DNA of 58,620 bases, counting the filler, from Dirinaria sp. TL-2023a (lineage: Eukaryota), in NCBI GenBank assembly GCA_051941275.1. It is 9 parts of 9 records of this genome, joined end to end, with 100 filler letters (N's around TTAATTAATTAA, not from the genome) between each part and the next. Parts side by side here need not be neighbours in the genome. Positions count along the whole stretch, not along the records: positions 52,219 to 58,620 come from JAVEBF010001488.1; 8 more parts are not named here. One strand, given 5' to 3'. Each line of letters starts with the position of its first letter. The first letter of the stretch is position 1. Below the pieces are notes generated by a model. It did not search any database. It saw only the letters and a list, made by a program, of their open reading frames with translations, and was not told where the DNA came from. The translations under genes were made by a program, and so were the position numbers. Of this stretch, positions 1 to 58,620 are shown in pieces.

Positions 1-3000
1 GGAGGTCACAATGGCGCTGGTGGGGATGGTGGGGATGGTGGGGACGACGGTGGCGATGATGGGAGGAACGACTGGAATGCGCCAAAGAAAAAGAAGGGCA
101 AAAAAGGTAAGGGTGGTGTAGACGAGGAAGAAGAGAAGCGAAAGAAGGAGGAGGAGGAGAAGAACAAAGAGAAAGAGGAAGAAGAGGCAGCCAATGCACA
201 CACACTGCCTTGGGAGAACGGGGGCGACGCGAATCCCGATGATGAGTGGGGAGCCTCCACCACTACCGCCAAAACGGGTAAGAAGAACAAAAAGGGCAAG
301 GTACGTCTCCACGTTTATCATATCATTACAATGTATATCAGCGCTAATTCATTAGGCCAACCCTGAACCTGCAGCCACAGCCAACCCTTCAATAGGCACT
401 TTTGACGATATCAATCTCGGTGATTCTCCAAAGCTCGACTTGAATTTTGGTGATACAGGTCTCAAGGACACTGGATCTAGCTTTGGTTTCGGCGGCTGGG
501 GAAGCAATTGGAACACTTCAAATAAGTGGGATCTTGGTACTACAGATACAGCGACCGGCGACACCACTGAAAACACGAAGGGTGCGAAGGATAATTCTTT
601 TGATAGCGGCGATGGTGGTAGCTGGAGCTTTGGGGGCAACAAGAAGAACAAGAAGAAAACCGCCACCACTGGTTTCGATTTCGGGCTTGGAGCACTGGAT
701 GAAACCAACGAGCCAAAACCTGCTGACACTGCAGATATCGACGACTGGGGTGGATTTGGGAAAAAAGATAAGAAAGCCAAGAAGAAAGGTGCATTTGACG
801 ACATTTCGCCGGATATAGACTCTACTGCCGTGGGAACGGCATTGGATGAACCGGCTACCAATGAATCATGGAGTGCATGGGGTACAACGATTTCCAAAAA
901 AGAAAAAAAAAAGGGGAAGAAAGATTTACCAGAAGAGATACCTCAGGTGCCTCCCCCACCACCTGCCGCACCTTCCAATCCCCCAGCTGGCGATGCATGG
1001 GGCATTTTCAATACGAAGAAGGACAAGAAAGGCAAGAAGGGTGCTGTTGAAGATAAGGCAGAAGACCCGTCAGTCGTGATAGTCCCCGAACCGGAACCTG
1101 AAGTAGACGTTGGCTGGCCATCTTTCGGGGCCAAGAAGGAAAAGAAGAAAGGCAAGAAAAATCAAGTCGAAGAGAATGCTGAACAATACAATACGGCCAC
1201 TGTGGTGGAAAAGGATGCCGACCCGCCAGAAGCAGAGTTCGGTTGGGGTAACGTTGCCACTGGCAAGAAAGACAAGAAAAAGAACAAGAAAGGTGCTGCC
1301 GAAGGATTCACTGAAGAACCAGTCGCTGCTCATGTTCCTGAAGCGGAGCCTGAAGCAGATCTAGGCTGGGGGTTCGGTGCTAAGGACAAGAAAAAGAATA
1401 AGAAAGGCGGCGTAGAAGAGTTTGCTGAAAACCAAGTAGCCGCCCATGTTCCTGAGCCGGAGCCCGAAGCAAATCTAGGCTGGGGATTCGGTGCGAAGAA
1501 GGAGAAGAAAAAGGGCAAAAAGGGTGCAACTGAGGAGCTACCAAAAGAGGAGCCTTTTCCTGCAGAGTTGCATGACACCGAAGCTACACTGGACGGGGGC
1601 TGGGGTGCCTTCGCATCTAATAAGGACAAGAAAAGTAAAAAGAAGAGTCTTCTGGACGAATTTCCTGCCGCAGACGACACTGGTGTATCTTCGTTCGCTA
1701 ACCCCGGTCTAATGGCCGATGACCCTCTTGGCTCCTGGGGAAGCGCAACGAAGAAAGAAAAGAAGGCCAAGAAGGGTCTCATCTCTGAGGTCAGCGACGA
1801 TCCCATCGCTGCTGTTGAAACCGCCGCTGCTGCAGAAGCTTTGGCTGCCGACGATGATTGGATGAATTGGGGCAACGGTGATAAAAAAAAGGACAAGAAG
1901 ACTAAGAAAGGCACGACGGCTGAGGCCAAGAAGGAAGAGTTTTTGCCACCGCCACCGCCTCCTCCACCTGTTGCACCAGAACCTTCGACGGCTGATATTT
2001 GGGGATCGGGCAAAAAGGATAAAAAGGGTAAGAAAGGCGGGGCCGCATTTGGAAAACTCAACCCTGACCCCGTTGAAACTGTGCCCGAACCCGTCGAAAT
2101 AAATCCCGAATCTGTCGAAGAGGATTGGGGTGGTTGGGGTCTCTCGGCAAAGGACAAGAGGAAGAAGGAGAAGGAGAAAGAGAAGGAGAGAAGAGAGAGG
2201 GAAGAAAGGGAGAAGGAGGAGGAAGAGGAGATGGAGAAAGCAGAAAGAGAAGAGAAGGAAAAGGCCGAGAAGCTGAAAGCGAAGGAGAAGACTAAGCCCG
2301 GGAAGAAGGGCAAGCTCGGTGCAGCGTCGGAAGCATCGAAGATGGATGATTTGATGAAGGATTCCATGCCTGATGCAACTCCTGCGATCGAGGAGGACCT
2401 TTGGGGTAGCGGTTGGGGATCCTTGAAAAAAGACAAGAAAAAGGGAGGGAAGAGCATGATACCCGATATCCCACCGCCAGTGCCCACACCTCCAGCTCAA
2501 GGGTTAACGCCCGAGCCAGGGCCGGTCGCTGGTCTCGATAACATGGAGGATGATGGATGGGGCTCATATGCGCCGGCAAAAGCCAAAGGTAAGAAAGAAA
2601 CCAAGCCTACGTCGAAAACTGCGAGAGCGGAGGAGTTGAAGGCGGCGAAGAAGGGCATTAAGGACAAGGCGGACGGCAGGGCCGTTGCGGAGGAGCTCTG
2701 GATGAAAGAAGCACCGGAGGAAGAGAGCGCGGCAAAAGCAACCAAGAACTTTTGGGGCAATATGGGGACGACTACTACTACTACTACTGCTCCCAAGTCC
2801 AAGACAGCAAAGGACAAGGACAGGGGCAACGATCAGAGCAAAGGCGCGCATGGTTTGCATGAATTGGATTTTGAGCTAGGTTCGGACCTGGAGGATCTAG
2901 ATGACGAAATTATTGGAATCACCGAGGAGCCTGAACCAGCGAAGAAACCATCCAAATCCAAGACGGACGGCAGCAAGCTTGCAAAGACGACCAGCAAGGA

Positions 3001-6000
3001 TTCGAAAGCCAGCGGGAAGAGCAGCGCTACCGGCAAGGCTAGCGACAAGAAGAAAACCGGCGAGGACTCGCTTCTGGACGATCTGCTGGAGCTGGGAGAT
3101 GAAGAGGGTGGATGGGGTGGCGAGGATGAGATTAATAATTTCCTCGGCGGGAAAGAGAAGAGCGACAACAAGAAAGACAACAATAATGATGCCTGGAGCT
3201 TCTGGGGTTCGAACAAAAAGACAAGTGGCAAGAAGGCAGATGAAGGCAAAAAGGAGATTACGAAAGCGGCAGCGACCAATCAAAAGGGACCGCTAAAGAA
3301 TGAGCCAGAAGCTACGAGTAGAAGTACGACGACCGCGACCGCTGCTGACGAATCCATATCGCAACCTTCAAAAACTTCAAAAACGACCATGTCGACGCTC
3401 AAAGCATCCAAAACATCTTCAGTCCTGCAGCGCGTGAAAGATTTGGAGAAGGAAAGAGAAGAAGGCGGCGGCAAAGCGTTGGGGTCTTTGGGGAAAACCA
3501 ACACCAAAACCACCGAGACGCAGCCACCCGCGCCCGCGTCTGCATTCGACCCCCTGTCGCATATCGACTCCCCTCCCAAAAAGTCCACTCCGGCCAAGAA
3601 CAGTAACAGTAAGAATAACAACAATAATAGTAATAAATCCAAAACCAATAATTCAGTCGCGGGGAAGAAAAAGGACTCTTCCCCTCCAGGCGCCAAAGGC
3701 AAGTTCGCCCAGGTCAACAACGACACCCTGCCCGGTAGTTTCCCGGCAGAAGGCGCCGAAGACGACGGCGACGACTACTTGGACGACAACGACAACGACA
3801 ACGACTTCTTTGCCAACCAAATCGGTTTCTCTCCAGCAGGCAAGAAAGGCCAAAGCAAATCTGCCAAACCCAAGAAGAAAGATCTGAACATGGAAGATTT
3901 CATGTTTGATGACCCGGTTCCAGAGGCGCCAGAGGTACCACCTGCACCACCTACGCCGCCCGCCGACCCGCCGCCAGCTAAGCCTGCGAAAAAGGAACGC
4001 GCGCGCGTCGTGGAAGGCGCATCTTCCTGGGGCTTTTGGAATGCTGCGCCGAAGAAAGATCCGAAGAAGGAGCGCAAGGCCAAAGACGATGCTGACGTTC
4101 CCTCTGCCAAGCCCAAAGCCAAAGCGCCAACTCCAGCTTTCACGCGGTCCAAATCCACCAGGACCGCCAAGGAGAAGGAGAAGGAGGTCGAAAAGTCCTC
4201 CAAATCGTCCGCCTCGGATGAGAAGGAGAAGAAGTCGGAATCCCGACCTTCCAAATCACGCGGATCCAGCTTTGGCGGGTTTTTCGCGCCAGCTCCCGTG
4301 CGTGGCAAGACTGTTCGAAGGCCGAGCGCAGCTGCCTCCAAGGCTGCGTCTTCTCGAAGGCAGTCCGTCGACGTAGATGCCACCGGATTACCGTCGCCGC
4401 CTCCAGAAAATGCGCCGGAAATGAATTCGAAGGCTGCTAAGCTCATGGGCACTGGTCCCGGGAAGCTTGATCGAAAGGCCTCCGTTCGCGGAAAGCAGAA
4501 GCCCAAAGGTAGTGAAACCAAATCGTCGTTAGAGAGCATTCAAGAAGCTGATCCACGCAATACAGCGGTGCCAGATCCGTACCCCATCGATGACGACGAT
4601 ATGGTCATGATTGGTGGTGTAGATGATCCAATGCTTGATGCTCCTCTTCCGGCCCAAACCCCGGCCAAAGGTGCCAAGAAGGGCAAGCCCTCGAGCAGTA
4701 GTAAAAGTAAACCCAAGAAAGCAGTAAGTCAGACTCGACCATCTTCCCGCAAGACTTCCACCCGCAAGACTTCCACTTTGCCCGTTCGTGTTCGCAGTCC
4801 ACAACATCGTTCCCGTCGTGCATGGACGAGGGCTAATACTCCCAAGCAGCCAACACCTGTGAACGACATGGAAGAAGATATTCCGGAGGACATTGCGGAT
4901 GACATTGTCATGGTTGATCCCACATCACCACTGGACGAGCTTGATGGCCCCAAAGAGAATCTCGCCTTTGACGAGCGCCCTCGGCTGCAGCGAGCCAACA
5001 CCAGTGCCAAGAAATCCAAAGGCGGCCTCTTCAGCGGCTTTGGGTTTGGCAAACCGCGTCGACCGTCGGAGGCGGTGGAGCGCACTAAATCAACCAAAGG
5101 TGCTGTGACTGACGATGAAGGCATGTCCCGCCGCAAACGGACCGTTGCAGGCGGCGAAGACTCCTCCAAACGTCTTCGTCGGGACGACCGCAAAGTCCGG
5201 CGTTCGGACAAACCCGACCGAGTCGCTGAAGGCTTCGTCTATCCAGAAGGTGGCGCATCTGCAGAAGCCGATGATGCAGAAGCCGAAGCCCGCAAGGAGG
5301 AGCGTCGAGCCAAACGCGCGCGCGATGCTGAAACCAGGGATGCGGAAGATCGTCGTGCTCGGAGACGTGATGCTGAAAAGGCTGAAAAAGCTGAGGAAGA
5401 TGTTCGTAAGGCGAAAGCCAAAGACGCACGTGCTCGCCGGGCCAGGAAGGAAGAGGAAGCCGAGGCGCAGCGTCTTGAGGAGAAGCGGGCCAGGAGAGCA
5501 GCGAGGGAGGAGATGAACGTCAAGCTCGGCGGAGAAAGCCGGCCCAAGAAATCCGATCGGCGCAGAAGCTACTTGGACCCTGCCGTTGCCGCAGCAGATG
5601 AAGACGGGGAGAGAAGAGCTCGTCGCGAAGCCCGGCGTGCCGCACGAACCCCGGGCGAGAAGAGCAAGGCGAAAGGGGTGGACGATTATTTCGACCCCAG
5701 AAATGGAGGCGGTAGCGGCGACCGCGACCCTTATCTGAACGGCGGCGGGGGCAACGACCACACTTCAAGCTGGGTGAAATCCCAGCTGAGCGATCCCGCC
5801 GACCCACCGCCCCTCGAAGGCACGGTCATTGATCCTCCGCCTGTGCTTGGGGGCGACGACGACGATGCCGACGCCGCAGCTGCTGCTGCAGCAGCTCCTG
5901 CGCCTGATGATGACGAGGCAGTAAGGAAGGCGCGGAGAAAGTCCCGGCGGCAGAGCAAGTACGGGGACATGGCGCCTGTAGACGATGAGGAACCTCGGCG

Positions 6001-6181
6001 GCGGCGCAAAGAGCGCGAAGTCCGCAGCAGCGAAGGAAGCAGGGAAGAAGTCGAGACAGGGAGGCCGTACTCGAGCCGCAGGAAAAGCGACTATGGTGCT
6101 GTGAGGAGCTACGATGCTCGGCCGAGCGTTGCGGCTGGGGGGAGGAGGGGCAGTCTTTTTAAGAAGTTGGGGCTTTCGTGA
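1..6181 (+). CDS. Large Lys/Glu-rich low-complexity protein with repeated W-G-x-F + KKDKKKGKK motifs (5'-partial)
   Basis: Frame 1 is open from 1-300. A phase-0 intron at 301-355 (GTACGT..GCTAAT..TAG) joins it to the frame of the 1913-aa ORF ending TGA 6181. Two further in-frame GT-AG introns are probable at 4509-4565 and 4724-4849. Confidence 0.85.
1318..1510 (+). repeat. Intragenic tandem duplication, unit ~114 nt (VAAHVPEx EPEAxLGWGFGAK)
   Basis: Two near-identical DNA copies: GCTCATGTTCCTGAAGCGGAGCCTGAAGCAGATCTAGGCTGGGGGTTCGGTGC and GCCCATGTTCCTGAGCCGGAGCCCGAAGCAAATCTAGGCTGGGGATTCGGTGC. Confidence 0.85.
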
Positions 6182-6438
6182 GTGAGGAGTACCTTAAGAA
6201 AGGGAGGTGGTTGTTTTGTGCGTGAAACGCTTTTTTTCTACCAGTGAAAGAGTGGGTTGGTTACCAGGTCCGGTTGGTTGGTTTATTGATTGGCACTATC
6301 TTTTTTCAGCTCAGAAACGCAAGTCCCAGTCCCCCCATTAATTTTTTTCGGTTTTGGTGGAATGTCTTTGAGAAAAAAATTTGCTTTTGCAGCACATTCG
6401 TTAGTTTCTTTTTTTTTTTTGTTTTTTTTTTTAAAAAA

Positions 6439-6538
6439 NNNNNNNNNNNNNNNNNNNNNNNNNNNNNNNNNNNNNNNNNNNNTTAATTAATTAANNNNNN
6501 NNNNNNNNNNNNNNNNNNNNNNNNNNNNNNNNNNNNNN
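6439..6538. other. Artificial contig linker (44N-TTAATTAATTAA-44N)
   Basis: Identical 100-bp spacer with stop codons in all six frames, occurring eight times in the window. Confidence 0.99.
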
Positions 6539-7320
6539 ACGAACCTGCTGGTATTGCTTGCAATACTCAACAGAGCCAAATGTCCTAGCATCGTCGTCGT
6601 CACGATGCGATCGTCGCAGCAATTCAGTCTTCCTCTCGATCGACAACGATAATACAAAACAACACGCATCACCAATCCATCTGTATTCTTCGAAGAGAGG
6701 ACACGCAATTCCAACATTATAACTACCTTCTTCCCCCCCTTCGTACGCGTTCGTTGCTGTCGTCGCAGTCGTCTCTCTGTCACGATCGCAAGAAACACGT
6801 TTTGAGATATCGCGTACTAGCCGCGAAGTGCTGTGCGTGAATTTAGAAGCGCTGGGAATGGGTTATACACGCGTACATCGCACACGAAAGACTGAAAGTT
6901 TCTGTCATACATGAATCAGTCGCAGCGAGATGACTGAGAGAACTTGTCACTCTTCGGCTCTGGCTGCGCATTCGGAATAGCTAAACGATGAGAGGCCTCG
7001 TTCACCTCAAGAGACGACAGCGGCGATTTCTGATTCTGTCGAGAGCAGTGACTTCGTTATGCCTCGGATGAAAAGCGCTGTGTGCGTGAATGTACGGATA
7101 AGAGTTGAGATTGAGTTTGAGCATTGAAACATAGAGACATACACTCGATTATTACGCGTTAAGAGACGATCTTCGCATGACTACGATCTACAAAGAATGA
7201 CCTCGCGTGATGAGACACGAGATCATTTGAAGCTCTCGTCGACGTGCTTTACATGACTACGATCTATAAAGAGTGACTCGAAGCCGCTGCTAGCTCTTGA
7301 CGTGCATGAATCTCAGGAAG
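6539..7320. repeat. Degenerate repeat or transposon-like relic containing a ~76-bp imperfect tandem duplication
   Basis: No convincing ORF and visibly few CC/GG dinucleotides. CATGACTACGATCTA(C/T)AAAGA(A/G)TGAC occurs at 7176 and 7252. Confidence 0.4.
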
Positions 7321-7579
7321 GCTGAGTCAATTGCTGAACGTGATTGCAATATTCGTTCGAATATCGCATTCCACATATGGAGGATTCTCAGCGTGAGATG
7401 GCAAATCAACACGGTCTTTACAAAGTATTGCATTCTATGATGGAGCTTCCTAGTATATGGCGGTTTAAAAAGGTGTATTCTAGAGCGGTGGTCAGTACTG
7501 CAACCATCACGTGGGTAGTCAGTCTGGCATTATATATAGGTCTCGCATGGGCCCTTAAATGGGTGTCAAATCGAGTATG

Positions 7580-7611
<32 letters not shown>

Positions 7612-9394
7612 GGTAAGAGATCAGATGATGTTCTGCTCTCAAATAACATGATCTTAGCTTCAGCATTGACTCCTCAAGAGCGTTGAATTCAGCACTCACT
7701 ACAATTTAAATTAATTTTCTTTTGCTGCATCATTCTTTAGAATCGAGCAACATTTCGTCTTAAGAATTCGCTCCTTAGAACTCTGCTCTATCTGGTCAAT
7801 TCCTAAAAAAAAAATATGGTTCAATGCTGAATGTGAATGCAATTGCTTCTACATTAGCTTGTGAGAACAAGAGATTGAGCTCCCTTCGTCAAGCGTGTAT
7901 GATGACGACTTTGACATGTGGCGATGTTTCAATGATTTATTACATCTTGTCAGATCTTGGGCCATTTGCAGGCTTGTTCAAGTACGGCGAGGATCTCTTT
8001 GTCAGATTCCAGCGCAAAATATGCTGGAAAGAAGGCAAAACCCCCAAGGATAACGCCATGAAATCGTTTGGACGTGCAGATGAGATGTGCATGTTGATAG
8101 GGACGGATTGAACTCCATATTCGTGGAGGATTGACCTGGATGTACAAAAGGCAGCAGGCGGAAGAATCATTTTTTGCCGAAATATTTTAGGATGTATAGT
8201 TCCTTTGGCAATTAGACAATGCCCACGCGGCTTCGGACATCAGCGAGTAACAGAAAGCTCGTAAAAAAGATCAGAATTTGACCATGTTCGCGTTTTTGTT
8301 GTTGTTCTTCCTGAAGTGCAGGACGTCGAGATCTGACTCGGATACGTCCGATTTATTTTCAGGCTCCTTATCGTCAAAGCCTTTCAGATTAAAAATATGA
8401 CACCCGACTCAAAGTTAGTATGCAAATGTGAGTCAAGCTCAGTCCTTCTCGATGTAGATATATTCAGAAGAAAACGACCGATGTGCTGGGTCATACGAGA
8501 ATTAGGAACAAAAAATATAGTAGATCAATCGGCACCTGATAAGCCAGCAGCTTCAATGCGGGGGACCAACACTGCATGATATAAGTAATTCATTCTTAAG
8601 TAGAGAAAGGAAAGAATGATTGAATTAATATATCCCCATTTGAAATTCAACTATATAATCCTAAATAACCCCTTCCCGAAGCACTAACAAATCCTCGATA
8701 GCGCAAGGGTAAATATAACAGACTCCTACAAAAAGATGGAGTGCTGAGAGGTGGCCCGTTCGAATCCCAGCCTACACAAAACAAAGCAAACTTTTGACGG
8801 CTGTGGTGGCTAGAAGAGGGTTTCTATAACCGGAGTACCGCGAGAGTTGAAGGGTTGCTCTCGAGGTGCCTGGTGAATCTTTTTGGTTTTTCTCAGTTTG
8901 CTTCTAGATTTCGGAATTCGCTTTCATGTCATGGATTCAATATCATCTCTGATGCACAATACGTATGTTTCAATTTGACTGAGGCGCGTGCCAATCTGAC
9001 GCGCCACGATGTGTCAAGATCACTCTATCTGTTGGATTCGAATCTAAAATTTCTCAATTCTTGACAGAGTGCAATTGATCGCTGTGCAAAACTAACATAA
9101 ATCGTAGCGGAGCTCCAGAATGATCAGGGACATGTAGATTTCTGGGGTGCGGAGTAGCGTGCATCGAACCAATGTAAGATTTGAATCTGTATCGACTTAA
9201 CATATCATGACTCTTTACTGCAAGGTCCAAAAAGAAAAAAATGGACCCAGTAGAAATGTAGAACGTGAAAATGCTGTAAGGGGCTGCTGGAATTTTAGCC
9301 GGTTCGGACTGTACACAAAGTTGTAATTAGGAATACAAGAGTAGCATGCTTCGGCAGCTTCAAGGCAGTGCTAACGGCTTCTTCTGCTTAACTG

Positions 9395-10066
9395 CTACTT
9401 GTCCCAAGGAAATCTCCTCTCCTTTCCCTCACAGCCTTCACAGAGAGTATGCCTGCGGCAGTGCCAGCACAGCCTGTAGCTATAAGGCTGATGACCGTAG
9501 CAGTCGCAACAGATCCATACTATGCAACTTTCTCGGACCGGCTTCAATCTCTCTATTGGTGTTGTATTAGGGGTTTTTGCCGGCGTAGGAGCAGTAAGTG
9601 GGGTAGCTGGTGTACTATGGCTTTCGATGGGTTCAACTCTTGGTGTCTTGAGTGGGGAGAAATCATCGAGCGCTACTGGTGCTAAAAGCGCTTGCTGAGC
9701 CGGCTCCGGTGGTTCGGACTGGGTGCAGACTTGTCTCAAGGTCTGTCTCAGCAGCAGTGCATCGGAATATGGATTCTGAACCACCGGCTGTGACAAGGTC
9801 AGGTGGGGATGGTCCCACCACAGTAGCTCTGAACCGAATTCCAGGTTAGGTCTTGAGACGCTTTCGGTTCGCACCATCATCATGTGATCTGAACGCAAAG
9901 CTATGGAGATTTCCGCAAGGAAAAGACTGATGGTATTGGTATGTATCGTGCAGTCTCGGCATTGCGCATGCCCGCAGTTCCAACAAGAAGGCTGTCCAAG
10001 GTCCCAGCACCAGGAACAGTAATGGCAAGACCAATAAGTTTGCGCTGGCTTTGATGTGTGTGCCAT
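9395..10066 (-). CDS. Small protein with two Cys/His zinc-ribbon-like modules at the N and C termini
   Basis: 223-aa ATG ORF with WSCHYC-x10-CWNCGHAQCRDC and WICCDC-x10-CWHCRRHTLCEGC flanking a Pro/Thr-rich linker. Confidence 0.7.
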   Translation of the reverse strand: MAHTSKPAQTYWSCHYCSWCWDLGQPSCWNCGHAQCRDCTIHTNTISLFLAEISIALRSDHMMMVRTESVSRPNLEFGSELLWWDHPHLTLSQPVVQNPYSDALLLRQTLRQVCTQSEPPEPAQQALLAPVALDDFSPLKTPRVEPIESHSTPATPLTAPTPAKTPNTTPIERLKPVRESCIVWICCDCYGHQPYSYRLCWHCRRHTLCEGCEGKERRFPWDK

Positions 10067-11697
10067 GCTCGTGATATGAAGTATTTATTAAAGAGAGATA
10101 AGTGCTAGACTAGAAGGAAATCGCCGAAGTATTTAGACAACATTGTCTATTAGTACTTGTGCTACCGCGCTAGTTATTTTACGAGTAAGTTCGGGAAATT
10201 CTATCACAGTTGTATGAGTCGACGATAGATGAATGCTTAAAAGCATTGCCACGCCGAAACCTTCAGTCATGAGATGCTTGTGAAGTATGTGTAGGCCGAC
10301 GCTCCGAGATCCTGGCGTGAAAGCAGGAATTCATACGATCATGCTGATGGGCCATTTTAGCATGTCGTAAGCGGAAGCCCATGATTTACAGAGTGGTAAT
10401 GCAGCTCTCCAATTGCATCGATATCTGACCAGCATCATCGACGAGTCGATAAAGAGGCACACTGGTTCTGACACCTGAATATTCAAGGCAGAGTCATGCG
10501 CCAAAAATATTCAAGTACGTGCGCAAACAGAAAGGCAGCGATGAATGGCAGCGGTTTCAAGACGACCGAGCAGGAAAATATGCCAAAATGGAAACCGAGA
10601 GAAGATCATTTGTAGTTTTTTCCATAGATGCTCACCAAAGGTAAGGTGGCGATTGAGATCAGACAGTATTTCCATAACTGATACGAAGCAAATCAGCAAT
10701 CATGGGCTTCTGTTCGAGCTTCCTGCTAGATGAATTACTTCTTGGGTTTTAGTAGCACACCTTGTGCCAGAAATGAGTCATACAACAGCCTTGCAATACC
10801 AAGTGGGTGATCGGAATCAACTAAGAATCAGAGCTGAGGGAAAGTTCACACATTCAAAGGAGAGGTAACATTGTGAGCTGCATTGCGTATGAAGAGAAGA
10901 ATTCTCACACTATCAACGATACCACATTTCTAGAAAATACAAAAGCATCCACATGAGAGTGCAGCACAGTGAACAAATATCAAAGTTCAGCTACTGATAA
11001 TTTCCTGATGAATTCTTAGTTGCGTTGGGATAAGCAAGATTACGACTTCAACCACTTTCTGAGAGGACATATTCATATATGGAGAGGACACACCAAATGC
11101 CCAACCCCTTTTGAAGTTTTGAGGAATGAAGGATGCCATTACTGACTTATGTTCTCCAAAACAGTCTATTTGATTCCCTACCTTGGTCAATGGGCAAAAG
11201 AGATTTAGCAGGCTGTTCAAGATGACTGACGCGTATTCAAGGCTCGATGATGTGACCTTCGGTTTGGGTGACGACTGCTTCATTGCCAAACCACTTTATT
11301 CTAGCCCCGTAGCTGTCTTTTCGTACTTCATCTCGAAAAATGTTTGGGGCTGAATAAGATTGCCATTCATACTGCAAATCACTAGCTAACGTTGGATCTA
11401 GATGTGATATTTATTGTACATGTGATGCATGTACTGCCTGAATTCTACAATTCAATCACTGTATTTCGTGAATCGAAAGAGCATTTCCCATCTACCTCTC
11501 TAATCTCATTCTATTTCATCCACCCATCTCTGTCTTCTTCAATGCCTCGGTCCAGCTTATAAGAATGGCTTGCCCAGTCCAACTCCAACTGCCTCATCCA
11601 CAAGACCTAGACATCCACCAATACATCCACCGAGCAAACCCATCTCCCCAACCCATTCCCCTACAACAGCATCACCAGCGCAGGTCGCTCCATCCTC

Positions 11698-12399
11698 ATG
11701 GCTCAAGTATCCAGATCCAATAGCCCTCTACCCCCCTACTCCAGCATCGAAAAGCATCCGCATCCTCAAATTCCCAAATCAGACCTCAACTACGGAACAA
11801 GCCTAGTGGTAGGGCATGATGCGACCACAACCTCGACCACGGACGACTCTTCCCCACTTACGCTCTACATGCTCAACGATGAGCAGCAACAGGACAACAA
11901 GGAGCGCCTCAAAATCACAGAGAGCGACCTCTCAACCACTCGCTACGAGACGAAGCACCACTTTTGGCGCGCGAGAACGTGCATCTTCCGCCCTGACCAC
12001 ACGAAACTCGCGATCATCAATAGCACGCACTTCAAGCACGGCTGGATGCGTTTCAACATCGATCTTGTACCCTATAGCCTGAGCCGCACGGATAGACATG
12101 AGACACAGCCCCGTTTCCGCTTCGAGTCCGCCGTGGAAGGGACGGGGAATCTGGAGTGGAGGAGTCAGGGCGAAGACGGTTGGGATTTGGTGTGCACTGT
12201 GCAAAAAACCGGGCAGCGTATTGCCGTCATTCGAGATGGAGTGAGGCTTCAGGATCGGGAAACGGGTAGTTTGATTGGTCGGGGGACGATCGAGATAGTT
12301 CGTCACTTGTCAGTGTGGTTGGTGGATGAGGTGGTTGTCAGCGGGTTGGCGATGGCAGAGTATATGACGTGGAACCGTCAATATGGTTTCTCCTTTTAG
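11698..12399 (+). CDS. Hypothetical protein resembling tubby C-terminal/LURP-one-like (DUF6593-like) fungal proteins
   Basis: 233-aa single-exon ORF with an N-terminal LPPY motif, a beta-rich body (LEWRS..WDLVC) and a C-terminal DEVVVSGLAM helix. TATA-like TATAAG lies near 11558. Confidence 0.65.
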   Translation: MAQVSRSNSPLPPYSSIEKHPHPQIPKSDLNYGTSLVVGHDATTTSTTDDSSPLTLYMLNDEQQQDNKERLKITESDLSTTRYETKHHFWRARTCIFRPDHTKLAIINSTHFKHGWMRFNIDLVPYSLSRTDRHETQPRFRFESAVEGTGNLEWRSQGEDGWDLVCTVQKTGQRIAVIRDGVRLQDRETGSLIGRGTIEIVRHLSVWLVDEVVVSGLAMAEYMTWNRQYGFSF

Positions 12400-12902
12400 A
12401 AAGCTTTACAGCCTATCTTAGTGGGTTAGAGAATCCAAAACAACCAAATTTTTCCGGATCCAAAGTTCAAGTAAGACTGTATAAGGATGCGTTTCCTCTA
12501 GAGGTCAATTAAGGGCAACATGGCCCCTTCTCCACCACCTCCCGCTTTCATCATCTGAACACAACCAGATCCCCACAGTATCTCTCTAAATTTAAAAGAA
12601 AAAAGAAAAAAAAAAAAAAAAGGCCCCATACGAACGCAACCAAGGCACATGTAGACAGGGGTGCTACATTACTTGATCTTTTCACCTCTTCATTCCTCCA
12701 ACTCGTTGTATTTTTCGTGAATTGTGGGATTGCTTTTTGTTTTTTTTTTTTTTGGGCTGTGGCACTCACACCCCTCCTCGCACTTGCTCCTTCCTGCTCG
12801 GTTGTAAATATCCCATTCCATTCCTCTCTCCCCCCCCCTTTCTCCTCAAATTTCCTCGCAGCTTTTGAAAGTATTTTTATGTTATTCCCACCTCACGCAA
12901 CA

Positions 12903-12976
12903 ATGTCCTTCCATCTGCATCGATCCCCTACCGAGCAAACCACATCCAGCGAGCCACCACCGCCAGCCTACAACGA
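12903..12976 (+). CDS. Probable 5' start of a gene cut by the contig end (MSFHLHRSPTEQTTSSEPPPPAYN)
   Basis: ATG in CAATG context after a pyrimidine-rich leader, with a PPxY motif. Only 24 codons are visible. Confidence 0.35.
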
Positions 12977-13076
12977 NNNNNNNNNNNNNNNNNNNNNNNN
13001 NNNNNNNNNNNNNNNNNNNNTTAATTAATTAANNNNNNNNNNNNNNNNNNNNNNNNNNNNNNNNNNNNNNNNNNNN
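12977..13076. other. Artificial contig linker
   Basis: 44N-TTAATTAATTAA-44N. Confidence 0.99.
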
Positions 13077-13423
13077 GTAGCATGCGTGGCAGCATCCACA
13101 CTTCTTCGAAAATATAAACTCGTACGCGTACAGCACAGCACAGCACACTGTCTGTTTTTGTTGTGTGACTCAACTCACTCGTTCATTCCTTCCTTCCTAA
13201 ACGCCCCCCCCCCCCCTGGCTCTTCCGAGAGAGGAGGAATGGAGGATGATAAGATAAATATCGCGGCGCAGCCGGATTATGCTAGGTATGCTATGCTCTC
13301 TCTCTTCCCCCCTCTCTGAAGGAGAAGAAGAAAGAGAAGAAGAAGAAAAAAAAAAAAAAAAAAAAAGGGAAAGGCGAGAGCAATTATATGTAAACATGCT
13401 AAACTGCGGCTCAAGCTTCAAGC

Positions 13424-15203
13424 TCAAGCAAAGCTCCCACGGCGCAAACACCTACACCTTTCGCCACACTTCCAAACCCACTCCCCGCTACTCCCATGCT
13501 CACTCCCATCATTCAGCAACAACCCCGCAATCCCTTCTTCTTCTTCTTCGTCATCATCATCATAATCATCACCATCAACGTACTCGTTAGCGCCCGCGGC
13601 TCTTCTGAGACACACCTGTTCGACGAATTCCCATTCCCCGCCCTCCTCCAGGTTGGGCACGAAATCGTGCTTCTTCGCCTTTTTTCTCTTCGCCTCTTCT
13701 TTTGCCAGGGATTTGGGTTTCTGCAGCTCTGCCATTACTGTCTGGGATTCGGGGATAGGGCGCGGCACCGATGGACGGCGGCGGGAACGCAGACGCGGCA
13801 GGTCGGAACGCCACCATTTCCAGGGCAGGGTGCGGAGCGGGACGTGCTGTTGTGCGTGAGGCGTGGGAGGAGGGAGGCCGGAGTGCTTCTTCGATCCAGG
13901 AGTGCCTGATGTCGGCCGCGGAGAGAGAAGCTTGAAACTTGAAGCAGGGCTTGTGGGAGGCGTGGGCAATGGTTTGCCTGCAGCTGCTGGCGCAGGCGTC
14001 TCGATTGTGGACGTCGGGGTGTGACGTGGCGCTGCTCCCAGGTGAGGACGACGGAGTCGTGAGGAGCGTGGGAAGAATCGTGATTGGCGGTCTTTGGTTG
14101 CTGGCTCAATGGAGTTTTCTGGCAGTGGCAACTTTACCAGCCACTCCTTCTCTTCCTCGACTGCTTCTGAGCCTGGATCTTCTGGAGTGATTGGTGCTGA
14201 ATCAATGGATGTTGATGGCGAAATCTCGGTTGGAGTCTCGGATAATGGATCCAGCCCGTGAGCTACGATGTCGGCGTAAGAGGGTGGTGATGTTGGAAAC
14301 GCATGTGCAGGTTGCGTGACCACTGCAGTCAGCGACTGCCCTAGGTTGTCGTCTCTAGGAGACTCGGAAGTGGCCTCTGAGCTTGTTGGTTGCGCCGCGG
14401 GCGAGGCTTGGGAGACGTTGTCCTTCTGAGTGGCAACGGGGTTTTGGATAGCCGTTGGAAGATGTTCCATCATCAGATTTTGTGCAGTAGGAATACTTAT
14501 GGATGATGGTGGTCCTCGCTTTGCAGGTTTGGCTGGCAATGGGTGCTTCAACCGAGAATCAGCACTGCGCGGAATGACCGAGCTGGACTTCGTCTTCATT
14601 GCGGGAGGTACTATAGAAGCTGTGGCAGGCCATTCGAACGTGAATTCGGACTGAGGTGGTGCTGTGGACCCAGATCGAGGGGTGTCTAAGCCAGTTGGAC
14701 TCATGTATGCCGAGGAGGAAGGTTTCGTCCAGGGATACCCAGCAGCCATTGTAATACTGAGCAGGGGATCGTCTGGCAGATCTTTGACCCTTTCCTGTCT
14801 ATCGAGGTGGCTCGTATCAATGCCTGGTTGCACTACCTTGGCCATCTCAGACAGCGTTCCTGGAGCCGGCTCGGTAGAAGATAGCAATGCAAAACGATTG
14901 CCAGTTGCTGCCATCGTTAGCCTGGATAAACCCATGCCAGACCTCCGCCGCCCCAAAGAAAAACGACATACAATTGCCACTCTCAAAACTATCAAGATCC
15001 CTACTGTCTTCCTCCCGCTTTTGGGCACGCTTTGCAGAACCAACCTTTGGTTTTTGGTTCTCAATATTCCGTATTCGAGTGGCGATGGGGTCAAAAGGAC
15101 CAACCCTGTGGCGTCGCACACGGCCAGCGCGTCGACGAGGATTTTTGTCGTTCTTAAAGGTCAAAACGTGGGCCTCGAATGATAGGGATTTCATTCCAGA
15201 CAT
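13424..15203 (-). CDS. Pro/Ser/Thr-rich, probably disordered hypothetical protein (~570 aa, 2 exons)
   Basis: Exon 15203-14972 (MSGMKSLSFEAH...) joins the long 13424 frame (STGNRFALLSS...) through a phase-1 intron at 14971-14908 (GTATGT..GCTAAC..CAG). The 3' end and any upstream exons are uncertain. Confidence 0.6.
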
Positions 15204-15798
15204 AGCCCTGTTGGCAAATTTAGGTAGCGAGTTGTTTGAGGATGTTAGGGATTATAAAGGTAATGTACACGATGATATATGCTGGGGAAAAGGCACTGTA
15301 CCATGAAGCAGAGCCGGCATGGAACTTTGAAGGGAAGTGCTGTTGGAATTCCAAATCTGAGGCCGTTTTTGAATGGAAGAAAGCCAGATGGCAAACTCTG
15401 CGGTACAATGAATGACAGGGAAGGATCGACTCACGCACCTACATCCATTAGCAAATACATGTGAAACCCCATGTCAATTTTCAATTTCAAGGGAACTCCC
15501 ACAATTCTTCCATTGGAGAGTCGATATTACATTTGACTTCATTGCTTTTGTGCCAGGTAATTACAAAGTTGGAATACCCTTCATCGGTGACTGTATTCTT
15601 CCGCTTGGGTAGAGCCATGGTAATTCGGATCCCAATCATCTCGACTGGAATAGAGTATTCGACAATGAACTTTTCACATTCGCTCGCTGAAACAGTCAAA
15701 TCAAATCACTGACGCCGAACGCTATTAGTGCACCCCTGTGAAAACTCATCGCCCATGTTTATTATGTATTTATCGCTCGTTCCAGGAACCTTTGGGTT

Positions 15799-18048
15799 TC
15801 ACACGTTTACCGGAGTGAGGAATCCGGTCCATTTTCTCGTGAGCTTAGTCTCAATACTGTCATCAACATCGGTCTCGTCAAAGACCTCAGTCCAACCAAC
15901 CGGCACCCAGGTTTCTCGGCACTCCATCCTCTTGCTGCTGAGAACATTTTTATTCTTCAGCACCTGTTGGCGTCTCTGCTCCCGCTCATTTACAATGTCG
16001 GCCAACTTCTGGGCGCCGATATGTTGACCTGCGCAACGAAGTATGTCCTTCAGCAACACATACGGTGCCGATAAAAGCATAGCAGAAATCCGTGTGTCGG
16101 TATGGGTAGGGCCTACTGGCGGTAGACTGCCGAATTGTATGTGACTGAACCGTGAACTCGAAGGAGGGGGTCGCGTGATGATAGGAAGAGGGAGTCTATC
16201 CAGCCGTGACATGGGAGCAGCCGTCAAGTCTAACTTCCACCCGCTTGAAAGAGCCAGAGTAATGAATTGCAGACATGTTCGCGCCAGTTGACCGGCCTGC
16301 GGACCTTGTGAACCGCCTAGTGCCGCCATCACCACGTCCGAATGCGGATACGCTGTAGAGATTGAGTCATCTATAGTATTTTTGGCTGGCGGTGAATGAG
16401 CAGTGCCGTAGCCGCTTGAGGTCGACAATTGACTAATGGTCTTTTGGTCTGGGCTATAATCGACATAGCCGTCAAGTACAAAAGAGAGGGCTAGATCAAC
16501 ATTGTCCCAGTCCAGGTTGCTCGCAGCAACCTGCATCGCTTGCTGTTTAAGCTCCTGCATATCAAGTAGAAAGCCAGTTGCTGCGTAAGCCAAAGCGCTA
16601 GCCATCAGGGTTTTAGACTCTTCTCCTGAAGGAAATGTGGACCCAGCGCTATGGCGAACGATGGCGTAGTCCATTGGTTCACCGTAGAGCATACTCAGCG
16701 CATGTTGCAATGAAGACGGTGTCACAAAGTTGTTGGATGTCTCAAGATCGATATGTAGCATCCCGTCGCCCTGGCGCTCACAAGACGCAAGCTTGGATGC
16801 CAGTTTTGGGCTTTGAGCAATCAGAAGGCTATGTAGAAAGAGGTCTTCTTTCGGGAATTGCTTATCTTTATAAGATACATGCACGCAGCAGTCGGCGTAT
16901 TGAGGATTGTTGAGATGTTGTAGGATAAATTCAGCCAAGGGGTGAGTGAAGTGACCAGCGGTTCTTGGTTCGTCCTGAAGTGTCCATCCTCTGTCTTCAT
17001 AGGCTGGGACCGTCCTAAAAGTTCCAGTGATGCTTGCACTCTCCCCATCAGAGCTCAAATCAGCTTTAGATGCCTCTCCTTGGCTATCAGCAGTGTCGGC
17101 CCCTTCAGCTATGCGATGTGGCTTTGATACCCCGCTAGCAGAAATAGCAGAATCTGCATCTACTGTTGGTGTAGTGTTTTGATCTTGGCTCAGCGTCGCC
17201 TTCGACAGCTTCCCACTAGACATGGAGGATCGACTAAGAATTTCTTGTCGGTGAAGCTCTGAGCTGGCAAGTTCGGGAGATGGATACGTGTAGAAAACTG
17301 GCGCGATACCAGTGTTCACACGTTTCAAAGGGTCTGGATGACCATCGAAATGCTCTACAGTTTGATCCGCTGAGTTAGCCTGGTACATGTACCCCTGATA
17401 GAACGGGTAGGACGGCGAGGAGGCCTCGGCAGACTCCAGATTTTCCGTAGGATGAGAAGAGGTTGCGTTTGGCTGTACGTGGCTCTGCTGTGTATGATCA
17501 GCAGGCGAGGGATCCATATCGGAGGGGGGAGTCGGATGATGAGACAGGGGGTTGGTTGAAGTAAAAGGAGGACTTGGATACCACGGTAGGCCAGGGGATG
17601 AACCATCTATAGGTGGTGTAGGGTTGCCTCCAAACGTCAGCACAGCGACTGGGGTGTTGGTTGATCCACAGCCAAAATCTTCGAGAACAGTATTGGCAGC
17701 CACGTCCTCACGCGCTTCTGTAGCGAGCTGATCAGAGCTAATGATGGGCTCTGGCTCTTTTCCTGCCACAGCGCTATCACTGCATCTGCGAGAGGAAAGT
17801 GGTGTCCTTTGCTGGTCTACTGGATCAGAGGAAAGCGGTGGGTCATGATTTCCTTGCTTGCCTGACGCTAATGCTGGATTATCAGTATTGGAAATCACAG
17901 CTTGTCCTTTTTCATTTTGCATATCCGGAGTAGCAGTCCTTGATGGTTTGATCTGATCCAAATCACTTGTGGATTTCCTTTCGAATTGGCGAGGAACTGC
18001 CGGGACAATCCGACACGATCGTCTCGGACGATCCATATGAGAAGACAT
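15799..18048 (-). CDS. Fungal hypothetical protein with a BTB/POZ-like C-terminal half
   Basis: 749-aa single ORF. A disordered N-terminus is followed by HLNNPQYADCCVHV..LHSLLIAQSPKL..ALSMLYG, a BTB-like pattern. Confidence 0.75.
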   Translation of the reverse strand: MSSHMDRPRRSCRIVPAVPRQFERKSTSDLDQIKPSRTATPDMQNEKGQAVISNTDNPALASGKQGNHDPPLSSDPVDQQRTPLSSRRCSDSAVAGKEPEPIISSDQLATEAREDVAANTVLEDFGCGSTNTPVAVLTFGGNPTPPIDGSSPGLPWYPSPPFTSTNPLSHHPTPPSDMDPSPADHTQQSHVQPNATSSHPTENLESAEASSPSYPFYQGYMYQANSADQTVEHFDGHPDPLKRVNTGIAPVFYTYPSPELASSELHRQEILSRSSMSSGKLSKATLSQDQNTTPTVDADSAISASGVSKPHRIAEGADTADSQGEASKADLSSDGESASITGTFRTVPAYEDRGWTLQDEPRTAGHFTHPLAEFILQHLNNPQYADCCVHVSYKDKQFPKEDLFLHSLLIAQSPKLASKLASCERQGDGMLHIDLETSNNFVTPSSLQHALSMLYGEPMDYAIVRHSAGSTFPSGEESKTLMASALAYAATGFLLDMQELKQQAMQVAASNLDWDNVDLALSFVLDGYVDYSPDQKTISQLSTSSGYGTAHSPPAKNTIDDSISTAYPHSDVVMAALGGSQGPQAGQLARTCLQFITLALSSGWKLDLTAAPMSRLDRLPLPIITRPPPSSSRFSHIQFGSLPPVGPTHTDTRISAMLLSAPYVLLKDILRCAGQHIGAQKLADIVNEREQRRQQVLKNKNVLSSKRMECRETWVPVGWTEVFDETDVDDSIETKLTRKWTGFLTPVNV

Positions 18049-18433
18049 TTTCCAGGCAGAGACACATAATTTTATAGTTATGTTTTGAGCATTTTCTGAC
18101 GATGAGCAACTAATCAGATGAACTGGTATAAGATGCGAGAATCACTTGAAGCGACTCTTCAGCTGAAAGGAAGGAGCATGGGAGCAGAATGAGAAATCCA
18201 ACGAAGTGATCTCCAGGCTGAAATTTGTCTCCGCATCGTCATAACACATAACAGTGGCATCGGTAATTCATCGGCATCTTCCTTAGCGTGTGAGAATTCG
18301 GCGACTCGGACCGTCCCTACCGCCTTGGCCTCCAATACTAAGGTAGGGATCATTATTGCATGCTGAGGGTTTAGGCATTTGCCTTCTCTATATTACTCTT
18401 ACTTTCTATTGAGCCTTACAGCCAAAACTTGTC

Positions 18434-19495
18434 ATGGGAAACGATGGCGGCAGGTAAGATCTCGCCCCCCTCAACCATCCCAGAAATCTACTAATCTTTT
18501 ACTACTGCATCAGCATCCCCAAGCGGCGCGAGCTAGTCAAAGAAGCAGCCAAAGACCCCTCCACGACCCAAGCAAAAGAAACCCAGAACGAGCAACAAGA
18601 ATACCGCTGGTCCAACTGCGCCCTATCGAACCAGCCTTTGAGACCGCCCGTCGTCTCCGACTGGGCAGGGAACCTCTACAACAAGGATGCGGTGCTGGAG
18701 TCCCTCATCGCAAACAGCAGCAGCGGCGGCGGTGATCTAATGAAGAGCGACAACGAAGCTACGCGGAGGCCGATAGGAAGCTTGCGAGACGTCGTAGAAG
18801 TCAAGTTTCAAGTCGAGGATGAGGAAGGAGAAAACGAACAACAACAACGCACATCACCAGTGCCGAAATGGGTCTGTCCGATCACGAACAAGACGTTGGG
18901 ACCGGGTGTGAAAGCGGTGTATATTGTGCCTTGTGGCCATGCTTTTGCCGAGAGCGCCGTCAAGGAGATAGCGGCGGAGACTTGTTTGCAGGTAAGGTCT
19001 CTCTTATTCAAGATCGATTTAGATTATGGATATTGAGTAAAAAAAAAACAGTGCAACGAACCCTACACAGCAGCCAACATAATCCCCATCCTCCCAACCT
19101 CAACCACCGAAAAAACACGTACCAAATCGCGCATCTCACAACTCCACGAACAAGGCCTCACCCACTCCCTCAAGAAACCCCCCAACAACACCTCCAACAA
19201 AAAGCGAAAGAAAAACCCCATCGCCAACAACCCAGAACCCGTCCCATCTCCCAATAACAACAACAAACCCCCAAATCCAGCAGCAAACGGCGTAATCCAC
19301 AACCCCTCCACGGCCTCCCTAACCGCGCGCGTGCTGTCAGAGGAGCAGGACCGAGCCAAGAAGAGAAAACAAGCTGCCAACGAGAACGTGAAGAGTCTGT
19401 TCTCGTCAGGCAACGCTCCTAGTAGTGCGATGCAGAAACACGCCGATTTCATGACGAGGGGGTTTTCGATTCCTGCGGCGGGGGCGAAGAGGTAG
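18434..19495 (+). CDS. RTF2: Replication termination factor 2 (Rtf2 RING-finger family)
   Basis: Spliced N-terminus MGNDGGSIPKRRELVK, with CALS, LYNKDAVLE, CPIT and PCGH motifs and a C-terminal DFMTRGFSIP. Introns at 18454-18513 and 18992-19051. Confidence 0.92.
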
Positions 19496-19511
19496 TAGGT
19501 CTATTATCTAG

Positions 19512-19611
19512 NNNNNNNNNNNNNNNNNNNNNNNNNNNNNNNNNNNNNNNNNNNNTTAATTAATTAANNNNNNNNNNNNNNNNNNNNNNNNNNNNNNNNN
19601 NNNNNNNNNNN
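19512..19611. other. Artificial contig linker
   Basis: 44N-TTAATTAATTAA-44N. Confidence 0.99.
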
Positions 19612-20333
19612 AGCCAGGTCAGGCTGTAGATGCCGAGATCGAGCAGGGCGCCCCCCGCGAGCGACAGGTTCGTCATCCGGTGCGAGGAGCCATATTCCTC
19701 TTCGATGTTTTTTCCAAACGAGTTATCGGCCATCACGCGATGGATGTCGCCCACCTCCCCCCGCTCGATCAGGGAGCGGATCTGGATTGATAAAGGGAAG
19801 AAGCGTGTCCAGACTGCTTCCATCAGGAACAGGTTTTTCTCTTTGGCCACGCTGATCAGTTTCTCGGTTTGCGCGGCGTTTACTGTGAAGGCTTTTTCGC
19901 AGAGAACGGGTTTTCCAGCGAGGAGGCAGAGCATTGTGTTTTGGTAGTGGTGCGAGTGAGGGGTCGCGACGTAGATTATGTCCACATTGGGGTCGTGGAC
20001 GAGTTCTTCGTAGGATCCGTATGCGGATGCCGAGGACGGGCAGTGGCATTCGGTCAGGAACTCGCGCGCGCGTTGGGATGAGGTCGACGATGCCGCGGCC
20101 GTGACTGTGTGTGCGATGTCGTGAACCCCGCGCGTGGATGGGTCGAGCATTAGGTCTTTCGTAAAGGTTACTGCGATCCCGCCCGTGGCTGATAGGTGAG
20201 AGTTAGTGCGCGTGATGGGGAAGCGATGGTGATGGGGATTGGGTTCGTTGGAGCAATTGCTCGTTCGGATTGAAATGCGTAAGAAGGAGACCTTACCTAG
20301 GATACCCCAGCGGACGGTGTATGGGCTAGACAT
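19612..20333 (-). CDS. Gfo/Idh/MocA NAD(P)-dependent oxidoreductase (dimeric dihydrodiol / D-xylose dehydrogenase type), 3'-partial
   Basis: VRWGILATGGIA after removing intron 20296-20189, then YVATPHSHH, VLCEKAF, FLMEAVWTRF and GGALLDLGIY. Confidence 0.92.
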
Positions 20334-20848
20334 TATTGTAGGCGGTCGAGGATTTGGGTGTGTGGATTGTTAAGAAAAGGCAAATGGATTGCTTGGTATT
20401 AAGGGTGTATAGGAGAAAGACGACAAAAGATCGAATGAGACGTAATACCTCACATTCATTATTATTATGATGAATAATTCAAAATCGACGGGCCATCAAT
20501 GAGGTATTGTGGGGTTGTTCGAACCAGGTCTGGCGACGTCACAGATTACCAATGGTCTGCAAATTATGCGGTTGGCCATTTATGCGTAACTCGTACATTC
20601 GGGATGAAGTCCGTTTTGCGAAACTTGCAGATCGACTTGCGGGCCCCTTATGCTTCCCGTACGTTTGCCCGACTTGAGGCTGAATTGACGATATTTTCGG
20701 GACCACAGCCAGAGCCTCGAGACATTTATAATTATTCGGGGTATTCCTTAATATACATGCACTGGCCAGTGCTCTTTATGATACCGCCCCATGTCCTCAC
20801 ATGCTCCTCGCAGATGCAGCAGTATGAAATCGATGGTATGGACACGCA

Positions 20849-22043
20849 CTATTTCTTCTTGTCGCTTTCTTTTCCTTTGCCTTTCGGGCTCTGCTCCTCC
20901 TCTTTGATTTCTTTGGCATCGCCATCCACAACACCGTTCGTCTTCTTCTCATCCTTTTCCTCTTTGCCCTCCTCTTTCTTCGCGTCCTGCTCTTCCTGCT
21001 GCTGCCGGTTCTGGATTTTGTTCTCGATCAGATCGTGGAAAGCGGTGATGGCGCGGATCAAACTGCTCAGATAGATGGCCATGAGCTGGTCGTTGGTCTT
21101 GATACTCATCGACCGTGCAAGCTCGGTGTTTTCAAGGTGTTTTGAGTTTTCCGTGTTCTTCTCGGTCGAAGTGGTTGCTAGGGGGTTTGAGAGGTTCGGA
21201 AGGAGATTGAAGACGTCTTGCAGATGTCCGAGGATTGTGTGGTTGACAGGGAGCTCGCCGTTGATAACTTTGTCTAGGTACCTCCCAATGTCGCGTAAGC
21301 GGAGATGTAGACCTTGAAGCGATTGCAATTGTGCAGTGATTCGAGTAGAGAGAGTGCCGACTGCTACATCTCGGATATCGCGTAGGAGGTGTTCAACGCC
21401 AATCTCTTCTGCTTCCTCGGCCTCGATGATGGATGGGGTATGTACAAAGGTCTTGCTGGTAGTGGTGCCATCCTGTGCACTTTCTGTCAGCACTAGCAAT
21501 TCTCCCATCAGGCGGAGAAAGCTTACGTCCTTGATTTCCTCAACGGCGAAGTAGGCATCCGTAGGTACACCGACCTCCTTTGGCTGCACATCGATGATTA
21601 CAAGGAGCGGATTAGGCGTGTATTTTTTGAAGAGCTCATTTATGAGAAGATCTGATGCTCGCAATTTGGGCCCAGAGTGATACCACCCAATAAGCTTCTC
21701 CCGCGCGTTGACCTTCTTGAACATGTCGTTCATCGACTCAACGTAATTGTGGTCGAGGAACCATACTGAAGGATCCTTATCGTCTTCCTCGAATGGTACT
21801 GGGAAAAGTCATCAACGAGCACATATAGCAGATAGACCGAGGGGAGCTTTGAAACCCACCTGCGAAGCTGTTCGAGACTCTAACATTGGTGCCATCATTT
21901 TGCCCAAGCAGGACACCGACGACTCGCTTTCGCAGCCCTTTGCCAGAGCGACCGAAGTGGTCTGCGGCGGATAGGAGGACCAGCGGAGCAACAGATACCG
22001 TGCGAGTCACGAGCGACAGCGTTTCTGCGGTGGTTGCAGGCAT
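20849..22043 (-). CDS. RPN8: 26S proteasome lid subunit Rpn8 (MPN domain)
   Basis: [52 protein letters not shown] and [13 protein letters not shown]. Introns at 21859-21799 and 21526-21473. Confidence 0.97.
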
Positions 22044-22384
22044 GCTACTAGGATTGGTTAGAATATTGAAAGGACATTATTATCACTGCATTCCCTCCAT
22101 AATACTGTACTTTACTTACCTTAGGTAAGCCAGCGAACTTCAGTGCCAAGACTACGGCGGGTGGTTGATGTTGTTATGCAGTGAACAACTTGGCCGACGG
22201 CGGAGCTGCGGGAAGCTGGTGGTCCGTGTTCCTCTCAGCATCCAGGACCAAAGGACCGAAGGACCCAGCAGGCCCATGTCTCCCTCCCCACCTGTATGAT
22301 TGTAGCTACCCACAACTTTGGAATCAAATCGCCCGTTTTCTTGGTCGTCTTGTATAGGCTCTCCATCCATTTTCTCCACTCTCA

Positions 22385-23378
<994 letters not shown>

Positions 23379-24176
23379 GGCTCACCTCCCATTTTATCGA
23401 AGCCTGGCGGACGAGATGAAAAGTGTTTGTGCGGGTAGAGCTGGGCGTTATGAGTAAGGTGGCATGTGTGTGCATAGCTGGCATTTATCTGCCTACAGGT
23501 GAGCATGCCTGTACAATCAATCTACTATCGCGTGTATCCTGTATCATACATCTACTTCTCGGTTAGAGCATTCACCAGCTCAGGCCTATCCGGGTATCTC
23601 TTTAATGAGCAGGGGCACAAATGCTTCCCTGGCTTTCCTCTTGATTACGTATCTCTACTATTCTTGTGTCGACATAAGAACCGTTGTGATAACACTACTA
23701 CAATCGCGTCTCATATTCGCGCCTGATTGATAACAACTAGTATCGACCAAGATCACCTCTCCAAGCTTAATCTTACAAACTCCGGACTCTGAACCCCAAC
23801 CATCTAGTCAACCTTCTTCGTATCTCAGACCAGCTGTATCTCTTGTTGAAGTGTACAAGATGTCGGTCAGACGTGATATGTAAGCTTGCCAAGAACCCCT
23901 TCTTTCACTGTTACACGTTTTGCTCTTCGACCGATCAGACTCCAAGCACAAGTCTTGTTTTGAGCTCGGAAGCTCCCCCTGAGTAGTAGCCGAGTCGACA
24001 CCCGACAGCCGTGAACTAGAACACGGCCCCATGGGTTTCATCAATATGTTCTGCCACAACTATCGTCTCTTTGTTGACATGATCATATCAGTCCAGGAAG
24101 TACCACAACCTTAACCACCTTCCATACCACAGCGTCGAGGGCTGGCACCGCTGCCGTACCTCGTACACCTCGTGGG

Positions 24177-25176
24177 ATGCCTTCCGGTACCCAGCTACCG
24201 AGATGCTGGAAGAAGGACATGGACCGCTTCATTTGCCAATGTGATGCACGTGGTGATATTGATCTCCCAATGATAGTTGCTGGTTTGAAGAAACACTTCG
24301 CGAAAGAGCTGGGTAACGTAAGTCAATACCGCCTGAGCGCTAGAAGCCCCACTCACATTCGCCCAACTCGGCTGTGGATATTACCACATTTCTTCCCAAG
24401 GGGCCAAACTCTTTCTATCTATATACTCGCTCGCTCACATTAACCCAGGTTTCTGTCAGCTGCGACGCTGTACAACGTCGCATCATGACCCTGGATCTAC
24501 AAGACAATGATTACTTCGTCAAAGGCATGGAGACTGCGGTGAGGAAGGCTGAGGCTGCCGGCTTTGTGCTACCGCCGATGGATTTCGAGAAGTATGCGCG
24601 GAAGGAGGAAGGAGCTCAGGAATCTGGGGTATCTGAGGAACCTCAAGTAGAGGTAGAGCCAAGCATCTCCCCTCCAGCTGGCTACGTGGTATGCGACAAT
24701 CCTGCTCTGAATCTGACTTGGCTAATGTGACTTTCCAGAGAACGACCGCAAGCACTGCCCCGTCTGCAGGACGTGTGAGACTGGTTGACAATACCATCGA
24801 CGGCTCTCTGGACTCAATCAAGGAGCATGAGGTTGAGAAGGTACTAGACCCTCATCAAAAAGCAGAGTGCCACACACATCGATAGCTGATGAAAAAAAAG
24901 CAGGACGATCGCGACTACGTTATTCCCATCAAGCGTATGGAAGGCCTGCCATCCTCAGGCACCTCGGCTCTGCTTGCGCGTCGTGCCGGTCTTAAAGACT
25001 CGGGTTCCGTAGCTTCCCTTGCGTACAGTGGCAACAGCGCTACGACGTCCTCCTTCGATGCAGTTGGCCGCGGTAGTTCTTTGCCTCGATCCAGCTCCCT
25101 GAATAGAGGCCACAACGGGAAATCGTCAGACGCCTTACTCCAGTATTCGCCTACTGCACGCGGGCCTCGCACTTAG
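24177..25176 (+). CDS. Multi-exon hypothetical protein
   Basis: MPSGTQLPRCWKKDMDRFIC..ELGN, then a GTAAGT intron (~24318-24448) into VSVSCDAVQRRIMTLD. Further short GT-AG introns near 24690-24740 and 24841-24903 link the downstream ORF pieces. Confidence 0.55.
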
Positions 25177-25400
25177 GGCGTCAAGCTACAGCGATGGAAC
25201 GGATATTGTTCAGCGGGTGAGGCCACGACAGCTGGCAACTCTGATCTGACTTTAGGTTTTCTATTGTGTTGAATTGTCCAGCCTCCAATGTTCTGGATTT
25301 GCGAGATGTTTTGTTTCTAGACCAGTCATGTACACACACTGAGCTCTCAAGTGTATGTCACAAGAAATTAAAGGCATTCTCTAGCACACGAGGTGATATC

Positions 25401-26046
25401 TCAGCCCATCCATCCAGCTGCGTAACCAGCCATTTCCTCTCTGCTCACAATCCGCTCCTCCACCAATGTCTCTAAGCCCCTCACTCTCTCAGCGAGAACG
25501 CAAGCTAGCAAATGCTTGCAAACGGGTACATCATGACCGAGGCTACTTCCTCCCATGCTCCATTTCCCATCATCCCTTTCCCATAGACTTTCTCTGCCAT
25601 CACTATCGATCAAATCCGAATCCTCGCCCAGATCCCCACTAAAAGCCGTAAAAGCAAAAGCCGCACAAGTACAATTCCATCCACGAAGCCTAACCTCGTA
25701 ACTCACGCCCTCGGCCGCAGACGGTTCTTTTCGTTTAGCACTGTAACGCGAGCGCGAAGCATAAAAAGAAGAGCGCACGTAGTAAACCGACATCTGTCTT
25801 CTCCTCCGCTTCTCGCTCTCATCATCAGCCCTCGACGACACACGCTGTTCCTCCCCTCCGATCGCAGAAGCCGGGCCGTTTTCGGCAACCCCGGTATCAT
25901 GTTCGAGAATAATCAATCGAGTGACGAATCTGCGATCAAGCAAATCGAGAGCCGGAAGCAGCTCGTTCGGGAACAGACAGTGCAGGGTGAGGAAGAGCGG
26001 TTTTTGGTCGGGTTGGAGAGGATTTGTGGATTGGGAGGGTGGGGGG
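25401..26046 (-). CDS. SWIM zinc-finger protein, Sws1/Shu-complex-like (5'-partial)
   Basis: PLFLTLHCLFPNELLPALDLLDR at the N-terminus and the SWIM signature WNCTCAAF...CKHLLA. Confidence 0.8.
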
Positions 26047-26146
26047 NNNNNNNNNNNNNNNNNNNNNNNNNNNNNNNNNNNNNNNNNNNNTTAATTAATT
26101 AANNNNNNNNNNNNNNNNNNNNNNNNNNNNNNNNNNNNNNNNNNNN
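26047..26146. other. Artificial contig linker
   Basis: 44N-TTAATTAATTAA-44N. Confidence 0.99.
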
Positions 26147-26664
26147 GGGAGGGGAGTGGCATGTTGCTGTGCGGGATGGATGAGGGAGCGGTGGAGTCTT
26201 CGGAGTATCATGATTGGATTGGGGATGGACGAAGGCTGGTGGTTATTTGGTTCTTTATTTGCAGCTTGTCTCTACTGAGTACTTAAGAGGTCAAAACCAA
26301 GAGGTTCAATTTCGCGCCAAGACTGACGCCAAGAAGACGGAAATCCTCCTGCACTACGTTTAGATCACATGATATGTAAAGCTTAGCGACAATAGACGAC
26401 CTTCGTCAACAGAGCACTTGTCACAGCCAAAATATCGAAGTCTCCAAGACGTGATACTTTCTCGTAGCTTTACTCGCAGCGTTCCCTTTTCATGAAAACT
26501 TGATGGGTCTTTGCAGATGATAAAGAAATGTCGGACAAAATAAATCAACAAATACAGCAATAATCATTCACCAAGGGAGGGGTCCTCTTTTGGTGCAATG
26601 TGCAAGATTTGCTGTCTGACAGTTATGGAATACTGGCAATATATCAGACCCATACTCCGCAGAA

Positions 26665-26967
26665 ATGGAACTCGAGGCAAACCGCAAAATCGTCACGCGT
26701 TTCGTTGTCGCTATATTAGCAAGTGCTTTCCTTATAATTCCTTTGGTTGTTTCATCGCATCAGTCCAGTCCGTATTCACACCTGGTCACGGTATCGGTGT
26801 GCGTAGTGGTTTTCTCGCAACTCATCTCGAGGGTGTCAAAGGCCTCGAATGAGCGAGCCATGGCAGCTTCTGCAGCATATGCAGCTGTCTTGGTCGCCTT
26901 TCCTTCTAACACAACATCAGAGCCAGCCTTAAAATCTTGCAAGCTTTTGGCGAGACTGGGCTTTTGA
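26665..26967 (+). pseudogene. Isolated C-terminal 3-TM fragment of a DUF6594-like membrane protein
   Basis: RFVVAILASAFLIIPLVV..LVTVSVCVVVFS..AASAAYAAVLVAF matches the end of that family. No intact N-terminal part is visible. Confidence 0.55.
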
Positions 26968-27500
26968 AACAGGAAACACACATAAATCGGGCGTAAAGAG
27001 GCTTGCATTAGCGCTAGGTCCAGACAAGTGATATCTCTTTCTTATTGGTTCACATGATCCAGACTGGGGCCGCAAGCCCGATCCTAAGTATAGGATCAAT
27101 GTGGCGGATCAATGTGGTGGACCAATGCTCCGTCCCGAGTCTCACCTATCAGCCAAAACTTGGAAATCAAACAGCGTTCAATAGTCAAAAGTTGCTTCGT
27201 TTCAATAACATTTCAGTTTCACAAGCCCAAATTAAGAATCTTCCATCAAGGCTGACCCCTCAAGAGTTCAGAGGCCTCGCCGATCATTCGACTCTTCCTG
27301 CAAAACTTACAGCCCTGAAACAGCACTTTACTGGTGATTTCAGGGTTTGTTAACCCTTCATGTATTCTGAAACAATCAAGGTCTTGACGACCTCTAGGTA
27401 GTATCTTGTCTTGGGTGCTCAACCACCAACCTTCTTTGACCAGCTTGAGCGATCGGCCGGCTTGCGGACCCAGACGAAACTTTGGCGAGCTTTTCATCCG

Positions 27501-29280
27501 ATGTCTGCAAGGCTGCCACGACGGTCCCCTGACTGCTACACGGTCGGATGGCTTTGCGCTCTTCCTGAATCTGAGCTCCCAGCAGCAAGGGTGATGCTCG
27601 ACCACCGGCACGAGCCAGCACTTCTCCGAAACGAACTCGAGGAGAATGTCTACGAATATGGCGACATCAACGGTCACAACATCGTTCTCGCCTGCTTGGC
27701 CCCCGGTCAACCTGGAAAGTTGTCAGCTCAAAGACTTGTGCGCCCGCTGAAACAGAGTTTTCCGAATATGAGGCTCCATCTCTTCGTGGGTATCGGTGGA
27801 GGAGTACCCCGGAGGGATCCACCGAGAGATTCTGAGTTGGATATTCATCTCGGCGATGTGGTAGTTGGGCACGCTGAACAGACGAACGTTCCCTCCATCA
27901 TTCAATACAATCGAGTTAGCACGCTTTCCCATGAACTGTACTCAGCGCCAGGATCGTTAGAGCAATCAAGCCGCCAACTGCTGCAGGCTCTAAGCCCAAT
28001 CATCGCTGATCGTCAATTAGGAAATACCCAGTACGATAGACACCTAGCCAGATTTAAAGGATTACCGGCTTTTGAGCATCCGGGTCTCGAGAAGGATGTT
28101 CTTTTCGAAAATACTTACCTCCACAAGCAGCCCGGCTCAGATACATGCAAAGAGTGTGATACTTCCCGCTACGTAAAGCGCGCAGCACGAGAGACGAAAA
28201 AGATTGTATTCCACCAAGGTACGATTTTATCGGACGACTGGGTCATGAAGAATGCCGTGAAAAGAGATAAGCTCAGCAAGCGATACCATGACGCAATCTG
28301 CTTCGAAATGGAGGCGGCCGGCGTTATGGAAGATACGCACTGCCTCGTCATACGTGGCATCGCTGACTATGCGGACTCTCACAAGAACCATATCTGGCAG
28401 AAGTATGCCGCCGCAACGGCAGCAGCTTTCGCCCGGGAAATTCTGCATAAAATCCAGCCAGGATCGCGTTTTGTTGAGGATGGCCGATTGACAGAAGGAA
28501 GCATATATTCCTTCTCGAGCGCTAACCCTGATTCACAATCAAGGCAACCGCTAACCATTCGAGATTCTTGTGCGTGACCATTGAGCTAGTTTCTGGCCCA
28601 TATCTAGAGCATGAGGCTAACTATGGGGTTTCAGCAGCCAACCCTAACTTTAGACAAGGCATGACTACCGGTTTCAGTAAGTCATATGCCGGTGCAAGTC
28701 CCACTGTAGCCGCTATTATTGACGTCTCATGTTGCGACTAGGCCATCAGTACGATAACGCAGAGCAGCTCTTTGAAGACTGGCAGAAGCACAAACCCGTG
28801 TTGCAGAGCCTCCGCCGCGTTCTTGAAGCATTCCAAGCTGCGCTGCAAATTCTTCTTGATTCCGACAACGAGAACCCCGAATCCCGTTTTCGAGTTCATT
28901 TTCGCCTAGCCCAGGTCGAGCAAATAATGACATATTTTGAAGCGAAGCTACCACAAGAAAAGGAGAGACATGTGGACCAAGCCTTAGAACACGTCGAGGC
29001 AGCGACTTCCCAAACTCGCAAGATGAAGAACGCAGCACGTCTTCTCGACCAGATCAGGTTCGAAGAATGCTGCATCCATGGACGAAAAATAGAAATGAAG
29101 GCGGCCGCAGATCCTGGCGAGCGACCAGCCGCTGCGGAAGTAGACACTGCCATGCAAAACCTCAAAACAGCGATGCGACGTTTCGAAGAATCAAATCGGG
29201 ACCGATTTCGTTCGCAAAATCGAGAGTACGGCAGCTGGGTCCTGAACCGTCTCGAACAGGTAAAACGCCTTTTGCTATGA
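27501..29280 (+). CDS. PNP_UDP_1 (Pfs/MTA-nucleosidase-like) domain protein with a C-terminal alpha-helical domain, 549 aa, 3 exons
   Basis: YTVGWLCALP, LFVGIGGGVP, DIHLGDVVV, CFEMEAAG, IRGIADYADSHKN..WQKYAA. Phase-1 introns at 28570-28634 (GTGCGT..GCTAAC..CAG) and 28677-28741 (GTAAGT..TTGAC..TAG) join the two track ORFs in frame. Confidence 0.85.
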
Positions 29281-29535
29281 TTATGATTACAATGTATATT
29301 GATCCAAAAACCCCTCCCCCTTCCTCCAAGCCCAATGTCATACATCCTTACGCATTGATTCAGGCAAACGTAGCAATCGATTGCAGGCCTGAGGTAGTTT
29401 GGCAAATGTTTCTTCAGCGACATTCAAGATGTCTCAGCAAGACGCATCTGCGCCTGCTCTTTCTTAACTATAATTAACCAAAAACCATCCACTTGCAACC
29501 GTAGCCTCTTTTGCCGTCACCTTTCGCAAACGGTT

Positions 29536-30693
29536 TCAATCAATATCATTTGGCAGACGGTTCGGAGGCATGGTTGAGACAGTTCTGGACGTCGGTGCTC
29601 CAGAGTCGCGATTGCCGATGAGGGAATTGCCGGTTCCCGATTCTAACCCAACTGTAGCATCTGGATGCGATCTACGGCATCTGCGCCGGAAAAAAAGTCC
29701 CACAACCACTACCAAGATTAGCGAGGGGATGATCACCCCAATCGAAATTCCGACTTTCGCACCGGGACTGAGTCCACTGCTCGAGGAAGATGAGGTGGTC
29801 CTGGAGATAGGGCCAGTTGAGGTATTGTTCTGACTTGTTAACGCGCCAGTTGCTGCTATTAATGTAGTTGTCTCCTTTGCTGATGTGGTATTGCCTGCTG
29901 TTGGTGTGCCGTTGTCTGACGTTGTAGTGGTTGCTCTTGCTAGTGCGGAGTTCTCAACTGTTGCTGTGCCATTTATCGTGAATAGTTGAGAAGCAGGCTC
30001 TGCCGTCGATGTACCTGTTGATGAAATGGGTGTAGGGTATGGTAGTTCCGTGGGGAATGCCTCGTATGTATCATGTATGGTCGTCACGCCTTCTGCCGCT
30101 GGTGAAACATCGCGAATTTTCAATAGAGGGGAGACTGACGAGCTTATGCTTCTTGAAAAGATTGAACCCAGAGAAGCAAAGGACTGGAGATTCGAGCACG
30201 GTGAGGCATGTGCAGGGTTGGGCGTAGGGGAGGGGAATATATTGGACAGGCTATGCGGTGCTGACGCTTCGATGGCATCGGAACAGTTTCGGGAGCCATC
30301 TGAGTTGAAGAAGTAGCAGCGCCACAAGGCCTTCTCGCTGTCGTAGATAAAGAGGAGAACAGCCTTGTCGGCGCTACCACCTGCGCACAGTCAGATACTT
30401 GGTCTTTGAGATTCGTCCTAGTCCCTGAGGATGGCTTTATGGGCATGTCCAAGAGCCGAAATTCCCTGCTATAATACTGTGGTCGCTCAGGGGCACTTAC
30501 AGCAACTAAGAGTGCAGGCGGCTGCAAATGGATTCAGGTCGTGGCACAAGGAATCGGACAGACACACATGGTTGGATCCTATGGCACAGCAAGTCCGAAT
30601 GCCGGAAGTCCCTGATGTTGCATAAATTGGAAACTTGTCGATCGAGCCATAAGCGGCGTGATCGTATGCCCGAACGAGGCTTTCATTGGCCAT
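29536..30693 (-). CDS. Single-pass Ser/Thr-rich membrane protein (Mid2-like) with a Cys-rich N-terminal part, 5' region possibly decayed
   Basis: S/T stalk, GLSPGAKVGISIGVIIPSLILVVVVGLFFRRR transmembrane/stop-transfer segment, and upstream TCCAIGSNHVCLSDSLC. I could not build a clean spliced 5' end or a signal peptide. Confidence 0.5.
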
Positions 30694-31852
30694 TGTATAG
30701 CAGATAGGCAGGATTAGGATTGCAAGGCAACCGTGAATGTATGGAGTGATAATGCAGAGTTTTTTTTAATGCTATGGTGATCTGCTCAGTGCAAATTGGT
30801 TCAGATGCTAATAACGCCTTCGTATTTCTCACCAGCACCAAGAGTTACCCAACAAAAGTGGAGGAATGAAGAACTTCTCGTGCTTTGTCTGAAATTTATC
30901 CTGTCAAAGACAAAAGGGTCTAAGCCGAAATGGGATTGTCCGTACAAGGTTGATGGAAGTACATGGCTATGAACAGAAAAATTCGGCGAAAGATCTTCCA
31001 TTTGGCAGCCCATGCCGGCGCAGCTTATGCCGTGACAGCTTGTGCCATCTCGCTCTCCAAGTCGACCTTTCTAGCCAATTAGTCGACGCTGGGGTCTCTT
31101 GTACTACTCTGCTGAAACCCGGTCTACGGGGAAAGTCCTCATCTTGAGCCAGGACCCTCCTGGGAGCGTAAACTACCGTCATCTTGATGAGAGATTGACA
31201 CTCCAAACAAAGGCTTTAATATATTTCATGAATGAAAGTCGATATGCCAGCTGCGTCGCGGGCACTTGTACAGTGAGCTTGCCTTTCCAAGCCGGACGGT
31301 GCAATGAAACACGGGGTAAAGCAGGGTCCACACTCAGGGTTTAGGCCAGGTGCCAACTAGATCCCATATGAAACAATCAAGAAACAGAGGAAGAATAACT
31401 GAGAAGGTGGGATTCGACATTGGGAAATGGACCGTATGAGGGCATAATCCTGCTCACATGCAAGAGTTAAATGACTATCGTACCTTACTGTGACGTCAAT
31501 TTCACTGCCGTCGTGAAAATAGAAGATTAGCGATGAGTGTGGATCCAAACTCCTCAAGAACAGAAGAATAGCAATGAGCCTATAACCTTCGAGCGATGAT
31601 AGCGTTTGAATAAAATACTGTGGCCATCACCACGACTGCGTCTCGTGCCGAGGGTGCGTTTGCGTTTTTCATACTTCCATTAAGGTAGCTTTCTCGCTGA
31701 AAGGCGACGGCCCTTCTTTTTTCCTGCCAAGATTTCGCCAAGATATCGACATCGATTTTGGAATTCAACTCCACACACCCTCGACAGTCGAGATACTCAA
31801 ACAGTAGAGACATCTCCAACAGAGCAGCTCAAGCTGCTCCTCCAACCTCAAC

Positions 31853-32569
31853 ATGGTACGTCCAATATAGACCATCCTGAAAAAAAAAAAAGCATCTGCT
31901 AACCATTTCCAGCCTCAAAACGAGTATATCCCTCCCCCACGATCCCACAATCGAACCAAACGACTGACCGCACCAGATATATCGAACGATGGCAGCAGCA
32001 ACATGGCAAACGGTTCGCTCTCCCCTCGCAATCCACTCTCCTATCCTTCATCTCTCAGAGCTAATACAAAACCCCCCCAAAAACAGTCTGGACCACGAAG
32101 AAAGAACCCGCAAACGGCTCGCGCGCGCCCCCCACGCCGCCTCGTCCACAGCGCAGAACCTGCGCGGCCTGCGCGCGAAACTGCACCAAAAAGCGCGGCA
32201 CTCGGAGAAGATCCAGATGCGGAAAGCGATCCGGCAGCAGGAGGAGAAGAACGTCAAGGGCTCAGCGGGAGCGCCCAAGGAACCGTCCTCGCAGCCGCTG
32301 CCGCAGTACCTGCTCGACCGGGACCGGCCAGAGACGAACGCGAAAGCGCTGAGCAGCGCGATCAAGAACAAGCGGAACGAGAAGGCGGCCAAGTTCAGCG
32401 TGCCGCTGCCGAAGGTGCGGGGGATCAGCGAGGAGGAGATGTTCAAGGTGGTCAAGACGGGGAAGAAGACGGCGAAAAAGGGGTGGAAGCGGATGATCAC
32501 GAAGCCTACTTTCGGTATGATTTGGAAAAAGCCCCTTCCTACTCCCCCTCTCTTCTCTCTCCCCACCTC
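31853..32569 (+). CDS. NSA2: Ribosome biogenesis protein Nsa2 (3'-partial)
   Basis: Exons 31853-31855, 31913-31923, 31977-32012 and 32087-32514 give [23 protein letters not shown]...[30 protein letters not shown]. Confidence 0.96.
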
Positions 32570-32669
32570 NNNNNNNNNNNNNNNNNNNNNNNNNNNNNNN
32601 NNNNNNNNNNNNNTTAATTAATTAANNNNNNNNNNNNNNNNNNNNNNNNNNNNNNNNNNNNNNNNNNNN
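32570..32669. other. Artificial contig linker
   Basis: 44N-TTAATTAATTAA-44N. Confidence 0.99.
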
Positions 32670-33853
32670 GTTATATTCAATAAACGGAATTGATTCTGGT
32701 TGGGTGGAGCGAATAGTATATCGAGCCGACATGCTCTTCTCGTTTTTTTTTTTTTTTTTTGGCTGATAGAGGCATCGAGTATCAAGGATATTGTAGCTAC
32801 ATTAGGTATCTGTAGCCAACTGCAGTACCTTAGACGATACGGTCTTGGCGTACGTAGCGCTAGCCAGGACTTAAGGTAGATATGGCGTGGTTCGTATGCC
32901 ACTCGCTCTTACTACAACGCGAGCGTCTCCTCCTTCGACATGAACATAACTCGATCATTTTTACCGAAGTGTCGCCTACAGAGCGTCGCGAAAATTCTTG
33001 GTAAGTAATCTTTCTTACGTAAGGTATCTGACAGGCATCTGAAGACCATGAACGGCATCAGCCTGGTTTTTGACTTCCCTAATACCGTCTATTGTGATGC
33101 GAGCGCGGACCAAGATGGGGATCAGATCTCAAAGTCGCTAGTGCGAAGGCAGGCTGACGAAGCCAAAGCGATGAAGTATTTGGTACCTTGGAAGATTCTG
33201 TAGTATTGTCTATCAGAACAGAGTCGATCTCGAGTCTTCTATGTCTAGGGTTTTCTCAAGGAAATCTCAAGAGGATTCGCGACGGAGAGTTTTGAGATCT
33301 ATTAGTGAAGGTGCCTATTTACTGTAGTCTTCCCGAGGGTTCAGAGTAAGCTAAGGTACGAAGTAGGTAAGGTAAGGTACCTTAATCTTTAAGGTAGCAA
33401 CTCGGGAGCCGAACCCTATCCAAACCCTGACCTACCGGGTCCGAATGTTACCTTAAAGTATTATCAGCACCGAGTCAAGTTTTTAAAATCTGCCTCGACA
33501 GCAGCCGTACCCTGCACATACTGTCAATATATCTAGAAGACCGACCGCAATCTAGAACTTACAGAGCGATTCATCACTTATCGATGACTTATTTCCACTG
33601 TACCTCCGTGATACTGCAGTGATGGAAGTTGTCAGCGAGCTAGTAAGGTCGAGCCCCAAGATTGATATAAGCCTAGGCTGATGCGTTAAGAATCTGATTG
33701 AAGCGCCGCTCTAGTCCAATTCAAACGGAAACGATTCCGCCGGTTTTCAAGAATCTTGTTCCTTTGACAGGCTTTGTCTAGACGATCGCGGGTAGTGCTT
33801 TATCATTTACATTCAGGGCCTTGCAGGGCAAGGGGGAAGTGTCTAGATGCCTG

Positions 33854-33915
33854 CGATGTCACCTCACAGAGGCCATCGATGCCACGATGTCACCTTATAG
33901 AGGTCATCGATGCCA
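33854..33915. repeat. Two tandem 31-bp units, each with internal inverted symmetry
   Basis: CGATGTCACCTCACAGAGGCCATCGATGCCA followed by CGATGTCACCTTATAGAGGTCATCGATGCCA, differing at three C/T positions. Confidence 0.9.
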
Positions 33916-36483
33916 CCTCGGTTGCGCATTTGATAGGTATGTGGTCGCTCCTATGCAGTCATCTCACCCAGGAGTATAGAAGCATAGGACTTCCAGATGC
34001 AGTTGGCAGGGGGAGGCTGTCTGCCGAATGCGGTTAGCGGCATCCAGGCAGCATACATGACAGTCCTCCTGGCGGGGTGCCTGATGGAGCATATAATGCC
34101 TCATCGGCACCTCCTTTTGGCTTGCACTTTTGCTTCATCATCTGCTCATCATTGCACACGATATCGCATTGCGAAAACGCTTTCCCACCTACCCACTCCA
34201 GGTATCTGCCATAACCGGGATGCCTCCGGATCCGAACATGTTGACACATCTAACTCAGCAGCGGTTATGTTTTACTCTACGCTCATAACGTGGCCTCTTC
34301 TTCACCTTTCCTGTTGAATAATAGACTACCCTAGGAACCCAAGCTTTTCCAAACTTTCGGCAGTGGAGTCTATTGAGAGGTCGTAGAAGATTAGGTCGAT
34401 GAAGAAACCGAGTAGTTGATTGATATCCAGGGCAAGCAATTCCTGCTTTTTAAGAAATCCGCTATCTTCTAAAGTTTTTGCGTCCACTTCTTGGTTAAAG
34501 TGGTGGTCTACCTACCTCTTGGACTGGAGGCTCAAGGTTATTCGCTCAACCAGAAACGCTCCTCAAACTTTTTTTTTGGAATGCGGTGTATCCAATGTCT
34601 CGAATTCGTATGTGTGACCTTCCAGATTTGCACGCCCAATTTGACTTTGGCTGGAGGGAATTCCTTTGCCGAAAGTTCCTATCCATCTTAGACTTCTAAG
34701 AAACACGGTATTTTGTCCTAAGAAAGAGAAGTCGCGAGAAATACGCGGACAAAAATCACTCCTTAGTTATTGAGGCTGCTGATATTATTATCGTTAGCTT
34801 GAGTGCTGCACAATGCTCCCAAAGCATTGGCTATACTGTCTCGCTGTTCGAGTGCGCAGGATGACTTCACATTCTGGAGGCATGGCTGATGGCACATACA
34901 GCAACACATCACTCAATTACAATATATAAACATGCATTACCCTCCATATATCAGACCTTTCAAGCCGTACCTCTTCTGAACCTTCTAATCGACTGCTAGC
35001 ATGTCTGAGCTTGCTTGCCTCTTTGGCTAATCACGACCTATCGACTCCTAGATGTGCGCGGTTATCTTTTGGTTCTCAGAAGACGTTCTACGAACTCGAA
35101 AAGGGCAGTGGACTTTGCTTGTTGCTGACTACACTTACATGATTTCTCAGTCGTATCTCCGTTCGAAGAACTTGTCAAATAGTCTTCTGTCGAACTTTAC
35201 TGTAGGCTCAGTCTGAATCATAAAGTGCGTTACATGTTATGTCAAATTACCCCTTCGCACAATGCCTTGCTATTTCCTCTATGTCATGATGTAATTCTTT
35301 ACCTTTCCATCGTTCAATTGATGAACCAAGCATCTAAGATATCTACAGTTTTGCAGAAACAACAGCTCATATATGTTTACAAAGGCTGTTCAGGCGATAT
35401 AGGCTGCTTCTCCTTCATGGCACTTAATCCTTATTACCACGGCCGATATTTGCTATTACCGCAATGGCGACAGACGTACGACAACTGTGTTCAATGAAGG
35501 CCAGTGGAATGCAGCAGACGCTGGTTCTTAATCCTCAGTCTGACCGTGGCGACCGGACTTATGGCCAAGACGCTTTCGGATTTGGCGTGCGCTTGGTATC
35601 TCGAAATTCTACCCTTCCCTACATACACAGTCTACAAGGTAACTTTTTGTTAAGGAATTCCACTGCCGGCCACATCACTCTCGTTCAGTGTCAACAATTC
35701 TTTCCATCTATCAAATAAATCCTCTTCGATCATTTGCTGTCTCAGGATTCATGTAGCTGCTTCTCTCTAGCGCTAGCGAAAGAACGAGATTTTGGCACAA
35801 TAACGTTTTCACGAAGTGTCGACGAATCGATTCTCCAAGTGTCACAGTCAAATCGATAAATCGTTTAGTGTTAAAAGACGCTAGAAAAAGATGATTTTTG
35901 CAATTTCAATTCTGAAGCATCGAATTGAGAAGAAAGACATTGATAGACGACAGCAAGCAGTGATAAATGCGCATGTAGAAGAGAAATTACTATGGATGTC
36001 AAGGTTTTCGCAACACACATACACACGCCAAATAACAGCCCCGGTTCGAGGTAATGCGGTCAATCCCAACGCCAACTCAACTCAGTTAAGGACAGACCAT
36101 TACAACTTGTATGTCGCCGATATTGTTTAGACCTACTTTTGGAGTCAGTTCTGGTCCTCAACGCAAGCGAAACAGGTCTTCCATACCGCAAAATTGTATA
36201 CTTAAATGCGGCGGCTTACCATCGGCCCATTTAATTCTGTTTCGTGGTGCTTGGGCATCCCATTTGCAAATCTTAATGTGGTACCTTCGACTGCTAGTGA
36301 AACTATTGGTTCCGGAAACATTATTAGACTTGAAGCGTACGCTGAATCTGGAATGGGATACACGACTTGCATTCCGGCGCGCGAACGCGCTGGCGTTTAT
36401 ATTATCATTCAGTCTTCTTTTCGTTATGATATGAGCCCGTCTTGCTTTGACTTCAAGTTCCCATACATTTTCCTACTGTTGCA

Positions 36484-37573
36484 ATGAGGTGCCCAGCTTG
36501 TACACTTGTCGTGGGCATTTCAAGCGCCGCTGAAATGGTTGCTCAATCTTTCATAACTACGTTCATACCAACAGGTTCATGCGTTCCTGACATTAATTCC
36601 TCAACCTCTATCACCCAAGGTGGCTCTGATAGCAATACTACCCTAAACACAAGACCGACGCACGCAGGGACCAGCAGCGTAATCACAGTAACAGAAACCT
36701 TCTCAGAAAACTCAAGCGTCGCCTTACAAGCTTCTGGCTCCTCCTCATTTACGTATGAAACCTAGCAATTAAGATAATAAGCAGCGCTAAGAGTAATGAA
36801 GATCACTGTTGTCGTCCACCTATACACCGGCAACCCTAACGTCATCCGGCTTTATTTTGAGTTACCAACCTCCGAGCACTCAATATGGCCGAATCAGCTC
36901 TAGACAGAATCAGCAAACGTTTTTGACACCCGGTGGTGAATCCACCCACGACTGTCACAGCGCGCTCGTTTGCTATTTGACCTCCAGCAGAGAACTGGCA
37001 ACTTTTGCTGGCGAAAAATTTTCGACGTCAGAAGGCTTGAACAGGCAAACGTTCATGCCATCTACGTACATCAGGCCTATAACAACTACTTGGCAGTTGA
37101 CGGATCGATTCTTGAAGTGGTACAACGGTTTTTTCCGCAACGGTAGCGCTACAATATGTAGCACAGGCGGTGATATCACCGCGTACTTCATCAACGTGCC
37201 ACCGGTCACTTGCGTTCCCATTGAGCTGTCGCTGGTCCCATGTGAGTGATGAACTTACTCTGAAGCAGCGACGCAGTCCTGACGACTTACAGTATCTACA
37301 TGTCCCGGCCTCAGTATACAGCACAACGCCTCGTCGACGAAAGCCGGCACTGCCCACTCTACAGCTTTACATCTGAACATGACCTTTGATACAATCATAC
37401 ATACGACCGTAGGCGATCATAGGCCTTCGAGTACGTCGACTTTTAGGTCTTTCGCGACAGCAGCTTCTATTGCCAGTGCTCTCTCCTCCGTATACTCGTC
37501 CACCAACGCCACTTTGGCCTTCCCCACGACCGTATCATCTTCTAGAGCCGCCTTGTTCCGGATGCGACTATAA
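36484..37573 (+). CDS. Ser/Thr-rich, probably extracellular protein with a DUF7908-like Cys domain (5' end unresolved, possibly decaying)
   Basis: Phase-compatible introns at 36753-36801 and 37242-37292 link three ORFs. The domain reads FILSYQ..THDCHSA..KFSTS..ITTTWQ..LKWYNGFFRNGSATIC..PPVTCVPIELSLVP. Confidence 0.55.
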
Positions 37574-39090
37574 GTCGAGCTTGCGGTCTTTCCTCCGCCA
37601 GCGCTCCAGCGCCAATAATATTTTTGCCAGAGCGCCACTACTGCTGAGGATTTTCATTCTAATCAACGTAACTATGTGTCGTCAAAAAGCGAGAAGTATC
37701 GCACAGTCCATTGACGCTATGCAGCAATCTTTACACTTCACGTTCTGTACATATACTGCTTATCTTCCATCAGATGCAGGCCTCTCATGCCCATCCTTCT
37801 ATCTAATATCATCCAATGAGGCTTCATAAGTGGATCTCCAATGATACATTTATTAACAGTTCTAGAGAGGCAATTGGTACCAATCAACGCCAAACGCACC
37901 TCAAATAGCGAAAAATTTCTTCGCTCGTCCTTATTGCTACCAAAAAATAACAGGGGAAAAAAAAATTCTCATTACCACCACTAGATCCAGAGGGAATGAC
38001 TCAAAGAACGCAAACCTCCTCGAAACCCCCTTTCCTCTCGCATCTTACAAATATAATAATCTCCACCACTCCCCTCCCTCCAAAAACCCCCTTTCCAAGA
38101 CCTCCAAATGACGCGCAACATATCTCACATTTCAAAGACCGGATAAAACCGTCCCACTTCCACAGATCTTCATCACCATATACACAAAGATCTCTTCTAT
38201 TCCGTTTAAAGATCCAGCCCAAATCAAGAATGTTATATTCTCTAGCTTCTCTCGCTACAGCCTTTGAATGCACATTTATCACGCTTTTCCTTCCTTGCCT
38301 ATCCTTACGGTTATTGTACAGAAGCACTCGGATATTCGCGCCGCTCTCGAATCACGGAACAGCTCAAGAAATAAGAAAGCTCAAAAACACGTGTCCTTCA
38401 AGTCCAAATATGGTTGCACCAAATGCCCCAAATCAAACATCCTAACCTTCCAGAAACCATTTCTTTGCTAATGGGGTTTAGGATACGATACGATATTCTT
38501 AAGTTCTCAATATCCAAAGCTATGAAGCAGAACTCTATAAATCTTTCCTAACTCCCCTACCTCCTTCCCTGGCTCATATATGATATCCCCCTTCAGCACA
38601 GACAGGAACGATGCCAAAAAAAACCCCTCGTGAAAATTGTTGCAAAAACCCACAACTGTACAAAAGAAAAAAAGTCCAGATACCTCAGAATCCAGCGACG
38701 TCTTCCAACGCTCACTATCCCCTCCTCGAGCCCCAAACAAAAAAAAAAAAAAAACAAAAAAAAAACCACAGTGAGCGCGATGTAAAGCTCAAATTTCCAC
38801 CTTCCCTCCTCCAGCTACAGCCATGTACTCATTTCTTACCCTTCACTCAGAAGACGAAGCGTTATGACTCGTCTCACCTCAGCAAATTGATTACTCAAGA
38901 TCTAAATCTAAAAAAAGCACACACGCGCGCCGGAATCATACATACAGCGATCGTACTTACCATCGTCTTTCAGAGAGCGAACAAATGATCAAGACTATTT
39001 TCTTTTTGCGTCTTATTTCTTTCTATTTTCCCTCCAAAAGAAAATTAGATAATAGAGATACTACTTTCACAGCTCTACAATTTTAAATTC

Positions 39091-39190
39091 NNNNNNNNNN
39101 NNNNNNNNNNNNNNNNNNNNNNNNNNNNNNNNNNTTAATTAATTAANNNNNNNNNNNNNNNNNNNNNNNNNNNNNNNNNNNNNNNNNNNN
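39091..39190. other. Artificial contig linker
   Basis: 44N-TTAATTAATTAA-44N. Confidence 0.99.
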
Positions 39191-39191
39191 G

Positions 39192-39476
39192 TGCGTCACG
39201 CGCGGCAGCCTGCGCAACAAATACGGCATCAAATCCAACTGCTGCTGCGATTGCCTCGTCTCCAACTGCTGCATGTGCTGCGCGCTGGTGCAGGAGGCCA
39301 AGGAGGTCGATGAGCGAGAGAGCCGCGCCGCTGCTCCCGTCGCCTACCAGCCCCAGCCCGTCCCCCAGATGATGTATGCTCCGCAACAGCAGCAGCAGCC
39401 GCAGCAGCCCCCACCGATTTACCACCAGCAACAGCAGCAGCAACAGAAGGCTTATCCGCCTAAGCTTCAGAAGTGA
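39192..39476 (+). CDS. PLAC8 family Cys-rich protein, 3' end only
   Basis: RGSLRNKYGIKSNCCCDCLVSNCCMCCALVQEAKEV followed by a Gln/Pro-rich tail. Confidence 0.88.
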   Translation, partial: CVTRGSLRNKYGIKSNCCCDCLVSNCCMCCALVQEAKEVDERESRAAAPVAYQPQPVPQMMYAPQQQQQPQQPPPIYHQQQQQQQKAYPPKLQK

Positions 39477-39731
39477 GATGGGATCACGACCCTGGTATTG
39501 ATTGAGGGTATACGTGCACTTCCTGTGGTTGCTGGGTTTGATGGCCTGGCTTGTGTTAGTGCAAGGAGATTGAGTCAGCGAGTCCGGAATTTGATTGAAC
39601 TATGGATGACGCAGTTAGACAAGTACTTGGCGAGTGCATTCACAGGTGTTGTTTCAGCGTTTTGGGAAATAGCAAGGAGTATGTACAAGGATCCTGGCAG
39701 CATGAAAAAGCTTTCTCGACCGACCCAACGT

Positions 39732-41314
39732 TTACTGGTCATCGATAACGTGCAAGTACTTCTTTTCTTCCCGCTTTTCCCTCTCTGTGGCAGGAGGTAG
39801 ATCGTAATACGAAGAGCTCCTGTAATCTTGCTGTTGAAGCACAGATGTCATTAGCAGGGAGAGCGATTGAGTTTTCCATATTCCAATACATACCAGATAC
39901 GAGAAGGTAAAGTCTGCTATGTCTCCAGGCTGTATGTCTAAGTCTTTAAACGTTTTGGCCTTAGGATCAATGGTTTGGTCGATGAACTCTCTCTCAACTT
40001 CGTCAGCTGACAACGTGTGCCACCAAATAGCTTGGTTGAGCAGCTTGGCGGCAGGTTTCAGGAGTCGTTTCGGAAGATTTATGTGCCTGCGATGCTTGAT
40101 GATTTCACGATCGACGAGCTCCGCGATTTCGACCATAGAGTACTCCCTCGGCCCGTACAGCTCGTAGGTCTCACCTGCAGTGGTATCATCCTCGAGCATT
40201 TTAGACAGCGCAGTACCGACATCGATAGCCTAAGATACTCATCAATCTGATATGCCTTCGACTATCAATCATGGGACACTTACGTGCACAGGCCAGAATC
40301 GCTGTTGCAAGTGATTCGAAGTTAGAAGATTTACTTGTTTAGCAAGTTTGTGAAGCAGGCGATCTTCGAATCCGAACACTGGGGCTGGGCGAACAATGGT
40401 CGTCTCAGGGAAGATCTGCCGCACGATTTCTTCGCCTCGTGCCTGTGCTTATCAGCCTCAAGCGAGATGATCAAGGGATAATTGCCATACCTTGGTCCGG
40501 AAAAACTCCGACGGAGAATTCTTGTCTGCGTTATGGGAAGACATATGGATGAAGCGGTCGACGTCGTATTTAGCGACAGCTTCGGCTATACGCTCAGCTC
40601 CTTCTACATGAACATCTTCGAGATCAAAGTTCCTAGCTAGATCAGTGAATGGGCCATGACCCGTATGGACCGTGTATTACTTTGTAGGATAGTCTCGTCC
40701 GACTAAGTTGTAGACAACATCTGAATGGCGTACGCTTTCCTCAAGCGATGCTGTGTTCCGCAAATCGTATTCCTGTGAACTTGTCAGATCTCATATCTCA
40801 TTACTCTTCCTGAGGTGCTGACCATAAAAGTAACCCGGCCGAGGTCACCCGTAACTTTCAGATGGCGCTTGGCCATCTCTTCTCGAAAGGGCACGACAAC
40901 GGTACATCCTCGCGAGGCTATCGCATTGTGGCGTTAGAAACAATCAGTATTCGATCGAAATTAAATGTACCTAATCGATGAACAATATATCTCCCTAGGA
41001 AGCCAGTCGCGCCGAATACAGTCACGGTGTGCCCTAAACTCCTTTAACTGTCGCTTATTTATAGTCGGAGACGTCGTTTACCTCCAAGTGACGACCTGCA
41101 CAATAACTATCAGCCTCAGGATACCAATTGCCGATGATCGCGCAATGATCACTCACCGGCCGCCTTGAATTCTTATGATGGGTTTTCCAGTCCTGGTAAT
41201 AGATACATCTTCCCGAATCCCTCTTCTCTGAACTGAAGGTGAGCCAAAATTCCTCTCGCATTTAATGGCTGCACGCAGCCCACTCAGGGCTGGAGAGCCC
41301 CAGCATATTCGCAT
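39732..41314 (-). CDS. NDUFA9: NADH:ubiquinone oxidoreductase 40-kDa subunit (NDUFA9 orthologue)
   Basis: Arg-rich presequence, ITRTGKPIIRIQGGRSSLGGHTVTVFGATGFLGRY (using a 14-nt exon at 41095-41082), VRHSDVVYNLVGRDYPTK and a C-terminal REEKKYLHVIDDQ. Many short introns. Confidence 0.95.
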
Positions 41315-41566
41315 TGTGGTGTATGAATTGGATCTGAGCAGGTACTAATAACTCTGAGGAACGTCATTCTAAACTGGAAGTACTGTTATGCCAAGCACGC
41401 CAAGCCGGCATGAGATGGCGGCCCGACACCCCTGTCAGCCAAGGTTCCGCTACTCCATATTTCCGCCGGAGTTCATCAATCCAGCTTCATCCAAAGGTCG
41501 TGGTGAGTTCCCTACTGGAACCATAGTTGCTCATAAGTAAATATCTTTGAAATTTCTCTCATCACC

Positions 41567-42763
41567 ATGGATCCAGAAGTCATCTCGAATTTCCTCTCGG
41601 AGCAACGCGAAAATGCGCCTGAAGAACTGCAGCCAAACTTCCTTACCATAGAAGATTACTGGGACCGCAAACTATGGCATCAGCTCACGGATGTTCTTGT
41701 CGACTACTTCAATACCCCAGCCAGCGCTCCCCAGCGATTACCCCTCTTCCAAAAGTTCATCTTAACCTTCGCGGAGAAGATCAATCAGCTGAAGTTCGTC
41801 CGCTTGGGACTTCTAGCAGCTACCCAATGCGCAGGTAATGCCCGCTTCGGTACCGAATAGAAAGATAGGTACTGAGCAGCTTTAGATGACCATGAGCGAC
41901 TCACCTTCCTGACCGATCTCTCCACCAAAGTTAACAAACTCTCATCCCAAGATGCCTATGTTTACGCCCTAGTCGCCGCATCAGACATCAAGCTCAGCCT
42001 TTCCGACTACGCCTCCGCACGAAAAGACCTCGACACCGCCGAATCGATCCTCGACACCTTCGACAACGTCGAGACCGAAGTGCACGCCACCTTCTACCGC
42101 ACGAACGCGGCCTACTACCAAGCCAACCACGACCACGGCGCCTACTACAAGAACGCCCTGCTCTACCTCGCCTGCATCGACCTCAAGACGCTCTCGACCC
42201 AGGACGCGCAGTCGCGCGCCTACGATCTGAGCGTCGCGGCGCTGATATCGAGCACGATCTACAACTTCGGGGAACTGCTGCTGCACCCGATCCTCGACAG
42301 CCTGACCTCGACGCCGCACGCCTGGCTGCGCGACCTCCTCTTCACCTTCAACCGCGGCGACCTGACTGCGTACAACAGCCTCGAGCCGCACCTCGCCAAA
42401 TCGCCGCAGCTGGCCGCGAACCGGGAATTCCTCGCGCAGAAGATCGCCCTGTCGGCGCTGACGGAGGCCGTGTTCCGCCGGCCGCCGCACGACCGCGCCA
42501 TGACCTTCCAGACCATCGCGCACGAGACCAACGTCCAGCCCCAGGACATCGAGATCCTGATCATGAAGGCGCTGAGTCTGGGCCTGTTGAGGGGCAGCAT
42601 CGATCAAGTGGCGCAGGTGGCGCGGATCAATTGGGTGCAGCCCAAGGTGCTGGATATGAAGCAGGCGGACAGCATGCGCAAGAGGTTGAAGGAATGGGAC
42701 AGCAGTGTCAACCAGCTGGGGAATTGGATCGAGGGGGTTGGCAAGGATGTATGGGCTGCGTGA
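41567..42763 (+). CDS. RPN9: 26S proteasome lid subunit Rpn9 (PSMD13, PCI domain)
   Basis: DYWDRKLWHQLT, YYKNALLYLAC, IYNFGELLLHPIL and MKALSLGLLRGSIDQV..WVQPKVLD. Intron at 41835-41885. Confidence 0.97.
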
Positions 42764-43086
42764 GGGTTGAGAAGTGAGGGACGGGCAGTGTACGATATGC
42801 ATGCAGGAATTCAGTGCCCCAGGGGCGTCCTTCCTAGGGACTCGGCATCCTATCGATACCATAGACTACTTCCAGAAAAAAAGCAGGCACCCTAATTCGC
42901 CGATTTGAAAATGTTGCTCGTTTAGCAGCTATGAGCAATCGAACAATCCTCATTGCATAATTGACCCCTTTTAGTCAGAGCTCGAACATGGGTGCCGTGT
43001 GTTTGTTACAAAGATGAAATTCTAACAGCACATACCATATACACTGGCATCTATATGATCTAGGTACGATCCACGCCCCAAAATCC

Positions 43087-45168
43087 CTACAGTACAGGGC
43101 TGCAGACGACTCCTCCGACCAGCCACGCCGGCCACCAAATGCACCAAACCACCACTTGCGTCCACAAGCCCTGCACCTTCCAACCGAACGCCGCCTCCAG
43201 CAGCATCTCGATCACATCTACCCCCCAAGCCTGACACGCCACCATCACCACCACGGGGGGGGAAAGCAATTGGAGGAGTGCGGTCAGCAGAAGCTTCCTC
43301 ACGCGGCTGCTCGGCATGTTTTCGGTCGCCGTGGTCGAAAATGGCTGGCCGACGAAGGATAAAGGTGCAGCGAGCAGACCCACGAGGAAGGCGAGGGAGA
43401 AATTGAGGGTGGCGAGCGTGGCGAGGAACATGCCGAGGAGGAGCAGGGAGAAGCATTGGAGTAGCAGTCGTTGCTGGGAGCTCAGAGGCCATTGGGAAGA
43501 TAGGAGTAAGGCGAAGAGGGTGGGGAGAGCGGAGTTGACCTGGGCGAAGATCGGTAAGAGCCATGATAAGGTCTGGATCATTGTTAGCGACCAGCTCGTA
43601 GAAAGGATATTGGGATAAATTCTTACGTCACGAGCAGCATTGTTGAAGGCGTAGAGCGGGAACACGCCGCAGAAGTGAGATGCCACGACCAGTGCGATGG
43701 GGAGGAAAAGCTGGCGTTCAACAATGGTCAGGCTCTGCTTGGGCATCACCGCCGTCATCCCATCTTGCTTGATGATTTCAACTTCTGACTTTTCGTCGCG
43801 TTGGGATGTCGTGGAGCCCAGCTTAGGAGCTGGTGAGCGCCCGCTCTGTATCCATAGTGCTATTGCCATGATAGTGAAATTGACAGCCACAAGCATTGCG
43901 CTGGGCAGGTAGGTCCCAATACTGACGAAGCGGTTCGCCTGCATTAACAAGTAGAAGAAGAAACTTTGATGGAACTTCTCGAGAAGATTGTTCAGGCTTC
44001 GGAAAGTGCTTTCGACGCACCGGCCCATCGCCATCTCATCCTGCCAACCATCACCAACTGCTTGCAGCGTGATTGCATCGACATGGTACGGAATGAAGCT
44101 GCTATGGGGTCCTGATGCATGGCCAAGACCTTGGCTGACCATGCCTCGAAGCATCGTTTGCAATCGATCTCTGTAGTTGTCGGTATGCTTCCACATACGT
44201 TGGAGAACGACACCGATTCCCATTTGACCGCTGGCTATAGATGTAGCAGTGTTGAAAAGGTCAAGATTCGGAAGCTGGCCGTTAATGCCGTCATAGACAA
44301 TATGTATTGACTCGAAGCGATGGTTGAGAGCATTGTCTAACACCACGATCCCTTGCAGTGCTCCGCTCTTGATGGGCAGAGGCGCGACTAATGGCGAAGA
44401 ACGCTCGTCATGATAGGCATCTACCCAAGCCTGTGGGCCAGCCTTACTGTCGGAGGTAATCAGTACAATGATGTCTTTCGACCATAATGACCAGCCTGCT
44501 TCAAAGTCAGATCAGCTAGTCTCAACCTCAGCCTTTTGGATGCGCACGCTTAAAGTATCTCGCCAAAGTCAAGACCAGTGCAACACCGCTCTGATTTAAT
44601 TCTCCATCCATGTTTGTCCATGCTGCCAACAGGACAATAGCCTCAGTAGCATCTCCACGAGGCGCGTGTAGGATTGAATAGACATTCTCCCCACTGTATG
44701 CAATGCCTGCGGCTTGATATTCGTATTTCTGCCGAGCAGCCCTCAAGCCTGCGGATTTGAAGATCTCTTCGAGCTTGGCGGATATCCTTAGTAGGTATTC
44801 CAGTCAGTCCCAAAGCCCTCAATGGACAGCATTGCACCAACGTACTCAGCCTGCTCTTTACCAGCCAGTGCCTGAACTTCATACTTGTAGGCATTGAAGA
44901 TGTGCTGCTCGCTACCGCCGAAGTATGTGTGGACCTGTCCTGGCAAGAGAGCGTTTTCCGATATATATGTATGCCTTGAATATTCGTTGAGTGGCAGCAA
45001 CAGGAGCCATGCGATGCCGATTATGATGCAGAGGATTGAAAAGTACGGAGGAAGCTTCAGTATCCGCGGATCACGGCGAAAGGCCAATACCGCAGGAGCT
45101 TCTAGGGCCATTAGCTGTGAAGTTGGGATTATAATATTGGCATATATTGACTCACATATCAATGCCAT
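43087..45168 (-). CDS. GAA1: GPI transamidase component Gaa1
   Basis: TYISENALLPGQV, APRGDATEAIVL, WSKDIIVL, GINGQLPNLDL, RSLNNLLEKFHQSFFFY and a multi-TM C-terminus. Several introns. Confidence 0.96.
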
Positions 45169-45604
45169 CCACAGTCATCCTCGGCTGGATAAGCCGAAGC
45201 GATTATGATTTATCAGTACCTTGCTCAATATCTACCCTCTTCACCAGCTAAACACCCAAGGGTATTAGCGTGGGGCGGCTATGGCGCTTAATCATAGAGT
45301 CCAGGAGTCCAGGTTGCAGTTGGCGTGTGCGTGCGTGTACCGAAACTTCCTTGTATACCAAAGTAAGTCTTCATACTGTGCGCGATACTAGTTACAATCT
45401 GTTGACTGACCATCTATTTCCGCAGTCCCCATGTCGTCCACCCGGACTACCCTTGCCTATGTAACGGAGAATTCTACTATATTGCGCAGCCCAACGGCCA
45501 ATGCGATTGGACGAGTCTGCCAGCTGCTGAGAATGCATGCATGAATTGCATGTAGCAAAGGTTCAGGTTTAGGAATTTATCGCTGGAAAGGATGCAATTC
45601 CCTA

Positions 45605-45704
45605 NNNNNNNNNNNNNNNNNNNNNNNNNNNNNNNNNNNNNNNNNNNNTTAATTAATTAANNNNNNNNNNNNNNNNNNNNNNNNNNNNNNNNNNNNNNNN
45701 NNNN
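45605..45704. other. Artificial contig linker
   Basis: 44N-TTAATTAATTAA-44N. Confidence 0.99.
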
Positions 45705-46042
45705 GATGGATTAGGTTTGGCGCTGAGGTAAGTGGTTAGTCAGTAGCGCGTGTTCTTAGCGGGATGTATGCCAAGAGGATGGAAATCTGCTTCAACCGCA
45801 TCTCTCATCCATCGAAACTTGGTTCGCTGCAATAACGACAAGGGTCTATTGGGACATGTCGTTGTGACTGCTTTGAATTCGGAAACGTTTATGTGCAAAT
45901 ATTAACGCAGCTGAAATTGATATATTTAATTCTATTCAAAAGCTAGCCTCGGCCATCTCGGCTACCAAGCCCTTCATCCTCCGCCTTTTGGTGTCGCGAT
46001 CTCAAGTAATCTTGAACTCGCCAAATGAGGGACGAGGCGGGA

Positions 46043-46705
46043 TTATCTGTACATCCACAGAAGAAGAGCTTCAACGCAAGCTATCCATGCAGAGATGGAC
46101 GCGCTGACTGCCATCCCGAGATCCACTCGTCCAGTCACAGCAGTTACCACAGACCCAGCTACTAGCGACAAAATCAGTGTTACAGCTATAAGGCAGCAGC
46201 ATAATGCCTTGTTGAGCTCATAAGCTATGTGCAGCGCCTTCCTAGGTTTGAGGCAAGTCCCAGAGTTTATGAGATAGGGATAGGCGATCGCAAGAGAACG
46301 AGTATCTCGGAACGTCTTGGGGTCGTGAAAAGCTCGTGTCAAGAGATCGTCACGTTTCAGGTGCGCTATGCGAATTTCGAGAGGATGGCCCTGCGCCTCG
46401 GTGTCTAGTACGATGAATGAGGTCTAGATGTATCAGCGCTGCTGTCTGGATTCTCAAGGCGAGCGATTTACGCTTGGGATTTCGCAGGCACGTACAGAAG
46501 CAATCTTTGCAATGCTCACAACTGGTTTTCGCATGAGCACAGTTTGGGCAAGCAATCTCTTCATGGGGCCAATCTCTTTTCTCTGAATCTGGCGTAGCTT
46601 GAGCATCACGTGTTCGCCAGAGCCGTGGTATTCCACTTCAACATCATAAGAGGAAAGTCTGCCCCCGAGCGATTCGAGCACGGTTCTCCATTTAATGGTC
46701 GTCAT
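46043..46705 (-). CDS. Hypothetical 204-aa protein with two C-terminal transmembrane helices (2 exons)
   Basis: A phase-0 intron at 46471-46424 (GTAAAT..GCTGAT..TAG) joins the two track ORFs without stops. Hydrophobic hairpin LCCCLIAVTLILSLVAGSVVTAV-TGRVD-LGMAVSASISAWIACVEALLLW. Confidence 0.7.
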
Positions 46706-47538
46706 TTTCGCAGTCGTGAATCGGGCATCAGCTGCCTGGTGAATGATCCCCTAGGACGAGTACATGACATGGCATTCCAATGGGCAGAATTAAATGGTTG
46801 CTTGGTGGTAGTTTCCAGTGGGAGCCAAGGCACAACTACGACTTATATAATGCTGTCGATATGGGACGCCAGAGTTTCACAACTGCGCTCTGAGAATGCG
46901 CAGGTGCGCGTTTTCCTGTCTCTTCGAGTGCATTTATCGCTAAATTATCAACGGCCACTCTGTCATACATCTATGCTGATTTCGCTGGACCAATTACTCC
47001 ACACTCAGAGTAAATGTCAATTAAGCTATCTAACTCTCCAGATTTCTTGCAGATTATGCACTGGGCTATCAATTGTACTGAGACCACATACTTGAAAAAC
47101 GATTGACGCTTCTGTCTTAGCGCATAGGAAGCTCTTGCGCCACAGGGGGAGTGGCAGTGCTTTATGCCAAGAACGCGCAATTGTGCACTTAAGGTGGTAG
47201 CCTTGCACATCTGTGATTTTTTCCTATTGTATTTTGGGCAGTTCCATTTTTCCTGCGATCGAAATCTCTCATTCTTGTTAGAGTTCGTAGTCGAGAGCTT
47301 TTCGTACTGGTTCTTCCTCTCCCTGGACGCTTGTTGGTTCCTTCGTCTAGTACATTTCAGCGTAGCCTTGTTCTCGCATGCGCAATTGATACTTCCAAGT
47401 TGAAGTCATCTGGACATCTGAGCTCCGCTACGCCTGATACAGAGAAACAGAATTCGAACCTTTGAAAAGGACCGTATTCTAGACCTGAGAGCTTGTGACT
47501 TCGATCGCCATCGCCAATTCCCCTCTGAAATCTCCAGT

Positions 47539-50500
47539 ATGGAGGGCTCATCTTCGAATATGCAACATTCTTTTCGTGGTGAAGAGAACGAGTTTGCCGG
47601 TATGAACGCTTTTAAATAGACTTGTCTTGAGTAATACGATATCAAGATGTTCTCAGCTAATTTGATATGTGATTGAGCAGATGATAGCTCTCCTGGGAGG
47701 CTTGAGGCTCAAAGAACACTACCTAGTATCTCTTCTATGCTCCTCCCCGAGAGGCTTGAAGCCCAAGGCAGAGAAGCACCATCTAAAGCCTATTCTGCAC
47801 AATCCGGTCCAATTACTACTTTCTCCTCCCCAAACTGGGCTAAGATTTCTCGACTTGAAGCCTTGCACTTGCCGGGGTTTCATGACCCCATGTATATACC
47901 CTAAGACTTTACAGATGGAGAGGCGCTAACTAAAGCTAAGAGCCAGCATGCAGACTCACAATGGAATATTGAACACGCAGTCTTCTATTGCTCCGTCAAC
48001 GTCAGAAAGTTTGTTCCGTCCTCTAACGAGGTACAATTATCTACCTGTCTCTTTTGATGGTGTATCTTGGTCTTCTAAAACGTCAGAAAGCTCGTACCCA
48101 TCCTTGGTAGGGAGCGAACTCTCATCGGAATTCTTTTCCTCATCATGGCTCGAAGACTCTTATATCGGTGGGGACAGTGGGTATCAAAGTTACAATTCCT
48201 TACCGGAAGTTCCCCCAGACGTTGTGGACTTGAATCAGGAAAGCAAAGCTGAACCAAAAGAAGTATCTCCGCGTCCTGGCCTTTCCAAAAATGCGAAACC
48301 TCGTAAATTGGCGCATCAATCGGAGCGACCCGAGAAATGCCCTATCGAATCTTGCGAATGGTCTCGGAAAGGGTTTGCTCGTAAGCATGACAGAAATCGT
48401 CATATTCTAACTCACTTCGAGGGCAAATTGGTATGTATCTTCTGTTCAGATGCTGGCTCTGCATCACAGAAGAACTTCAACCGTATGGCCGCCTTCAAGC
48501 GTCATCTGGTTTCCGTGCACGGTGCAGAACAGATGCCTCGTAATTGTCGTAAAAAGAAAACGACTGCTCCTCGAAATAGCCTTTCCACCACGGTTGTAGC
48601 CGAAGGAGGAAAATGTTCTAGCTGTTTTGAGACTTTTCACAACGCTCAGGCATTTTATGAGCATGTCGAAAGTTGCGTACTGCTTCATGTAGTTCACGAA
48701 CAAGGCTCAAAGCAAACAGCAGATCAGCAACAAAGCCCAGAAAGTACTAGAGCTTCAAAAGGAAAAAAGAACATACAGCAGAGCGCTAGCACTAAAGATA
48801 AAGCTGTGTTTGAGGACTCATCTGTTGGACAATTAGGTGGGGCAAAAAAAGATGATATGGACAGTGGTGATTGGAATCAATCTACGCCTGAGGACTCTTT
48901 GACTGTGAGCCATACGCGTTCACTCAGCGAAACACAAACCCCGACTAGAGGACCGTCTAAGTTGACTCATTCCGATCATGTCAAGTTTGCTGAAAATACC
49001 ATGCCAATTTCTGATAAGATTTTCGAGCCGGCCCATGCACAAAACTCCTCAATCTCAAGTATGCATAGTGAGTGCTTGTTGAAAGTCACGGCAGGACTTG
49101 AAGAAGCGTCAACCCGAGACGGTGATAGGACCCCCAATACGACTTCTGGCTCTGAAAGTGATGAGTCTCAAAACTCCCTCATCCATAATAGCCTCGAGAT
49201 CGCGGTCTTGCACTCACGACATCAGATCATGACCAGAATCATGGAGGAAGTTTATGCTATTTTTGACCGACGATGGGCGCCCAGCACGCAAACCCATGCA
49301 AGAGAAGCTTCAGAAAGTGGCCCTCAATCCAGTCCAAATACACAGGAGGCTGGGGATACTGGAAGCTCAAGAGGTGTCAAGCGGAGCAGAGACGATAGAG
49401 ACGCTTCACCATCCAACGGTCGTCGGAGAAGAGGAGTAGATGGGTCCAAAACTCCGTTGATACTTGATGACGAAAGTCAACCCTTTGCTTGCCCATTACA
49501 CAAGCATGATTCGGAGAAATACAGTTGCAATACTATTACGGGCTCTAAATTTAGGGCATGTATGGGCCCTGGGTTCACAACCATTGCGCGCCTTAAGTAA
49601 AGCTCCTTGACAGTAACTTATACTCTTCGGTCTTAAGTTTCACTAATATTGCTGCAGGCAGCATTTGAAAAGGGTCCATAGTGCACCCATTCAATGCACA
49701 AGATGCTGGCTTGTGATGTCAGACCTACAAGCCATGTCTAATCACGCAAACCAAGAAATACGTTGCGATGCACGAGAGCCCCAGCCAGAGGGCATATCAT
49801 TGGACAAGATGCGGCTCATTTCCAGCAAATGGGGGGCAACCTGGGCAGATATATACTCTATAATCTTCCCAGGCGCACCTGTACCAAGTCCTTGTGAGTC
49901 TCACGCGTTACGTGCGGACTTTAAAGGCCTTTTAACTAATGTTGAAAGATTATGAACATAATTGTCCAAACAGGACTGTATTACCAACTCCTCAAGCTAG
50001 GGAGTTGGCCGATTTCGAAGCGTACAATCGCACCGAACTTCCACGGCTTGTAGAGGCGAATCTTCAGACTTTGGTCAACGCTGAGATCTTACCTCTTGAA
50101 GAGAGCCTTAAAAGAATGCTCGTTGATATTGTGAGGCGCTGTCAGTCAACAGTGGCCCAAAATTATGATCGCATTCACCCAGCCAGCTCGCAGGAGAGGG
50201 ACTCTGGGTCGTCACAGGTCTTGAATACTTCATTTGATTTCCAGGCTGAGGATACCAATGTCAACTTTGATGCATTGACTGCAGGACGACAACAGCTTCT
50301 AGAGCAACCTGCACAGCTGGATCAAACCAATACCACCGCTTTCTTTGAGGAACCGCCGCCGCAATCCACGAATACTCTAGACGTGCAACCAGAAGACTAC
50401 CATCCCAAGTCTGCAGCGCAAAGTCCAGATTCAGGCTACGGCAGCTTCTTATTTTGCACCTGCACCTGTCCATCACAAGAGGAGTTTCCAATTAGTATTT

Positions 50501-50608
50501 TCCAGACCCCGGTGCATTTCATTCACTCAGACGCTAATGTTTTTAGTTGCCCCGGAAAAGCACTGTGATCGGTGCGGCTTGCAGTGCTTCGACCCGTACT
50601 TGGTGTAG
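47539..50608 (+). CDS. Multi-C2H2 zinc-finger protein (6 exons)
   Basis: Exons 47539-47599, 47681-47891, 47947-49596, 49658-49893, 49949-50494 and 50547-50608 are all phase-compatible. Fingers: CPIESC..HILTH, CIFC..HLVSVH, CSSC..HVESC, FACPLHK..C..RLKQHLKRVH and CTRC..H. Confidence 0.8.
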
Positions 50609-52118
50609 TAAAACTTTGATTCCTTGACTCAGTTCCAGATCGCCCAGAAGGGTGAAAAACTTCGACTAGTTGATAGCGTGGTCACGACAAAGCCTAAATT
50701 ACTATTTCGAATCTCGACCTCGATTTTCCAGCACATCGCACACTAGACTTTTGCCAACACCCTCTCATTACGCGGCTCGAACGGCGTTAGTCGCTTCTTC
50801 CCTAGGCGATGGGCCTTGACACCGATACATGGGTGCCTATCTTCGACAGACAAAGTACAGATTATCTGCCGCGCTGCTTTGTGCGCTGATGGTGACATTT
50901 AAGATATAGAATTTTTTTTTTAGAATCCTCGCTGTACAAAAGACTTTTTTGTCCAATCAAACTGCCATGGCATCGCTGTATTCGAACTCGAGTTGATGAA
51001 TCGAGAGACTATATAACCATAAACGCAGCTACTCATGAAAAACACAAACGCAATACTTCCCAACGATACCAACCAGCACAGCAAATACATGTTAAAATCT
51101 CAATGCGCTCTCGTAAGCTCTCCATCAAATATTGACTCCACCCTGCGAGCACCCAAAAATACCTCCCTTCTAACCGCGCTGTGCAACGAAATTGTAAAGC
51201 AAAATCATCAATACCGCTCGCTATCAAGTAAATCTGAAAAATCAATTGTACAAAAAGAGACTGTTTTTGATAACGTTCAGTTTTTTTGCAAATTAACATC
51301 CGTCTGTTGGAATTGATGTATGCGTGTGTTGAGACTTCAAGTTATTTTTCGAGCACGGTTTTTGGGTTTTGGTTGCGGATGCATGGCATGGTGGGTTTTG
51401 CTGATGTTTGATGGTTGTTTTTGGCTTCGAGAAGTATCTCATTTAAACAACGAATGAATATTCCTGGCATCTTTATTTATTTTTCATTGTTTATTAATTC
51501 ACTGGACACGAAACAATAAATCAACCCCATCATATTCACCCAATCCACATCCATATCCATGCATAAAACCTCTATATCTCCCCTCCTGAATTCGATTTTA
51601 GTGCAAATGGGCGCCTCTCATGGCTGTAACATTTTAACCATCTGCTCGAATTTGATTCGGAAGTGATATAGATGAATGGATTTATTGGAGGAAGGAGGAG
51701 GGTTGATTAAAGGGTTTTTTTGGTCTTTGAAGGAAAGAGAGGGTTTGGGGGATAGGTGGAGATGTGGTTTCATTTCTAGTTCGATATTATTATCTGGCTT
51801 CGCGAAGATAGTTTATTTAGAGAAGTTTGTCAGGTTATATTGCACATATAAACTTACCCCTCCCCGATCAAAAACTCTTTTGATATTTGTAGACTATTGT
51901 TCTTCGAACACTTATATCTAGAATATTCATTTAAAAGCAGCGGCAGTATCAGAGGCGACTGTCCCCCATCAAAAAAGAAAATGCCTCCTGACGTATCTCA
52001 AGCCCGGTGATCGCAGAATCGCAGATGATTTCTTTCTGCTGTTATGGACGGGAAGGATAAGAAACTCGCTTTTTTTGGGCTCGTATGGAGATGGTGGGAG
52101 GAGTTTTGCTGTGGGGGA

Positions 52119-52218
52119 NNNNNNNNNNNNNNNNNNNNNNNNNNNNNNNNNNNNNNNNNNNNTTAATTAATTAANNNNNNNNNNNNNNNNNNNNNNNNNN
52201 NNNNNNNNNNNNNNNNNN
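52119..52218. other. Artificial contig linker
   Basis: 44N-TTAATTAATTAA-44N. Confidence 0.99.
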
Positions 52219-53109
52219 TTTAACATCTCTATTAAGCAACTTCACAACTAATCAGTCATTCCACACCCTTTCTAGTGCCTAGCTTAGTTGGAGCGAAGCG
52301 TTTGAATGTCACTTTGTGCTGCGCATATCAGCTAATGCTATTTGCATTCTAAATATCATACTCGATGAGCAATTGTCTTTGTATGCCCACACGAGTAAAT
52401 TCGACTTTGAAACTCCAGATGTCATCTTCGATGTGGAATTATCATTGTGGGCGCAGTTGGAAATACTTTCTTCTCGGGCGGTGGATTTATTGAGCTCGAC
52501 GTTAGATCTACTAAATATTCTCGATGTATTTTAACAGAGGCTGCTTTTGAATTGAATTTGAGGATGAATATACGTAGGATTTCCAGCATCTGCTCTGACT
52601 TTTATAGATGTTTTAATATCGTCTGTTTTGGAATCGTATTGGATATCAAATGGCGGAAGCTCTCGTTTACTCAATTACTCAATCACTTCAGATATTAGTT
52701 GATTTGGTAGAAGGAGTTGTTGGCACATTTTGGGGCAGTTTTGCTTGTTAGATCGTCGCTTCTGGCGCTGGCGAAGCTTGATTCAATATATGATTTTTTT
52801 GGAAATGCTTGTCCGATGAGGTATTGAAAGGATTTATAAAGCGATTGTTTAGGGGTCAGCTTAGATGCAGAAGTGGTCTAAGTGACTAGATCATTTGAGT
52901 AACAATCTGTAATTCCTGTACGTTTATCTTATAGCTGTGTCGAGGCAACAAGTATCTCGCTCAGTTGATTGATATCATAGTTACAGGTCTAAGAAAGTGA
53001 ATCTGTCTATCGCCGTTGAGTGAGTTCCCTCTTTCGATAGTTTCAAGGAAACGAAGCACAGCACGGCCCTTACAAAAACTGTCACCCCTACTTTCTTCGA
53101 TTTTTTGCT

Positions 53110-54228
53110 TCACTTGACGCAATTCTTAGCCCATTGTACATCGCCCCTCTCGCCCACAATCCTCGATGTGTTAATCTCGAATTTCCAATCCCATCCGTCT
53201 GACTGGTAAGGCTGGATCGTTGCTAAGGAGATATGGGCATCACAAATGCTACCTGTCGAAAGCTCCATTAGTAAACTTTTTTTCCTCTACTAAGTTAGAA
53301 TTAAATGTTAAACTGCCGTCATCTGATACGACTGATCTTTTATCCGCAGAAGACAAGGATCGTATACCAGGGGTGTCGAGAAAGAAAAAGGTTCCAGCTC
53401 ACAATTATAACCCTCTTCCGCTGTCCTATATCTTAGTATCGGATCCCGCAGGCCCACGTCCGGATTCACTGCCTCGTATATCGTCTCTAAAAACTCTGGG
53501 TCATTCAAACGCTTATGCGCACACAACTGCACCTCCGCTTTCTCCACCTCTTGCCCTAATGCCTCTATCGTCTTAGCTATCTCGGGCGCGGACGAGAGAA
53601 AGATGTCCCAGGTCATGCACAGCACCAAGCAGGGCTCCTTTCTCGATGGTCGTGTATAGAGCATGGGATCGTCATGAGGGTGATGAGGGGTTAGTGTGTA
53701 AATGTAACGGCCTTTTCCCCGGACCCTAATCATATTTCGTGCCTGCTCGCGTGGACTGCTAAAGACTCGGCCAAGAGGTTCGCAGGCAGTCTTTAGTTGG
53801 ACGTGTCTTGTGAAACCAGTGTCCGGGAGTCGGTGATGAGCACGCGGACTCGAAGTGAGGGCGTCAACCTCTTTCGGCTCGGCCAATTTGTCCACGGGTT
53901 TTAATCCAGGTAAGCTGGCTATCAGCGCGACACGAGCAGCTGTTAACGATTCGTGTGGGCAAATGGGCATGGTCTCCGGGGTACCGGGTAGCGCTGGAGC
54001 CGTTGGATCGGATAGCCTAGAGGAGGGAGAGGATTGCTCGAACGGGCTGCCCAGAGGCTTTTCGTCTTTGACTTGTCCCTCGCCAGTGGCATCATTGTTA
54101 GGTGTATAGGCGGGTGGTGGGTTGGTGGATGCTGTGGAAGTGCGCCAAAGTCCTGTTTCGGTCTGATCGTGAGCATTGGATGAGCTGGACGCGGAGGGTG
54201 GCCGTGTGAAGATGGAAAAGCGAGGCAT
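53110..54228 (-). CDS. Hypothetical 322-aa protein with a PPxY motif and scattered Cys/His motifs (2 exons)
   Basis: ATG at 54228. A phase-1 intron at 53402-53253 (GTGAGC..ACTAAT..CAG) creates YNCSICDAH and extends the frame to TGA 53110. Motifs PPPAY, ICPH, LCAH and CxxC. Confidence 0.65.
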
Positions 54229-55335
54229 TTTGGCTGTTCTGACAATCCAAGGGCAGAGACCTATAGGGAGGATAGGAAGAGCAAGAAGCAACAATAGGTA
54301 AGGACTACTTTTTGATCGGGAAATTTAAAGCCTCCTGGTTAGATTGTAGAAGATTTTGGGTAGTAGACAAAATAAATTATTTCAGGATTTTTCCCTCTCA
54401 AATAATGGAGAATTTGGGTAGGCTAAGATGACTGATCCTCGGAATATGGCTTCAAAACGCCGCCGATGAGGAACGAGCAAAGATATTGAGACTCTGTGAT
54501 GTATAAGAAATTTCGTAGAGAATGCAGCTTTCTTAACGCAAGACGCTAGCTCGGTGAGGTATTTATTGCAATCTAGTCCTTGCTAGGGAAGGACTACAAG
54601 CTGCCCTGCCGTAGGAAGCAGTCACGAGAACACGTCTCTGAACTCTTCTAGTGGTCGATTGGAACTGGAGAGTAAGGTATATGTGGTAAAGAATTTGGCA
54701 CCGGGTTTTTCTTTTCTTCTTGCCTTGAAGTCTTGACTGTTTTAGGAGACAGATATCGTGTGAGGCATAATATTGACTGCTTCCTGATGACTTGACTGAC
54801 AGTAGAAAACTTAATCGCTGATGTGCTTAGGATTGAGCAAAAGGCTGACTTTTCCCTTTGCAGCCTTTCGATTGTCGCCGGACTTGTTTCGGCATGAGAG
54901 CGACTGTGGTGGCAGTATCTGAGGTTAGGCTCCAAGGCATACCTTTCGGCAGGATGCACAGCCTATATGTATGCATCCAGATTTGACTGGTGGATGAACC
55001 TGGGGCGCACCATGAACCCGCCAATCCGTCGTTCCACTCGGTTACTCGATAGCGATCACTCCAAACCCAGATTGGGCCTGAAGTCTTGGCGTACCTTACG
55101 CTGACTAAGCTCATGCTTTAAGGGTGGCCTCAGTGCCGTCAATATCCAACAGCAGAGCAAAGTATTCCTTTGAAGCGTCATACTCGAAACCCCGAAAAAG
55201 CTTAAGACTGTCAACGACGACATTCGATAGTCGAAAACAACGCTCTCGTTCTACCGGTGCTGAACTACAATACCCCTACGCAAACTATCTTCATCCTATA
55301 CAAATCAGGAAACATTTGGGATTCCACCTACTATT

Positions 55336-56625
55336 TTACTCCTCATCTCCCTCAGGAGATCTGACTGGCCTTAGCTCGACCTTAAGCCCACCATGTTCAC
55401 CCTCTCCTAGTGGAACATCAGCAAGGTACTTATAAAATCAGATCCATCCAGAAGAGCCGAAGGTGCTTGCCTCATGACGCTAGCTTCAAGACCGTGTTAA
55501 GGACATCTACGCACCTATGCCATCTGCTACACCAAGCTGGCCGTGATTCACGCATAGAGTATCAACAGCCACTGCTGCGGCCCAAAGATCGAACCACGCG
55601 CTATATACCGTCAGTGCGGACGTGAAAACTGTTATAACGCATCGGGAGCCCGCTGCCAAACCTCCAGTTAGTGCTCTTTCCTATTTTGGGAATCAGCAGT
55701 ATCGGCATACCAGCTCTGTAAGACTTGGGGAGAGGCACTTGAACGCCGAGGCTATGCTTGTATCCGAATAGCAAACGATTCCCCGATGCGGGCATGAGAG
55801 ATATAGGTCTCGAGCATGAGCCGAGAGGTGGTGGTTGGCCTCCGCATGTGACACTGGGTTCGTATTTCCTAACTACGACAATTAATGCAGAGGCCGTCCC
55901 TATTTGAAAGTTGTCAGAGATTTCAGATCTTACAACGATAGCATTCATCTCTGATAGGGCCTTTCAGTGCTCAACCCCACCTATTTCAGCTATACTGCCA
56001 CCCTCTGTGCTCCCTTCTGTCGGAATGCACGTTTCAATCACACGTTCAGCGGCAGCTTTGATCTGGGCAGTGAATGTCACGTCTGTGACAGAACCAGGAG
56101 CGATGATGAGGTCGATGACGCATTTGCCGTCCGCTTGGTATGGCATCAGTAATCATTAGCTTGAAAATTGACAACATAGAAATGATTGCCATCTGCGTAA
56201 GATGACTTTTCCATTTTCTAAGTGGAACTATACTTACAGCTACTCCACCGATTGGGGAGCTTCATGAAAGGTCTATATGGCGAACCGCGTTGAGCAACTG
56301 TGAAAATCGTCATAGTGGATCCAATCTTCTCTAAAGCCTCATCGCAGGAAGCACGGTCTAGATTCTCGCCGTAACGATTCCGATCACATACGGGATCCGC
56401 GCTAAGAAGAGCAGGGAACACATCGTAGGATGAGAAATTGCTTTTGGTGGAGCCATTTTTGGTGAACAGAGCGTCTGGGTTGTCTGATGGTAAAGATTGT
56501 GAAGACTCAAGAACAGAGGCTCGTGGTGCGTCTAGCGCAGATGTCATTGACAGGCTCAGAAGATGTGAAGCGAAAGCGAAGAAAACCAAATAGGTCTTGA
56601 ACCAATTGTAATGCATCATGGCCAT
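55336..56625 (-). CDS. Secreted Cys-containing protein with two tandem homologous domains (KP4/Ecp2-like pattern), 312 aa, 5 exons
   Basis: Signal-peptide-like N-terminus. Exons 56625-56238, 56133-55981, 55899-55711, 55652-55515 and 55406-55336; all introns are phase-1 GT-AG and the product is stop-free. Confidence 0.8.
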
Positions 56626-57150
56626 ATGAGCGAGACTTACAGCAACGTCAAAAGGGTCGAAGTTGATTTCATCTTCTTATCAGGTCGCTAGCAGTCGGCT
56701 GTGATTTTACGCGCTGCCATAAGCATATAGCCGCAAGGTGATACAACATTGGAAGATGAAACCTTTCATTCAATTTGTCTGAACATCATGAGCCTCGAAT
56801 CTCTCACCCGCTGCTGTAACCTGCAAGCTCTATACTAGATAGATATCTTAACGTAGGTCCCTATTACCCGAATTCCGGTATACATACTATGTACGGGTAG
56901 CCTTAAGGCCACAGCATAGGAAGCTACTGCACAACGCCAGAAAAGGCTCGAATTAATTTGCGTGGCAGAATTCGGGAGAAGGGGGCTTCGGTACTGCAGC
57001 CAATGTGGGCCGACTAGCGCAAGGCTGAGGGAGGTGGGGGAATTAGTCGGCGGCCGCGATCAGATGATCTGACTGAAAATATCACGTCTGAGATCACTAG
57101 ATGCGTCTTCTGTTGCGAGTAAATATTTCGAGTAAACTTTCTTGACAACC

Positions 57151-58620
57151 ATGGTGACCACAACGAAAGGGAGTGAAGACAGACAATGCGCCCGCTGCAG
57201 AGAGGCGGACCAGGAATGTCAGCCGCGCGATGCCGATTATGTGAAGTGTCAGCGTTGCTTCGCGGAACATGAGGAGTGCAGTTTCGAGAATTCCGATCGC
57301 GAAGATGATTCTTTGATTCTCGTGATAGGGCCCACGGGTGCAGGCAAGACGACATTTATCGGTCGATGTATTGACTCGATTATGCTCGAGCGAAGCCATG
57401 GCTCAGAACCTAGTATATCTAATCATTCTGCTGCATCACGCCGTAGCTAAATCAGTACACAGAAACACGGGGAAGTGAAGAAGCTATAGCGAGCTGGGGA
57501 GGCCACAATATTGATCTCATTGATACTCCGGGCTTTGGCGCTACAAACCATCCAGACGCAGACATCTTGATTGAATTGGCTTCTTTCCTAGCTGATGCGT
57601 ACAAGCAGCGCATAACAGTGACCGCCGTTGTCTATTTGTACCCTATCTCATCTCATAGGATAAGGCGCAGTGACGTACGAACCCTCAAAATACTTGCAGA
57701 GCTAATTGGAAATGAATCTGTACCCAAAATAATACTCGCAACTACTAAGTGGGACACTGGTGATACTGCACTTTACGAGCAGAGGGAAAAGGATCTCCAC
57801 ACTCGCTTCTGGGGCCAGTTCCTAGCGAAGGGATGCATGACCTTCAGATTGGATGGACGACGAGAGTCAGCCCTGAGAATTTTGAACGCAGTTATTGCTA
57901 GAAAGCCAGCAGATTCAGCGCGTGAGACGAAAGCTTCTCTGCAAATCCAGCGAGAGCTGGTGGACCAGAGTAAACTACTTGTCGACACTTCTGCGGGCCA
58001 ACTCCTAACCTCACTGATCTTAGAACTTATAGAGAAAAGGGAGAAAGAGCTAGAGGAGCTCACTGCGGATTTCAAGTCAAGCGTCAAAGACAACAAGTCT
58101 AGATCCGCATCAGTGCTCGAGCGTGAGTCAAAATTACAGAAAGAATTGACAAGATTACTGCGAGAGCAGAAAGCCACGCAGGTTGCCATGCAGGTTGACT
58201 GTCAAACCATGCTCGCAGAGGCTACCAAAGAGAACACGAGGCTTCAGGATCTAATGATGAAAGAAGCGGAAGACAAATTTCGACTTGCAGGTCAAAGGAG
58301 AAAGCGTTATATAGAGAATAGCCTCAAAGTGGTGAAGATAGGAACGAAACAACCGAACAGAGACACGCCAGCATTGACTCTCAATCAGAGATCTAGAGAG
58401 CATGAGATTCAGAAGCAATCTAGTTCAGGTAAGTAGCTGACTCAGACTCAAAGTCGGATAACTCATGCTGATGTCTGTTAGGCTCGGCGCATTTAAGCTC
58501 TGGATTCATGGCAGATCTTGCGGAGAGCACTTGTGATGATGCTCACATTGAAGAAAGCTTAAAATCAACGCTTGCCCGAAACCAGACTAAATCTGCTCGA
58601 CTTCAACCGACAATCGAGAG
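57151..58620 (+). CDS. Zn2Cys6-like cluster + AIG1/septin-like P-loop GTPase + coiled coil (3'-partial)
   Basis: G1 GPTGAGKT, G3 LIDTPGF and G4 TTKWD. Introns at 57413-57462 and 58429-58481; the frame stays open to the window end. N-terminal C-x2-C-x6-C-x9-C-x2-C-x6-C. Confidence 0.85.

Follow-up and report, generated by a model that had tools for sequence, protein, structure and literature searches.

A predicted GIMAP-like GTPase of a lichen-forming ascomycete carries an N-terminal six-cysteine motif with Zn2Cys6-type spacing

The stretch of DNA analysed here, which is referred to as the window, is 58,620 nucleotides long with filler included and joins nine parts of the assembly GCA_051941275.1 of Dirinaria sp. 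TL-2023a, a metagenome-assembled genome (MAG) of a lichen-forming ascomycete. The gene of interest lies on the plus strand at positions 57151..58620, in the part that comes from JAVEBF010001488.1 (52,219 to 58,620), and is located at the contig end. The other genes in the window are housekeeping genes, which encode Rtf2, an MPN/JAB subunit, adenylate kinase, Rpn9, and Gaa1, and no secondary-metabolite or NLR-type neighbourhood was found in the window. A search of positions 56000-58620 against Rfam returned 0 families. Additionally, Pfam returned 0 families for the three antisense frames at 57014-57355, 57097-57399, and 57773-58189 and for the upstream frame at 56218-56625.

The gene is modelled with three exons, all on the plus strand. 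Exon 1 (57151..57412) encodes the start codon, a 12-residue lead-in, a six-cysteine motif, an acidic linker, and the strand and helix of the P-loop. The start codon at 57151 has an A at -3 and a G at +4, and an in-frame stop is located six codons 5' of it. Between this ATG and the P-loop there are zero further in-frame ATG codons, so any P-loop-bearing product of exon 1 contains the motif. Intron 1 is a predicted intron of 50 nt with GT..AG borders (57413..57462, plus strand), and its retention would lead to a stop at 57448-57450. Removal of this intron restores Thr89 and keeps the switch-I spacing of the family; the intron is supported because the family consensus crosses the splice junction without a gap and because Thr89 is invariant. 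Exon 2 (57463..58428) encodes the remainder of the G domain and a helical stalk. Intron 2 is an inferred intron of 53 nt (58429..58481, plus strand) that begins with GTAAGT and ends with the AG at 58480-58481, and its retention would give a stop two codons on. Once intron 2 is spliced the frame is stop-free through exon 3 (58482..58620), which is open to the window end. The piece of protein encoded by exon 3 matched 0 families in Pfam.

The open frame spans at least 455 codons after removal of the two introns and runs past the end of the window. The first 409 amino acids are identical to a 409-residue NCBI entry, 'MAG: hypothetical protein Q9191_007270, partial [Dirinaria sp. TL-2023a]', for which the annotated start and first intron are the same as those described here; this annotation is automatic, and the protein forms a singleton cluster with 1 member. 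The start at 57151 and the intron at 57413-57462 had been proposed from the DNA alone, and the model is sound in both respects, as it agrees with the NCBI annotation and its splicing restores Thr89. Taken together, the sequence evidence indicates that this lichen-forming ascomycete has a real gene here, the 3' end of which is cut by the window.

The six-cysteine motif (57187..57279, plus strand, from the spliced translation) comprises Cys13, Cys16, Cys23, Cys33, Cys36, and Cys43, which form the register C-x2-C-x6-C-x9-C-x2-C-x6-C over residues 13-43. The Zn2Cys6 consensus is C-x2-C-x6-C-x(5-12)-C-x2-C-x6-8-C, and a regular expression for this consensus matches the protein at exactly these residues, so that the Gal4-type spacing noted in a sequence-only reading of the locus is present as described. 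That reading placed the motif about 10 residues before the P-loop strand in the same exon; there are 11 residues between Cys43 and the β strand LILVIG and 16 between Cys43 and the P-loop, and all of these elements are encoded by exon 1. The register is not a chance pattern. Of the 45,057,474 ways to place six cysteines in the 59 residues that precede the P-loop, 684 match the register (p = 1.5e-5). Translation of the whole window in six frames gave 3 matches to the regular expression, of which only this motif is free of stops, and each of the other 51 leaders in the family that are about as long has 0-3 cysteines. The first 50 codons have a GC3 of 0.62, and all 355 later 50-codon windows are lower, with a maximum of 0.58. 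The difference hints weakly that these codons may have an origin or constraint distinct from that of the remainder of the gene.

The G domain follows the motif directly. Pfam assigns residues 56-178 to MMR_HSR1 with 35.9 bits (cut-off 21.9) and residues 56-186 to AIG1 (PF04548) with 32.1 bits (cut-off 27). The G1 P-loop, GPTGAGKT, is located at residues 60-67 (57328..57351, plus strand), in columns that are 97-100% conserved in the family alignment. Exon 2 supplies the switch-I Thr89, the G3 motif DTPG at residues 108-111 (57522-57533), and the G4 motif TKWD at residues 182-185 (57744-57755), all of which were read from the sequence on the plus strand. The best sequence match among solved structures is GIMAP4 (3lxx, E 7.5e-5), which is followed by GIMAP2, GIMAP5, and Toc33/34. 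An AlphaFold model built on an alignment of 51 sequences has a mean pLDDT of 84.9 and a pTM of 0.76, with the blocks over residues 51-380 mostly above 90, and its best Foldseek matches are GIMAP7 (3zjc, 7.5e-12) and Toc34 (1h65, 2e-10), followed by GIMAP1, 2, and 5. In this model a coiled-coil-like stalk (57990..58343, plus strand) is composed of three long helices at residues 264-297, 300-330, and 334-381. DTPG, TKWD, and a long coiled coil had all been read from the DNA; the two motifs are found in the protein, and long helices fall at residues 264-381 of the model. The G domain has intact core motifs and, as modelled, a GIMAP/Toc-like fold. The earlier assignment to the AIG1/GIMAP class is borne out by the AIG1 score, by GIMAP4 as the best sequence match, and by GIMAP7 and Toc34 as the best fold matches. 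The protein shares with GIMAP2/4/5/7, pea Toc34, and Arabidopsis Toc33 the sequence, fold, and motifs of the G domain, including a G4 motif of the T-K-x-D type, as well as a helical extension after the G domain. It differs from these solved chains in being only 12-20% identical to them, in its longer stalk, and in the addition of the N-terminal six-cysteine motif.

Many fungal proteins are related to this G domain. HMMER was run as a full scan against 1.84 billion cluster representatives and gave 5255 matches at E<=1e-3, of which 2830 reach E<=1e-10 and 142 reach E<=1e-30. In the Atlas, the clusters nearest to the protein consist of fungal proteins annotated as 'G domain-containing protein' from Basidiomycota, Ascomycota, and Mucoromycota, with scores of 0.83-0.88 that serve as leads only. 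The closest relative among the matches listed in the HMMER scan is 30-42% identical. Fungal 'G domain-containing' proteins, such as those of Agrocybe pediades and Psilocybe cyanescens, share with the Dirinaria protein the G domain and a conserved L-x-I-Q-x-E ... T-x-A-G block that comes after it. Of the 71 conserved columns, the Dirinaria protein shares 52 with the family and departs from it at 19. The departures include D113, D114 (98% conserved), G142 (98%), G156 (90%), and R117, which are replaced by Gly, Ala, Ala, Arg, and His, respectively. D113 and D114 are the D-D that follows DTPGF, and the loss of this pair and of G142 is among the features that set the Dirinaria protein apart from the fungal family. 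Changes at 19 of 71 conserved columns make relaxed constraint possible. With regard to a tail anchor of the kind found in GIMAP and Toc proteins, a hydrophobic 18-mer is present at the C-terminal end in 13 of the 157 family proteins compared. On the sequence comparisons, the Dirinaria protein appears as a divergent member of a very large and unstudied fungal AIG1/GIMAP/Toc34-like family with a stalk. In the available part of a preprint on NLRs of Sordariales, an orthogroup of such proteins (OG0000027) is set aside because it lacks repeats.

A rival reading is that the motif does not belong to the working protein. The mRNA could start elsewhere, an upstream exon could be spliced in behind the motif, or the gene could be a decaying paralogue, with exon 1 an annotation accident at the end of a metagenome-assembled contig. 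A candidate acceptor AG is present at 57280-57281, immediately after the motif, the model is backed only by the automatic NCBI annotation of a protein that forms a singleton cluster, 19 of the 71 conserved columns differ, and the GC3 of codons 1-50 exceeds the maximum reached later. Against such an origin, no stop interrupts the frame for at least 455 codons when two well-placed introns are removed, the start codon has a strong context with a stop six codons upstream, the core GTPase motifs are intact, and a register with p = 1.5e-5 is unexpected in untranslated sequence. Placement of the motif outside the working protein is considered unlikely.

There are some discrepancies regarding the nature of the motif between the spacing of its cysteines and the results of profile, sequence, and structure searches. 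The Zn_clus profile of Pfam (PF00172) gave no match to the 87-residue protein segment of the first exon at E<=1, and gave no match at E<=10 to the whole protein, to the first 50 residues, or to slices of 38 and 34 residues; this null result was obtained with HMMER filters, which may conceal very weak matches, and in runs made without a positive control. The Pfam search proposed from the DNA was consequently divided in its outcome, with AIG1 and MMR_HSR1 reported above their cut-offs and Zn_clus not reported. A search for relatives of residues 1-52 by shared words gave 1 candidate, which was the query itself, and a search of the 87-residue segment against longer proteins gave 10 candidates, of which the query alone scored. 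No zinc-cluster protein shared enough 5-residue words with the N-terminus to become a candidate, and the ESM Atlas gave no usable match to residues 1-52.

The structure predictions for the N-terminus are of low confidence. The full-length AlphaFold model places N-terminal helices at residues 14-19 and 34-39 with a small hairpin between them, and a model of the isolated 52 residues features two helices at 7-19 and 28-39 with a mean pLDDT of 64.4. The ten-residue blocks of the N-terminus have pLDDT values of ~38-73 over the two models (38-63 in the full-length model), and the secondary structures disagree. Both models place helices at both CxxC turns, which agrees with a metal knuckle built on short helices. 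With the isolated model, Foldseek found nothing at E<=0.001 and 26 matches at E<=10, which are generic helical hairpins. A VIA-align comparison with 48,161 chains gave 496 matches at Z>=2 but none that reached Z>=5; the best (Z 4.2) is to a helical part of menin. Zinc-cluster structures are absent from the fold-search listings, an absence that carries no evidential weight. A prediction of the complex of the N-terminus with the G domain, two Zn ions, and GTP gave 0.00 against a mark of 0.34; it was run without controls and is not used as evidence. Modelling of the N-terminus had been suggested as a check on the zinc fold, and it yielded two low-confidence models with different secondary structures, for which the fold searches returned generic helical hairpins. 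The claim of a Gal4-type binuclear cluster therefore stands as far as the six-cysteine register is concerned; the profile (0 of 5 slices), the N-terminus that is without relatives, and the weak models do not bear it out. The Zn2Cys6 identity is drawn from the spacing of the cysteines alone and is unproven.

The spacing itself cannot discriminate between two kinds of motif, because any Zn2Cys6 register whose two halves both contain x6 can equally be taken for a twin Cx9C motif. Cys13, Cys23, Cys33, and Cys43 are exactly ten residues apart and form the pairs Cys13/Cys23 and Cys33/Cys43, so the N-terminus might be a CHCH-like helical hairpin that is held by disulfides or is simply helical, with Cys16 and Cys36 being incidental. 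The only solved chains touched by the 52-residue N-terminus belong to the CHCH protein NDUFA8-B (7ar7_X, E 0.1, and 7a23_Y, E 0.14), and the two-helix hairpin of the isolated model (7-19 and 28-39, with the low mean pLDDT given above) carries the x9-spaced cysteine pairs on its two predicted helices in the manner of NDUFA8. Both matches are non-significant, however, and the two extra cysteines fall exactly at the CxxC positions. The mitochondrial intermembrane space is where CHCH proteins become oxidised, and a GIMAP-like GTPase with an N-terminal tag would be out of place there; the Dirinaria protein is without a mitochondrial context. A twin Cx9C hairpin is regarded as distinctly unlikely.

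The motif resembles Gal4-type Zn2Cys6 domains in its six-cysteine register, in its position near the N-terminus, and in the Pro residue in the loop between the third and fourth cysteines. In Gal4-type domains the basic loop touches DNA; here the stretch between the second and third cysteines is READQE, which features one basic and three acidic residues, and the motif as a whole contains 5 K+R and 8 D+E and is net negative, so the acidic character that had been attributed to this loop holds. To judge from its residues, the motif lacks the DNA-binding signature of zinc clusters, and DNA binding is unlikely because of the READQE stretch and the charge balance of the motif. In zinc-cluster factors the cluster is followed at once by a linker and a coiled coil for dimerisation. 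In the Dirinaria protein the G domain comes directly after the motif, and there is no dimerisation element after it and no fungal transcription-factor middle domain. If the motif were a functional Zn2Cys6 domain that binds DNA, the protein would be a transcription factor regulated by GTP. This reading has only the cysteine register in its favour and faces the acidic stretch, the net negative charge, the missing Pfam match to Zn_clus, and the adjoining G domain; it is scarcely credible.

Zinc-finger-bearing GTPases such as YqeH, a circularly permuted GTPase of ribosome assembly, have a four-Cys finger just before the G domain. The likeness lies in an N-terminal cysteine motif that adjoins the G domain. 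YqeH is a different GTPase class, and its match to the Dirinaria protein (3ec1_A, E 0.57) is non-significant.

The distribution of the architecture was determined in a set of 157 proteins, which consists of the query, 7 proteins from the sequence search, and 149 from the HMMER scan. The six-cysteine register is present in 0 of the 156 relatives, and even a pair of the form CxxC-x(4-20)-CxxC is found in the query only among the 157 proteins. None of the matches listed starts before query residue 18, and the start lies at 45-55 in nearly all of them. The leaders of the relatives are short, Cys-poor, unstructured, and of low complexity, and the Dirinaria protein is the only member seen in which the cysteines of the leader form the motif. 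Where the N-terminal part is longer it mostly consists of extra G domains, and 56 of the 157 proteins have 2-4 P-loops. Pfam analysis of the 65 members with N-terminal extensions gave MMR_HSR1 in 65 of 65 and AIG1 in 54 of 65. A search of JGI metagenome contigs with Q9191_007270 as query gave 17 stretches that match the peptide pattern and 0 confirmed relatives, and literature searches that paired Zn2Cys6 or Zn_clus with AIG1 or MMR_HSR1 found only papers of unrelated title; another literature search returned papers on dynamin and mitofusin only. On these sequence comparisons, the architecture is neither common nor annotated and has been seen exactly once; its earlier description as unfamiliar agrees with the 0 of 156 relatives that carry the motif. 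There is no sign of selection keeping the motif, because the architecture has been seen only once.

The sequence-only reading further proposed that the motif could be a non-DNA-binding sensor or an integrated decoy on a GTPase of fungal defence; in this role it would mimic zinc-cluster transcription factors. The available parts of the sources consulted link GIMAP/AIG1 GTPases of animals and of plants to immunity, and the fungal family is hugely expanded, with multiple P-loops in the 56 proteins mentioned above. A fusion of a fungal AIG1 GTPase to an unrelated accessory domain is likewise known, since the accessible text of PMC8778642 describes an AIG1-Hint architecture in Glomeromycotina. There the accessory domain is a C-terminal Hint autoprotease (MEROPS C46) and the fusion is lineage-expanded; the Dirinaria motif comprises 31 N-terminal residues and has been seen once. 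The search for swapped N-terminal domains in relatives gave no pattern among the commonest families: the 25 most frequent of the 99 Pfam families found in the 65 members are all P-loop NTPases. The occurrence of the motif in 1 of 157 proteins, the query, also weighs against a decoy, as do the housekeeping neighbours in the window and the fact that no defence role for the fungal family was found in the literature searched. In the available portion of a paper on non-self recognition in Podospora, MMR_HSR1 occurs only among down-regulated ribosome-biogenesis domains, which is uninformative for this GTPase family. The integrated decoy is without support, as neither swapped N-terminal domains in the relatives scanned nor an immune role in the literature searched was seen, and it is judged very improbable.

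The reading that is favoured here, which has about the same chance of being right as of being wrong, is that the leader of a real, divergent GIMAP-like GTPase carries a small, lineage-restricted Cys knuckle that is metal-nucleated and does not bind DNA. The knuckle would most likely bind two zinc ions. A zinc-cluster transcription factor may have been its source, with divergence after the capture, or it may have arisen in place, and the basic face that contacts DNA would have been lost or never have been present. The knuckle could act as a structural or protein-contact cap beside the first strand of the G domain, and from this position it may have a regulatory role. By analogy with the solved GIMAP and Toc34 structures, the G domain would bind GTP and pair in a nucleotide-dependent manner, with the stalk serving as a scaffold.

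A more specific proposal, which is quite improbable, is that a Gal4-type cluster was recruited as an acidic, non-DNA-binding module that either gates the pairing of the G domains or acts as bait by mimicking a transcription factor. If this were true, it would provide a first link between a huge, uncharacterised fungal AIG1-like family and the surveillance of molecules that target transcription factors. The present weight of the finding is small because it concerns a single MAG gene that is without an orthologue or a Zn_clus profile match. If the motif is a true zinc cluster, is translated, and is shared by related lichens as a conserved feature, it would rank as a rare instance in which the Zn2Cys6 fold is reused beyond DNA binding, and it would then provide an entry point to a very large and unstudied family of fungal GTPases, which numbers 5255 cluster representatives.

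The span from 18458 to 44511 of the window holds housekeeping genes, which were assigned by Pfam. On the plus strand these are Rtf2 (18458-19033), adenylate kinase (22881-23375), and Rpn9/PSD13 (41876-42760), and on the minus strand a GFO_IDH_MocA oxidoreductase (19563-20369), a JAB/MPN protein with MitMem_reg (20852-21808), and the Gaa1 GPI transamidase (43090-44511). Near the window start, open-frame reading revealed an uninterrupted plus-strand frame of 1941 codons (356-6178), in which Pfam found zero families at E ≤ 1e-5. Residues K, A, E, G, D, and P are abundant in its product, which features recurring KKKGKK and W-G/F-G stretches and appears to be a disordered or low-complexity protein of great length.

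Two long open frames are located upstream of the AIG1/GIMAP-like GTPase gene, one of 556 codons (47930-49597, plus strand) and one of 338 codons (53311-54324, minus strand), and Pfam at E ≤ 1e-5 likewise returned zero families for both. Candidate C2H2-like C..C/H..H spacings were noted by eye in the 47930-49597 product.

The first 50 codons of the GTPase gene (57151-57300) have a GC3 of 0.62, a value reached by none of the 355 later 50-codon windows of the gene, where the maximum is 0.58.

Across the fungal GTPase family, 56 of the 157 proteins examined (the query and 156 relatives) feature tandem G domains with 2-4 P-loops. A C-terminal hydrophobic 18-mer ends 13 of the 157; it looks like a tail anchor of the kind present in GIMAPs and Toc34.
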